A stretch of 60,929 nucleotides of DNA, filler included, from Gonapodya sp. JEL0774 (taxonomy: Eukaryota): NCBI GenBank assembly GCA_027604505.1. It is 6 parts of 6 records of this genome, joined end to end, with 100 filler letters (N's around TTAATTAATTAA, not from the genome) between each part and the next. Parts side by side here need not be neighbours in the genome. Positions count along the whole stretch, not along the records: positions 10,219 to 20,318 come from JADIIX010000392.1; 5 more parts are not named here. The stretch is one strand, 5' to 3'. How positions within the stretch are numbered: the first letter of the stretch is position 1; every line of letters starts with the position of its first letter. The position numbers and the translations under genes were made by a program. The notes under the pieces are model-generated. The model worked only from the letters and a program-made list of their open reading frames with translations. It was not told where the DNA came from and did no database searches. This document shows positions 1-60,929 of this stretch, piece after piece.

Positions 1-1389
1 ATTTTGATGGCGCGAGAAGGGGCCTATGTTTGCGTAAGCGATATATCATCCAAGAAAAGCGATGGGCTCGGTAAGTTTGAGTGTTGACCGAATCCTCATT
101 CCTGCGCCAATCGTCCAATGAAATCGTAATAGCTGTCGTCGCGGAAATCGAAAGTTTTGGCGGCAAGGCGATCTGGGTGCCCTTGTCAGTAACTGGAGTT
201 CGAGACCGTCTTCAAATTTGTGTTCTCATAATTTTCACCAACAAATATCGCTGCAGGGATGTTTCTCGAGACGATGACTGGATCGAAGCAGTCAAGTGGT
301 AAGCCAGTTGTGTGAATTTGGAGCCGCGCCAACACTATTTAGACAGTCCAATTGCTGTACGTGCTCGCAGCATTGAAACACATTTGTAAGTGCACCAATC
401 GCCTCGATCAACGCGATTACTGGAATGTCACAACTACATCTTTTGTATTCTGTCTCTCGAATCCACAGCGGGCCTCTAGATGTTCTCGTGAGTTCGATCA
501 TTGCAGTCAACCGTTTCCTGACCCCCTTACACAAGTGCACGATCGACCTGGCTCCACTTCTGCAAGGTCAACAATGCGGGTATTGCACTCATCGAACCTC
601 CCAAAACGTTCGAGGACATGACTGTGGACCTTTGGCGGAAGACGCAAAGTGTCAATGTGGAGGGTGTAATGTTGGGTTGCAAAGTGAGCACATCGTTGAT
701 TGAGTTTGATATCGCTTTGTATGCAGTTTTTGGATAACCACTCAACTCATTTTATAGCACGGTATGCGTATTAGTGCTCTTGATCAGCTCATGTTCACTC
801 GCTCAGAGGCGTAACACTTCCTCCATTTCCATCAGCGATCAAGTCCATGCAAAAGAATCCTGCTTTGGAATTCTGCTCCATTGTAAACATTTCTTCACGT
901 GCTGGTTTCATTGGATCCCCGACACTCATTTCATACGGTGCGTCCAAGTGGGCGGTGCGCGGTCTCACCAAGAGCATCGCAGCGTACGCCTCCATAAATA
1001 AGTACAAGATCAGAGCAAATAGCGTACGTGAGTAAGAATTTTGATGTTGGATCTCGCCGGTGGTGTTACTGAACTGAGAATATCGCCGCGCACTTCTAAC
1101 TTGTGTTCCAGACCCAGGTGAGTCATGACCCCGCTGAGTGTTCACTGTGGGCTCTTGTAAACCAGCTGTCTCACTTGATCTCTTAGGTCTCATTAAAACC
1201 GACATGACCCGCGGAGCGGGATGGTTTGACGGGTCAGACAAACTTATGAAACCCCGCATGGAGAGGGGCATACTACTCCGTAGATCCGCAAACCCAATTG
1301 AGGTTGCGAATATGGTACTCTTCTTGGCGTCGGATGAAGCAAGTTTCTGCAACGGATCCGAGTTTTTGGTTGATGGAGGGGTGCTATAG
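1..1389 (+). CDS. Classical short-chain dehydrogenase/reductase (3alpha,20beta-HSD/cyclopentanol dehydrogenase-like), 5' truncated, about 10 exons
   Basis: The spliced read gives ILMAREGAYVCVSD...WVPLDVS...FGPLDVLVNNAGI...VNVEGVMLGCKHAIKSM...SIVNISS...YGASK (YxxxK)...IRANSVHPGLIKTDM...FLASDEASFCNGSEFLVDGG*. All introns are GT-AG. Micro-exons at 758-761 and 1112-1117. Confidence 0.92.
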
Positions 1390-1701
1390 GAGTGGGGTAA
1401 TTCTCTGGCATGTGACAGAAACTACAACTAGCGCTGGTAGATGCTCTAGTATGAAACCGAATTCAGGAATTCATTGGGAATCTGATACGCAAGAGCTTGA
1501 CCATTGCCTTCGGTGGCATAACAACTCTATATATTATCGACAAAATTCCGCAAAATCTCACATTCGCCAGTACTTATGTAAACCAAAACAAGAGCGTTTA
1601 TCATACTATCGTCTGAAAATTAGGGAGATAAAGATTATGTTATGATAACGACGATGCGAAGTAAAAAATAATGTCCGAATGTCTAAAGATCGATCGCAGT
1701 A

Positions 1702-4700
1702 CTAATAGTCAAATTCACTGCCGACTCTCCAATGCCAGAGACTCTGAAACTTCTCAATAATTTCCTCTCGAGTCATCTGACTTGCTTCATCGGCCGGCCA
1801 TTCTCGTAATGTGTGCTGGTTGCCGGAAACCGAAGAAACATCCCTAGCCCTACCGCCCAATGTGGGTCCACTGTCAGAACTGGTTCTTCCGTGATATTCC
1901 GAGGATTTCGATCGTGCAGACGACCGAGTTGTCGCAGTCCTATTTTCAATCTCTGTAGCAACGGGCTTGGCGTTATTCTCTTCGTCCGTTGCCTCTTCCA
2001 GGATCATGTCCTCCTTCCGATCCGCCACATGGGCAGGCCCAGCACCAACCAAACGAGGACTTTGTAATAAAGAAGATGCAGAAGAAGAGCGTCGCTTCTC
2101 GGCCGATCGAGATACGGAGCGAGTGACGCTTCGCTTGATCCCTTTGCCGAGGGCTACCGTTCCCGCGACCGGTTCAGTGAAGAGCCCGACGGCGCCTTGA
2201 CCAAAGCCTACCGCAGCTCCAACTATACCGTGCTGTTTTGCTCCTTTTATCGGCTTTGTGAAGAATCCCATTATTGCACTTCCGAAACCACTTGCGAAAG
2301 CTTGCAGACCAGCAGCAGCCCCATCCGGTCCTTCCGGTCCATCTTTTTTCCTAGAGGCTCGCTGAGCAAAAGAAGCCTCACTGGGAGTGCTGGATGAAAA
2401 AGACTCCTGGCGGGTATTCCGGCGTGAAAGAGAGCTGCGCGGAGATATGGCGAGATCCTCCATTGAGGTTCGCATCGATGAAGCAGGAGATGCGATGAAT
2501 TGATCGACGGATGTTCGCGGGTTTGTGTGATCTGATTCATCGATGTCTAAATGGAATATAGAAACAGTATTCAGTAGGATTGCCTCTAGTTTAGCGATGA
2601 GAGCATGCCATACCAGGGGAGGAATCGACTCCAAGGCCAGTCTGAAAGACGATTTGATTAGGTCCTTCCAAGTCAGTAGATCTACGCCTCAGTCTCTTTG
2701 CTGCCGCGGCGAGTAAACCGGTCTGTGTGCAAGTAAGTAAGTTTTCAATGAACTGCAACTAGTAGACTAGGTGTCACTCACTAAGACATCACTCCCGCTT
2801 GCCGCGCCGGAACCCCACTGCGTATTTGCGTATGGATACAAATAGTCTCGTCGGACAAACCCTTCTTCAACTAGAACTCGGGCAACGGGAGTTGAAAGGA
2901 TCATATTGGCGTCCTCGGAGAACCACCTGGCGAGAAGATTCGAGTCTATATCACAAATCTGTGATCAAGTAGCGTGAGGACTTGGTCACAAGAATATGGA
3001 GACAATTCTCAAACGGCAGCGGCCACTTACCATCCGCTCTAGAGGCAAATGTTTGTGGAAACTATCAACCCCTGCAGCGACTCCATCTTCCTTGCTCATC
3101 TCCGCTGACAGTGCGGCAGCAGCCTTGCGTGCTTCGGGACGAAGACAAAACTCGATTGCGTCCGCGAGCTTGTCGGTTGTAAGAGACTTGAACGCGATTG
3201 GTGGGGGACCACATCCCATTCTCGCAACCTTCCAGAAACCAACATTGCAACAACATTTAACATTACCGCAACAAAATCGAAATCCATTCGAGATACTACC
3301 ATTGCTCCCCACTGAATAGGATGTATAAGCAGAAGTACATACAGCACACCACATCAGTCATCAAACCGGTGCACTGTACACGTAAACCGAATTTCACTCA
3401 CGAAAGGCTGATCACCGAAAAACGAAACGACACTTGTTGGGCATCCGCAGAGTAGGCTGGTAATGTGGCACCATGTATCCGAAATGAGTGTCATGATGGT
3501 CCACAGACCAGTGGGACTCGAATACTGACCCTGTAGCTGTTGTTCCCGCGCCACCATGATGAACTACCGCAGAAACGTTTCTGAACAGCCAGTCGTGCGG
3601 GCATGGGCCAATCTGAAATGGTATGCAAGATATCTGTTAATGGAATCCCGTCGACCAATCAATGAACTACGCCCCACAGGCTCACCAGGTACACGTCTTC
3701 CGGCACCTCAAGATCGCTACCGCCGAGACCACCCCATCCTTTTGATACCAAAGCCCTCACTCCGGCTTTCCTTACAGCTTCAAAAATGGTCATGGTCAGC
3801 TTGTTCGGGTCATCTACCACGATCGACCCAAATCCGATGTACACAATGGGTTTGTCCTTCTTCTCAAGGAATGTTGTGAGTTCGGCTGGAGGCTGGTAAC
3901 CTTTTTCACCCGAACCTGGAAGGAAAAAGAACCCGACGACATCGATATGATCGCCCCAGTCCGCCGGTTTCGGTATCAAATTGGGGCTCCAAGTGTACGA
4001 GTGGGGGATGCGAAGTTGTTTTGCAATCCATGGACCAGTTTGAATATCCAGTCGCGAAAGACCAAGATCATACTGGCGGAAGTCTGAGATGAAACGCGAG
4101 TTAAAAACAAGGAGACTCAGGGCACCTCGTACTCTTTCCTTACCGTTAATTATGTCCCCAAGACCCTCCCACGTTAGAAGATCTGTCACATCGAAAGACA
4201 TCTTATTAGCCAGGGAGGGTGTGGTAGTGGTGGAAACAATATTTGCCTGAAAGTAAAGAAATGAGTCAGCTACAACGTACGGCTTGATACAATTGAAGGA
4301 CTAACCAGAGGATGAGGGAACGCTGTGGTGGAGGACCTGATCATGATGCGGAGGGTTGGTGAGCAATGAACCCAAATCACATGAAGCATCATTAAGTATT
4401 CACCACGGCATTGTGAAAAACACATGCACTGGAATTCCAAGCTTTTCGGCAACATGAATGTGCGCGAAGACTGGAGGGTTAGAAATTATCACATCGGCGA
4501 GAAATGGCGATTCGCCTTCTTCTGAATCAGTTGCAGCCTTGTAGGTGCTCTTAATTATCTCTCGCATTTGAGTGCGTTTCTTCCCAACGTCACCAGCACG
4601 AATAGATGAAATTCCAGGAAGTACCCCAGGATCTCCAACGATGCGAGCATCAGTCTTCACTCGAAGCGAAACAGTTAGTAAGATGAAAGCCTACTTTTGA

Positions 4701-6622
4701 CCATGTACGCCATCAAATCCGCGGGATCGCCTCCTAGAGGGTAATATTCGAGACCAGAGTCGGTTACAAACTTGCGGAAAGTTTCATGCGTGGCTAAACG
4801 AACTCGATGACCGAAAGGATGTTTGGGCGATGGCGCTTGTAGCCGCTTGCCCAACGCAATAAATGGCTGAACATCTGCAGTTGATCGGTGGGAGAAAAGA
4901 AAGACACAAATTGGGATGAGTTTAAGACAATTTACTTGCCAAACAAAGAGATATTGTACCTCCGCGACTTCCAACAATCGTTATCAAAACATTCAATCTC
5001 GGCACGGTGAAGGCGTCACGCACTCCAATCAGCTTCCGCCTCGCCAAATTCTCGTTTGCTTCAGCGACTTTCTCTTGCTGAACCATTTGAGATAATTTGC
5101 GTACTTCCGTGAACGGACGAGGAGGCGTACTGGATTCAACGTCGGAGGTGCTTGAATCCTCGGCGTCTACGTCACCTGTGAACAAAGCGCCAATACCTAA
5201 ATCTTCAATGTCAAGATCGAGACGGCCTTCACTATTGACTGTGGCATTGATGTTGGAGCTGACCCGTCGATTTAGGATTGAAATAGGGGCGCCAAAGCTA
5301 TGCTGCTTCGTGGTTACCGGACTAGATTCGATGGTCGTGATCAGTCGGGCATTTTTCATGGAATCTTCTGCCTGAGCGGGCGCTAGCGAGAATTGAATGC
5401 GAGTCCCTCTCTTCTCCTTCCTCGAGCTGGTGGTTGATTTGGCGACTTTTTGCGAAGCATCTGTCTCAGATGGAACAGATTCGATGTCTGTTGTTAATTT
5501 CTGCGTCGAACTACTCGGGAAGCGATCCACAGTCCAAAAAGCGTACTGAATCGGTGTTGAAAACGTCTAGTAGGAAAAATTTCGATACACCTGACTGGCG
5601 CAGTTGGCTCGAATTCATTGAGCACGTACCTTGCTGGCTTTAGGTACTACGCGACCGTCCCGCAGCTTCGAGACAGTGGGAACAGGTAACTCCCACGCAC
5701 CGGGCCGCTCAGTAACAAGGTACTGGCAAAAGTCGTTTACGAAAGCACGACAGTTAGACCAAAAAGAGGGGTGCCTCCAGTGACTTGCACCCCACTTGTT
5801 GGCGAACTGAACTGCATCAATAGAGGTACGAGTTGTCTTCCCCACAGGAATCAGGCGATGGCCTTGGTGCATCTTCACCCAATCTCTTGCATAATATTCA
5901 TCAATGCAAAGGAGACGAGGCATCGTGAAAGAGTCAACAGAATGGTCCGAAGCAACATGTTTCGCCCTCGGTAGGGATGCTGTGGAGCTCAATGTACCAG
6001 CATTCCTTGGCAGCGAAAGTGCAGGCTGAACAAGAGGTGCGTTAGAATTCAGCGAATGTACAAAAGTGGGCTTGTTCAAGGCTGTCCGGCGAGGAACCAC
6101 TGTTTCGTCCATCTGATTTGAGGTGAGCGCAAGGTGAAAAGGCCACATCCGGTAAAATAAAGGCCCAAACGCGCAGTGGTCTCTCGCAGAAGCACTCACT
6201 AATACTTTTGATTCCGTCTGTGGGTCAAGTTCGTACTTCACAATTCGAATTCCTCCGGGATTCCCATCGTCGAACGAAGCGACAGCATACGGAATGAGCA
6301 TATGATCATGGCCATGATCGTGATGCGGAATAAGCGAGAGAACCCCTGCCACGGGCCACGCAAGTCAATCATTATGCAGAGATATGTACTTTCCAAGTCG
6401 GGCCACCATCAGAAAACGACACTGACCTGGCTTATTCAAAGGCGCGAGACCAATAAATACAAAGTTTCTTGGACTCATTGCTGAAGCCGTGGAAGAATGC
6501 GCGCTCTGAGCGAGTGATTGCTGCCGGACAGCATCCAGAACACCGGGAAAGGTCCCTTTCGAGGTCGATCCACCAGTTCCAATTCCGGCTCCTACAGCAG
6601 GCTGCGGATCCTTCGTCTTCAT
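1702..6622 (-). CDS. Sterol 3-beta-glucosyltransferase (GT1, GT28-type N-domain, UGT80/UGT51-like) with an extra N-terminal PPPDE/LRAT-like domain
   Basis: Motifs [75 protein letters not shown], and a C-terminal [20 protein letters not shown] segment. ORF 5615-6352 joins in frame to ORF 4922-5530 through intron 5567-5629 (AAG|gtacgt...ctactag|ACG). Confidence 0.88.
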
Positions 6623-8441
6623 GATGGTCCGGTTTTACAGCGTTGAGTTTTATGCAAAATCGAAGATCGCCCAAGGGGGCGGGTATACCACAATTTTCCA
6701 CGTTGGACATCCCGTGCAACACATAACGTTCCCCAGCACTCAGCGCATCCACCTCTCCACCTTATCGCCACCCACATTCTTTGTCGTCACCACTTGTTGT
6801 GCACACCCACCACAGTACTGAGTACTGACACGTCTTCCCCCCTACTTTTGACTAGCACTGCTCAGCGGCCTCCAACTTACGTGGGAACACTTACACTGGT
6901 GAGTTGACAACTGTGCTCAAACCTAGTGTGTGACAACCGCACCAGGACACACCTTTCTCGGCTATCTGGACGCCTGGGACTGTATCTAACTGTAATATAC
7001 TCGCGATCGTATCTTTACTGATCTCCAAACATCGCAAATCAGATCCGGCTCAGCACATAACTCACAACCAATAAATCAGAACGCTGCAAGTGCATCGGGT
7101 TACTGGTTTCCGTCTCAGGAAGCAATGGACTTCTCAACCGGGAGACGTGTCGACGGCCAGACAGTTGTTCAGTTCTCGCTCCGGATTCACAAAAACACAA
7201 TTGGGAAATATATATGACGTTATACATCGCCTGACGGCTTGGCGTTCAAAAGGGCCAACGTTCAACTATTTGATCTCAGTGGTGGACGCAGTGGTGGCTA
7301 TTATGAAAAAGTGCGACATTATGTAAGCATGTGCAAGATCGCTTTGAAAAACTGTCCAAACCCGTTTTGATGAATTTTTGAGAGAGGGAGACGTCAGAAT
7401 ATGATTCTGAGGAGTTTGATACTGTCATGAGGACTGCACTTGCACAGGAGGATGGTGTCCGGCAACGGCTGTTGTCTCTCATGTTCCATACATAATGAAG
7501 CATCTTTTCCTTGTACATGGTCCAACTGCCGATTTGATGGCGATCAATTGACCCAGTCTTCCGCATACACACTCGGCTGGTGCTGTCATAGCCTACTGGT
7601 CTGCTCTTGAGTGTTTTCAGCTCAGCAGCTTCCTGGTGCCCCTCAGACTAAGATCACAAACAATCACTCATAGCGGAAACACCTTTCACGATTGGAAAAT
7701 GTATCTCTACGCTCAGATTTGAGTTCTCAGGTCATTTGTCGTCGTCATCGGGTGAACTTCTCAACAGACATGCAACCGGGGCACATCGAGAACTTCACGA
7801 GTGAGTGGTCAAAAATGGTATCACATGAGATACAGATACCTTGCCAAGACAAATCTCAATCTTGAGTCCCGCTCAAATTCCTCCTTGGCGACCTAGTGTG
7901 AGCAATCCCAAGAACCAATCCGTGCTCGTTTCCTCGGCAGGGAGTGCCTCCACGGGTCGATCCTCATCGCGCGTATCATCACACTTCCCTTGAAGAAATC
8001 AGATAGGCCTGTAGGCGCTCATGAGACGAATTGGTTCTCTCGATGATTGAAGCACCGATCGGGGGAAACCTCGATTATCCGAAGGCACGGATATTCAGAC
8101 ATTGAGTCTTTGCTATGGACGACGCGATGATGCTCACTGGTTGCGCCCGGCGCTTTCTGGTGGAATCGAAGTTCTGACATTGACCCTGAGGCGATGGACT
8201 CTGCACATCTGAAACAGTTCAATTTACTTCGTAATATTGATAAGTTGGGCATATTAGCCGGCCCCAAGTTCCTAGCTAGTCGAGGTCAGCATAGAAGCTT
8301 GCCACACTATTTGTTTATTTTACATGATACAGGAATGACGGTCGGTCATTAATCATGCTCCATACTTCAGCAAGAGACGTCATGGAAGTACATAAGATTT
8401 GAAGGTTCGTGAGATGACGAACTGCTGCATGAGTTACTCTT

Positions 8442-10089
8442 TCAAAGGCTGACAGTTCCAATCGCAGTTCCGTAGATATCTGTTTTGGGTTTCTTGAGTT
8501 GCTTGATTTGATACTGCACGGAATAGGGCAACATGAAGAGAAAGAAGCGTGAGGTATCAGTTCAGTGAGTTCCCTGGGGGAGCGGCTGTGGTGGCTGGAG
8601 CTGTGCCGTTTCGCTCACCTCATTGTGCTCCCGTTTACCACGACGGGGTTTTACTTTTCGAGGTGTGTATTTGTACTGTTAAATTGAGCCAGAAGTAAGC
8701 TCGGATTATTCACGAACACAAGTACGGAACCTTGATCCAGGGCGACACGACAACTTACCCCAGGATACATCTCACCATGCTTCCTCCTACACTCTTCAGC
8801 AACAACCGAGTATTTTTCTTTCACATCCTTGGTTTCGTTCGCCCATCTCTCGCCAACCAACCTCGATACACGAATGTTGCTGATCGTCTCGCCCCGGGCG
8901 AGGTGCTCAGCGATTATGGCACGACTACAGTCACGTCGGTACAGAATAAAAGAGTTGGGAGGCCGTGGTACGATTGCCGGTCGGGGAGTGTTGCTTTTAC
9001 CCCGACCCGAATAAGGATCGTGAACATCATCAGCAGATGTAAGTTGCTGGCTGACCGACGCGGATCGCAAGTTGATCTTGCGAAGCAGCGAATGGAAAAA
9101 GGGCAGAGTCAAAGATAACATTTTCAGGCAGATAAAGCGCCGACTAGGTTGAAACCCACCTTTCCTTTGAGCCCTCTGCCCTTCTCCGCTGGAGACTCCA
9201 GTGAGAATACGCTGCTGCTAGTAGAGTCACTGCGCTCGGGTGTGTAGGCCAAATGAGCACCACACAACCGGGGATCAAGAAACCAAACCGTCGCAGGGTT
9301 TCCTTCATTTGAGGTGGACAAGTATTCGGCAGTTGCACAGTCGTCATCTTCCAGCACAGGATCTGCACTAGAATCTACGTAATCAAAGTCATTTGTGCAT
9401 GGAGTGTACCATGAGGTATTGATTTCCATGGAATTGGTGACCCTTCCGTGAGATGACTCCGAACTCCGTCGTGAGGTCCCCACCGGACTGTCAGGGCAAT
9501 ATTTGACCGCTGGCTCATGACTAAGGAGATGCGCTGATTGGGCAGTGTCGACCCTGAAGTAGGGAACGAGAATGGGTGGAGCCATGGATGTTGTGAGACT
9601 ATGAGGACCTGTTGTGCTCGCGCATAGTATGTATGATGGTGTGAGAGGTGCGACTACTTGAGGATCGTTGACCCAGCCAGACCACACCGCTGATTCTCCA
9701 AAGTCGTCTCCGTCAGCGTGAGTGGGTTGGGGGTTGGCATGTTCAGTTCCACGATCAGATATACTTCGTGGCTCAGAATCACTGGCTACCACGCCGTCAG
9801 GTCTGAGGCTCGGATGAAGTCCCGCCATTAACTTCTCCGTGTCCCACTCCTCCGCAAAATCGATGATTTCAAGTGGGGGATACATCGGTGATTGATCGAA
9901 GGTGATATTCGGTTGCTGACAGGCGTCCGGAGAGACGTCAGCGAGGACGGCGGACGAATGGAGACACTGGGACAGCGAGACTTTCAGAGACATGTGAATG
10001 GCTCGTTGATGGAGTGAACTGGTACGGGCAATGGGGGTCGCTGGGTGACGGCACCGCTCAAGAATGCTTAATATCGTGCATCGACGCAC
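8442..10089 (-). CDS. HMG-box transcription factor (MATA_HMG/SOX-TCF class); start uncertain, near contig end
   Basis: VPRPPNSFILYRR...ISNIRVSRLVGERWANETKDVKEKYSVVAEECRRKHGEMYPG|YKYTPRK, split by an intron. Long low-complexity N-terminal exon. Last exon ends ...GTVSL* at 8442. Confidence 0.85.
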
Positions 10090-10118
10090 CTTGGAGTGTA
10101 CAATATCCCAGTCAAACT

Positions 10119-10218
10119 NNNNNNNNNNNNNNNNNNNNNNNNNNNNNNNNNNNNNNNNNNNNTTAATTAATTAANNNNNNNNNNNNNNNNNNNNNNNNNN
10201 NNNNNNNNNNNNNNNNNN
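10119..10218. other. Artificial contig linker (N44-TTAATTAATTAA-N44)
   Basis: The identical 100-nt spacer, with stops in all frames, occurs five times in the window. Confidence 0.99.
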
Positions 10219-10220
10219 AG

Positions 10221-10873
10221 CCACAAGCCCCCAATATTCACGTGAGTGCATGGTTCACTGAATTCAGAAATTCGTCGCTGAGAGACAATCGCCCTGCATT
10301 CTGTTCCGACAATAGCCACAAGTCCACAATACTCTCGTGAGTTGTTTTCCGTGTCCTTCAACACTTTGGTCTCATACATTCTTGTCGTTTGGTAATTAGC
10401 CACGTCCCCGCAATACTCACCTACGTCACCTTCGTATTCGCCCACATCCCCATCCTACTCTCCGACCTCACCTTCGTATTCTCCGACCAGTCCGAGCTAC
10501 TCCCCTACTAGTCCCGGGGTCGGTGGAGGTGGCGCGGGCCCCCATGTTCCCCCACCCGGCCCATCGTATTCCCCATTGGCTGGTATGTTTGACAGAACCT
10601 CACTGAATTGTCCTATCCTAACCATCAAACGTTCCTGATATCTTTAGGAGCTACGAGCCCGACATACAGTCGTGAGTATACCAAGAAACACTACCGACTC
10701 TTGTGATGGAGTCGAAGGTCTAAGCGGTCGGGTACCGGAAAATAGCCTACAGTGCCGGTGCTTCCTCACCAAACTATTCTCCGCCGGTGCCAATGTCCCC
10801 CTATCCACGTGCTGGGTCCGGAACCAATGGCCCGTCAGGAACAGGTACTGGTGTGAACGGGAAGAAGAAATAG
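10221..10873 (+). CDS. RPB1: RNA polymerase II largest subunit, C-terminal heptad domain only (5' truncated)
   Basis: Exons 10221-10241, 10316-10336, 10400-10582, 10648-10671 and 10746-10873 splice to [19 protein letters not shown] (YSPTSPS)x4 YSPTSPG...[22 protein letters not shown]...GKKK*. Confidence 0.9.
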
Positions 10874-11810
10874 AATTGTGGATGCAAAGGTACGTTGGTT
10901 GAAGCTTGGGGGATCGGGTGATATGCCACCTCACGCGGCGCACTCCGCCCGCGGTTCCACGACCCGGTAGAGTAGTAGCGGTGGTGGAATGGAATGGCCT
11001 CTTCTCGAACGTTCGGACGCTTCGACCGATTTGCCGGGCTTTGGCACGTTTCTCTTCCATTCGCCTCTCTAATGTACAAAAGAACACCCAAAAACAAGCA
11101 ATACTATCACGAAATTTTTGCAGATTGAAAGATCAATTGGCGAAGATGATTGTGTGCTCACATTTGGAAGGCGCCAGACTGTGTGAACAGCGTGATACTC
11201 GCAGATCCGATAGTTGAGCGTTCATTCTGTAATTGCTTAACAGTCAATACGATATTCTCATATCAAATGAACACTTTGACGGTCAATATATGCAGCTGAC
11301 GGTGGCAATCCGGATTAGTCGTCATGGGAGCTTTATCCTTGCAAATTCTACGTCGCTGATGAACGGAATGTGTCTGATTTCTACTCAAGGATGCATGCAT
11401 TGATCATAATGCACTTGACGAGGGCCATGCGGTGTCAGTGTTTGGTTCATATTCCCTCGGTACCACTGCATAATCTTGGAATTCGAGAGCCTGAGCGTGT
11501 TAGGTCATGCTTGTTGCGAGTAACAGAAGTTGTGCACATTCACAAACTCCATTCATGCTCGCCGACTTTGCGTTACCCTGATACGGTGGGTTGTGGTGGG
11601 TTCAAGATTGGCCGCTGAATTCGTATGCTTCGAACGAGTTCTTCGTCGACGTAACTTCAATCACGATATGGCCAGCATAATTGAAAGGAACATGCGGTCG
11701 AGGTAAGAACCATTGGTTATACCTTCAGTTCGGCTGACCGTTACGTCACGAAAATATCCTGTTCGGGAATGTCCACTTCATGCTCACCACCAAAACCGTC
11801 TGACGCGCAT

Positions 11811-13474
11811 ATGCTCTCTTTTCAATTGCTCAGTATCGCCACTATCTTTCTAATATTGGCTCTAGTGACTGCGGTTGTCGGTCGGTCGCCCAATACGAAG
11901 TTGGTGGACAATGCTCCCTCCCGATGGGCACGACACCCTGATCGACACGGAGCTAATCACCACCGTGAGTTCCCTCTTGTACAACGTCCATTGTCTGGAG
12001 TGTCAGTTCATCTTCTGATGTGCTGGCTGTACTGAATCGAAACTGACTGGGTCCCGGTATCATGGCAGGGCGTCAATTGAACTCAACTATCGATACACCT
12101 GCGTGCTTATCAGGACAGACTCTGTGCTTTCAATCGTGTATCTCTGCGAGTAGTAACTGTGTAAGTTTGACTGTCCCGGAACACTTTTTCTCCGCGCTGG
12201 TGTAACTTCAGACGTTGGACTAGTGCTCCACCCTCGACGTGTTTTGCCAGAGCAGTGGTATTGACTGTTGCTTAAAGGCATTTTGCTGTGGAAACAATAC
12301 AGTGTGTTTAGGCTCCGGCGCAAACAAATCCTGTTCATCTTTCCTCCAGTAAGAGAAGAATTCACATTTGCGTCGTTTTTTGTCTTTCTTTTAAGTTGTC
12401 ACTGTCTGCAGCTCTGCTTCGGACTTAACTGAGAACTCAAGCCTCTCTCTAGGATCTATTGTGGGTGGTACACTTGCGGGCATTGGCGCATTTGTTGCCC
12501 TGGGTCTTGCGTTCTGGCTGTCGCGAAGAAGGTCTTCTTCTCTCGCTGCAACTGAGGAAGCTGTTGAAAAAAGGTTAGCTTGGAAACATATTGCGTCGTC
12601 TGGCTATGCATCCAGTGGCTCACAATTGTTGTTCTTGCACCTCATATGTTCCTCATGTTCAAATGGTCTTTCGGATCTCACGTAATCGTCGGCACGATGA
12701 AAACCAATAGCGAGAGTCCGGAACCGCCCAATTTTGTGCCGGTATGTGCTACCATTCACATCACAGCTTGTTGCTCTATGATGTTTAGCATTTCGCTTTC
12801 ATTTCCTCGTGGTGACCAGCCACATTGGCTTTTCGCACGACTCGCAGGACCAAGTGGGCTGAATCAAATCAGCGTTGAATACATCGGATCATTATGTACC
12901 GCCGTATCTTCGGTGTGTTGTAATTTTCAATGCGCTCTCCGTTTTGGGGCTGAGCATGATTATTGCCATCTCAGTACACACCCAAGGCAGAGGACGAAAT
13001 GCCTTTGGAAGTGAGAAATCGTGTTCGTCTGAAGCGAGTATTCAGAGACGGATGGGGCATTGGTGAAAAGTAAGTAAATCGCACGTGCCACCTCGATAGA
13101 ATCCTTCTGACAAAACTATTTCTGTGATCAAGTCTTGAAACCGGTGCTCGTGGGATGCTCCCACTGTACGTAACAAACTGCCCAATTAACAATCCCTGCG
13201 ACTAATATCACCATAAATATCCCGCAGGTCCTGCCTGGAGTTCGCAGATGATGGCAGCTTTCCATCCTACGCGCCGTCTGCCCTCACATCGCATTCTCCC
13301 CGTCGGCGTAGCGAGTCCGCTATCAAGATTCCATCTGCGCTTGTAAATGCACCATTGGGGAACTCCGGGCCTGGGGGCCCACCCCGATCACATACGACCC
13401 TGTCGCAGTCCATCTTCATTGCCGGCAATAACCTCAATATCGAAGTTCAAAAAGACAATCAAACGGCAGCTTGA
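11811..13474 (+). CDS. Hypothetical membrane protein(s) with signal peptide; exon structure uncertain
   Basis: Signal-like MLSFQLLSIATIFLILALVTAVVG followed by a gtgagt donor. TM exon GSIVGGTLAGIGAFVALGLAFWLSRRR. Further hydrophobic exons and a Ser/Pro-rich last exon. Confidence 0.35.
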
Positions 13475-13846
13475 CCTCTTGAGATTCAGGAATTATGCCG
13501 CTCAGCTCAATACCCAATATTTACCCCCGAGATCCATTGGCGAAAAGCGTTCTCTTTAAGACCCACAGAAATCAATGATTCTCTCTTGCCAAACCCCTCG
13601 AATACCTATTTCACTCAATTTGGTTTACTTATGCTTGCGTTGTCTGAGCATTCTGCTTTACTCTATCCAACCTTATCGAGGCATTAACGAAAGAGTGTCA
13701 TAGCGCTAAATATTAATGATGTAACCGTACAACATCTGCACTTTATGAATGTTGGGAGTGGAGTTTTCTTTATTTTCGCCTGAATTACTTGCGCAAAACA
13801 ATCCGGTGACGGGGCCAATTGCCGGCAGCCACATAATGCATTCCCA

Positions 13847-15987
13847 CTATTTGACAATTTTTCCAGCCATCTGTGTGAACCTATTTTCCTCCCAAGATGT
13901 ACCACCTGGAAGTTAACCGAGAAATAGATGTAATTCGGCCGCCACACTCAACTTTCGGCTTCGACAAGTACTCACCGAGGAAGTTGTGCGGAAACCCGAG
14001 ATCAAACTCGGAAACTTTCTTAATGGCCACCAGGTCGTCGGAGTCAAGTTTGACCTCAAGAGCGGCGATGTTCTCCTGCAGGTCGCGTGAGGAGTGTGAC
14101 CATTTGTTAATTCAACCAAAAGATATGTGTGTGTTATTATGCAGCTTGTCCATCTGTTAACCGAGAATCGTCGGAAGTCCTCACCTTTAGTTGAGCAAGT
14201 GTCCGCTGCCCGAGAAGCACAGTGTTGATTCCAGGTTGAGCGAGTGCCCAAGAGATGCATACTGTAGGTTATTCGAGCAGTAAACAAAACGTACTTCCGG
14301 TGTAGCTGGTAAGAGACTCAACACTCGTTACACACCTTGAGCCATTGTGCACCCATGCTTCTTGGCAACTCGTTCAACTTCCTCGGCGATATCGTAATCC
14401 TTGTCTGTCATGTTCACAGTCCGGTAGCCCTCCTCAACTTTCCCTTGTCCCCGCTTGTATTTCCCAGTATACTGTAAAAAATATGGTCGCCCGTTGATTT
14501 ATTGGATGGCGCACAGTGAATAGTTGTGATCGCTGTGCTAACTCGCCTTTCCCTGACCGACGACTCCCCATGGTGTGACGGACATGCCAAAGTGTTTGCA
14601 CATCGGCCTTTCAAAAGCGACCGAGGATTAAAGGGCGTGCAACAACACGTCAGGATGCACTCGGGTGGTTGCTCACATCACATCGCGTTCCAGATCTCTC
14701 AATCCCATGTTGTACTGATAACGGTTGAGAATACAGTTACTTGTGACTCGCAAAACAATGTTAGGAGGTTACTTCTACCAACTCACATGACCTTGGTATA
14801 AGACGAACGGTGTCCAACCCTTCTGTTCCGCGAGCATGTTCGCGGTCGCGACAACCCACGCTGGGGCGTCGGAGATGGCGGGGTAGAGGACTTTACCTTG
14901 CAGAACGAGGGAGTGGAAAGTAGACATAACTTCTTCAGGGGATGAGAGGTAGGTCCAATACTTTAGTGGTTGCGGTAGAGCAAATGAAATCAATCATTTC
15001 GCCGAATGAACAAGAACAAAGGAGTAACTAGAGAAGAAAACAGATCATGCAAGTCCTGCGTGACTTACGTGGATATAGTAGACATCAATGTAAGTGGTCT
15101 GAAGACGCTTTAAGCTGTTCAATTGTATATGACGTCAACATTTTAGTGAGCTCGCGAATAGCATTCCCGGGCACACCGCGAGACCCACCTCCGCTCCAAA
15201 CACAGAACCATGTTCTTTCTGGCATTCCCTTCGTTGTTCACATTGTTCACACCGTCCTTGACTAGCCCAGAGAACTTGGTCGCGATAACGAGACTATCTC
15301 GACAGTTGCGTGCCGCCATCATCTCGCCGAGCCAGGTCTCAGAATCACCGAGCTGATAGCTGCAATTAGAGGTTAGTTTGACTATCTGCGGTACGTCTGC
15401 AGAATACCTTCGATTGCGACTCACTTGACAGCGGTGTCTATGAAATTACCACCCATCTAGAATAAGAGGACATCCCGTCTATGAGGAACGGTACAATAGA
15501 GGGAAAAGAAACCGCTGCCGCGATACGGACCTCCACATAGTAGTCGAATATTTTGGCGGCTTCTTCCTTTGAACAAGTTCCGAGCGCCGATTCCCAGCCT
15601 TTGTGACAATACCCATCAAGTTATCCATCATCAAGTGAGAGAGTAAGAGAAATGTACCTTGTCCGAAATTCATTGCGCCTTTGGGATGACATTCGACGGG
15701 TAGGTGAGGGTACATCAAAAAGGGGGATTCATTATGTATGAACGTAGTTTCCGTCCCTCCGAGCTTCTCAGACTCTCACCAAGTGTGATCGGGCTGACCC
15801 TCACTGCAGCTTTCTCAGATAGCCTTCGATACTCTCCGAGCTTGGACTTCGCCTGCGATTGCGTGTTCCGAAGGGTGTACTTAAAAACGCATCTTGCAGG
15901 CAGCTTTGGACCCAATCAACTCACGGGTGGGTTGAAAAATGCGGACGCGAACGCATTCGGTGGTGGCGCTTGTGTGCTAGAGGACAT
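13847..15987 (-). CDS. Aldo-keto reductase, aryl-alcohol dehydrogenase (AAD/NorA)-like, many exons
   Basis: VRVSPITLG-AMNFG, GGNFIDTA, YQLGDSETWLG, RDSLVIATKF, LKRLQTTYIDVYYIH, QGKVLYPAISDAPAWVV, VTPWGVVGQG, FDLGFPHNFL. Confidence 0.92.
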
Positions 15988-16908
15988 CGTCGCTTGATTT
16001 GTTCTGAAAGTTGGTGCTATATGTCGGCAAATTGAAGTTCCAGATCCGATCACCAAGTGCAACCAGATTCTCGTAATTCAAATTCAGTAGATTCCACTCT
16101 CTCAAGTACATTACGGGGCTCAACCACTGTGCACGAATTGAGGGGAGTACTGATGGAGGTATGTATATTTCGATCTGGTACTATAACAACCAATGCCGTT
16201 CTGTAGATATGGTCCGTCTACCAACCCAAGGGATCACTTGGATGAACGAAACCACCCGTTCTGTTGTCTCGGACAAACAATTGCTGGCTCTTTTCATCCT
16301 GATCTGGTGTGTATTGTGCGACTGTGAAGTAGCACGCGGCCAAGCTAAGTGTGCACAAGTACTTTTTGATTATCACGAAGGACAGGCAGTCCTCACAAAG
16401 CTCAGGTCGAAATTACGTCATTTAGCCAATATGTGCTTGCTGCCCAAAGTAATAGGCCGTTCCAAAGCTGTGCCGAGCGGGTGTTGGAACGCGAATCCTC
16501 CTTGAGTCAATAGGAGCACAGAGCATTACCAGGAAGACAGCCCACTCATACACGTCTCAGGACAGTATAGGTAAATGCATTGTAAATCTGTACCGGGACG
16601 TCCCAAAACTTCTTGAACCTCGAGTTTTGAAGATCGGCAACGGTTGCCACGTCCCGTATGACACGTGACTCGGACCGTTTGTGTGACCGACCACCAGGCG
16701 GACCGCAAATTGACGAAAGAAGCAAAGCAAACAAACTCGAGACGAGAAATCAGAAGACTCCAAACTATTTCAATCTGGCCTCTGAGTTTTTTTCTCTCCA
16801 AGGACATTACGCTTTCTCGTCATCCTGAGTCACTATCACGGAACAAGTCAGGAGCCTGCAACCCCACTCAGCTTTCGTTTCCCCACATTCCCCTTTACCT
16901 GTGATTCA

Positions 16909-18707
16909 ATGTACGCTCCAAACCTTCCTGCCCTACCAATGCATCCTGCTCTACCTCAACCTCACGCATCGGCGTCGGCGTCTTCGCTGGCTATTCCAGC
17001 GAGACATTCAGCTACACTTGCAGAATCGATCAACGGACCTTCTCGGGTGCTTTCAGCCCAAGCCGGACAGGTCTGGGACCATGTACAAAACGCTGCTCGT
17101 GTAGTCTACGAAGCGTTTCCCAGACCTGATGCCGAGGAGCTAAAGGACTCGATGAAAAGTTTTGGGGTCGGCAGTGTTGCGGGCGCTTTGGGCGCGTTTT
17201 CAGTTTTCCCTCTAGGTGAGTCCCACCAACCCATGGAAGTTTCAATCTCCATGTGATTGGAAGCTGCACGGGTCGTTAAAAATGCTGGGGCAGACAGGAG
17301 AAGGTCCATCATCTGCGAATTTGAACAGGCCGACCATATATTTCAGGAAATATCCATGAAAACATATGTGAAGCCAGCGTGGACGCCAGAATGCTACAGC
17401 CTCTCACTTCTAAGATGCTAGTGTGAGCGGGGGGGTTTGACTTCAAGCATCTCTACGAGTGCGGGCCGCGTGTCCCGTCATTCACCCGACTGTGAATCAC
17501 CTGCGGATGAGACTTCCGCTTTGAGCTGGTCCTTCACTGAATGGAATGCTCAAGTCTGCAAGTTGGAATTTGTCCTGTCGGAACATTATTGACATTCCAT
17601 CTTCTTGCAACTTTAACTGCAGATGTTGCCAAAACCCGAATGCAGATGCAACGATTCACCACCACTCCAGGTGGTACGCTGGTCGAGGCGGCACGGTACG
17701 AAAGCATAGCTGACTGCTTTAAACAGATTTATCGTCAGGGCGGGATCCGGGCGCTCTATTCTGGGTGAGTTGGCTTGTGCAAACTCCGGGTGAATATTCG
17801 TTCGTTCACCCTCTTCTAACCTATCAAACTAGGCTCACCCCCCAGCTCCTCGGAGTCGCACCCGAACAAGCGGTGAAGCTGACAGTCAACCGCCGCCTCC
17901 GAGCCTACATCCACAACCACCTCCCGTCCTCCTCCGACCACCCGTCCCACTTGCCACCTCCAATCCTCCCGCTCCACCTCGAACTCGCTTCAGGCGCTGT
18001 CGCTGGTCTCGCTCAGTCAGTTTTCACCCAACCACTCGAGATTGTCAAGATCAAACTCCAGACTCACGGGGCACTGTTGAAGACCAGTCCACCCTACAAA
18101 CCTGTGTCGACATACGAGGTGGTGCGAAATATCGGAGGTTTTAAGGGTCTGTATACTGGATTTAGGGCGTGTGCGGCGAGAGATGTCGCTTTCAACGGGT
18201 TGTATTTCCCAGTCTACGTGAGTAGTCAACTTTCTGCCATGGCCGGCGTGGGCTTTCCCAGGCATGTTCATGCGTACACCAACACGCTCCTGTCCCGTTC
18301 AGTTCTCCATCAAGCACCACATCTTCCACGAACACCGACCCACCTTCGACCCTTCCAACGGCACGACCTCCCACTACAAACTCCCCTGGTACGAACTCCT
18401 CCTCTCCGGCTGCCTGGCTGGTATCCCTGCCTCATGGATCGTCACACCGCTCGACGTTGTCAAAACCCGCCTCCAAGCTGCCGACCCGAGGCACCCATTA
18501 CCCGCCGCCGCCGTGTCGTCATCGACGCAAGTGTGGGGGAAAGGGCTCGCAGGGGAAATGTGGAGAATATACTGCAATGAAGGGGTCCGAGCCTTGTGGA
18601 AAGGTGGTCTGATGAGGGTGGCGAGGACGGCGCCGCAGACTGGTGTGACGTTGGCTGTGTGGGAAATTGTCGGTGGTTGGATTATGGGCGATGAGGTGGA
18701 GGAATAA
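16909..18707 (+). CDS. Mitochondrial carrier (SLC25), aspartate/glutamate carrier AGC1-like, no EF-hands
   Basis: Three Px[DE]xxKx[RK] motifs (FPL|DVAKTRMQ, QPLEIVKIKLQ, TPLDVVKTRLQ), plus LTPQLLGVAPEQAVKLTVN and ALWKGGLMRVARTAPQTGVTL. Confidence 0.9.
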
Positions 18708-18929
18708 GGCCACCATGGCTATCAGAGTTTGGAGAGCCGGGAGGGATGGAAGGAACTGGTGGACTCGCCAGTGAATTTGTTGGTGGTTGACGGATTTCAC
18801 ACGTACATCATACTGGCTACTGAGCAGAGTTGAGCTTGCGATACCCATTTCAGATACATTAGATATTGTGATGTACTTTTCGTAACAGTATTACGCGAAC
18901 GGTTACATGTGAATTCGTGCCAGTTTGTG

Positions 18930-19192
18930 CATCAAGCCGACTGCTTGATCTGGGTCAAATCCATAAGGGGGCACTTGGATCGCTGTCGTAATTTGAATAA
19001 AGGAACGATTCTAGAGATGAGCGTTTTACTACTCACTCGCGAAGTAAAACAGCATCACAGATTCTGAATTTCCGTCCGAAACGGAACGCCAGTCTACGCA
19101 TCAAGCCTGCTTGATCTGGGGTCAAATCCTTAATGGGACGACTTGAATCGCTGTTATAGTCCGAATAAAGGAACGATTCTAGTGATGGGTGA
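18930..19192. repeat. Imperfect direct duplication of about 95 bp (about 18930-19023 vs 19099-19192)
   Basis: catcaagcc..tgcttgatctgggtcaaatcc...gaataaaggaacgattctag occurs twice. Confidence 0.85.
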
Positions 19193-20318
19193 GTGACCAG
19201 GGAGTGAACAGCATCTGATGAAAAATCAGAACCATCCACACCAGCGCACTGTTCAACAATGAGTTACGAAGAGCCGGAAGAGACTCCACTCGATAAACAA
19301 TGTTGGTCCACTCAAGACCACTAATGGCAAGCGTGCGAAGACTTTTGCAATTGTGTACTAATGAAGCAATAACATCCCTGTCGATGCTATGGAAGTTGAT
19401 CAACCAAAGATAAGTCAGGTGGGGGTTGTGGAGGAATAAAGTTGAAAATCCTGGAAGGATAGTGTCCAAGCCTTGTAGTTTACTCCATCTGACCACAACT
19501 TGAGTGCTGAGAGGTTCCGGATGGTGCTAGCTAAAGTCCGGAACACAAACGGTAATGTATCCGCATCTTGATCAGCTTCTTCACCAGTGATCATTGGCAA
19601 CAAAAGGTACAATTTAGTGAGAGACTGGCATTGCCGAGAAATGTGGTCTGTGAGTTGGAGAGCATTCTCACGTGACATATCAAAGCTGAGATCAATAAAT
19701 AGAGTCCGCAAGCCACTCCATTAGAACGGCAATCCGCAACCGTCATCGTGAACGTCACTGCTATGAATGGAAAAATCCCCGTCTATCTTCAAATGTCTTA
19801 CATTCTAGAAGGGAGTGAGCACGTGGGTGAGATTCACGCGCATTTCGAGTTCCAGTTCAGGACTATGCTCCTGATCATCTAACGAGAAAACTTGAAACAG
19901 CGTCCATGCTTTGAGTTGCGTTGCGGACAATGCTAGTGGGGTGCCACTAATGTCTGTGAACAGTCGGCGTGGGTTGCTAAAGTGCTGATAAGTGTGCCCG
20001 AATCTAGTAGTCTGTGTTCGGAGCCAGAGGTACTGACGCTGCACAAGAAAGCTCTGCTCGTCCATGTCAAAAAGACGTCTTCTGGGCCATGTAACATCGA
20101 GTTCGGCGAGATTTTTTAAGCTTGTGCGAATGTTTTCGGTTGCTGGGAAGAAACCCAAACCGACTCTATCCCATACAGATTCTTCGAAACGATCCGATTT
20201 GATTACCAAGGACTGGACTTCCCTGAGCTCGGGTTCTAGGAGACGGGGATCGCGTACGGAGTCAGTGACTACCGTTTGAATACGATGCGGAAAGGCTATT
20301 CGTGACTGCTGAAGCGTT
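19033..20318 (-). pseudogene. Degraded LRR/RNI-like (F-box-LRR type) gene with frameshifts and stops
   Basis: Consecutive ORFs 19805-20209, 19415-19711, 19179-19496 and 19033-19239 carry LxxLxL motifs (CQSLTKLYL, NPHLTYLWL, CKSLRTLAI). The last three overlap in different frames with no splice sites I could find. Confidence 0.5.
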
Positions 20319-20418
20319 NNNNNNNNNNNNNNNNNNNNNNNNNNNNNNNNNNNNNNNNNNNNTTAATTAATTAANNNNNNNNNNNNNNNNNNNNNNNNNN
20401 NNNNNNNNNNNNNNNNNN
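20319..20418. other. Artificial contig linker
   Basis: N44-TTAATTAATTAA-N44. Confidence 0.99.
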
Positions 20419-21291
20419 CGGCAACTGTGTGGAAGGATGCTAATGAACTGATTGCTACTGTACGGACTTGAGATGCGTCAAACAAGCAGATACAATCCGC
20501 GCTGGACGTGGATTGCACAAAAAAAGTGTTGGCAAATGATTTTGTGGACTCCACTCATGGTGACGATCATTTTCCTACCAGGAAACTGAAACAGCCCTCC
20601 TAATGTCAAAATCGCGGAAAGAACTGGCGTACATATTTAGATTGACCGAACTGTTGCAATATTGTGTCCCCGCGTATTTAAATACTGTCACAATCCTTCT
20701 CCTTTTCGATTCTGCAATTCAGTTTGCGAGAACTATTTATCCACTTCGCCGTTATAAAATCAGGTACGCTCATGTGTTCTAATGCTGCCGTCAGTCTCGC
20801 TTTTGCCCCTTCTGACTTCTGCTCTAGGGCTCATTTGCATCATCGTAGTTGGGAACTTGAGATAAACAAGGTGAAAGAGAATCAGTTCTTCTTTCACGTT
20901 CTATTTTCCCCCGTCTCCGTCCACTGGTGAGAATCCTCTCTCTCTCAATATTTTTCCTTAAAGTAATGAGTTCAATGTGAATATTGTCGAAGTCGTTATT
21001 CAAGTTACCTCGTCGGAGTTCCACGTAAACGTGCGACTAGCACCCAAGCGCAGCTAATTAATGTAAACGAATTAATAAGGTTGCATTTTTGTACTTCATG
21101 CGTGTGTCTTGTTTCTGGGCGGTTGTTGGAAGTTGACTCATAGGTCTGGTCGTGGGCTGAGCTTTTCCACTCCCATTCCTGCGAAATCCGTTTCCCCAGT
21201 TCACAGTGAGTCTTGCAATTGAGTTGGAATAGATACTCGAACACGCTCATCTTCATTTTTGATCTTAATGACACCTCCACCGGTTGCAGAC

Positions 21292-23156
21292 ATGGCTTCG
21301 CGGGCTCTTCTTCAAGCGAGCAGAACACAGGTGAGGACACCCAAAGGATAAATCAAGTGCTCTTCATCGTGGATTACCACTCGTAGAGGAGAAATCGGGA
21401 TCTGGTGGCCTGGCCTGGTTGATGTCAATGGAATTTGACTCTTAGAGTGGCTGGACTTCTGAGCGGGACAGAGAAAACCAAGCAGAGCCCGCCACGGAGG
21501 TCTCTTGAACAGCATTGTTTGATTTAATGAAAAACAGGCCCACCTCATATCTTCTTGTACTTGCGAGCCAACTCCTTGGGCCCAATGTCGTCCTGTTTCT
21601 CAGTTTGGTGCAGTCCTCACTCTCCCCCTTCTCCTTTCAAATGTCTCGGTCAACCAGCTCCTCCGCCCCCTCACCCGTACCTACTCCACTGCGGTATCTG
21701 TTTCCTCTTCGCCCATCGTCCCATTTGTTGACGGTATTCCAGCGGAGCAGGCTCGGGAAATCACTGAGGAGGAGGCGAAGTGGACTTTCTGGAGCACGAG
21801 CGAATTCGGAAAGGTGGATGCTGGCGGGGTAAGTTAAAAAGAGAGTAGTGAAGCGTGGGGATGGTGAAATCGGAGTGGTTGGGTGCCTTATGTGGGAAAG
21901 TCATGGAATTGAAGCGTACATGGCGGCGATGGAAGACAAAAGCGAATGCAAGATCGCTTTATGTCTCCAAGACGTTGGCATCTATGCGTTCTGAGAGGAT
22001 CTCCCTGTTGACTCAGAAGGAGTGCCTGTTGTTGGGACAGGAGAAGTGTCACTCCCAAGTTTTGTCGCGGACAACAATCCACGTGCTCCGTGTTGCGCAA
22101 GGTTGAATAGCAGAGACTCTCCGAGTTCTCGACGCAGATGACGAAGTGACATCTGTGCCGATCTTGCTCATCTGCAAGTTCAGAATTGACTAACCTTTAT
22201 TTTCTCTACACCCCCTCCTCGCTGCTTCTCTCCTCCTTACTTCTTTCCTCCCCTCCGTCGTCATATTACCAACTTTATTACCCATTTTTACCAGCTCCTC
22301 GAAGTCGTCCCCCCGAACCAGCAATGGATTACTTCTTCAGGTTCTGTGCTCACCCCTGGGCTTAAACTCTACACCGGCACAGTAAAAGCCATCCGCGCTC
22401 TTGATGGGGCTACAATTGGTGTACTGGCTAGGGGAACCAAGTCCGCAGGTGAGTTCGGTAGATTTTTTTGGGAGTGCTTAAAATGTTCCGGCAACACCAA
22501 CACTTCCTACTCCCCATCCTCGAGATGGTTCCGTGGACGCCTACGCCGTACTCTACACTGAGTACCTCGATGTTGCTAAGACCGTTGCTGGTGACGGTGG
22601 AAAGGACGGAGAGGTGCTGTTGGCTAATGCCGCATCTAGCGCGCTGGCAGGGGCAGTCAAGAGCATTAGCACCGCGCAGGGGTTGAGCGAGGCAGATAAA
22701 AAGGCGGTGGGTGTGGGGCTTCGCAGTTTGGATTTCAGAGCAGGATTGACGGGCAAAACTCCTCACCCCGGTCAGATTTCTGCTAAACTCTCCGAGTCTC
22801 TCTCATCGGTGGCGTCCACATATGGCCTCAAGATCACGTCTGTGGATGTTAGGGCTGCCTGGCCAACCTCACTCGATGTCCCAAGCAAGCTCGTCTCGCT
22901 CGAGCCAGCTCCCAAGGCGGCATGGGACCGCACGCATGGTCTCAAGGCAGACTACTGGGCCGACAAACTCTCACCCAACTTCTTCACAAAGTTTAAGTTT
23001 GGAAACGCCCGAGAACCCGAAGTGGTTGCTACACCCTCTGTTGAGTGGAACTTACCCAGCCCGCCCGAGACTCACCACTTCCATGGCCAGGTGCCCAAGA
23101 TGACAGTGTCAGCTGAGGATGCAGGCATTGTTGTGAAAGCAGCTGGAGCGCATTAA
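21292..23156 (+). CDS. Divergent SPFH/band-7 (stomatin-like) protein with a probable mitochondrial targeting peptide
   Basis: Spliced MASRALLQASRTQ|LLRPLTRTYST...|LLEVVPPNQQWIT..VLTPGL..|DGSVDAYAVLY...LANAASSALAGAV...YGLKITSVDVR follows the order of SPFH motifs. Confidence 0.6.
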
Positions 23157-23813
23157 AGGTTTCTGAATGTTGGGGAGTTGGGCACTTGTCCTGCAGCAAG
23201 TGACGTACCTCGTATAGAAACTTTAGGTGTGTTAGTCGAGGAGGGTCGAGGCGAATGTAATGGCGTCAATGATTGTGGTTCGCATTTTGTTGAGGGGACA
23301 GCTCAAAGGGATCTCAGCGTGGACCATTCAATTTTCATTATAGAAATACTCGACAGTTAGAGAGTAAGCCCTGAACTATTGGAATGGCTTTGCACCCGTA
23401 AAAGAGTAGGAGAGGCGCTCAAATTGGAATGGGGGCTAACGCGGGAAAAAAGAAAAGCCGTTGGAATAAAATGATCTGTAATTTGAAAAAGGGTAGGCAT
23501 AACTGCTGAAGGAAAAATCAGAAGGCACCGCTCACATTTTCGACTGACAGAGGACAAGCACAGGGTGTCGTGAAGAGCTACACCTAGATTACTCGGCTCT
23601 GCTTGCGCTCTCTGCAGCGTTTCCCGCGAGCGAGCGAGGTGCCTCGATTACCATCACACAACCTTCTTCCAGTGAGTGGCTCTTTCTGGGCAGACTTTTG
23701 AGCTCCAAGGTTTCTTACCGTTTATTTTTTTGACGACCATGTCTGTAACTTGATGTTCTTGGATGCCGCTTGTTCTTCCTCGCACCGTACCTCGAAACCT
23801 CTCTTCATCAAAG

Positions 23814-25191
23814 ATGAACACTCACTTACCGCTTTTTGCTCCATTGTCTTTAGCGAACAGCTTTTTGGGAGATGACGCTGAGAGCTCCCCAAGCTCCCCT
23901 TGGGCTGACAGTTTAGGTGGGCGGGCTGTTCTTCCTTTATATTTGTCGGGAACACTCTTCAACCTCGAACCCATTATGTGCTGCCTATGTGTATTGTGAT
24001 CATTCTTCGGCATCTCTGAATCGTTGCTGCATTTCGTCCTCATCCCATCAGACTTTTCATTTGCTGACACTGATAATCTCTCTCATGCACTGCCCGATGA
24101 TCCCATGGAAATTTTCTCTCGTTCTACCACGTCGTCTGATGCCTCCGAACAGCATTTTTCCTCTGATCTCGCGATCCCTAACCTCCCATGCACCACACCG
24201 TCTAATCGTCGTCCATTATCGCCCCGAAAACGCCACGCTCCCGCTCTCCCATACCTCCCTACCGCGTTTAAGTCACCTCACGGCGGTCTCACCCCTCGGC
24301 GCCGTACAGAATTGCTCAGTTTGCCAAACGAGGTGCTATTGTCAGTTGTCTCGAATTTGCCTGCACGCGATATGGCACAAGCGAGACGGCTGTCGCGCAG
24401 GATAAAGTACTTGGCAGAGGTACCTCTGTCAGCGTGGGCTGTAGAAAGGGTGCAAAGGTTGAAGGGCGAAGTGAAAGAGGTCAGTGGTGATCGCCGTGCT
24501 CTGCAAAACTAATATGGGTTTACGTTGCATCCTTTCGGATCGTGCTTTCCCTGTTACCACCTTTCATCAGGCGCGCTCGCACCTCACTTCTGTTCGGCAC
24601 CGCAAGCTCCCCCTGCTCCGCCACTACCGGGCCTTCCTGACCAACCCCACTTCCACCGAACTCTCGGAACTCGCGTCTCACCCCAACCCTCCTTCCGAAC
24701 TGCGGATAGTTGCAGCATGCCTTCTGGGCCTTCACGGATCCTTACCCACCACAACAACCACGCCTTCTTCTACAGCAGCTACGGAATTGCCATGGCCATT
24801 GCTCCGACGTGCTTTGCTCGCACCCAACTTCCGCCGCTGGCTGCGTTCTTTGCCAACAATTGTGGACTCCATACCAAGCTCTCGTGTTGCGCTTGTGGAC
24901 TCGATTATTGTCGTCACGTCGCTTACGTACGAACGCGCACGGGCATCGTCTATTGCGGCATATAGGCTACTGATTGTGGTCGCCGCGGCGCTGCAAGTGA
25001 AGCACCTGGGACAGGAGGTGGACGAGGCAGGTGGCAGGGTGGAGAGGGCGAGGAGTAGGTGGGGGGTCGGTAGGAGTTTTGCCGGTTATCTAGGTGTGGA
25101 AGTGCAGGGTGGAGATATGGCGGAGGAGGAGGACGAGGAAGGCGAGGCAGCAGAAGGCGAGGAGGCGACAGCAAGTGCCGCTGCTGCATAG
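23814..25191 (+). CDS. F-box protein with coiled coil and a dynein heavy-chain stalk/MTBD-like domain
   Basis: F-box LLSLPNEVLLSVVSNLPARDMAQARRLSRRIKYLA at about 24310-24420. Intron at about 24480-24570. Then ELSELASHPNPPSELRIVAACLLGL...W..LRRALLAPNF...LTYERARASSIAAYRLLIVV, and an acidic tail. Confidence 0.65.
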
Positions 25192-25744
25192 GGTTGCATC
25201 TGAATAGAACTGGCTTATGGGTTTTCATTTGGATTGTTCGGGACGAGTTATTTGGTAGAGGGTGAAGTGAACTATGAACTCTGTGGCGGAAGTGACAGTG
25301 AGTGACAAGAGGTTTGCTGTGCGACACATGTTAACGAGTGTGTTCGAGAGAATTTTGAATATCTGAAGTCCGAGGGCACATCGCGCAGAGTGATTCTAGC
25401 CTGCATTCTGTATACGCACATATAGCAATTTAAAGGGTTAGCTCTCCACAGAACGGTCACTTATTGTCGCGGCAACTAGACAAGTTTCTCTTCGGCGGTG
25501 AATGCCGCGGCGAGCAACCCGAAGAGTCACGTTTTATCGCAATCTCTCCACCCTCTTATATAACAGGGCCGGAGCAGCAAATCAGTGACCAGAATGCTTT
25601 GATACGTTCCTAAATTGATTTCGGTGCCTGCGAAAGCGTAATTCCTGTGTTGCTGAGAGCTTTACAAGAGTGACACATGTAACAATAATTGACGTATGCA
25701 GTACAAACAATTATTTGTGGATTGGGAGACTAATGCATGGAACA

Positions 25745-26734
25745 TTAGACAAAGACAGTCCCATCCGGCGACTTCTTCGCCTGTCTTGCAAGGTCATCGT
25801 GCTGGTGAATGTCGAGACTATCCCAGGGATAGAAGACTAAATGCAAGGCATGTGAGCGAGTGAGAAGTCATAGACTCGAATGAATCGACACGCCGCACTC
25901 ACCCCAAACATCTGGAACCTCAATGCACGCAAAGTACTCAGCCCTCTTCACCTCTGCTCTCTTTGGCTTCACCTTGTTGTGTATCACAAAGGTCTTCACG
26001 ACAGTACCATGATCCGCAACACCATTTGGAACACTGGATTGGGCCTTTGTAGTAGCCTGCTCGTCTACGTCCTTCCAAAGTTCCCTGACAGCGAACGATA
26101 AAGTTGCCCGTGTATCATCAATTTCGTCCACAATCAAAATGTTCTTCCCTACGAGGTCGATATAGGAATGGTAGTTCGGATTGGTAGCGTTAATCCATTG
26201 GATTTTGGAGACATGTGTGCCAATAACATCGTCCACTCCCGTGTTGCTCATGTCTTTGTTCGGAGAGTAAAGAAACATGGGTGGAGAAGTGAGTGTTAAG
26301 GAGTGTGACAAGTTTTCGACCACTATATGCAAAAGAGATCATTACCTTCGTATAGATTGAGAGTAATAGCGTACATAGGAATCGTCTTCTTCAACAACCT
26401 CTTGTAGAACGAGCGTAAGATGCGGGCAGGCCTGAGTGTTCAGGAGCATCAAGAACCCATTCCGTGGAGCTCCTGCAAAACCATCAGGCGCAAGCTCACA
26501 GAAATCCACCAGTTCCTATTGCAATAATGTAGTCTGGTGTGAAATTCGCCGAGAACGCGGGGAAAGCGTCGTGAATCGCCTGAGAAAATAGTGATTCATT
26601 ACGATGCTCTTCAACAGAAGCCGGAAGGATTCCACCCCGGCTATGCCACATCTTCCTCCAACCTCGTGAATGTCATTGTAAGCGACGATGAACTTGGGGA
26701 TTTTGGGGCTATGATTGTTCGGTTCTGCTGACAT
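25745..26734 (-). CDS. Xanthine/hypoxanthine-guanine phosphoribosyltransferase, yeast XPT1/HPT1 type
   Basis: YNDIH, PDYIIAIGTGGF-PARILRSF, PRPP loop ILIVDEIDDTRATL, FVIHNKVKPK, VPDVW-VFYPWD. Confidence 0.93.
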
Positions 26735-28722
26735 CGTCGAGTGTGCACTTTTCTCTTTTTGGGTTGTAGCTCCTTTCCCCTTTATTTATTATGTTGTAAA
26801 GAACCACACCCCCCGTCACTCATAAGGAGGGTAACCAATGCCACTACTGCACAGTTCAACTCACTACCTCGGCTAATCACCCACGCAATTGTTCACGCCC
26901 TGTTGAACCCCTTCCACCCAGGCGCCCAAAAGCCCTCCCTCCAGGTACCCCTCTGGGATGGAACAAGACTTGGGCCTTCTCGTGTCAATGGTGTATCGAC
27001 AAGGACTTCGGTGACCCGTTGTTGGGCGATGGCAACGGCGGCGCCGATCAGGGGGAACATGAAAAAGCGCGTTGGGCGGCCAGCTGGGTAGGGTTTCAAG
27101 CCATGCGTGGAGTACGAGAAGACAGCTCCGTGTTAATAGCTTGAAACGATTCTAAAGTCCCATGGCGAATTGTTTCCACAACAAATGGGTGTCGCCAAAT
27201 TGCACAACTAGATTTCCGATTCAAAAATTCCCCTCTGCTTGCTTTCGACAATTTGAATGCTATCTTACTTACAGGCTGCTCCAATCAAAGCCCCTACCAC
27301 TGCACCACCATAGGGAGCATTCCATGAATCCTCGGTCTCGCGAACGTAGTTAGCGACAAACCATTGAGATCCAACGTAGGTAGCAGCCAAAAAAGCTTGA
27401 GGGCGGCGCAGATTAGGCGTGTGATGGTTAAGAGAAATTGTATGGAGAGCAGTTTCAGATGTTGTTTCGCCAAAAGCATAACCGGAAGCAATCCATGTGC
27501 AATTACATCAGACAAGCCGTTTTCCGTTTTAGTCCAGAAGCTGGAGAAGATTCCCGAATCGTCTCTGACACTGCAAAGCCTGATTTTGATTCTCGTGTCC
27601 TTGGACTTCTTATTCGCACATGCCATCGCACTCCATCCTACCTGCTACCACATTTGTCCACATCAATTGCCAGAGTTACGTACCGCCAAGCCCCGTGCCT
27701 CGTGCTGCACCCCTGATGACAGCACCAGTAGCGTTTTGAGTCCACCATCCATGTGCCCCGCCAATGACCGCCCCCGAGTAAGCACCGGCGACTCCCGAGT
27801 GACCAATGACGGACGCAGCCGGTGCCCCGTAGAGAGGATTCTTCTCGTGTGTGTGGATGAAAGCGTTCAAAACATAGGAGTCTGACGGGGGCATTTCGCC
27901 TTCACTCTGTCCTCCTTCGAAAGGGGATGGCAAGAAAACCAGAGAAACGAGGCTCAGATGTGCCAATGAAGATTTTGAAAACGGAAGTTCCCTTGCGGAG
28001 AACTGGAGTGCGCGATGGTGTGTTATCGGCTCGTGTGAGGTGAGTGGGACACCATCCAACACTTGCACAGCAGTGTGTAAATTTTGAACTCCAAACTGGG
28101 GTCGAATTCAGATATATACTTGAACTTCGCGGGCCACGTAATCGCATGCAATGCTTTTTCTGCTCATGTTTGTATGCGGGTTGAGGGGGGAGCCGTGCAC
28201 AATGAATGGGGCGACGTAGAGATTTCTCACCAGGGTTCATCTCCACTCGGAGAAGGGGATATGGGCAGCTTCGATGATGTTGAGGTCGTTTTCGTCATCG
28301 ACCTGAGTAATGGTGTGGAAACCAGCTTGTTGCTGACGGAAAATAAACTCACGAAATGGCTCAACAGGTTTGTACTAATTATTAGCAGCAGTCCATGTGT
28401 GTGCGTAACAAGTATGTCTTTTCTTTTTGGAGGTTTATTCTCGGGTGGATGAGCGGGAGCGGCTGTGGTCTGAGCCGAGACGAATGGCCGTTGGGACAGG
28501 TCTCGTGACCGGGACCGCCGTGTTCTCTTTGCATGAAACACCGAACGGTCTTGAAGAAACAGATTCGATTGATTTATCAGTGGAGTAGGTGAGAATGCGT
28601 CATCGAAAAGAAATCTGGTGCGCTCGTTAATCGCTCATCTCACCAGCGCGCACAACATAGACCCCAATTGGAGGCCGCGCTTGTAAGATCAGTCATAACA
28701 AACAGCTTGAGTAGTCATACGA

Positions 28723-30240
28723 ATGCTTCCTTTACTGGACAACAGTGCTGTGGAAGAGTCATTGCGGTCGAATATTCCCGATCGGTTCCAGACAGACGAT
28801 CTGGGTGGATCTTCTACCTCTGACGGAATCTCTGACCTTGAAATTATAGACCAAGATGATTTTTCCGAGTCGGAGGATGAAGGTCTCGAGCTTGTCACTG
28901 AAGCTTCAGATGAAGAAGGGTCCGTGATCCTAATCCGGAGAAGCGGAACTAGGTCGAACTCCAACATTGAGAGCGACGGCACTGATATGGATGAGTTGCC
29001 CAGGAGCACTTTTCGCGAGAGGCGTGTATCTCTCCTTGTACCGGAGGAGGAGGACACCACCAGTTTCGATGCATCTGAATCTGAATCACCAGCAAAGATT
29101 TCCGAAGAGCTGCAAGACACTCCTTTCATCGATGAGGCTGAGAATGCTACATATCATTGCAAGGATGCAAAGGCGGACGCCACTGTCCAGCATTCTGTTA
29201 TTCGCGCAGATGTTCCGCACGACACAACTACTGATAACCGACGAATAGTGACCACCAGCACAGCAACGGGAGTCCAATCAGACCCTATTGTGAACGTTCG
29301 ACACTCACACACCATATCGCACTCTGTGCCGCTCCTCTCAGTCCCTACCAGCTCAGGCTTTGGTCTTCGCCGTCGACGTGCTCGCGCAACATCTGATGTG
29401 GAGTCTCAACTGCACGATTCGGAACTGGAAACACTGCTGGCAAGGAGGATGCGCCTCATGCGTGGCGCTGTCCCACCAAGGACAGTCGAGTCTGCATTGG
29501 TGAAGATCGTGATGGACGGGAGATCGGGTCAGGGAGAGGGGATGACACCGAGAAGGACAAAGCAAGCACTGAAGAAGTTTGAGGTGGTGCTGGTAGGAGT
29601 CACTGCGATATGGTTAGTTGTTCGCACCATTTTCGTCTGTGAGGACAAGTCCCAAGATCCCACTTGCATGCATAGCCTCGCCATTTTACTTGTCCCGACC
29701 TTTTCTCCACACTGTAACTCTGCCAATGGCTTAACTCTGACTCGCCCAATACCGCGATGTTCCCGAACTCTCTCGGGCAGCAACGCGACTGTCAACGCTC
29801 GCTCCACCTCGTCAGCGCTGTCTATCCCACCCACCAAGAAACTCGCCGTGACGCCGATGAGTTTTCAATTGCCAGCTTCACCGGCTCAACCACTTATCGT
29901 TTACAAGGGTCGTCAGCATCGCTCCCACAAAGTCTCGTTCGCTCGAGCACGAACAACCTCATTGGTTTCCCTGCCGGAGGTTACAAAGGCTCTCACATTT
30001 TCTCACTTTGGAGATGCATTGGGGACCAAAATAGCTGGGCCTATAACCAAGAAACGTGGCAGGAGCATGCACCGAGAGCACCAGAGGGGTGGAACCGATG
30101 TGATCCCCGTGGAGCAATCCCAAGGATTGATTATGGCGCCTCATTCTGCGACCGATCCACTCATGACTGTAGAAGGAACACCTGAAGTAGTTTTGGGCAA
30201 GGTACGCATGTCGCGATTGTCTGTGGGGCTGCCGTTGTGA
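28723..30240 (+). CDS. Hypothetical protein: acidic disordered N-terminus and one TM segment; probably interrupted by an intron near 29612
   Basis: 505-aa ORF, Asp/Glu/Ser-rich, with hydrophobic VVLVGVTAIW followed by a gttagt donor. No family recognised. Confidence 0.5.
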   Translation: MLPLLDNSAVEESLRSNIPDRFQTDDLGGSSTSDGISDLEIIDQDDFSESEDEGLELVTEASDEEGSVILIRRSGTRSNSNIESDGTDMDELPRSTFRERRVSLLVPEEEDTTSFDASESESPAKISEELQDTPFIDEAENATYHCKDAKADATVQHSVIRADVPHDTTTDNRRIVTTSTATGVQSDPIVNVRHSHTISHSVPLLSVPTSSGFGLRRRRARATSDVESQLHDSELETLLARRMRLMRGAVPPRTVESALVKIVMDGRSGQGEGMTPRRTKQALKKFEVVLVGVTAIWLVVRTIFVCEDKSQDPTCMHSLAILLVPTFSPHCNSANGLTLTRPIPRCSRTLSGSNATVNARSTSSALSIPPTKKLAVTPMSFQLPASPAQPLIVYKGRQHRSHKVSFARARTTSLVSLPEVTKALTFSHFGDALGTKIAGPITKKRGRSMHREHQRGGTDVIPVEQSQGLIMAPHSATDPLMTVEGTPEVVLGKVRMSRLSVGLPL

Positions 30241-30510
30241 TAAGGAGAACTGGTATCGCATTTCGAGAACTTTTTCAAACACCACATGAGCTTTGATTAA
30301 ATATTCATAAATGAGCTTTTGATATCATGATTATGTTGCACAATTGAATGATCGTGTTTGCATCGTTGCAGTCTGCGTCTGTGATTCTCCTTTCATCCAA
30401 TATGCGGAATCAAATCCGATATAAATTTGGAATTATTAGGGGATGTGCGCTACACGTTAATTACGAGTAGAAAACAACGAGTTGCACAAAACACAAAACC
30501 ACCAGTAGAG

Positions 30511-30610
30511 NNNNNNNNNNNNNNNNNNNNNNNNNNNNNNNNNNNNNNNNNNNNTTAATTAATTAANNNNNNNNNNNNNNNNNNNNNNNNNNNNNNNNNN
30601 NNNNNNNNNN
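30511..30610. other. Artificial contig linker
   Basis: N44-TTAATTAATTAA-N44. Confidence 0.99.
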
Positions 30611-31643
30611 TGTCGTCGGTTGCTGCAACACACGATTCGTCAAACCAAACCACGCTGACGTCTTCCCAGATACCCAGTGGCTGATAAAAATAATCGTGAA
30701 GCTGCCAATGCAGATGGGAAAGTGAACGATTCTCCCAATGTGAGACAGTGGAGATAATGACGTTCATAAACAACCATGCAGAGCCAAAGTTTCGGCGTTG
30801 AATGCGGCGGCCCCCTGATGAGGTGACGGCTTTATCTGGATTAAGATTTGGATCGACTGATTGGGCTCCAACGTACCTTCATTCTTGTCAGTAGAGAAGA
30901 CGAGAACGAGTCTTTTGATAAGCTGCTCTTCGAAGAGCTGCACAATCTCCGTGATTTTGCCCAAAACTGCATAAAGAAGAATCCCCAAATTGACCAGCAT
31001 GCCCACTCAAACAACGTTGTGACGCTTTGGACATACCACTGGACTGAAGTAAATGGCGACTAAGACCACTCTCGCGATCTAAAAGCAATAAGATCGCCAA
31101 TGGTCGAAATAGAAGAGTTTTACTCGCAAATATGTGAAACAATCCCACATGACTGCATTCACCCACAGTTCGGGTGGCAGAACACAGTTCCGATGTAGAT
31201 AGCGTAGTCTCCCTCGCGTGGTTTCAGTGATTCGCCGGCTTGGCCAACTCGACCCTCGGGTAGCGTTTTCTCGTTTCGATACGCCCCAATAGAAAGTGGT
31301 GCCGAGTCAAGCTCGTACTGCCCCAAAATCCATTTCACTGTTTCGGGAGAGTTTGAAGCTTGAACTCTTATTGTACCGACAATGATTGGAGTGTCTGGAA
31401 TTCGCGCCACGTAAAGACACTCCTGGTGAATCCAACGCCGTAGTTCCTCATCCGAAGACACATCTAGAGTTCTCAGTAGTTCTTGAATTGATGCTCAAAT
31501 GTGGGTAAGAGTTTCTGCTCACCAATTACGGTCTCTTCGCGTTGGTCGGACACTGTATTCCACAGCAACTTGATGTTCGGGGCGTCCTCACTGTTCGCGA
31601 CCTCGATCTGAAGATCCGTGATGGAAATGATTGGAGCACTCAT
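30611..31643 (-). CDS. GNAT-family N-acetyltransferase, 3' truncated at contig end
   Basis: Spliced MSAPIISITDLQIEVANSEDAPNIKLLW...IVGTIRV...IYIGTVFCHPN|YRESGLSRHLL, where motif A is rebuilt across an intron. The frame continues to the linker. Confidence 0.7.
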
Positions 31644-31816
31644 TTTCAAGTTTTTCTCACAGCAATTCGTTTTGGTCGTGTTGTGCTAGACGTACGCTGA
31701 TCGGGGCGTGGCAAGCAGATGCGAAGCACGTGCTGATGACTCCTCATTCAGAATGCTCCGAGGAAAGCGAAGGTTCAATTGTTCTGAAAGCGATTTCCTT
31801 ATCATTGCGACTCGCG

Positions 31817-32917
31817 ATGGATCTTGTCGACTCTCTCTTGCCTTTGACCGGTCTGGAGCCAATTCCACTTCACATCAGCCTTCTCAACAATCTCGCCTAC
31901 GTCGTGTTCCTGGGGTTGTTTCTCCTTTACCTGACGCTGCTTCTACCGCTGACGATCCGGTCCTGGAGAATATTACCGTCTCAATGCCCCGCGCTCGACA
32001 GCACACACTTCAAGCATGTGATCAACAACGATTCAGAATGGTGGATCTTACCATCGTACGAAACATCGCTCAAGATTGCTGTTGCATTGAGTGATGCGCT
32101 GGGGCTTCCGAGCACAGGCGACGCTCTTTATGATGCAGGAGTTCTCGTGCCTATGGGCCATGCAGTTCTCTCAGTGTGCGATATTCTCCTTCGCTCCGAA
32201 CTTTGGACCAGCGAGCGCTTCCGATTAGTCCATCACTTCATTACCATCTACGCATCGTACAAGATGATACAGGAGAGGGAAATTCTCACCAGCTTGATAT
32301 GGGAGCTTCCAGGGTTTTTTCACGTTCTCGGAAACACCGTATGGTATGACTGTGAATGAAATCCTCTTAATGCAAATCTCACTGCGATTTCTGGAAAGGT
32401 ATCTCCTCGGAGACGGCCCAGGAGATCGCCCAGCACTTCTAATACATACTTGTTATGTAGTTTTGGCGATCGGTGAGTATATTTTGGAACCATCCCAGTA
32501 TGTTTGGGGTATTGCCTGTTCGCATCCCATAAATTTCAAATTCTTTCGTTTTTTTTTACATGCGTCTTTACTCGGTGATCGTGGACGAACTCCAACTGGA
32601 TATCTACAGTTGCATGCATAACCACCTTGTTCGATGATGCTCGGAATCCAATAATCTCAGCTCGCGCCTCTTCATATCTTCATCTCTCTACTGCAGCGCT
32701 CACCATCCCGTTTATGGGGATCATTGTCAGTGTGAACAACTGGGCAATGGACTGTGCACATTACACACCTGATGGTCGACACTGTCCCCCACAAATTATG
32801 CCGGCACTGGGTTCGGAGATCAATTTTTGGTGCTACATGGTAGTTGTTACGTTCGTGGTGTGCTGGCTGGCACAAAAACGGATGTCTGCAGCGGTGAAAG
32901 ACATGAATACTTCTTGA
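31817..32917 (+). CDS. Polytopic membrane protein, possibly TLC-domain-like
   Basis: Several TM helices, RLVHHFITIY motif, three exons. Transcribed divergently from the GNAT gene, with about 170 bp between the starts. Confidence 0.55.
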
Positions 32918-33107
32918 CCTGGCTCAGTGACAATGTAGGAGCGAGCAAACACGCATTCTTTGTAAACTTTATGTTGGACGTTCCAATTGATACTTTCCTA
33001 CAGGAACTCAGGGGTTTGGGGGCATTGTTCTGAGGGCTTGGCGGGCCTCTATGTACCCAGAACCATCAACCCTAATTTGCTCCTGTTCTCTGCCGAACCC
33101 TTGATAG

Positions 33108-33436
33108 AAGCAGCATTTATAACGCTTGTTGACGACATTCGAAACCCAGCAACTTCACCCCGAACATCCGCCTACCACGGATTCCGTGGAGCCATCTTTA
33201 CAATTCCATTCATCGGCTGAATTGTGAGCGCAAATAATTGGGCTATGGACTGTGAGCATTATACACCTGATGGCATTCACTGTCCGCCGATGATCTTTGT
33301 TCCATCTTCTTGGGGGTCCAAAATGAATCTGCTAGTTTTCATCACGATTTTGGCTGGCACAGTCTGTTGGTCGGTACAGCGGTTCACAGTGGCCGCGTTG
33401 CAGCGAAACGGAGGAACGCCTAACAAAGCAGCATAG
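33108..33436 (+). pseudogene. Duplicated terminal exon of the upstream membrane gene, with an in-frame TGA
   Basis: Paralogous to 32610-32917 (NNWAMDCxHYTPDGxHCPP in both). Same-phase acceptor ttgatag. TGA at 33218-33220. Confidence 0.75.
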
Positions 33437-33577
33437 CCATGCCGTTGGACAATGTAATGGGAGATCTGTAACATTCACTGTCGACTGTGTTCGGACTTTC
33501 ATGGTAAAATAATTCTAAGGTAACATAAATTGTAACATAAATTAAAATATGAATATTCAACAAGGGTCAACCATTCT

Positions 33578-36551
33578 TCACCACGCAATGGCCGTAGTCA
33601 ATGGCAGCGTCACCGTCTGGCCAGCACTCATTGGAATCCATACCGTTACTGGATCAACCGTGGATGCCTGTTCGTATGTATACGCTGCGTTCCTGCTAGT
33701 CAGGGAAGCTGATGGAATTGCGACGCCGACTTTGCAAGCTTTCAAAGTCGACACCGAAATGCTTGAGAGAGCACGGTTGGCGATGATGAACTTGGTCGTT
33801 ATGCCGCAGGTCTCCCGACCTTCTCTCTCCCTAATAGAGATGAGTGTTTGAGTGTACGTGACTGATCCAACAATAGGGACGGCAAATCTCACCTGTAATA
33901 TTGCGCAAGCGAGTCCATTTTTACTCTTGAGGATGGTACGAGTTGTAACACTCTATCAGACATCATCGGGGTCCTTGTGGACACAGAAGCAAGCACCAAA
34001 CTCACGAAATTATTGGCCAATTCACCATCGCCTTGTACTGCGCAAACATTGTCTCAAACCACTGTTGCAAAATGCCGAGTTTACCTGATGCGCTACCGAT
34101 TGTGACGGATGGCTGGTCGGCGTTTCGCAAGTTTGCTTGGTGGAACATGTGAGGACTGAGAACAAGAAAAACAATCAGTGATGTTCATCGCTCATACCAA
34201 GCGCCTTGCAACTTACTCGTGCCTCAATGTCATCAGAGCAGCAATGACTCGGGAAGACTCTCGTTGGAGGCTTTGTTCGAGAGGATCGTCATTGATCATT
34301 CCCACGATGTTTGCACGACTGTAAGTAGCAGACGGAATGACTCACATTTGGGTCCAGTTGGAAGCTCCGAGAAGCGTCTGATACATTCCGTTGTAAATGG
34401 CAACGTTTTCGGTAACAGTGCTGCAGTGGTAGTAGATCTCGCTTGAGGAACGAATATCGAAACAAACCTTGTTAAATAAGTAAAGAACTTGTGTCAGTTG
34501 GCGATTGCTTACGTGGGCCATCTGGGAATCAAAGCGTAGTTTGCAAAATTAGAGCTAGCAACGGTGGACCGCCACAACGTGTGAACCGGGGAGGGCACGA
34601 GGTTGGTACGGGAGTTGTCTCCGACAATGGTATTGATGTTGGCGGCGGTGAGCGCTTGGAGTACGTCTCCATTGAACGGACCCGAGATTTGCGGAGTGAC
34701 CATGGAGTTTGGAGAGAACCAGGTTTGGCCTGTGAGTCCGAGCACTTGTGCCATGCGCTGGTTCATGACGATTTCTTGCTGGATGTCGTGGGTGGTGGCG
34801 TCATTGAGGTTCTCGTGGGTGAAGCTGGAGTGCCAAAAAAGTGGTGATTGCGTGAGTTGAATTATCAAAATGCAGAAAAGGGTCGCATTTCTGCAATCAC
34901 TCACGTGTGAGATACCCAGTTGAACTGGTTTCGGACAGACGATGATCTGTACGACAAGTCGTTGGAGTTTCGACATCAAAGTGTTTTCGAAGAGTTGCAA
35001 AGTCATGGTCACTTACGAAGTGAAGTAAGCGTACACCGGATCCTTTCCCAGGGTGGTGGAAGGAGACAAGAACCAACTGTACGTGTAAGAAGAGGGCCAT
35101 CGGCTAGTGCCCGTTCCTGGAGTCTTTACATAATCAAGGGTGGTGTATCCCTCAGTGTCGATATCTTTGTGCATCAGATGACTTCAGAGCGGTGCGATTT
35201 GAATGGGATGGAATTATAGCAACCTCCTCACCAATCAACTCAGAAGACCCAATAGCATCCAAGACACCGTTGCCGTTAAAGATAAGCTCCAGTTTAAAGT
35301 TGCTTCCGGTAGGAAGTCGCTTGTTGACGTCGGTTTGCCAGCTGATTATACCTTGCACGTCGGCTTTGGTAATACGGTACGCCACGTCAGGGTTAAGTGC
35401 ACCCTCGGTGGATAAGAAAACGTCATCAATCTGGCCGATGAAGAAAGTGCGACGGAAACCTGAGTGGGTCGTGCAGCCAGGTGATGGAGGATTTAGAATA
35501 GAAAATTAAAGTGGATTGAACAGAGAACAACGAACCTTGGTAGATCCCACGAGTACCCCACTGTAACCACACGTGATTCAAAAAGAGCGATGTTGTCGAC
35601 CAGAACCCAAATGGTGTGTAGAAGGCCATCTGCTGGCGACCGTTGTCGTAAGTGATGACAACAGCGCCGACTGTCTGGCTAGGCCAGGTGGGAGCCAGAG
35701 GTTCGAAGTACACAACTGGTTTGGCTAGAGTGGTATTTGTGATTGTCGCAGGGTAGTGCCAGAGACTGAGAAGTTGGGAAGGAGTGTGAACATATGTACC
35801 GGAGACAATGACACTCGGTAACTGACCCCGCAACAGTGATTTGCGGCGACGTGTTCAGGCCGGCAGCTGTGGCAAATGCTGAGTTCAAAGTGATAGTGTG
35901 CGCGTCGCTAGAGCCGCCGGAAGTTGCGGTGCCGTGGGCTGCTTGAGGCAAATCGTCCAGTGTCACGCGCCGAACGTTGTAGGTCGCTTCGTATTGTTCG
36001 AGCTGGGGACAAACTTGTGAGAAAACACTTCAAAGTAGGTCCCATGCAATCATCTCACGTATGACCATTGTGCGGCTGTGAGAGCGCTGGCCCAAGAAAG
36101 CGAAGCGTAGTTCAAGCTGGCTTGTGCGATGACGATCAAGCTGAGTCAGGAGAAATTGTGGAGTGGTCTTGAACTGATCGTAACACACAATAGGCGAAGC
36201 AAGTAAATCATTCACCTGTACTTGGGATTCCCAGAGGAGTCGACGAGAGGAAGGTTGCCGGTGATTCCCGTGGACGGTACAACAAGGACTTCGTAGGGAA
36301 TGCCGTACGCATCCAAAGTCATGGTAACAGGTACTATACGACGAAAATGTAATGGATCAATCTGAATGGATTTCATGCCCAACAACAGACCGTTGAATCG
36401 ATTAGGACTCACATTCAACTGCACTGTCGCTGGGAGTCACAGTGAGAATGAGAACCTTGTGGGTGAGAGAGAATCCCCGGACAATCGGAAGCGCAACGGT
36501 TAGCAAGGCGAGAGCAGCTAGGAGTAGATTCTTTGACTTGATTCGGGGCAT
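33578..36551 (-). CDS. Secreted Agd3-like polysaccharide deacetylase (CE18-like)
   Basis: Signal peptide, LDAYGIPYEVLVVP, GQIDDVFLST, spliced NWVSHTFTHENL, SPNSMVTPQISGPFNGD, IVGDNSR, PHMFHQANLR, EQYGSDPLT-like tail EQASTVDPVTVWI. Confidence 0.85.
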
Positions 36552-36983
36552 AGTTGTGGAACGAATGGTGGATGATGATTTGGAGACGAAGTGTTTTGCG
36601 ACTCAGGAATTTGAGCGTTCCCTTTAATGAGTGAAGCCAGTAGGCAGAGATAATGCGATCCATTGCTTCCGTGATTCTGCGCTTTCGTGCGAAGACAGAG
36701 GGCGAAGATGTTCTGAGGGTTATGTAAACGTTCTTCGGGTCAAGGTTCAACCGTGCTGTGGTCCCCGTCCCTCTATTCGCCGTTCTGAAAACTGGTGTCA
36801 CCAAACAATTCACGGAGAGCCAATGATCTCGCAAAATACAATCAGTAATTACAAAAAGACGGAAGTCCTTACACTAGCACGATTCACATTTTGTATCATT
36901 TTGGCATGAACAACCTCTCCCGGTATTGCAGCTGTTCCAATTCATACCCGGAAATGTCCTGCTTCAGGAGTTCCATCACGTAG

Positions 36984-37622
36984 CTACTCTTGTTCATCTT
37001 CGAAGACCGTGAGTGTCTCTGTCACCACCGAGGTTACTACGAGAATTTGCGGTTCGCCATTTCCTTCTTCACCCTGCGCGACCTGTTGGCCCTGTTCCTC
37101 TTCCTCCTCATCATCATCACCATAAATCACAAACCTCTCTACTCTAAGTTCATGCTCTTGTTCACCAGTTTCCTCTGCTTGACCTTCCGATATGTCCGCA
37201 ACTGCCGGAAGCACGTCATCGTATGATACAACCTCCGGCGCCGGGGCAGGCCAGTTCTCCATCGTCGCGAGTTCATCTCCAAGTACAATTTCGTCCAGTT
37301 CCGGTCCCTCTTCACCAGGCTCATCTGCCGCCCAGTCCCGTAGCTTGGGCATCGTGTCCAGAACACCTGACACGAAGGAGAACCATCACAACAGCAAGGT
37401 CTACATCGTAGTGAAAATGAAGATACTGGGAAAACTCTTACCTGATCTATCGAGTCGAATGGCATTAACAGCCATCAGACAAAGGCACGCGAGAAGGGTG
37501 ACGAATATCCAATGGACGGGGAAGCGGGCGGGACGAGAGGAGGAGGAAAGACGGGAGGGCGGGTACGAAGGAGAAGAGTTGTTTATTGGACCAGGCGTTC
37601 CGTTCGAGGGTGGTTCGGTCAT
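36984..37622 (-). CDS. Hypothetical type II membrane protein with very acidic C-terminus
   Basis: MTEPPS...WIFVTLLACLCLMAV..RS joins via G|gtaag...gtgtcag|GT in frame to the Glu-rich ORF 36984-37373. Confidence 0.55.
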
Positions 37623-37828
37623 CAGAAGCTGAGGGGGAAAGTGGGCATCGTGATTATGGGCTTCTGAGCGGTAATCGGTGCCACGAGTTTGGTATGACCG
37701 AGCTTTGATATCCGTGGATGTCAAGGAACAACAGTGAAAAACTGCGTGCCATAAAGTACACACGATCGAGACCAGCTCAAGCACGAATCCGTGCTAAGTC
37801 CCCGAACGCTGACACAAGAACACAACAA

Positions 37829-40245
37829 CTACGCATCCTCCAACACAGCCCAGCCCAACCCACCCACTCCCGCCATCGCCGTGGCCGCCACTCCATACGC
37901 CAACTCCCCACCAACCGACCAATACAACCCACACGCCAACAAGGGCCCCAGCGCCCTGCCCAACTGTCCCGCCGACCGAAACTTGCCCAACACCGCACCC
38001 CCGTCTTCCACCGCCTCGGCGACCTCGGACGCCCCGGGACCAGTGTAGCTCCCACCACTGCTCGGACCCGCCGAGCACGCCTGGCTCACCACGCTGTTCA
38101 TGACGTTGACCACGGTGCCGCTCGCGAAGGCCAAGAAGGCCGATCCGGCGTACAGGCCCGTTTCGGACTTGGCTGCTCCGAGGATGCCGAGGCCGATACA
38201 GCATGCGCAGAGGCCCTGGAGGATGACGGTGCGCTCGCCGACGCGACGGGCGTGCCGGCGCACGTAGCCGCCTTGTACAAGAGACGACAGCAGACCGATG
38301 AAGGAGAAGAGAAGGCCTTGGGAGGTGTGAGTGTAGGAGAAGCGATCACTGGTGCACGGAAAGAGGGTTGGCAGTGGGGTGACGGACGGAGTGGAAGAGG
38401 TGAAACACACCGAAACGGCGTGTCAGAGCTGACGCTGCGATTCGCGCCACCAGGAATGAATTCCAACACTCACAAGGTCAAAAATGGCACGGTAAACTCC
38501 ATTCCGGAGAATATGAGCAAATACGTCCAGTGCAACGCCGACATGACGTACAACAACCTCTTCTTCTGAGCCTTCGTGCGGATCCTGGTTTTCTTGACAT
38601 TTACCGTCGAGAGTCCGTTCCCATTCACAGCGTGACCGTTTCCAACTCCGTTCGATTCTGCCTTCTTCCCATCAACCAGTTTTAACCTCTCCCTCCAACC
38701 TTTTGTTTCCTCCACACCTCGCAAGTACACACACTCGATCATGATAAGGCCCGCCGCGAGCATGGCTGCGCCAGAGTATGGATAGATGGGCCATGGGGAA
38801 AGGTCAGAGAGCCACTGGGGGATCCGGAGGTTGGCGAAGTAGGCGCCTAGCGGGGGGCCGAGAGTGAAGCCAAGGCTGAATGCGAGGCCAACAAGGGCCT
38901 ATTTGTCAGGAATGCAGGTAGTCAGCATCACTGGATTTTGCTTTGAGCAGTCACCGCATACTAAGTTTTCTCGGTGATTCCGCATTCTTCTGCTTCTCCT
39001 AATATTCCTGTATAATTCAGTATTCCGGTTTCCTGTTTCTTCCTTCCTAGGAGAGCCCGTAGCGTCCGTCTTACCATAACACTTCACTCGATTTTTTGTT
39101 CTTTAGCGGGGTGGAGCGTCCGAGAATTCCTTCCTTCCATCCTCCACCATGGTGGGGCTTTAACACTCCCTCAAACCCTTCTGAACAATCCATCCACACT
39201 CACCATCCCTCTACTCCGTTCCTCCTCAGTGGTCACATCTGCGATCATCGCCAGACTAAGCTGCACGTTGCCCTCGAACAACCCGCCCACAGTGCGAGAG
39301 AGGATAAAGACGGGAAATGTACGGGCGAACACCCAGAGGAGGGTGGAGACGAGGTTGCCGGCCTAATGTTTATAATACACGTGAGAGAAATGCCGCCGGT
39401 TCAAGGCGAGACAGGTCGTGCAGCATTCAATCCTGGTCCAATGCAGAACCGTCAGGCACTCCCCATTCCCTTTCCGCAGCGATCTCATCCCGTTTACTCA
39501 CTCATTCAAAATTTGTGTCGGAGACTCAGACTGCGTCAGACTGATATTGATGTTCACCGTTCGCCTCTCATTGAACTGAACCAGGTTCGTTGATTTTGAG
39601 AGGTTGGAACCCAACACACACCAACAGCTTCGACCTCATATAAACCCATGGCTCCTCTGTTCCACTTCTCTGAGTGCATTTTACTCACCATGGTGACGAA
39701 CAGGACCTGTTTCCGTCCAAACCTGTCAGACATCCACCCAATCCAAGGAGACACGATAAACTGGAGCATGGAGAAGAGGGAGCCCACGAGACCCCCCAAA
39801 AGCACAACATCAATGCGAGGGTTGTTTCGGAGGGAGGGGTCTGTTGAGGCGAGTCGGGAGAGTGCTGTTCGGATGGGATGGAGGAAGTGGGACAAGAGGG
39901 AGTCCTGGAAGAGTAACGGGACAGTCAGTTGCGCTTGACCATAATGTAGTCACTCGAGAGGGATTGAATCATAGTAAATTATCATGGTCAGCAAATGGAG
40001 TGCTCCACCACAATTGGGAGGTCCCTTCTTCCCGCGCTCCCCGTTCCAAAACTCACCTGAACGCCATCTTCCTTCTCGGATCTCATGTAATGATCCAGAA
40101 GTCTCGGCATGAGCGGCAAAATGATGGTGAATGACAGTATGTCGATGAGGAGCGCGACAAAGACTCTCTTTAAGGTTCTGGCGACGAACGGGTGTTGATT
40201 CGGTTTTGCGGGTACCGCCGTCCCCGTCTTAGGCAGTGATGCCAT
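37829..40245 (-). CDS. MFS transporter, MFSD10/TETRAN (tetracycline-transporter-like)
   Basis: LLIDILSFTIILPLMP, motif A GWMSDRFGRK, SRTVGGLFEGNVQLS, AFSLGFTLGPPLG, FSGMEFT, LGKFRSAGQLGRALGP. Confidence 0.92.
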
Positions 40246-40670
40246 CGTGTCTGTTGCTGTTGAGAGGGGTGAAAGATAAGTTTTGGTTTGGAGGAAAGTG
40301 GAAACAGAAACACAAGTTTGGACATCGAATCGTCTGACATCGCCTCGCACCGCCCTTGACTGCTTGGAAGTAATAAATACCTTGATTGCTTCCTCCGTTG
40401 GATTTTGCCATCCGGTTTGCGTCAGCCGCGGTTTCTTCACCACCAAAGCGCGTTGATATGCGGGATTGACTTTCCTGATGAAGTTTGGGCCCAATGGATG
40501 AACTGGATCAACCACGTCCCTGGTGCCCCACTGATCTCTCAGGGCAACGACCTCGTCATCGCCGCTGCCAGCCAATCAAACAGATTTCCTTGGACTCTCA
40601 TTGTAAACTGTGCAAGCAAGGAATTCATTTATTGGCGTCTCAAATGCGATATATCGATTTATTGCTTTGA

Positions 40671-40770
40671 NNNNNNNNNNNNNNNNNNNNNNNNNNNNNN
40701 NNNNNNNNNNNNNNTTAATTAATTAANNNNNNNNNNNNNNNNNNNNNNNNNNNNNNNNNNNNNNNNNNNN
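40671..40770. other. Artificial contig linker
   Basis: N44-TTAATTAATTAA-N44. Confidence 0.99.
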
Positions 40771-41259
40771 GACCTCCCTGCGTCTTCTGCGTACCCCCTG
40801 CTCACTTTCTTTGGAGTCGGTGTCGAGTCGCAGATCGTTTCAGAGTACAACTCGTTCGAGGCGGCGGGTGCTACCACTGCAGACTGGGGTGCCCACTCCA
40901 TAAGGTGCGTATGAGGGCAGCAGTCCTTGGAGCGGGCCCGTATGGACACTCATTGACCGTATCGTACTACCCATTATAGCATCCAAGGCGGAACCCAATT
41001 CTTCGACAGCGGTTCCCAATTCTCCACCGACGGCACCACCGTCGTCGCCGGGATAACCCTCAACCAACTCGCGCAGACGGCGTGGCAAGCAGCCAACAAG
41101 ACGGGGAGCATCTCGATCGTCAACTGGATCCCATCGACGTCGGGTTATTCGTACACCGTCGGTGGGAAGACGTTTTCGGCCGTGAAGAGTGCGGTTGTGG
41201 CAGGTGCGGGGGTGGGGAAACTGTCTGTCGCTTACACAGGTGCGACGGGGACTTTGTGA
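40771..41259 (+). CDS. Pectate lyase (PL1), C-terminal part, 5' truncated; absent from the ORF track
   Basis: Two exons: ...TFFGVGVESQIVSEYNSFE...|...VNWIPSTSGYSYT...AVKSAVVAGAGVGKL...TL*. These match the PL1 GVGxESxIxAExNxF motif and the WxP.YSY...V...AGxGKL tail. Confidence 0.72.
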
Positions 41260-41376
41260 GTCGATCGTGCTCCCGAGGTACTGTTGTACAGAAGACATAA
41301 ATATATTACAGTAAGCTGTCGAACAGCGCACTACTGCATGTGGATGTCAAGACCGAATATATATTGTGGTAGGAAA

Positions 41377-42587
41377 CTACTCCTCCAAGTCCTCCACAAA
41401 TGTATTCAGTGACGTTATTTCCCCCTTCATCGCCTTTGCAATAATTTCGCCGTACGTCATAGCTTTCCCACTGAACACCTCCACTGACCGTGCACGCCGC
41501 TTGTAAAAGCACCCGGGCACGATCGCACTGGATTCACGTGGGGGTAGGACATGAGGTTCCTGGGTGTGGGTGTCGAGCAGGTTGGTGGATGTGTGGAGGA
41601 CGAGCCAGACTGGAGTGTCGGCACCGGCGTCCGGAAGGAGTTGGGATGGTCGTTGCGGGCCGTACTTTGCAGTCTGGAATCATACAGAGCCCAGCACATC
41701 AGGGAGGCAAATGAAGCGACCGATATTGAATCGGATCATCACTCACTTGGTCGGTGTAGACGGCTCCGGGGCAACAAGATACCACCACCACACCTCTCTT
41801 ATCATCCCGCTTCGCCTCCTCCCTCGCCAAAACCCTCGCGAAACAGTGCACGCCCATCTTGGCCGTACAATACACGTGCCGGTAATACCCTTCTGCCTCC
41901 GGCTCTGGTTTGGTCGAGTCTCCCTGGTGTTCGGCGAGCACCTCCACAAACCGATACATGAGTGCATCAATGTCCTCAGCCTTTGTGTCGTCTGCCAGAA
42001 ATTTTTCTCGCAAGGACGGGGACACCATGGACAGTCGACCGATCATGGACCCCACGATGACAACACGGGCACGTTCACGCAGGTGGTCCCACAGACCACT
42101 CGCGACGTCTCGCACACCCCAGTAGTTCGTTCCCATGACTTCCGCCACGATGTGGGGTCGAAGATCCGCATCCGGGTACGACACACCAGCGTTCAAAACC
42201 AGAGCGTCGATGCATCGTTCGCCGTGGGATGCCACGAGGTCTTTGGCGAGCTGGTCGATATGTGAGTGTTCTGTCACATCGAGAACATGGTATCGGATCT
42301 CCACTGCATTCGCTGATTCGCCTAGGGTTTCCATCTCGGTTCGGATCAACGATGCAGCTGCTTCACCCCGCTCCTGGTCCCGAGAGGTGAGATAGACGAT
42401 CAATGGACGTGGAGGCTGGTTCCAGCTTGATGCCGAGTACTCCCGACATAGTCGACGCACGATCGATAGGCCTATGCCTTTGTTTCTAGAGAGTGAAGGG
42501 GATTGGAACTACGGGTGAAAGCCAGTCTTGGATTCGTTTGGCGGACACGACTTACGCTCCAGTGACGACAGCGATCCGTGGATCCAT
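41377..42587 (-). CDS. Carbonyl reductase CBR1-like SDR
   Basis: MDPRIAVVTGA|NKGIGLSIVRRL, VYLTSRDQERG, LDVT, LVLNAGV, TNYWG, YCTAK, SCCPGAVYTD, GADTPVWL. Confidence 0.92.
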
Positions 42588-43967
42588 ACTGTTATCGAAT
42601 TTTTTCGCCAAAATTGAAAGTTTGAAACACTGTAATCGAATCGCGGGTCCCCAGTTTTTAGTACAGTTGGCGAGTGAATGAGGTTTATTGTAACCTCACC
42701 GGTCGTACGTCCCCCACGAACGAGCATGATGATGTCCACATAGCCAGTAGAGCGGTCCAAGCTAACTCATGTAGCTGGCTTCCGTCCCCGATTGTAGGGT
42801 GGGAACAGCGACATAGTATTGCTGGCGATATCGATATCGATCCACTTGTCACAGGGCAGCGTACATAATACGCGCATCACTCGTTGCTTATAGATTGACA
42901 GGAAATACTGCTTGTTCCACTACAGCTGTGTCTTCTAAATTCTGGATTTACCCGTTGCATCAAAAGAAATCCAAAGGACCCATCTGTGACCAACGAATGC
43001 CTAATGAGCGGCAACAAAACCGAAGAGCCCAAGCTTCCACCCACAACTAAAACTTGGACAGCAGCATGACCACAAGGCAAAGGAAGGCCATTCCCCTAGT
43101 GGGAACAGTGGGGGTGGTAAGTGGGCGCGCACGTTTCTGTGGCCGTGTGGGGCAGGCCAAGTCAGATTCGCTGCGGGTCGTCGTTGCCGTCGACACTACC
43201 CGGAGGGGTTGTCGTCCGGTAGTCCGCCCACAGCGTGCAACGGCTTTTACAAGCCCGGTTACGTCGCCTCATCTGGACCCAGCCGACTGGACGGCGGATA
43301 CGCAGGAGTCAGGACGAGGTGCCTGGCGAGCGGCGTCCACGTCGCGCACCTTGGACACATCGCTGCGGTGGTTTGCACTGTAGTGACGGCTAAAGGCTCC
43401 CCAATAGATGTATCTAGAGGGGATAGATACTGGCTTACTCGCCAGTATGGGTAGACTTTGACCCAAAAATTAAAGAAGACCAGTTCAATCACATAAGAAA
43501 GCATGTTCATGTATCAGCAGACATTGAGCCTAAATCCATACCATTTTCATCTTCAATAACAGTCGACCAACAAAGAGATGACCACCAAACATATGAGAGA
43601 GAGCGTATCTGCAAAAAGAGGCATTACCTTTACAACAAATAAACATCTGCTGCTTGGACCTTGTTGGTGAGTTAGAACCCCTTTCTCTTTAGGATGCATC
43701 TTCTTGTGTGCGGAAAACGTTGATGGTTGCAGCACAGCCAAAAAACTCGTCACGAAACTTTCGATTGACACTTCCCATGGAATGCCTGATCCGGCGTGGG
43801 CCCGAGATACGGGAAACTTTGTGGCATTCCTCGAGATGATGGTGGGGACACTGACGGGTGAATGACGATGCCGGGATCTCGGTCAAAAGGAGTCATCGGA
43901 GAATCGAATCCGACAATGCCACCGAACCATTCATTTTCTTCCGTCTTGCTTACATGTGCTCAACCCG

Positions 43968-44647
43968 CTAACACTCCTCCAGCTCTTCCTCTCCGTCGTC
44001 GTCCACCTCTATCACTGCATCAGTGACTATCTGACTATCTCTCGCAAACGTTTCCAAGAGCATGGGAGTACACTTACTGGATGATTGTTTCGGGAAAGGA
44101 TTGCACCTCTCAGAGGATTTCGGTGAGCGTGGTGAGTAGCTTCAGGGAAGATGGTACGCAGCTTTGAGTGCCCGAAAGCGGAAGGCAATTCTTGTCGTGC
44201 CATTATGCACTCTCTAGCCAGCTCCTTTTCACCATAGTATCGGAGACTTAGTGCTCTTAACATTTTTCGGGATCCTCTCTTCTGTGCAACAGAAGCTTCC
44301 GCCCCCGTGGTTCCCAGTCTTGCTGTGGCTGCATCACTCCAAGGCTCAAAGAACAGGTCAGGATAGAGTGGAGCGATGGGAGCGACGCGCGGAAGGCTGT
44401 GGACTGCCAGCAAGGTCGGGAGAACGTTGATGGTGTGCTGAACCTCGCGGGTTGGTGGCCTCCCTCCATTACCTTCATGTAGACGATAGTATTTTCGTGT
44501 TAGAGGATGCAAAGGTGAGTTCAAGCGTTGGGGTGATGGCCCTGGACAGGGGTTGCAATTGCATGTCTGTTGCAAATTCATATTTTTTTGCAAAGAAACG
44601 GCTTGGCGAGTCCCGAGGTGCGGAGTGGGCGAGCCCAATGGATGCAA
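43968..44647 (-). CDS. Hypothetical ORF downstream of the transposase, possibly a second gene of the element
   Basis: 206-aa ORF plus a short acidic terminal segment (EVDDDGEEELEEC*). No family recognised. Confidence 0.25.
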
Positions 44648-45684
44648 AAAATACTGTGACGCGATTGCTCATTTTTGAGGGCGTCAATTACTTCTTGTGC
44701 GTTATTAGTATACATTTCATGCAGTTTCTGAAGACTTGGAATAGATGGAACGGAACTTGATTAATGACGAGTTATTACAATAATTGTCATCATTCTGACA
44801 ACAATACCATAACTTTCTCCCAATAATATCGGTCGTGTCCTCTATTTAACCTTCGCGTTGTTCGTTGTTGTCCACTCTCCCTTGTTGCTCACTTTTCCAT
44901 TCCCGCCCCTCTCACCACAGCCAACAGCCCCTCCCCTGCACCACTGTGAATCTACCACAGCGTCGGCACCAGGCCGGGTCCGAGTGCAGGTGTTGGGGGC
45001 ACCGAGTGGGCGAGTGGGTGACGAGAGCTGCGTGGTTTGGTGGTATGAGATAAGATGGCAATTGGCAGGTGATGGTGACATATGTGGGTGAGTGAGATGC
45101 CACCTCCACCATAACCGCCCCTGGCACCGTTCCCACCATCCCCACCGTCACCGGTCCCTTGATCTTCTCGGACGTTGACCATCCCTTGTTCCAACATAGC
45201 AGGGAAGCGTGCCGTTCCATCATGGTGTCGATGGTGGAGGCGGTGGAGACGGGGGTGGATGCCCGTGGTAGAGGGGTGGTAGGTATCCAAGTCAGAGCTG
45301 GGATCAGATCTGTCTGAGGAACCGCGGTGGAACTGGTGTCAGTCCATCCACTCCCCATCGCGCCACCACCACGTCCTCCACTCCTCGCAACCAAACCATA
45401 CGAGCCTCCCATCCTCGCAACACCACCACACGCCACCGCCAACTCTGCGGGCAACGCAATGCCGATTTAGACTGCTCGGGATCCCAAGGAGTTTGGCGAG
45501 GAGGCATGCATAAGTGGCGGATGTCAAAGTTGGTATGTGACCTTAAGGTCCCACAGCAGGACTTGCAGAAGCACCTGCACCTGCACGAAAACTGTGAGAG
45601 AGGTGGTGTGCGATGGAGAAGGAGGGGTATTGGGACGGAGAGTGAGCTGTGCACCTACAAGGGAAGGTCGGGGAGGTCGGAGTT

Positions 45685-45787
45685 GCAGGGTGCTTGAGGG
45701 ATGATGAACGAGAAGCTGGAAAGGAGGAGCGGCAAGAAGTATAGAAAATGTCAAAGTTGCGGGGTGCTTGAGGGATGATGAACGACA
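45685..45787. repeat. Direct repeat of about 27 bp (two copies) just past the transposase stop
   Basis: tgc(a/g)gggtgcttgagggatgatgaacga at about 45685 and about 45758. Confidence 0.75.
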
Positions 45788-45880
45788 AGGTGGAAGTGAG
45801 GAGCGGTGAGAATTAATCCAATTCAGTTTTGTGATGCAAAACCAATAAGACTAGCTTCATTTTTCCACTCTGGTCTCACC

Positions 45881-47300
45881 TCATCCAACACGCTGCAGTG
45901 TGTATCTTCGCACAATTTGGCGAACCTGCCGGTACGCCACCATCCCAAACTCTTCGTCAAGCTCAATACCGTTCCCAAAAAGGCCGATGACAACAGCTTC
46001 CTCTTCGTCTGTGAGTAGCTTGTTTGGAGGCTCGATTTGGCGATGGGGTTGGTTGAAAACTGGAAGGTCATCAGAGTCAATGCCGAAGTACGCCGGTGCC
46101 CGCTGGTAAAGGTCATCATCAGCGTGTACGTTGACCTACGAGTACCAAAATTGATTTATTTGGGTCCCTGTAAATGGTGTGTGCAAGGGGAAAGACAGAA
46201 AACACCATGGTCAAGCACTTACTTCGCTTCCAAGCCAGCGAAACTCAGCCATCAACTCCCTTGGGGTCCGGTGGTTTGTGGTACGCATACTGTGGTTGTT
46301 CCACGCAGTCACAAACTCTGCCAGCGCCCTGTTTATTACAGGTAAGTACACCAGATGCAACGCGCACACATCAACTTCGTTGTACGGGTCCAACTCGCCC
46401 AGTGACTCCAGCCACTGAAACACGGAGATAAAAAGCGCAACCACCAAACGGTTACTATCTCTCCATAGCCTCTCAATGCGTTGGTTGTGTGTGGAAGTGC
46501 CACGAATGAAGCTCCCACGGTCAGGTCCACGCAGTTCCGTCATGAGCCTGGCAACATCATTGTTCTCACCACCATAGTCACCACGGACACGACTTGGAAC
46601 GCCACATTCACGCAGTCCCTGAGATAACGAAATCGTCCACTGTTTGGTGATTTTTTTTTGGGGGGGGGGGGGTACAGTCAATACATTGTAACACTTTGGA
46701 ACTCACCTGTCGAAAAATACAAAGCACTGTGGACGCTCGGTTATTAGTGGCCGCCTCAAGGTAAACAATGTACCGAGAATAACCATCAATGCAGCCGTGA
46801 ATGACAAATCCATAGGCGTTCAACTGCAGAAGAGTTGAGAAACACCAGTGCGTATTAATTTGTTAGTGCACACTGCTGTGGCCGACATGAGCAGCATTGA
46901 CTCACTTTATGGTTTCCATCCGTATGCCAAAGTGCATTTGGGCCTGACACGTGATAGCGACGACGTGCTATGGTGTAGTGGCTTCGACCTTCGACACCTT
47001 CAGAATCCACTCGACGCAGCGAGCGCCTAATTCTGTGGATAGAGACTTTCAACCGAAAACGGCCGTAGAGGAGACCTATTTGGAGAAGAAAAACGTTCCG
47101 AAGTTTGGTCCGGAGCGGTGGAGTCGGGGCCGAGGTGTAGGCGGAGGCAGGAGTAGGTGGCACAGGTGTTGTTGATCTGTCCTCCAGCTCCAGCTCCAGA
47201 CCCCCAGACCTTTCCAACCTGGTCCGTGCCATGTCTACCGCGGCATCGACCTCCACACTTCTCTCCCCATCACTCGGCCTCGAATTATGATGCATTTTCG
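45881..47300 (-). mobile_element. Eukaryotic IS3/IS481-related (IS3EU-like) DDE transposase with spliceosomal introns; 5' end uncertain
   Basis: RIRRSLRRVD...RRRYHVSGPNALWHTDGNHK|L...FVIHGCIDGYSR...NNRASTVL..F|..[14 protein letters not shown]...[15 protein letters not shown]...WNNH...|...FGIDSDD...GMVAY*. The D-D-E triad is intact. Confidence 0.88.
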
Positions 47301-48774
47301 CCCCAAACCCGATTGCCATGGCCACCGACATGCGGTTCAAAGGGGAAACACCCTTCCCACGGTCATGGTACTCGCTTGGACCATGCTGAGTCTCTTGATG
47401 TGGTTCTGCATGCAGGGACGCGGTCCGTCTCTGCACCGACTGCACCTGTTCGGGTCCCCGTCAAGGTTGCCCCGGAGTGGACGCCGCACCACATCTCGTA
47501 CAGTGACCGTCGTGGGTCGGAGTCTGCAAACGGGAGGGGGGGGGGGGGGGGGGCCCAACCCGAAACACAACTGTCCAACAAGGCACAAAAGGCCNNNNNN
47601 NNNNCTCGCGCCGGGGGGCGGGCGGCCGCGTGGGCGCCCCCCCCCCCCCCCCCCCCCCTCGCCGGCGGCGGGCCGCGCGCGGGCGGGCCCGGGCCCGGGG
47701 GGGGGGGCCCCCCCCCCCCCCCCCACCACAGCGATCCACAACTGTCCACCAAGGCACAAACTGCGACCGAACAGCCCTTTCAAACCGTCGTCAACCTCCT
47801 CCCCGTTATATCCGTACATGATCGCGAGCAGCTCTCTCACTTACCTCATGGTATTAATCGAACGCAACGATCGCCTCTGTTTGATTGCCATCCACCATCA
47901 CACTTTCCTTCCCGAACCACTCAGCGCCTTCCTGGTGCTTCCACGGGTTTGCTCGCCCCTACTTGCAGTTTCAGATGGAATAATCAACCACTGAAGCCGA
48001 GCGCGCATCAACGTGGGAACGGAGTGATTAGAATTCACGATCTGCAGGGGGGACCAGCCGGATCATCGGCCGATCTTCAATCCGAAACGTTTTGATTATG
48101 AAAACGATAAGTGCTTGTAAGAAAAACTCCTCCTTTCTCGATGTCATTTTGTGTCAAATGAAAAATGAAAATGATGATTGTGTTGTCTCTCTTGTGGTGG
48201 TGGTGTAGATGTTCCTTTGCTGTTGTGTTGCCTCTATTGTGTGGTTCCTGCACTCTTTATGGGGTTGACATTCAATATTCTTTACATGATACCTCTTTAA
48301 TGTGTATGTTTGCTTCTCTTGTGTGATGGTACAGGTGTTGTATAATTTTTGGGTCAAAATTTTCCCATACGCCAGCTGAATACACATATACATTGCTGTC
48401 CATCTGCTCAATCATGCCCCCGTTCAATCGTTGAACCTCACATGACAGAGCTCTCTTGCTACATTACACAATGCCTTTAATGATAGCACGGACTCACCCA
48501 TGAGCTGCGCCTCTGGGCCCAGTCGTGTCTCCCTGATCGACCAGCAATATGATTTTTTACTTTCCTTTGGATGATTCTCCGTTTGTTCCCGTCCTTTCTT
48601 TCCTCGTCGTGTTAGTTCTGTATACAAGAATGCCATGATCCCGCCTCTGTGACAAAATTACAAGATTGTGCACATTACATAGATGCCCACGCTTCCTCGA
48701 TCGGCGACACAATGCAACCATCGCCATCCCTAGTGTCACCAACAGAACATACCACCGCGATGCATCCGCCCTCT

Positions 48775-50819
48775 TCACACCGGCCTACCCAGCAAATTGA
48801 ACAACATCTCCCCGTTCATCATCAGCGTGTCCCGAACCGGTCCGTTCGACGCACCCGCACCTTGTCCCACCATGGGACTCGACAAGCTAGAGAGTTGGGC
48901 CGCTCGTGATAATCCGGGAGGTCCTCCGGCTCCGGGAGTTACGGGATGCTGACCACGTCCGTTAATCGCCCCCGTCATGGTGCCAAGGGAGTGCTCTTCT
49001 CCGGGTTCAACATGGACACCGTTCTCGGACGCGTTCATGATATGACGGGCGGCTGGCTCGCTGCCTAACGGTGCGGTCGAATGGAAACTCTCGCTGGAGG
49101 TTCGGCCGGTCGAGTGGTGCGACGGCGAAGCAGATGTCATTGGTGTTTTCAGGAGATGGGGACAGTACCTGAACGATCGACGTGGATATCAGCGAGGAAG
49201 AGTAGTAAACATATCATGAATTAACCGTGAGTAAAAGCCCTTCGGCCACAACATCGAAGCCGAGACCGACTCACGTCTGAATCACCTTCAACAACGCGTC
49301 CCTGTTGAACGGTTTCGGCAAGATATCCGTCATCCCCGACGTGATGTAGGTGATACAGTCGTGCTCGGTGGTGTTGGACGTCATGGAGATGATGGGCGTG
49401 GTCGTGTCGAACTGGCGGATCTGCGTGGTAGCGGTGACTCCGTCCACGTGGGGCATGACTAGATGTACGTACGATACACACATAAAACAAAGAAAGTTCA
49501 CCGATCAGCTCTGTCAGACAAAGAATGTGGCGGATCACAGGTCTCCCTCACCGATATCCATGAGTATAATATCGTACTTCCGTCCCAGATTGATAAACTC
49601 GAGGGCCTCCGACCCGTCGCTGGCCAGATCGAACGTGCATCCGAACAGCTGGAGCAGCCGCGCAGACAGCATGCGGCACACCGCGTCGTCGTCGACGAGG
49701 AGGACGCGGGGGGCCATGAACCTTGACACGTACATCGTGGGACGTACGTGGTAGCGGTAGTCAGAAGGATTGTTTGAGCGTCACGCAACACCAGGGAAGT
49801 CCCCAACTGCACACTCACCAAGGCGCTTCGAACTTCTTTGCTCCTCCCACCACCTTCCCCTGCCCCGCGGTCCCACCACCGTTGCCCGTGTTCCCGGCCC
49901 CAGGTTCCGTGGACACGGCGTCCGCCACCGGAAACGTCCCACCCGGTGTATCCCCCGCGTGGTGACCCAACCCGGCGGCCACGGGAGGTCGGGCCAGTTC
50001 CACCGACTGCATCTGACCCCCGGACCCGTACCACAGACCACTCGGCCCGACGGTCGCTCCGCTCGAAATCACGGGCGACGGGCCGTCGTGGTGGTGCTGC
50101 GGCGTGCCGGGTCCGCCTGTACCGTGTGTCAAAAACTTGTGCGAAGGTCCGTTCGAACGCTGCCTCATACCGTCCGAATCCCCCGGCGCGTGGTCGGTAC
50201 CAGTTGAACCCGCTGGCTCCCCGCGCCCACCGTGTGTCTGGATGTGCCCGCCGTACGAGTTCCCGTTCGCGTTGGAATTCGAACTCGCGCTCGCCATGAC
50301 CGCCTTCCCGAACGATCCTGCGTTCCCCAACCCACCTTCCTGTACCCCGCCGCCCAGTGTCCGCACTACGTCGGGGGCGGAACCGTGCAGCGGTTGCATG
50401 GGGAACGCGGTTTGTGGTATGCTCTCCAAACTCATGCCCATACCCGTATTGCCCAGCCCCATCCTGGGCACTTGTGGCAACCTTGATCTCGCATCACCAC
50501 TGTTGACGACCCCACCTGCATGGACAGATCTGACTGGTGGTGCTCCCGCTTCTGAGACGGGCAGCATGGGTTGGCCAAGAAACGGTGTGGACGTGGGGTC
50601 ATGCGCGTGTGCAGGTCCCCTATTCTGGTGGTGGATCGAGTCTCCGTTCATACTCACGTGGGGCAGGTGTCCCACTTGAATCCCAGATCTTCCGTCGAGG
50701 CTCAGATGAGCCCGCTCTTCGGCCATGGCTGGGCGCATGAGCGGGGCCGGCGACACGGTCCTGGCGGGTGGATCCACCATCCTGTACACCTGAGCCTCAC
50801 CCTGCTGGCCTGGTCTTCC
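48775..50819 (-). CDS. Skn7/Prr1-like response regulator, receiver-containing part, 5' truncated
   Basis: APW|FMAPRVLLVDDDAVCR...GCTFDLASDG...YDIILMDI|VMPHVDGVTATTQIRQFDTTTPIISMTSN...GMTDILPKPF...|RYCPHL. The phospho-acceptor Asp is retained; the HSF domain is not in the window. Confidence 0.88.
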
Positions 50820-50919
50820 NNNNNNNNNNNNNNNNNNNNNNNNNNNNNNNNNNNNNNNNNNNNTTAATTAATTAANNNNNNNNNNNNNNNNNNNNNNNNN
50901 NNNNNNNNNNNNNNNNNNN
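50820..50919. other. Artificial contig linker
   Basis: N44-TTAATTAATTAA-N44. Confidence 0.99.
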
Positions 50920-51297
50920 TGTTGTGGATTCGACGGCGACGACGTGCTCCAGCAGCGTGACGGCCTTGCCCACCTGCCCGTTGGCCTGGTACGCCCAAGC
51001 GAGTTCGTGCTGCGAGGCGAGGCGGGACGGGTGGTCCTCGGCCAATGTTGTGGATTGGACGGCGACGACGTGCTCCAGCAGCGTGACGGCCTTGCCCACC
51101 TGCCCGTTGGCCTGGTACGCCTGAGCGAGTGTGTGCTGCGAGACGAGGCAGTCCGGGTGGTCCTCGGCCAGAACCCGCTCACTGACGGCGACGACGTGCT
51201 CCAGCAGCGTGACGGCCTTGCCCACCTGCCCGTTGTCCTGGTACGCGGAAGCGAGTTCGTGCTGCGAGGCGAGGCGGGACGGGTGGTCCTCGGCCAG
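50920..51297 (-). repeat. Three near-identical 126-bp (42-aa) TPR-coding tandem repeats, cut by the contig end
   Basis: Units 51297-51172, 51171-51046 and 51045-50920: LAEDHPxxLxSQHxLAxAYQxNGQVGKAVTLLEHVVAVxxxx. Confidence 0.95.
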
Positions 51298-53637
51298 TTT
51301 CAGCGCATCCCGTCTTCCAATGTCGCATTTCTGGAGCCACATCACGGCTTCTGGCACTTTGCCATCCTTTTTCAAGCATCGTCCGATCCAGAAACAAAGG
51401 ACGTATCGTTCCGCCAATTCCTTGCCTTCGCTGCTTCCCAGCACTTTAACGGCGTGCGGGAGGTACGCCCTCCACACATCCCTGGCGTCCCAATCGTCTG
51501 TTTGAAAAACTGTCGCGATGTGCTGAATCGCTTCTCTCGTCTTTTGTGCAGTAAGGCCCTGTATGCGAAGCCAGTCTCCAGCCGCCAGATGCACTAACCG
51601 GTGGAGGTCATACAGGTCCTGGTCCTTCCGAGGCGACACGAAGGAATAACCAATAAGAGTACCGATAGCATCTTCCATTTTTAGTATTGACTGCGCTGCA
51701 GGCAAGATGGATCGAGGAATTGCCTTGGACTCGATGCACGACATGAAAGACAAGAGATCCGCGGCCAGGGGATCGTTTGTGCGGATCTGGTTGAAGGAGA
51801 CCAGCCACGTTGTGGCCACGGCATTGCTCGATCCTGAATAGCGTTGCTTGTTGACGAATTCCTTGCTCAGGAGGTCGGCCACCTCCGAGCTTCGTAAAAT
51901 GTCAAGATAGCCAGCAATGGACAGTTGTTTGTTTTTATTCAGATACGCTACCGCCTGAGAGAGTGCCAGTGGCAAACAGGTGAGCTCCTCCAGAAGGTTG
52001 TCCACGCTTGCGAAGTCGTACAGGAGCTCCTTGCGGATGAGGGACGTCTTAAGTAACTCCTTCGCCTCCTGCTCATCCATGGCGTCTACATCAATGACAT
52101 CGGCCACCGCCAGCGCAACTGCGACCTCTTGAATGCGGGTTGTGTACACGAAGAGCCCCTCCTCGCTCTGTGGAAGGTAGTCTGCGATACCGGGGGCTCC
52201 CCCGGACCCGTTTACAAGTCTCGCATCGTCGGCATTGTCGAGGACGATGAGCCAAACACCTGCCCTCTTCGTACTCAAATGCTGCTTCACAAGGTCCTTG
52301 ATGTCGTCGTCCTTGTCCGAACGTATCCCCAGTGTTTTTGCAATCTCCCGGCATGCCTGCTCGAAGCTCTCCATGCTGATAGCAGGTAACCAAAACACAG
52401 AGCGCCTTCTGTCCGCCTCCTTGACCTGGTAAGCAAACTCCAGCGCAACCTGCGTCTTTCCGACCCCGCCGAGGCCGACAAGAGCCATCTGCCGGCATTC
52501 CTTGTTGTTGCCTAAGAGTTTGTGCGCCAACTGTTGAAGTTGAGAGGTGCGGCCCACAAAACGAGGATTCCGCGGAAATGGAATGTACGCTGTAAATTTG
52601 CAGATTTGCGTCAGGTCAGCTCAGTTCCTGTAACACCCACCCGCACCGCGCGTGGCTTGACGGGTGAAAAAGAAAAAGTGACGAACCTCGTGTTCCCGGA
52701 TCGGTCCTGGGTATCACCAACAGGAGTTCCTTGGCGCATGCTGCAGCTGCGCCTGCTGCATAGCCCTGCCAGTTGGAGTTTTTGTGCGAGTCTGCATAGT
52801 CACAAATGCCTCGAATCACAAGACATGGGAAATGATTCATGAGCCCTGCCGCTTCCATCTCGAAGCACAGGACTCCTCCGAGATCGGTGCTGACTCTGTC
52901 CCGTTGCATCCCATCCCTCATGTCCTGATTCCCGGATGCAATCAAACCGTAGTGAACCATGGGCTCTTGAAGAGCTCGAGTGGGCCGAAGGAGTTGCCTT
53001 TCAGCGCTGCAGGACGTGCACGCGTGGCGGCCACGTTCGTGATTATAGCTCGGATGGAACAAGACGTCAGGTCCGGCAGCCTCCCGACGAAAGATCGGAA
53101 GGGGAAGAAGCTTCGTCAGGTGACCCGCAAGGCCATCTTTCTCGGTGACGAGGTTAGCTTGAAGTTGGCTGACAGCATTGAGAAGCAACGGCGGTGGACT
53201 GTTGAGGAATCCCTTTCGGCGGAACCCCTCGTGAGTTGTTTCCCCAAAGTCGTACTGCACCACGCCACCGTGAGTTTCCAAGGGCTGACTGACGACCACA
53301 TCGCCCAGTCGAATGTCTGCGTCCGGGCTGGGAACACCGCCTCCGACGCCTACCATGAGACGGAACTGCAGGGAATCGAAGGTCCGGCCGAGGTTGTTCG
53401 CAACCGCTGCGGCAGAGCTGGTCCCGCGATTTCCGGCCGGAAGACAAGCGACGACAACATTGTGTACCCCGATCCGTCCGAAAGAGTAGATGTTTGGGTC
53501 GCTCATATCCCGATCGAGTGGTTGATATTCCTCGTCAAACATTGCCCGGGCAGCCGCGAGCTCGGTCGGGAGAGCGCATATCCACCCAACAGTATACTCG
53601 TCGGAACGCAGGCGTCTTGCCTTGGAGCCATCTGGAG
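50920..53637 (-). CDS. Fungal NLR: PNP_UDP (nucleoside phosphorylase-like) + NB-ARC + TPR, 3' truncated
   Basis: EYTVGWICALPTE, LMVGVGGG, DIRLGDVVVS, CFEMEAAG, IRGICDYADSHKN. Intron 52590-52686 leads to YIPFPRNPRFVGR, P-loop GLGGVGKT, Walker B WLIVLDNADD, LPLALSQA, LHRLVH, then 42-aa TPRs. Confidence 0.95.
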
Positions 53638-54077
53638 CTGTACAGGGGGTGTGCATGGTAAGTTGACAAGTGTGATCCGGAGAAACACTGTGTTCAGGGA
53701 TCACCTCCTGCACGCCTGTCCGACATTCAATTCAGTTCTTTGAGGTAAGGAAAGAGATTTCTTTGGGGGTTTTGGTCGACAAAGCCCTCCAACAGTGCTG
53801 CTGGACAATCTTGTGGGTTGCAGGGCAAGGTCCGCCACCTCGCCCTGAGAGGGGCAACCCTGGCTGGGTCTTCCCCGATTGGGCAACATTCAATGTATCG
53901 CTACCGGTGAGCAAGGCACACTCAGTGTATTTGTATCACTTCTTTTTGTTAAACCCAGTGCTTTAACAACACAAATGAATTGCAAGGTAGTGCCACCACC
54001 CAAGTCAGTCAGTCAGCCAGCCAGCTAGCCATCCTCACATGAGAGATGCATGATTTTTGAGAGCAGGAAAGAGAGCT

Positions 54078-55000
54078 TCAACCACTCCGACGAGCTGATG
54101 GCTGTATCACAGATAACATCTCTTTGGCGCAAGCAGCTGCGGTTGCGGCAGCGTACCCCTGCCACTTTTGATTCTTGTGCGAGTCCGCGTAGTCGCAGAT
54201 ACCCCGAATCACGAGGCAGGGAAAGTTGGACATCAGCCCCGCCGCCTCCGTCTCGAAGCACAGAATGCCTCCAAGCTCCTTGCTCGTTGCATCTCGTTGG
54301 GCCGCGTCACCCATCACTCGGCTGCCCGAAGCGATGGTACCGTAGTGAACGACCGGCTCTTCGTCTTGTCGAGGTGATCGCAAAACCTGTTGGCATGGTC
54401 GCTGCGTAGGTCCAGGGGCGTGGTTGCATGTCGCATCAAATAGTATATCCTTCCCCGTCGCAGCGCGAGAGAACGCTCGGAGACGAGTCAGCTTGGCGAT
54501 ATGATCCGCAAGGCTGTTTTCTCCCACGAGTTGGCTGGCCCGAAGGTGGGTGACCGCATTGAGTAGCATCCGTGGCGGGCTGTCGAGGTGTCCAGTTCTA
54601 TGGAACCCACTCGAAGTCAACTGACCGCTGTCAAACTGAACCACACCGCCGTGCGTTCCAAAGGGCATACTAACGACGACATCTCCCAGTCGGATGTCTG
54701 CGTCCTCACTGGGGACCCCGCTTCCGATGCCCACCATGAGACCAAACTCCACCGACGTGAATGTCCGCATGAGCTGCGCCGCGACAGTCGCAGCGGAACT
54801 TCCTCCTGTCATGCCAGCTGGAAGACGCGCGAGGATGACATTGTGCACCCCGATTCGGCCGAACGAGTAAATATTGCCATCACCGGCAATCCGGTCAAGG
54901 GCAGGATGCTTTTCATCCAAGAGTGCAGTTGCGGCAGCCAACTCAATGGAAAGGGCACATATCCATCCGACAGTGTACTGGTCGGGCCGAAGTGGTTGAG
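54078..55000 (-). CDS. Second PNP_UDP domain exon
   Basis: QYTVGWICALSIE, LMVGIGSG, DIRLGDVVVS, CFETEAAG, IRGICDYADSHKNQKWQGYAA. No ATG of its own, and preceded by the acceptor ttggtag. Confidence 0.9.
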
Positions 55001-55056
55001 CTACCAACGAAAACGGATCTTTTTACCATCGTCGAACTCAAAACTTCAAAAAGAAT

Positions 55057-57065
55057 TTATGGTCTACCTCTGGCAGCAATATTTGGTGCCGTGCCCGGTG
55101 GTACTTCCGCCTCTGTATGAGCAGGCGCTACCATGTGCCGATGCGGACCGGGGTTCCATGTGTTGGCAGTTGCAACCCCTTGCTCGAAATGTCTTGCCGG
55201 TACCGGTGATGGTTGCTGCGAAGTGGTTGCAGAGGGAGCGAGAACAGAATCGACATGCGCTGGTGCTACCTGGAGCCTGGGAGGCGGTTCGGGATCGGTC
55301 AACTGGGGGAAATGGTTTTTGAGGTCTTTCACAATTTCCGCGAAAGTTGGACGCTGTTCAGGAAGTGGGTCCCAGCAGCGCTTGACAAGTTTCTTGACTG
55401 GTTCTGGCATTGGAACGGCAGCCATTCTCTGCGTCTCTGACAGGTTCTCCAGGTCCTCATATGTGTCAATGTCAGGCCGATCTCCGCTCAAAATGCAATG
55501 GACAATGGAACCTTCCATTGCAGTGAAGAAGGGAATCTGGAGCGTATACATCTCGTAGAGGGTCATCGCAAAAGCATGCACATCCACCTTTGCAGACAAC
55601 TTTGGTTTTCTGCCAAAGAGTTCGGGCGCCATCCAATTTGTCGTTCCGCGGCGTGCTTCTTTGCTGAGAGTCGAAACTTGGGATGCTATAACCGCGAAGC
55701 CAAAGTCTGCAACAAGAGCATGGCCCATATCATCCACTAGAACATTGAGCGCCTTGAGGTCGCAGTGAAGGACTCCTTTTGTGTGGAGGTGTTGCATGGC
55801 ATTCGCAATGTCGAAAATGAGATCGATGCGGTCTGCACGCGGATTCTTCGTCAAATACGTGAGGAGATCGCCGTTGCGCATATAAGGCGATACCATGAAT
55901 GGCGGTGTGGCCCGGAGATTTGCTCCGAAGAGTTGTATGATGTTGGGGTGGCGAAGACGGTACCAGCGTTCCACCTCGTTATGAACAAGCTGATAGTGAG
56001 TAGAACAAGGTGAGATGTTGGTACAATGACGGGCCGAAAAGGACAATTGCCCCACTCACCGCTTTTAAGTTTTCGGGTGGATGTTCCACTAGCAAGTACT
56101 TTATGGCAACGCGACGAGTTCCTCCCCATGTCCCGAGATACACCTTACCGAATCCACCTGCTGCAAATGGAGTGCTGTTGCGTGCAACATCCTGTTCCGG
56201 GATATGCCATTCTTCATCGGCCAAGTATTGACCCGATATACGTGAAATAGAGGTCCGGGCCTTGCCGAGAAGATCACGTTCGTTCGGACTGGGCGAACCA
56301 ACATTGAGGGTTGCTTGTATTCCTCTCAAGATCTCCAAAACGTGCTGGCCCTGACTGTTTGTAACCTCCAGTGTTGCGAGGATGGTTGCGTCGTTCTTCA
56401 GCAACTGGTCCAGCGCATTCTGCGCGGTAACTTCCTCAGCTTGCCGGTCTGCCTTGTTCTCGGCGGCCCAGCTGTCGAGGTTCAGCGTAGCCGTAAGCTA
56501 TCAACAAAACATTCGTTAAGTTGGTCATGGAGCTTTTCGAAAAAAATTTGATGTTGTTCCACGAACCTGAAAGTCATTTACCATAGACTGAAGTCTATTG
56601 TCGTACTCTTCAAGTTCCTTTCGTGTAGCGCTGCTGTTGAGTACGCGGTACCACTTTGGCTTCCCTTTGACCGTCTCGAGGAACTTGGCAACCTCCATGA
56701 GAAACCTGGAGACGAGGAACAGATATTAGAAATCGTATTCGATTTTCTTCAGAACAAACTCACTCAGTGAACTTCTTGGCATGGGTTTGGAGAGGTTCTC
56801 GAATGTCCTTGTTTCCAGGGTCCATTCGGCTGGCGATGGCTTGGACGAGCAAGGCACAGCGGCTGGCAAGACGCACGACGAGCTCTTTGTTGTCCTTAAA
56901 GTCCTTTGACAGAGTGTAGACAGCGCGGAGAGCCTCAGCGCAGGTTCCAAACACCGGGATGTTAGTGAGGTTGGAGACGACATTCAGGACGGTAACGACG
57001 CCATCGAGCAGGTTATTGACAAACACGGGATCGACTGCATTCGAACCATCCACGCAGGCCTCCAT
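55057..57065 (-). CDS. MLKL-like N-terminal helical domain + TKL-type protein kinase
   Basis: Exons 57065-56764, 56705-56582, 56497-56060 and 55989-55068. N-terminal IPVFGTCAEALRAVY...KDNKELVVRLASRCALL is the MLKL_NTD pattern. Kinase motifs GGFGKVY, VAIK, HCDLKALN, DFG, WMAPE, CWDPLPEQRP. Confidence 0.88.
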
Positions 57066-57861
57066 CGTCCTACTTTTCGGGGAAACTCTAGGGTGGTGAA
57101 GGTGGTGGTTCAGCCAGCCACCAAAGCTTTGGTCACAGCCATTTGAAGGCCAAGGACCACGTACCAACCAAAACCGAGGCGGAGACGAGCTGCGCATACC
57201 CAGCCAGTCCAGACCGAGCCAGGAGTGACCAGGCACACTTGGAAAGGGGCTGTGCACACACGAAGGCGGCGCCGGGCTCACCTTCCATCTGCCAAGCACA
57301 CAGAGAGGGGGTGTGACGGTGGCCCTGGTTTGAGAATACAGTTGCTCCAGCTGCTCCTGGAATCAACTCATAGGGAAAGATCTAGACCTACCCGTCACGG
57401 AGTCACAAAAGGGTGCGTATTTTTCGGAATGCTATGGTTTTAACAGAAAAATGGGGCAGTAAGCGCACCACTCGAATGTCGTACATTACGCCGCATGCTG
57501 CCACAATTCTTTTTCTCTTTCGAGATGGAAGGCAGTGTCGAAAACAGACCGTACTTCAGGTGGCCCAGCTGTGGATCAGGCGAAAGCGAGTGTCAAGAGA
57601 CAAATTGTCCCCGCTATCAGCAATGGCTTTCCAAACACATTCAGTCTCGACCATCTGGGACAAAGTATTCTCCGAAACTTCCGCGTTCGGACGTTTGGTG
57701 AGCAGATTGGGCAGTCCTCACGTCACAACCAGCATCTCTTAAATCATTTCTGCCTCTCTGGACGACGAAACTGCTGATCAGTACATCATGTTACCGTTCG
57801 CGAAAATCAACCAAGGAAGAAAAAGCGCAGATCCCCCGGTATATTTTTCCGAGTTTATATA

Positions 57862-58470
57862 ATGATAATGGCAAAAATATTGAAAAGAGAACTACCTTGT
57901 GGTGTCTCGTTGGATCAAGGCATTTTGCCTATGGAACTTCACGCAAGCAAGGAGAAGTTTGAAATCTTATGGTCACTGAAACCACCAAAGTATGGCCACG
58001 TTGTTATTCAGGGACGTTCCATACCAACTCCAAGATATTTCCAAAATTACAACAAATCGTATTATTTCTCCGGATTGAGTCACAGTGCAATGCCAACTCC
58101 TGACACTCTGCAACCATACATCGATTGGGCGAACACACTACCTGAGTACAGACATTACGGAAAGTTTGATCAAATATTGGCAAACTGGTACATCAATGGA
58201 AGTCATTACATCGGACCACATTCCGATTCTACAATAAACGTAATACCAAGAAGTCCGATACTTTCCATCAGTCTGGGAGTGACAAGAATGTTTAGAATTC
58301 GAGATAAGAAGTCGAAAATGATTCTCAAAGACGTTGAAGTGAAAAACAATACCTATAGTGTCATGTGTGGCGATTTTCAGAACAAATGCACACATGAGAT
58401 CGTAAAGTCTAAGAGAGTAAATGGACCTCGAATGAGCATCACATTGCGGATGTCGCTCGACCAGTCCTGA
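57862..58470 (+). CDS. AlkB-family 2OG-Fe(II) dioxygenase (ALKBH2/3-like), intronless
   Basis: PTPRY, LANWY, YIGPHSD (HxD), ILSISLG..RMF, THEI (distal His), RMSITLR. Visibly more AT-rich than the neighbouring host genes. Confidence 0.93.
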   Translation: MIMAKILKRELPCGVSLDQGILPMELHASKEKFEILWSLKPPKYGHVVIQGRSIPTPRYFQNYNKSYYFSGLSHSAMPTPDTLQPYIDWANTLPEYRHYGKFDQILANWYINGSHYIGPHSDSTINVIPRSPILSISLGVTRMFRIRDKKSKMILKDVEVKNNTYSVMCGDFQNKCTHEIVKSKRVNGPRMSITLRMSLDQS

Positions 58471-58574
58471 TCATTATCTTTCAATGTTTTTCATGAGTTG
58501 TTCCTGCTGGCTCACAAAACGGTATGTGTCCAAGTTGTAAACGGGGGTGTCGACGAAGGCAGCGGTTTTTCTAG

Positions 58575-58915
58575 ATGCGATTCCACATTCTGAAACTTTT
58601 CGAAATCTCATCCCGGATGGGGATGAGGATGGGGATCAGACTTTCTGAAAACTTTTCGAAATCTTCATCCGGGATGAGGATGGGATCAGACTTTCTCAAA
58701 CTTTTCGAAATCCTCATCCGGGATGAGGATGGGATCAGACTTTCTGAAAACTTTTCGAAATCTTCATCCGGGATGAGAATGGGATCGGACTTTCTCAAAC
58801 TGTTCGAGATCCTCATCCGGGATGAGGATGGGATCAGACTTTCTGAAACTTTTCGAAATCTTCATCCGGGATGGGGAGAAGATGGTTTTCGATCACATTC
58901 TGAAACTTTTCAGGA
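58575..58915 (+). repeat. Tandem array A: about 6 units of 49-50 bp, each with two palindromes
   Basis: Unit TTCT(G/C)AAA(A)CTTTTCGAAATC(T/C)TCATCCGGGATGAGGATGGGATCAGACT. Palindromes TTTCGAAA and ATCCTCATCC-G-GGATGAGGAT. Alternating 50/49-bp units give a 99-bp higher-order repeat. Confidence 0.95.
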
Positions 58916-58980
58916 TGAAGGAAAAATCAGCCGCCATCACTCTTATTTGCGTCTAGTTCTTTATACAGGCAACAAACAAC

Positions 58981-59715
58981 TTATTTCTTGTACAGTGGAA
59001 GGTTGTCCTTTACTACTATTGGCTTAGTTGTCGTCAGCCCAACTTCGACGTCCGATCCACCATGTCGACAGCAACATCCTCTGTAGTACACATCCTTCAA
59101 ACACGCGAGCACAAAACAACAGAGAACAACGCCGACAATCATCGCCAACACTGCAACTGTCCACGTCATTCCAGTCACCACCGCCATCCATCGCGGCGAC
59201 GCTGACGTTCCGTGAACCCACCCAATGTTCGTGCTGTTCAACGCCCTTTCAATCGCTTCCTTCTCTGCTTCACTCGCTTCCCAGTTGGTGCTGACATACA
59301 CCGGACCAGCCTTCCCAAACGTCGCCAAAAGTCCGTTTCCTGAAACATGCCCTCCAACCATCCATTCACCAGGTAGGGTCCAGTCGAGGTCTCCTCCGCC
59401 AACGCTGCCATTCAATTGCTTTGACAATTCAAATGTCACCGCAAGCGCGTTCCCAACGATCTCGTTCGCCTGCCACCACGTGAACCCATACCCAATCGCC
59501 CTGATTCGCCGCCCTCCCGTTTCAAGATACACCGTCGCTCCATACATCCCACACGTGGCTCTTGCTGTCAGCGGGCACGTCACACACTGGTTAGCATACC
59601 CTCGTCGAACCAAGACAGTCCTGTCTTCCCCCGTCCCATCAACCCCGCTCGTACTCGTCGCAGTGAATACCGCAATGCTCAGTGTAATCAGAACAGTCAA
59701 AAGCGTTTTCAGCAT
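58981..59715 (-). CDS. Intronless type I membrane (glyco)protein of unknown family
   Basis: Signal peptide, VLVRR|G dibasic site, NGS and NST sequons, C-terminal TM helix and a Cys-rich tail (LCCFVLAC...GCCCR). Confidence 0.75.
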   Translation of the reverse strand: MLKTLLTVLITLSIAVFTATSTSGVDGTGEDRTVLVRRGYANQCVTCPLTARATCGMYGATVYLETGGRRIRAIGYGFTWWQANEIVGNALAVTFELSKQLNGSVGGGDLDWTLPGEWMVGGHVSGNGLLATFGKAGPVYVSTNWEASEAEKEAIERALNSTNIGWVHGTSASPRWMAVVTGMTWTVAVLAMIVGVVLCCFVLACLKDVYYRGCCCRHGGSDVEVGLTTTKPIVVKDNLPLYKK

Positions 59716-59736
59716 GTTGTTTGATGGATTGCTTAG

Positions 59737-59810
59737 ATGATTCGATGCTATGCTTCGATGCTTCGATGGGATGCTTCGAATGTTCGATGGAATGCTTCGA
59801 TGCTTCCATC
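59737..59810. repeat. Short degenerate (A)TGCTTCGA repeats upstream of the glycoprotein gene
   Basis: gattcgatgctatgcttcgatgcttcgatgggatgcttcgaatgttcgatggaatgcttcgatgcttcc. Confidence 0.8.
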
Positions 59811-60217
59811 GGTGCCATCAGTGCTTATATCCCGTTCTCCTCTGTGGCTCAGCTGGTGCTCATCCTCGAATTTTTTTTTCTTCCTTTTCTTTTCGGGATG
59901 GGGATGGGATGGATTGGTTGCAGGTCAGATGGGATCTATGCAGAAGTGGGATGTGATTATGTTTTCTACAATTTTTGTATCTGTGACTCTCTATAAGCTG
60001 TCACGAACTCTGCCCTTTGCGTTATTGTCTAACTTCGAACAACAGCGTTCTCAGCTTCACACGCTTTACTCCTTCACCTCATACTTATCGCATCAATGAC
60101 TTGAACAACCTATACGATCGTTTTTCTACTATCCCAGATGGCAGGTATTTTTGTCAGAACCTTATAAGTGTGATATATAAGTGCTACACAAACTGGTTGG
60201 AAACAGAACCGCCTTGA

Positions 60218-60523
60218 TCAGGACGCCATGATGGCGAGCGCCCCTATCATGTACACCATTGTAATAAACTTGAGAGTTCCATTCACCGGTGTGAAGTCCC
60301 CATATCCGGTTGTCGTCCCCGTGGTCACAAGGAAGTACACTACGTCATATATAGACATCTTCTTCTCTTTGAATGAAGATGGCACACCCCAGTGTTCCAC
60401 ATCTTGGAACATCGCCCATACTCCAATCGTCACAGCCGCAGTCCACGCTGCCAGTACACCAACCCGCATCAGAACCTTTCCAACGTCGATCGACTTGAGC
60501 TCCTTTGCGAATACTGAGGTCAT
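60218..60523 (-). CDS. Miniature 2TM-1P potassium channel, viral Kcv-like, 101 aa, intronless
   Basis: MTSVFAKE...TM1 (VGVLAAWTAAVTIGVWAMF), pore helix IYDVVYFLVTT, filter TTTGYGDFTP, TM2 (KFITMVYMIGALAIM), then an immediate stop. ATG in AAAAATG context. Confidence 0.93.
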   Translation of the reverse strand: MTSVFAKELKSIDVGKVLMRVGVLAAWTAAVTIGVWAMFQDVEHWGVPSSFKEKKMSIYDVVYFLVTTGTTTGYGDFTPVNGTLKFITMVYMIGALAIMAS

Positions 60524-60624
60524 TTTTGGCTCCACCCTACCACATAGTAAAAGTTTTATTTTGCCCTGGCAACGACACACTCACGCTGCCTTCTGTCGGC
60601 TCTTCACACTGTGATAGAGGTCGC

Positions 60625-60929
60625 ATCTCGAATGAGTTTCGAAAAGTTTTCAGAATATCTGACTCCCATCCTCATCCCAATCCCGGATGAGATTTCGAAA
60701 AGTTTTTCAGAATCTCTGACTCCCATTCTCATCCCAATCCCGGATGAGATTTCGAAAGGGTTTGTCGGAATATCTGACTCCCATCCTCATCCCAATCCTG
60801 CATGAGATTTCGAAATTTTTTTTCAGAATCTCTGACTCCCATCCTCATCCCAATCCCGGATGAGATTTCGAAAAGTTTCAGAATCTTCATCCCATCTTCA
60901 TCCCCATCCCCATCCTCTTCCCAATCCCG
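60625..60929 (-). repeat. Tandem array B: about 5 units of about 57 bp, same family as array A in inverted orientation; runs to the contig end
   Basis: The reverse complement of the unit, CGGGATTGGGATGAGGATGGGAGTCAGAGATTCTGAAAAACTTTTCGAAATCTCATC, aligns to the array A unit. Confidence 0.95.

Follow-up and report, generated by a model that had tools for sequence, protein, structure and literature searches.

Fibrillar collagen genes are built of 54-bp exons that are repeat-sized, share the same phase, arose from duplication and are constitutively spliced. They differ from the repeats described here, in the CTD of a probable Gonapodya RPB1, in that collagen introns are in phase 0, the exons are larger and the protein is structural. 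The closest described parallel is the LRR array of Tetrahymena, which has exons of 90 bp with introns in phase 2, and for which an origin through unequal crossing over is proposed in the accessible sections of PMC6564038. As in Tetrahymena, the Gonapodya array has one repeat per exon, a single intron phase and a junction codon split between exons. The Tetrahymena LRR arrays are spread over thousands of fast-evolving genes with 30-residue repeats and a linked retroelement, according to the same sections (PMC6564038). In Gonapodya, unlike Tetrahymena, a single essential gene carries the array, with two or three units of 7 residues, and no mobile element was seen. The 21-nt exon equals the repeat length, all four introns are in phase 1 and three of the four are in register. 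The layout is a variant of repeat-per-exon arrays, found in an essential gene.

At the protein level, the locus resembles the S. cerevisiae RPB1 CTD in its tandem YSPTSPx heptads at the C-terminus and in the degenerate 21-bp DNA repeat that encodes them. In the accessible text on the yeast CTD, units are gained or lost in 21-bp steps, the indels being multiples of 21 bp with microhomology at their flanks, and expansion depends on Rad52 and contraction on Rad5 (PMC4882425, PMC7341143). The word "intron" is absent from the accessible text of both papers. Unlike in the yeast case, single heptads lie between introns here, and a duplicated unit would span ~85-95 bp. A search of the openly accessible literature, mainly of titles and abstract openings, found no description of an intron-punctuated CTD. 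The accessible passages on introns in PMC9451162, PMC1326215 and PMC3646058 concern other subjects.

Gonapodya is an early-diverging, zoosporic fungus of the Monoblepharidomycetes. We read the locus as the likely 3' end of its RPB1 gene, in which predicted introns of one phase interrupt the CTD repeats. Duplication of repeats probably multiplied these introns and splicing probably removes them all, and we give this reading as a whole a probability of about 0.65. The window analysed is a stretch of 60,929 nt, in which six contigs of ~10 kb each are joined by five identical linkers, and all coordinates refer to the whole window. The second contig (10219-20318) opens with the repeat region (Table 1).

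Table 1. Features of the predicted RPB1 3' end, in coordinates of the window
Feature	Position	Strand	Description	Status
Artificial linker	10119..10218	.	N44-TTAATTAATTAA-N44, non-biological; same linker at all five joins	
Probable 3' splice site	10219..10220	+	AG; upstream intron truncated, two bases left	inference
Exon 1	10221..10241	+	21 nt provided that AG is an acceptor; encodes one heptad, (P)TSPQYS, Gln7	predicted from DNA
Intron 1	10242..10315	+	74 nt, phase 1, GTGAGT..TAG, in Ser-Pro register	predicted
Exon 2	10316..10336	+	21-nt micro-exon flanked by two whole introns; encodes one heptad, (P)TSPQYS, Gln7	predicted
Intron 2	10337..10399	+	63 nt, phase 1, GTGAGT..TAG, in register	predicted
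Exon 3	10400..10582	+	183 nt, Pfam PF05001	predicted
Intron 3	10583..10647	+	65 nt, phase 1, GTATGT..TAG, out of register, within a Gly codon	predicted
Exon 4	10648..10671	+	24 nt, Thr7 heptad plus three extra bases	predicted
Intron 4	10672..10745	+	74 nt, phase 1, GTGAGT..TAG, in register	predicted
Last exon	10746..10873	+	128 nt; degenerate heptads, lineage-specific tail, three Lys, then TAG stop	predicted

Splice paths were enumerated from 10221 with common donor types, introns of 45-130 nt and at most five introns. The highest count, 10 Tyr-Ser-Pro motifs, is attained by six of the 141 paths. Introns 1-3 are the same in all of these; variation is restricted to intron 4, whose acceptor is either the TAG at 10745 or the AAG at 10724, and to optional use of a weak donor at 10851. 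The AAG at 10724 is a second in-frame acceptor and a possible alternative to the TAG. In every one of the six paths, the heptads give way at the protein C-terminus to a short tail and a stop. The four predicted GT-AG introns are 63-74 nt long, and all are in phase 1 and end in TAG. Each contains an in-frame stop if retained; the length of intron 2 is a multiple of three, yet a stop lies in frame inside it too. The acceptor of intron 3 is a TAG-GAG tandem, which hints at a 3-nt acceptor shift. Use of the distal GAG would give a 21-nt exon 4 in the same register, as the last 21 nt of this exon (10651-10671) come after the GAG and share the register of exons 1-2. Exon 3 encodes one Gln7 heptad, four Ser7 heptads, a Gly7 unit, a Gly/Pro spacer and one degenerate heptad.

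The initial annotation had assigned the heptads to the Pol II CTD, and homology bears this out. Exon 3 matches PF05001 at E=2.3e-8 with 34.3 bits (cut-off 20.3), and RPB1 domains occur in all 120 matches listed, of 2842, for the heptad exon query. The listed homologues are long-CTD RPB1s, mostly from animals, and none among those listed is from Gonapodya. At least one Gln7 heptad is found in 46 of the 120 proteins and Gln7 heptads in tandem in 15, in a set biased to long CTDs. The RPB1 catalytic body was not found in the window by tblastn with three fungal RPB1 proteins, which matched the repeat and elsewhere only two weak Ser/Gly-rich stretches. The tail exon has no relative among 52 candidates, and its single match among 1.84 billion representatives is an unrelated repetitive protein. 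It is conceivable that the model is partly wrong: the locus could hold RPB1 in a decayed copy or some other protein with heptads, the contig start could be mis-assembled, or exon 1 could be the end of a longer exon. The lack of a body in the window and of relatives of the tail speaks for such an error. We regard such an error as very unlikely. The frame is open to the stop, the splice sites are intact and third-position changes preserve the peptide. Together, the frame, the splice sites and the silent third-position changes point to a maintained gene. The spliced model holds just 7 full YSPTSP units, so more heptads likely lie upstream, which also argues against this alternative.

Two 21-nt exons encoding (P)TSPQYS with ag/gtgagt flanks had been annotated initially. 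This description stands for 10316-10336, but at 10221-10241 the acceptor consists of AG alone, which is all that precedes 10221 on the contig and directly follows the N-linker. Since these are the only two bases before the contig end, the 5' edge of exon 1 is unproven and the number of fully bounded 21-nt exons is one. It is possible that the AG is coding, as ...A GCC (Ala) in a sequence of the Gly-Ala-Thr-Ser-Pro kind. Exon 4 provides a precedent, where A-GCT (Gly-Ala-Thr-Ser-Pro) puts AG in coding sequence just before a heptad. An acceptor is nevertheless the likelier reading of the AG, because an ordinary upstream heptad would end in C. The 24-nt exon does end at the same Ser-Pro point as the 21-nt exons, as annotated; its heptad is Thr7 and its upstream intron is off register. 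The contrast drawn between Gln7 micro-exons and Ser7 heptads in one exon is correct in part. Both 21-nt exons encode Gln7 and four Ser7 heptads lie in exon 3, but a third Gln7 heptad opens this 183-nt exon and Gln7 is therefore not confined to micro-exons.

The register of the introns is difficult to attribute to chance. Three of the four introns interrupt the Pro codon of Tyr-Ser-Pro between its first and second bases. For three of four junctions to fall on the 10 Tyr-Ser/Pro sites among 375 positions, P=7.4e-5, which becomes 1.6e-3 after multiplication by 21 for any of the 21 registers and 0.013 with phase 1 taken as given, in a test that is partly circular because the junctions were chosen to restore heptads. 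Beyond restoring heptads, each junction has a donor that fits the consensus and TAG as its acceptor. With the AG at the contig start taken as an acceptor, a pair of exons of exactly 21 nt arose in a fraction of 3.5e-4 of 200,000 random placements, and all internal exons were symmetric in 0.012 of random placements. The heptad micro-exon pattern, with at most one mismatch, has three matches in the window, all in this gene, against 0.00 expected from 100 shuffles. The gene structure is real and non-random, with exons predicted from the DNA. Metagenomes scanned for 21-nt micro-exons that encode a heptad in the Tyr-Ser/Pro register gave six loci, all of them chance matches without heptads, and viral contigs gave no match to the same pattern. 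Neither these scans nor the tail-exon queries turned up an orthologous locus or protein. The pattern covers one register and GTRAG donors only, and the scan thus says little on other fungi.

The heptads might have existed first, with introns gained or kept singly, either as ancestral introns or as gene-conversion copies of one intron in neighbouring heptads that left the number of heptads unchanged, and with constitutive splicing. The number of introns fits the genome background and is unremarkable (four in 375 nt compared to 1.7 expected at 4.5/kb, P=0.09). One intron is off register, the introns are not alike overall and micro-exons also occur in an unrelated gene, all of which speak for separate introns. 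Independent placement, however, gives no single register (1.6e-3 to 0.013). The proto-splice consensus AG/G is the context of intron-gain sites, and the three in-register junctions read C/C instead, which makes repeated gain at a favoured site a poor account. The gene-conversion variant explains the register too and yields the same picture as duplication at this locus. Overall, we consider an origin from separate introns rather unlikely.

No overall similarity was detected between introns in any of the six pairs (shuffle fractions 0.22-0.84). Introns 1 and 3 share a 10-nt word, a length reached in 24 of 2000 shuffles, with 8 nt the longest in 39 control pairs; the word might at best be a faint trace of common origin. 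Units of exon plus flanks (29 nt) match the first at 86, 72 and 69%, mostly through coding and splice constraint. The Gln7 heptads have 3 of 7 codons in common pairwise, and exon 2 is nearer to a Ser7 heptad (5/6) than to the neighbouring Gln7 heptads. Two Ser7 heptads 42 nt apart are identical at 18 of 21 positions, as slippage within an exon would give. Gln7 is common to the three heptads directly after an acceptor; against reading much into this, such heptads are frequent among the listed RPB1 proteins with no need of a duplication model. A recent duplication was rejected, as both introns and codons have diverged. The growth of the CTD by joint duplication of exon and intron, proposed initially, remains the best reading given the register, the C/C flanks and the common Gln7. 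The introns do not resemble each other overall, and duplication is thus inferred rather than seen.

Under repeat duplication, a single intron would first have been located in a Tyr-Ser/Pro junction. Misalignment of the 21-bp CTD repeats, of the kind measured in yeast, could then have occurred during recombination or through a switch of template. If the pairing slipped by one heptad across the intron, the intron and a heptad would be copied again, and the result would be two introns in the same register with a 21-nt exon between them. The heptad adjoining the intron would be the one copied, which would account for Gln7 in the two micro-exons and in the opening heptad of exon 3. The Ser7 run may have grown by the same slippage inside one exon. 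The divergence of the introns and of third codon positions would place these events far back in time. Such slippage would cover exon length, phase, register and the Gln7 after acceptors without any function. We suggest that the spliceosome of this intron-dense fungus may include the micro-exons routinely and so produce one main CTD length. Judged from the DNA, the micro-exon layout is most likely neutral in origin and constitutively spliced.

Regulated micro-exons measure ~27 nt or less, and the 21- and 24-nt exons are similarly short and frame-preserving. The micro-exons could therefore be alternative cassettes, with in-frame skipping of Gln7 heptads producing Pol II isoforms that vary in the length of the CTD and in its share of Ser7. 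The accessible text of two studies describes an effect of CTD length on activation (PMC8090853) and, near 8-10 repeats, on yeast growth (PMC4882425). The internal exons are symmetric, and skipping would consequently keep the frame. A further study (10.1101/825299) reportedly also finds that CTD length matters, and for this reason the idea of skipping deserves a test. Frame preservation is no evidence of regulation though, as it is automatic when a 21-nt repeat duplicates. The donors of both micro-exons are the consensus GTGAGT of the genome and the flanking introns are short, which speaks against cassettes, as does a symmetric 6-nt exon in the window that supplies a conserved enzyme motif. Exon skipping is low in fungi, and the bias towards 3n exons is found mainly in animals and not outside them, according to the accessible sections of PMC6142364. 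Alternative cassettes are very unlikely on this evidence. The same small likelihood applies to an array that runs on upstream, with much of the CTD encoded as one heptad per micro-exon and regulated skipping that varies tail length and the Gln7/Ser7 composition, for example between zoospore and mycelium.

Constitutive inclusion of micro-exons, as expected under the duplication reading, is consistent with the intron-rich background of this fungus. The accessible text of PMC8476143 gives its congener G. prolifera 4.5 introns/kb, the highest of 263 fungi. Introns of the carrier, dehydrogenase and Agd3-like genes in the window are 68-85 nt except for one of 407 nt, with mostly GTGAGT donors. The mitochondrial carrier gene (16939-18707, +) has introns of ~407, 68 and 85 nt, all with GTGAGT donors. 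It corresponds to the Gonapodya protein P0121, with identity over 402 residues in four exons, and its best matches are two Gonapodya proteins. A short-chain dehydrogenase gene on the first contig (+) has predicted micro-exons of 19 nt (469-487) and 6 nt, the latter symmetric (1112-1117). The exons flanking the 6-nt exon end at position 171 of PF13561 and resume at ~175, and the 6-nt exon with its split codons fills 172-174, completing the conserved NSVHPG motif. As an ordinary dehydrogenase has 6- and 19-nt micro-exons, those at this locus need not be regulatory. Skipping in the dehydrogenase would break the motif, and the spliceosome therefore likely handles micro-exons routinely. The Agd3-like deacetylase gene (PF25115) contains a symmetric phase-2 exon of 42 nt encoding FNWVSH (34905-34946, -) flanked by introns of 70 and 80 nt. 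In the same gene, a candidate micro-exon of 20 nt was rejected, as the exon is 42 nt long.

The window holds further features outside these genes. Near the end of the first contig lies an HMG-box open frame (8651-9217, -; PF00505, E 9.7e-11), which presumably resembles mating-type HMG proteins. A cluster at 50872-56497 (-) resembles fungal NLR-type immunity genes, with frames unusually intron-free for this genome. It includes a long open frame with a PNP_UDP_1 domain (52616-53731) and a kinase (55057-56055); inspection by eye adds a P-loop and TPR-like repeats at 50872-52620 and a second phosphorylase-like frame at 54078-55022. At 57778-59027, in a stretch of lower GC, an intronless 2OG-Fe(II) oxygenase frame (PF13532) adjoins a tandem repeat of ~78 nt (58575-59027), seen in translation. 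The oxygenase and repeat stretch is possibly acquired DNA. An integrase core domain (PF24764, E 9.1e-44; 46211-47460, -) is probably a transposon remnant; the neighbouring sequence is GC-rich and is interrupted at 47595 by an N gap of 10 bases.

If repeat duplication is the true origin of the layout, the in-register introns would be a fossil record of CTD growth. Intron counts across Monoblepharidomycetes would then show how an essential repeat gains units and that slippage can multiply introns. Gene finders likely drop 21-nt exons, and the length of the CTD may be under-counted in intron-rich fungi, with consequences for comparisons between lineages. If skipping were regulated, splicing would feed back on the platform that recruits splicing factors and the locus would offer a natural test of the role of CTD length.

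Follow-up and report, generated by a model that had tools for sequence, protein, structure and literature searches.

Probable tandem genes for an MLKL-like kinase-PNP protein and a PNP-NB-ARC-TPR receptor in Gonapodya sp. JEL0774

The window analysed here is a stretch of 60,929 nucleotides from Gonapodya sp. JEL0774, in the last part of which (contig JADIIX010000397.1) four ORF blocks, all on the minus strand, lie within positions 50920..57065; the question that they raise is whether one giant NLR or two adjacent genes are encoded. The initial annotation had joined the blocks through three phase-1 GT-AG introns into a single receptor in which an MLKL-like four-helix bundle, a kinase, two PNP domains, an NB-ARC and TPRs are stacked, with a two-gene cluster (MLKL-kinase-PNP plus PNP-NB-ARC-TPR) as its fallback, and it is the fallback that the evidence favours. 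The region most probably holds two tandem genes: gene A, for an MLKL-like bundle, a non-RD kinase and a PNP domain (PNP1), and gene B, for a putatively ATP-cleaving PNP-NB-ARC-TPR receptor (Table 1). All gene structures described, our own and public, are predictions; the domains and motifs, the own start exon of gene B and one paralog for each gene are seen directly in the sequence. The 10,010-bp contig breaks within TPR repeats, hence the end of the region at 50920.

Table 1. Predicted features of the two genes, in order of transcription.
Feature	Positions	Strand	Remarks
Gene A exon 1, first part of MLKL-like four-helix bundle	56764..57065	-	ATG at 57065; same as public model P0001
Gene A intron, 58 nt	56763-56706	-	between exons 1 and 2
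Gene A exon 2, rest of bundle	56567..56705	-	same as public model
Gene A intron, 69 nt	56566-56498	-	between exons 2 and 3
Gene A exon 3, brace-like helices and start of kinase N-lobe	56060..56497	-	glycine loop, VAIK lysine 280
Gene A intron, 70 nt	56059-55990	-	after exon 3
Gene A exon 4, kinase body and 80-aa linker	55068..55989	-	HCD 368-370, DFG 388, APE 414; non-RD
Intron J1, 67 nt, phase 1	55001..55067	-	takes out TAA 55057-55059; weak donor
Gene A exon 5, PNP1 (PNP_UDP_1)	54078..55000	-	ends at TGA 54080-54078
Intergenic gap, 351 nt	53727..54077	.	no NB-ARC remnant; gene B ATG immediately preceded by in-frame TGA
Gene B exon 1, 22 nt, MSDRRAG	53705..53726	-	like paralog starts MSDGRAG, MSDGHAG
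Gene B intron 1, 67 nt, phase 1	53638..53704	-	accounts for acceptor at 53638
Gene B exon 2, PNP2 (PNP_UDP_1)	52687..53637	-	conserved acidic residues
Intron J3, 97 nt, phase 1	52590..52686	-	donor GTTCGT, branch CTGAC; joined product fits paralog P0067
Gene B exon 3, NB-ARC and TPRs	50920..52589	-	open at contig end
Three TPR repeats, 126 nt (42 aa) each, 88% matches	50920..51297	-	assembly break

One gene or two

The three GT-AG pairs of the proposed single gene (55067-55001, 54082-53638 and 52686-52590) all exist in phase 1, and with the three further introns that a stop-free join needs, those upstream in gene A, the resulting six-intron product reads through 1,780 codons. Paralog models uphold the first junction (J1, kinase to PNP1) and the third (J3, PNP2 to NB-ARC), whereas the middle one lacks such support. 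When donors were graded by a simple count of U1 matches (maximum 9), the donor at 54082 scored 3.5, and 45% of all 313 GTs on the same strand between 51000 and 57000 scored that or less; the other six donors scored 5.5-7, and a phase-1 GT is available at 17 of the 307 codons of the PNP1 exon. The 54082 donor is at chance level and, as judged from sequence, junction 2 is not supported.

The start of gene B lies within this putative intron. MSDRRAG, which is followed by a phase-1 GT, resembles the starts of two stand-alone paralogous NLRs, with 6 of its 7 residues agreeing with a paralog start, and its ATG at 53726 is directly preceded by an in-frame TGA; among 20,000 simulated sequences of the composition of the gap, none reached 6 start-residue matches and one reached 5. 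The 22-nt exon (53726-53705) had been absent from the initial annotation.

On these sequence features a single giant NLR is an unlikely product of the locus, and that such a protein, of more than 1,780 residues, is the main product is highly improbable. It would be favoured by the stop-free frame, by the phase 1-1 structure of both PNP exons, by the G|GTT that ends PNP1 and PNP2 alike at nearly the same place, and by a public model from Elsinoe (P0192) with PNP-PNP-NB-ARC in one protein, which stands beside 30 PNP-PNP models among the 438 proteins fetched; NLR N-termini with several domains are also already known, kinase-plus-effector N-termini occurring in 29 fungal NLRs (PMC9815663 S1 text). 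Against it, the donor is no better than the 45th percentile of random GTs, the intron needed would measure 445 nt where the six retained introns range from 58 to 97 nt, and it would engulf a conserved ATG exon whose own donor uses the same acceptor. In addition, a kinase joined to an NB-ARC was found in none of the 438 proteins (433 with a domain call), and the second kinase-PNP model, P0187, ends at the same position as PNP1 of gene A, as does the public model of gene A itself (P0001), which terminates at the TGA. The last residue before the stop is G in gene A and S in P0187; because both can be xGT codons, a GT donor may be conserved here, and the shared stop is weaker evidence than it seems.

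Two genes whose transcripts are in part read through into minor fused isoforms, for example from donor 55067 to 53638 or 52590 to give MLKL-kinase-(PNP2)-NB-ARC-TPR, are improbable. Any donor-acceptor pair stays in frame because all junctions are in phase 1, and just 351 nt separate the genes, but introns of 1.4-2.5 kb would be required where local ones measure 58-97 nt, and no comparable fusion was present among the proteins fetched. A division into three units, with the MLKL-kinase ending at the TAA within J1 and PNP1 standing as its own gene or as what is left of an older, decaying PNP-NLR copy, is very improbable. It draws on the weak J1 donor, on an intron without a clear branch motif in its last 45 nt, on the EME motif of PNP1, which has the rarer variant ETE (EME in 252 of 302 domains), and on the loss of one CxxC cysteine. 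However, the linker upstream of the J1 donor is common to P0187 although the kinases differ, all six kinase paralogs carry C-terminal extensions, and PNP1 has an open frame that is 87% identical to its paralog and differs at just 4 of 76 conserved columns, as many as PNP2, a count that also gives no support to PNP1 as a dead pseudo-enzyme. As had been claimed at the outset, PNP1 lacks an ATG of its own, none being found ahead of the domain.

Three further candidates failed against shuffled sequences: the DNA 3' of PNP1 as the relic of a PNP-NB-ARC intron (840 of 2,000 shuffles scored equally high), NB-ARC remnants in the DNA after PNP1 (200-433 of 500 as high across three frames), and kinship of J1 with gene B intron 1, both of 67 nt (1,970 of 2,000 as similar).

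A predicted MLKL-like bundle and an intact kinase in gene A

Under the two-gene reading, gene A is predicted to encode 907 residues: a helical bundle of MLKL-like type at the N-terminus, then a non-RD kinase with its motifs intact, then PNP1 at the C-terminus. The kinase, the two PNP_UDP_1, the NB-ARC and the TPR domains of the initial annotation (the last as TPR_12/TPR_10) all pass their Pfam cut-offs; the putative MLKL-like bundle falls just short as a profile match, MLKL_N reaching 26.9 bits (cut-off 27, E 3.9e-6) on the spliced public model of 907 aa, and the paralog P0003 passes with 27.8. The bundle matches the MLKL NTD (6ux8) with Z 10.8, rmsd 2.7 and 117 residues aligned, a score with which unrelated bundles tie; it matches whole MLKL (4btf) with Z 10.4 and AtMLKL3 (6ka4) with Z 9.4, a Z under 13 being not decisive for helical bundles. 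Its Atlas neighbours score 0.87-0.88, and in two of the top three clusters 30-36% of members carry MLKL_N. The whole-length model of gene A is of low confidence (mean pLDDT 41.9) and poor outside the bundle.

Brace-like helices are predicted at residues 154-235, and the kinase domain that follows the bundle (PK_Tyr_Ser-Thr, E 4.6e-46) has VAIK, HCD, DFG and APE all present; it looks active because the lysine, HxD and DFG motifs are kept. From its sequence, gene A is likely an executor of MLKL type. P0187 is 35% identical to it in the kinase, 42% in the linker (E 4.5e-7) and 87% in the PNP, the last ~40 residues of the 80-aa linker being those in common. We lean slightly towards placing gene A in a Gonapodya family of MLKL-kinases with swappable C-terminal modules (LRR, Sel1, PARP-like, PNP), in which clustering would set off kinase autophosphorylation, releasing the bundle, and the freed bundle would permeabilise the membrane.

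The receptor gene B and the origin of its PNP domain

Gene B is 77% identical, starting at residue 1, to the stand-alone NLR P0067. Its PNP_UDP_1 scores 35.6 bits (cut-off 25.1) and its NB-ARC 37.8 bits (cut-off 23.5), with P-loop, Walker B, sensor 1, GLPL-like and MHD-like motifs located, and its C-terminal repeats match TPR_12 (E 1e-22). Gene B itself was found in no public protein, exact look-ups of two unspliced forms included. Six metagenome loci related to PNP2 were recovered at 52-56% identity; no kinase or MLKL match was found in the six, and two near-identical ones are plain PNP-NB-ARC-TPR. Searches for a phage match to a small K+ channel and for a viral-contig relative of an AlkB-like gene found neither.

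Among the 120 NB-ARC matches listed, all 52 of the named ones outside Gonapodya (50-64% identity) are from what we take to be filamentous ascomycetes, and whole-length identity to Cenococcum models is 55-57%. The nearest named relatives of gene B all come from filamentous ascomycetes, which suggests a horizontal gain. In a quick tree of 50 domains, midpoint-rooted without outgroup as were all trees, the Gonapodya PNPs, six in number, cluster together within the ascomycete ones (SH-aLRT 87), a monophyly seen in 52% of bootstrap trees in a smaller, more careful analysis. In the quick tree PNP1 pairs with P0187 and PNP2 with P0067 (SH-aLRT 100 each), so PNP1, 62% identical to PNP2, is not a recent tandem copy of it. 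Judged by locus tags, P0187 has none of the three named NLR paralogs as its neighbour. It is fairly likely that one PNP-NLR from a filamentous ascomycete expanded and that native kinases acquired one of its PNP copies by shuffling; an immune PNP module would thereby have moved onto two different kinases in a fungus of an early-diverging lineage, within a group in which NLRs are reportedly scarce (PMC12258605).

Possible coupling of the two genes and comparison with known systems

In the PDB, PNP2 matches MTA/SAH nucleosidases best, though weakly (E 1.5e-4), and the candidate catalytic acids, whose role we assume from MTAN, do not vary across alignments of 28 rows with PNP1 and PNP2 among them. 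This fits the MTAN-type fold with conserved acids of Cap17-like ATP nucleosidases. The PNP domain of a fungal NLR is an ATP nucleosidase (Rousset et al.). Gene B probably follows the same scheme: its TPRs would bind a non-self ligand, its NB-ARC would then oligomerise, and the clustered PNP2 domains would act as ATP nucleosidases, killing the cell.

PNP1 may tentatively be read as a module that docks on or senses NLRs bearing a PNP, gene B among them, and a role as a second ATP nucleosidase is somewhat less likely still; docking was ranked ahead both of that role and of no link to gene B. A PNP1:PNP2 complex model scored 0.35 against 0.00 for the best control, contacts agreeing at least 96% across runs and partner pLDDT being at least 87, in a range (0.60 or less) that holds just 5 of 78 solved pairs yet all 4 mismatches that passed; of the solved pairs 51 of 78 reached the mark, and of the mismatched ones 2 of 108. 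Close cousins also pass it, and the score may simply reflect likeness to homodimeric nucleosidases; the modelling lends weak support to docking. That the two genes form an NLR-executioner pair, in which a horizontally gained receptor would recruit a native MLKL-like active kinase by PNP2-PNP1 docking, so that ATP destruction and membrane opening would follow from a single trigger, is doubtful. Docking, if true, would be a new coupling of a fungal NLR to an executor in a small, yeast-testable system, and the pair would amount to a circuit resembling NOD-RIPK2-MLKL that a zoosporic fungus had put together anew, linked by an enzyme domain where other systems use an amyloid motif or a death domain; without docking, the locus adds modestly to the known diversity of fungal NLRs and shows a probable gene transfer between fungi.

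In the NOD1/2-RIPK2 system a module at the N-terminus of the NLR has a counterpart of the same kind at the C-terminus of the kinase. The likeness to gene B and gene A is one of analogy only, since the link there is a CARD and here would be a PNP, domains that are not homologous.

In architecture gene B matches the fungal PUP-NB-ARC-TPR NLRs, such as NLRN of Hyaloscypha variabilis, in the section of bioRxiv 10.1101/2023.01.24.525353 drawn on, and like them it has intact NB-ARC motifs and conserved PNP acids. Those in the consulted part of Table A of PMC9815663 are listed as ascomycete, whereas gene B belongs to the Monoblepharomycota and adjoins an MLKL-kinase with a PNP of its own; the excerpted fungal NLR table has no kinase-PUP row, and no MLKL-kinase-PNP protein was found in the literature searched. 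Gasdermin-PNP and Death-PNP fusions likewise combine a PNP with another cell-death domain, possibly as a double effector, and the section that describes them (bioRxiv 10.1101/2023.01.24.525353) names no kinase or MLKL-like partner.

Gene A, like animal MLKL, plant MLKLs and fungal HeLo-like/MLKL-kinase proteins in the passages of PMC12881547 used here, has a predicted N-terminal helical bundle followed by a tyrosine-kinase-like domain, but it adds a C-terminal PNP, and its kinase keeps the lysine, HxD and DFG where animal MLKL is a pseudokinase; with VAIK, HCD, DFG and APE present, it falls outside MLKL proper, animal or plant. In the same passages, nwd2/het-S and PNT1/HELLP place an NLR gene beside an MLKL/HeLo-like killer gene, as is predicted here, and in both pairs the N-terminus of the NLR and the C-terminus of the effector carry related modules, as in genes B and A. 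With ~14 residues ahead of PNP2 and fewer than 10 after PNP1, there is little room for a short amyloid motif of the kind that such pairs share; the module common to A and B is instead a 300-aa enzyme fold, and A also has a kinase.

Domain blocks, splice junctions and gene number

Pfam resolved the four minus-strand domain blocks into a kinase (E 1e-40), two PNP_UDP_1 domains (PNP1 and PNP2), NB-ARC and TPRs, and the three GT-AG pairs put forward in the initial annotation were all present and in phase 1; once three more N-terminal introns were added, a stop-free join of 1,780 codons resulted. We regard two tandem genes as the probable main reading, and as highly probable if minor read-through isoforms are counted in: gene A (MLKL-like bundle, kinase, PNP1) and gene B (a PNP2-NB-ARC-TPR NLR). 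The public model of gene A is P0001 (907 aa; hypothetical protein HDU93_006596, Gonapodya sp. JEL0774), which the window's kinase matches at 100% identity.

Coordinates of features along the whole stretch
Feature	Position	Strand	Remarks
Contig with genes A and B	50920-60929		10,010 bp; breaks inside TPR repeats
Spacers, N44 + 12 bases + N44	10119, 20319, 30511, 40671, 50820		six separate contigs of about 10 kb; no linkage across spacers
Junction 1, kinase to PNP1	55067-55001	-	likely used
Junction 2, PNP1 to PNP2	54082-53638	-	unlikely
Junction 3, PNP2 to NB-ARC	52686-52590	-	good
AlkB-like 2OG-Fe(II) oxygenase ORF	57778-58470	+	intronless; E 1.1e-14; directly upstream of gene A
49-bp and 58-bp repeat arrays	58587-58885 and 60624-60910		inverted, facing; up to 91% complementary
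278-aa ORF	58981-59817	-	no Pfam match
Potassium-channel-like ORF	60218-60523	-	101 aa; intronless; TTTGYGD filter; Ion_trans_2 E 1.6e-10
Two ORFs resembling integrase-core transposon protein	46211-47460	-	by eye; different contig from genes A/B

Junction 3 has a GTTCGT donor and a CTGAC branch, and its spliced form matches the PNP-NLR paralog P0067 residue for residue. As for junction 1, its presence in P0001 and the linker upstream of its donor, common to the second kinase-PNP protein P0187 (42% over 43 aa, E 4.5e-7), point to its use; the donor is weak, without +5G, and no branch motif was found in the last 45 nt of the intron. A locus of three separate units is very unlikely.

The initial annotation had proposed one giant NLR spanning all blocks, and its domains and in-frame junctions stood; the link from PNP1 to PNP2 through junction 2 is unlikely. 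In a simple U1-match count the junction 2 donor scored 3.5 (45% of 313 same-strand GTs lay at or below this), versus 5.5-7 for the donors of the six other introns; its intron would measure 445 nt versus 58-97 nt in the others, and a phase-1 GT is available in 17 of the 307 codons of the PNP1 exon regardless. Most weight falls on the acceptor at 53638, which has a second predicted user, the gene B start exon: ATG 53726, with an in-frame TGA immediately 5' of it, begins a 22-nt exon encoding MSDRRAG, after which a phase-1 GT leads into an intron of 67 nt, and the stand-alone paralogs P0067 and P0087 start with MSDGRAG and MSDGHAG. A 6/7 start match with an in-phase GT occurred in 0 of 20,000 simulated sequences, in a test devised after the match was noticed. 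Predicted gene B runs for 881 aa before the contig breaks off and aligns with P0067 from the first residue at 77% identity. P0187 also ends where PNP1 ends, which is weaker evidence because its final serine could be AGT, keeping the GT. Precedents for a giant receptor do exist: 30 PNP-PNP models and one PNP-PNP-NB-ARC protein, P0192, among 438 fetched proteins, and 29 fungal NLRs reported to combine a kinase with an effector at the N-terminus (PMC9815663). However, a kinase was joined to NB-ARC in none of the 438, a set biased by the queries used and by search length limits, and with junction 2 as described a single receptor is highly improbable.

The MLKL-like kinase family

The MLKL_N profile scored 26.9 bits on gene A against a cut-off of 27; one paralog passes. 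The structure model of gene A was weak (mean pLDDT 41.9; residues 21-150 mostly 56-85), and three MLKL structures resembled the modelled bundle: 6ux8, the N-terminal domain of MLKL (Z 10.8, rmsd 2.7, 117 aligned); 4btf, the whole protein (Z 10.4); and 6ka4, AtMLKL3 (Z 9.4). These matches tied with unrelated bundles. The closest Atlas clusters were MLKL-kinases of fungi and animals. VAIK, HxD, DFG and APE are all kept in the gene A kinase. It is of the non-RD type, to which 6 of 8 examined kinases from Gonapodya belong; non-RD kinases are linked to immunity.

Six same-organism paralogs on other contigs (P0002-P0007) have kinases 44-67% identical to that of gene A and different ends: LRR in P0004, Sel1 in P0006, PARP-like in P0007, and no Pfam domain past the kinase in P0002, P0003 and P0005. 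By sequence, Gonapodya appears to hold an MLKL-like kinase family with swappable C-terminal ends (LRR, Sel1 repeats, PARP-like, PNP). P0187 (691 aa, same organism) carries a kinase 35% identical to gene A's, then the same linker, then a PNP 87% identical; in a PNP1-cassette search, kinase-PNP fusions made up 2 of the best 120 matches, both from this organism. No MLKL-kinase-PNP protein and no Gonapodya PNP-NLR was described in the literature searched, although a kinase-PNP fusion may appear in a bioRxiv table covering the PNP architectures of eukaryotes; neither a kinase-PUP nor a PUP-PUP string occurred in the part of the PMC9815663 NLR table searched (kinase: 30 of 138 rows), and G. prolifera had one NB-ARC-TPR row among the rows listed.

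PNP domains and their origin

Identity between PNP1 and PNP2 is 62%. The candidate catalytic acids are retained in both, and of 76 conserved columns each domain deviates at 4. An ETE variant of the EME motif is common to PNP1 and P0187: 252 of the 302 domains carry EME, a pattern search placed ETE in 6, and the P0187 case was added by eye. Tandem PNP-PNP proteins (P0188, P0190, P0193, P0335-P0343, others) span ~610-690 aa. In some, conserved acids have been lost from one copy, a pattern suggestive of covalent pseudo-heterodimers.

A quick tree of 50 domains (40 hand-chosen proteins from the matches plus the two window domains) paired PNP1 with P0187 (100) and PNP2 with P0067 (100), and placed six Gonapodya PNP domains in one group (87) amid ascomycete ones; a smaller, careful tree recovered that group in 52% of bootstraps. 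Among 120 listed NB-ARC matches, all 52 named non-Gonapodya ones were from filamentous ascomycetes (50-64% identity), and 66 had no name. Horizontal gain of the PNP-NLR module by Gonapodya (Monoblepharomycota) is likely on these comparisons. Simple contamination is unlikely because PNP1 shares its contig with a kinase that has close relatives in Gonapodya alone, and because the module is found on several contigs. P0196, a partial PNP-NB-ARC-TPR model from the same organism, ends in residues that resemble, by eye, the LRR start of kinase paralog P0004, and possibly combines TPR and LRR within one NLR.

Neighbouring features and possible coupling of the two genes

The small channel ORF, similar in size to viral Kcv channels, gave a single distant viral-contig match (L007, 38% over 35 aa) and no match in a phage search. 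Together with the 278-aa ORF it lies in ~1.75 kb flanked by the facing repeat arrays, which may mark the termini of an inserted mobile or viral element. The AlkB-like ORF has a GC of 0.40 versus 0.51-0.58 in the immune genes, and no relative among the viral contigs searched.

ATP cleavage and toxicity are known for a fungal NLR PNP domain (bioRxiv 10.1101/2023.01.24.525353); genes for fungal NLRs and HeLo/MLKL-like effectors often cluster, and kinases carry some HeLo-like domains (PMC12881547). By inference, gene B would sense via its TPRs, then oligomerise and drain ATP, and gene A would kill via its bundle once its kinase is activated; in a possible circuit, the NLR and the MLKL-kinase would dock through their PNP domains. 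The predicted PNP1:PNP2 complex scored 0.35 versus 0.00 for the best control (contact agreement at least 96%, partner pLDDT at least 87); of 78 solved pairs 51 reached the complex mark, as did 2 of 108 mismatched ones, but in the low range where this score lies only 5 of the 78 did so, along with all 4 passing mismatches. The modelling lends weak support to docking, and the score may reflect likeness to dimeric nucleosidases. An old tandem duplication, with the upstream PNP then captured by the neighbouring kinase, would account for the two genes lying side by side without any functional link, and we consider the docked circuit unlikely. The layout of the two genes is that of amyloid-coupled pairs, with one module type at the C-terminus of gene A and the N-terminus of gene B.

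Follow-up and report, generated by a model that had tools for sequence, protein, structure and literature searches.

A candidate giant-virus-derived minimal potassium channel gene on a contig of the fungus Gonapodya sp. JEL0774

Chloroviruses encode the miniature K+ channel Kcv, which is 94 aa long in PBCV-1 and 82 aa in ATCV-1. The chlorovirus channel probably starts membrane depolarisation, the loss of K+ and water, the drop in turgor and the exclusion of a second virus (PMC7019647). In PBCV-1 Kcv, the N-terminal helix is 12 residues long, and its K6 forms a pair with the carboxyl group of the C-terminus at the inner gate (PMC12332018). Viral K+ channels vary in role and probably go back to several acquisitions (PMC6163359), and a host-integrated copy of Kesv, the channel of Ectocarpus siliculosus virus 1, is on record in the brown alga Ectocarpus (bioRxiv 10.64898/2026.07.31.740523).

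The K+ channels described from fungi are of the TOK type, with two pores and 9-10 predicted helices, and of the Kv type, with a voltage sensor (PMC3410928). Mycodnaviridae have been reported from zoosporic fungi as proviruses and fossils, in the form of whole or partial elements (PMC13533422), and earlier work had described small giant-virus islands surrounded by genes of the fungus (PMC5294986). The words 'potassium' and 'channel' are absent from the available text of PMC13533422. A literature search, which lay mostly outside the subscription journals, found no report of a Kcv-like channel from Mycodnavirales or from the genome of a fungus, and an entry in a supplement table is possible.

Here, a 101-aa K+ channel gene from Gonapodya sp. 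JEL0774 (assembly GCA_027604505.1) is described. The best explanation for it, to which a probability of roughly two in three is assigned, is a giant-virus fragment, likely of the Mycodnavirales lineage, that was integrated in the fungus and encodes a Kcv-like tetrameric K+ pore. The window, meaning the whole stretch of 60,929 nucleotides that was analysed, consists of six contigs joined by five N44-TTAATTAATTAA-N44 linkers within 10119-50919. Its parts, of 10010-10118 bases each, are unrelated and stand in descending order, and genes on the two sides of a linker are no neighbours. Therefore, only 50920-60929 (JADIIX010000397.1) is physically linked to the channel gene.

The 101-residue pore compared with known channels

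The 101-aa ORF is real and whole, and it encodes a complete pore module with fold and filter. A search with the Pfam Ion_trans_2 profile, which had been suggested as a check, gave 41.8 bits, well above the cut-off of 22.5, at E 9.7e-11. The AlphaFold2 model, built from a 16-row alignment, has a mean pLDDT of 91.4 and contains an N-terminal helix (residues 2-10), TM1 (14-39), a pore helix (58-69) and TM2 (82-100), with a W45-x-x-P48 motif in the turret. The filter stretch reads TTGTTTGYGDF with the signature T71-T-G-Y-G-D76, and 72 residues precede the first filter G while 25 follow the D. ORF, domain match and model thus agree on the complete TM1-pore helix-TTTGYGD-TM2 module with scant C-terminus that the original prediction had described. 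K+ channels are recognised by T-x-G-Y/F-G-D with an aromatic pair upstream (PMC6163359); the ORF has this signature within a TM1-turret-pore helix-filter-TM2 layout, and its upstream pair, Y63-F64, falls on the YF of a K+-selective mutant of NaK in an alignment that spans pore helix and filter. Given the intact filter, the protein is predicted with good confidence to assemble as a tetramer and to conduct K+.

Like chlorovirus Kcv, the Gonapodya channel has two helices, a pore helix, a G-Y/F-G-D filter, a short Lys-bearing N-terminal helix and an end at TM2. A chlorovirus-type channel of 94 aa (L107) has 64 residues before the filter G and 26 after the D, compared with 72 and 25 here. However, identity amounts to 19/81 to L107 and 18/76 to a second chlorovirus-type channel, L117 (23-24%), and the W-x-x-P turret is absent from both. 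Chlorovirus Kcv has Val where the Gonapodya channel has Thr before GYG, a substitution also present in 9 of the 118 small viral channels of a panel that is a sample. Kcv resides in an algal-virus genome, whereas the present gene lies on a fungal-looking contig beside an AlkB gene, an orphan and spliced genes. Of the features that strictly define a chlorovirus Kcv, the channel has the 80-100-aa size class without a cytosolic C-terminal domain, and lacks the kinship and the chlorovirus genome. Judged by its sequence, it is no close relative of chlorovirus Kcv, and the earlier designation as Kcv-type holds for minimal size and layout but not for close kinship, given the 23-24% identity and a separate W-x-x-P family.

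Foldseek searches with the channel model returned small viral K+ channels as the best matches in the viral collection BFVD, with TM-scores up to 0.75 and no match at E<=0.001. These best matches, from Tetraselmis virus 1, RhiV-SA1 (Rhizochromulina virus), Fadolivirus and Kesv, have the same fold at 13-27% identity, and the hosts of their viruses are algae or amoebae. Matches in the PDB were NaK and other pores. Solved TOK channels match weakly (E 0.0017); fungal TOK1-type and Kv channels have a G-x-G-D filter like the Gonapodya channel, which differs from them in having one pore, two helices and no voltage sensor.

A family of minimal channels with a W-x-x-P turret

When 1.84 billion protein representatives were scanned with the channel, 368 reached E<=0.001, and the best 150 of them were listed. 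For comparison, two panels were assembled, one of at least 120 IMG/VR loci obtained with the filter pattern (of an estimated ~330) and one of the best 80 of 97 prokaryotic TTTGYGDF loci; each is a sample and no census. Among the 150 best of the 368 matches and the panels, the nine top single-domain scores belong to single-pore proteins of 82-139 aa (53.5-39.4 bits), and the best domain of any multi-pore channel among the matches listed and the panels reaches 37.4 bits. Multi-pore eukaryotic channels come first on whole-protein score because their domains add up. Seven of the nine best single-pore matches have the turret motif in common with the Gonapodya channel, with C-termini in register. 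A search with an alignment of the channel and seven relatives then drew 875 candidates, of which 11 reached E<=1e-8 and were set apart by a profile gap of 85-144 bits versus 56.4 or less. A word-indexed protein search with the channel alone produced two candidates, none at E<=0.001, and an exact look-up of seven window proteins in the protein collection found 0/7. There was no match among GenBank phages and a single one in IMG/VR, which is partial and phage-borne; it lies on a phage-like contig (L001:4149-5222), where a 357-aa protein with a C-terminal TTTGYGD pore module is encoded just upstream of terminase-like genes.

From the protein searches and loci, 17 minimal channels that have the W-x-x-P turret in common were grouped here as a family. 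The motif occurs in the turret of the Gonapodya channel, of 17/17 members and of 1/460 other pore modules; the chain ends within 28 residues past the filter D in the Gonapodya channel, in every member and in 26 of the 460. A query-free profile of the 17 members scores the channel at 76.2 bits, compared with 58.5 for the best non-member (415 sequences scored), and as seven or eight members were first found as its matches, this family profile favours it. With a profile of the five members tied to context-bearing loci, the channel obtains 59.1 bits and the best non-member 49.6 (423 sequences). By motif and profile, the channel is therefore placed in the W-x-x-P-turret family, as a divergent member. 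Its best family match is 35% identical over 86 columns, while cellular pores reach 32% over 75 columns, and the W-F-T (W/F/Y-F-T) pore-helix end of most members is replaced by G-T-T; P0005 and P0018 also differ at this place. A DVEHW run is common to the channel, P0020 and the channel of locus L202, and in amino-acid make-up the nearest proteins are P0020, P0018 and P0005. The four closest relatives (P0005, P0009, P0018 and P0020) come without genomic context. The suggestion that the locus holds a new natural minimal-channel variant is in keeping with the long W-x-x-P turret together with the Thr before GYG.

Of the 16 loci from a metagenome scan, the first nine belong to the family; with L202, the one family member found in IMG/VR, these nine represent five distinct contexts with a GC of 23-31%. 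The neighbours at L202 are a D5 primase-helicase, TFIIS, MSV199/T5orf172, asparagine synthase and dCMP deaminase, and those at L259/L260 are a Pox_A32 ATPase, DUF5764 and EsV-1-7. L254, L255-L258 and L261 are AT-rich and gene-dense, with no hallmark gene among the 17 ORFs scanned. At one end of L255, bacterial-looking prepilin ORFs are found. At L256:2258-2416, the N-terminal half of the family channel is missing from the frame, which is interrupted by stops immediately before the pore helix; the matches of L255, L257 and L258 cover this same part only, so that a broken copy or an assembly error may be at hand.

The bin that contains L202, GVMAG-M-3300023174-59, is assigned to lineage MGVL29 and is flagged as having high contamination and low quality (PMC7162819 supplement). 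MGVL29 includes one IM_02 genome and at least three IM_18 genomes (PMC7162819, PMC8575486; a count over 9 or 10 of the 32 MGVL29 rows). IM_02 corresponds to Mycodnaviridae, and IM_02 and IM_18 together form the proposed order Mycodnavirales, for which an enrichment in genes of inorganic ion transport is reported (PMC13524828). The supplements of that paper have no row for bin GVMAG-M-3300023174-59. The D5 helicase of L202 has no further relative among the fetched loci, so the lineage of L202 depends on its bin. L254 was considered as a second link to MGVL29, its assembly having yielded an MGVL29 bin; its contig was not seen in that bin, and it was not counted. The MGVL29 link, which was not sought by design and runs through a single contaminated bin, is the best pointer to the donor.

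The contig around the channel gene

Table 1. Features of the channel contig, with positions counted along the window
Positions	Strand	Feature	Basis or remark
50920..54812	-	Host PNP_UDP - NB-ARC - TPR gene and second PNP_UDP ORF (54078-54812)	Domain matches
55057..57197	-	Spliced host protein kinase, four reading-frame pieces	Marks the host side of the junction
57862..58470	+	AlkB-type 2OG-Fe(II) dioxygenase, 202 aa, uninterrupted, GC 40.6%	Domain match
58583..58920	.	Tandem array, 49-nt unit, TTTCGAAA and 11-21-nt near-perfect palindromes	TRF, 5.2 copies at 58620-58877
58981..59715	-	244-aa uninterrupted orphan, predicted single-pass membrane protein	No Pfam family above cut-off
59723..59806	.	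4 tandem copies of a 21-nt unit, immediately 5' of the 244-aa ORF	Repeat scan
60218..60523	-	101-aa minimal K+ channel	ATG start, Ion_trans_2, AlphaFold2
60625..60929	.	Tandem array, 58-nt unit, TTTCGAAA palindromes, inverted relative to the 58583-58920 array	TRF, 5.1 copies at 60625-60910; reaches the contig end

The gene style changes along the channel contig (Table 1), with spliced fungal-type genes on the left followed by three unspliced ORFs, namely AlkB, the 244-aa orphan and the channel. GC is 55% left of 57400 versus 46% to its right; the other five contigs of the window have 49-55%. A 4-mer Markov test for host-likeness set no block apart, and Rfam gave 0 matches on 57200-60929. On the left side, the PNP_UDP - NB-ARC - TPR gene has a layout that is presumably typical of fungal NLR-like genes, and the intron scan found a candidate intron in it with an end at 52590. 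In the kinase gene, the scan identified one canonical 58-nt intron (56763-56706), and two further introns are deduced from frame changes; the first kinase piece has a weak MLKL_N match below the cut-off (E 0.23). These genes and the stand-alone PNP_UDP ORF (50920-57197) could form an immunity cluster adjoining the virus-like block. On other contigs of the window, an HMG-box ORF is present at 8651-9121, and a weak rva_4 integrase-core match below the cut-off (E 0.001) at 46855-47331.

Among the unspliced genes, the AlkB ORF has a sole relative at E<=1e-20, to which it is 39% identical, with plasmid AlkBs at ~30% and no relative in IMG/VR or among the fetched loci. The 244-aa orphan is hydrophobic near its N-terminus, has a single strong transmembrane stretch towards its C-terminus and carries a tail that contains Cys. 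It matches no family above the Pfam cut-off and no relative in IMG/VR, its single-sequence model is too poor for use (pLDDT 40.5), and it could be a virion or surface protein. The channel ORF has a GC of 50.3% and a GC3 of 61.4%. No viral hallmark gene (capsid, polymerase, helicase or other) was found on the channel contig, which covers ~3.5 kb of the putative insert.

The 49-nt and 58-nt arrays are one repeat type in opposite orientation around the channel and 244-aa genes, and their arms are complementary at up to 91% over 65-69 nt. A partial unit lies between the two genes at 59894-59915. The 58583-58920 array folds far better than its shuffles (z -6.15). The core motifs of the arrays are confined to the right end of the channel contig and occur nowhere else in the window, and one pattern derived from them had no match in IMG/VR. 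The palindrome-rich arrays (58583-60929) could be viral origins, enhancers or the ends of a fold-back element. In pithoviruses, inverted repeats are hotspots of gene capture (PMC10664404), which offers an analogy to the present arrays and not a match.

Competing origins of the channel gene

An integrated giant-virus fragment is supported by the turret motif, the family profile, the giant-virus-like contexts of family members, and the switch of the contig to unspliced ORFs and palindromic arrays. As in the Mycodnaviridae elements, unspliced virus-like genes share a contig with fungal genes, and the MGVL29 link points to the same lineage; those elements are defined by major capsid and core genes (PMC13533422), whereas the channel contig has none. 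Counted against this explanation are the GC of the channel gene, host-like at 50% versus 23-31% in the viral loci, and the 3/5 family contexts that are without a hallmark gene among the ORFs scanned. On balance, we infer a viral donor, the donor lineage and a true integration. The origin in a fungus-infecting large DNA virus that the original prediction put forward is probable in view of the giant-virus-like contexts and the MGVL29 bin, yet the trees also allow a cellular one.

In such a cellular origin, the pore would be a single module left over from a two-pore channel of eukaryotes or an acquisition from a bacterium, its small size being convergent with viral channels. A quick tree of 103 rows has the Gonapodya channel as sister to the W-x-x-P family (SH-aLRT 81), and a realigned tree that keeps the turret groups it with the family at 58/77, whereas a careful tree of 53 rows, chosen to span groups and trimmed of the turret columns, places it inside cellular pores at 93/88. 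The AU tests reject no alternative placement (eukaryotic pores p 0.415, prokaryotic pores p 0.308, chlorovirus Kcv p 0.113), and the channel is grouped with chlorovirus Kcv in 0/3 trees. Because the alignment has fewer than 100 columns, these trees neither prove nor refute a viral origin: the phylogeny that had been proposed as a check sides with the family in two trees of three, and the bacterial grouping that had been named as a refuting outcome is compatible with the AU test. The whole-protein ranking, led by multi-pore eukaryotic channels, also fits a cellular source, and the ESM Atlas neighbours, 88-105-aa Ion_trans_2 clusters, are labelled Bacteria from few members, which counts mildly against viral origin. 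Against a cellular origin, the W-x-x-P turret, the flush C-terminus and the DVEHW run are common with the family, the family leads by more than 10 bits when domains are scored singly, and among the best 80 of 97 prokaryotic TTTGYGDF loci two pores end within 28 residues past the D; a cellular origin is thus considered quite unlikely. Hardly any credence is given to the idea that a longer fungal channel of the TOK or Kv type is spliced together from this ORF and other exons. The contig stops within a repeat array 406 bases upstream of the channel ATG and might hide further exons, and a loose intron scan found one intron-like stretch within the ORF (60514-60448), which is taken for chance because its 67 nt would shift the frame. 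The ORF has its own ATG in an A-rich context with an in-frame stop 19 codons 5' of it, no CTRAY branch motif occurs from the ATG up to the contig end, and the 502 bases downstream contain no second pore or ORF extension in any frame, all of which makes the exon reading unlikely. The C-terminus is in register with those of all relatives, so the stop codon is natural. The larger channel that the original prediction had named as a possible refutation thus did not emerge from the contig sequence.

The locus might also be viral but unintegrated, with a free or co-cultured giant virus misjoined to fungal DNA or another organism in the sample as the source. This would agree with the fragmented assembly (six contigs of ~10 kb), the end of the channel contig in a repeat array and the fall in GC from 55% to 46% at 57400. 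However, repeat scans found no repeat family prone to misjoining in the junction zone (57200-57860), GC and CpG ratios of the channel and 244-aa genes are host-like, and small viral islands surrounded by fungal genes have been described (PMC13533422, PMC5294986), so that an unintegrated source is regarded as unlikely. It is distinctly improbable that a small fold-back-like mobile element, with the two arrays as its termini, carries the channel and 244-aa genes, or that the host has kept the channel for uses of its own; the ancestry of the channel may still be viral, with a present vehicle other than a provirus. The inverted arrays do enclose exactly these two genes, with the arm complementarity given above; the GC of the enclosed pair is host-like, unlike that of AlkB, which lies outside the arrays, and all ORFs are uninterrupted. 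A transposase or target duplication would be invisible here because the contig ends within the right array. On the other hand, the third, partial unit between both genes fits dispersed intergenic repeats, and the unit sizes differ (49 versus 58 nt).

Possible role of the channel and its meaning

If an integrated giant-virus fragment is accepted, the channel gene would have entered the fungal contig as part of this fragment, and four subunits are predicted to form a K+-selective leak without sensor domains. In the free virus, by analogy with Kcv, the channel may sit in the virion or the host membrane and depolarise the cell; K+ and water would then leave, turgor would fall during genome delivery, and a second infection would be blocked. 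This role, from membrane placement to superinfection block, is put forward tentatively. The predicted helix 2-10 carries K7 and K10, and the chain has the same end point as PBCV-1 Kcv; hence the channel may gate in a similar way, with K7 or K10 pairing with the C-terminal carboxyl as K6 does in the chlorovirus protein. Viral regions in Allomyces are mostly poorly expressed (PMC13533422), and the integrated copy may therefore be silent.

Viral mini K+ channels and giant-virus fragments in early-branching fungi are each known, so what is new is their junction and the family itself. It is conceivable, though somewhat doubtful, that Mycodnavirales own a mini K+ channel family independent of Kcv, and that the copy described here is the first candidate viral channel with a fungal membrane as its target, at entry or, if expressed from the integrated copy, in a prophage-like block of superinfection. 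Crude extracts failed to infect a virus-free strain (PMC13533422), and K+ channel blockers have been tried on chlorovirus infection (PMC7019647). For the entry of giant viruses into fungal cells, a Kcv-like channel would offer a concrete and cheap handle, through expression in yeast and the use of blockers on infection. The W-x-x-P family, in turn, adds natural minimal-pore variants for structure-function work.
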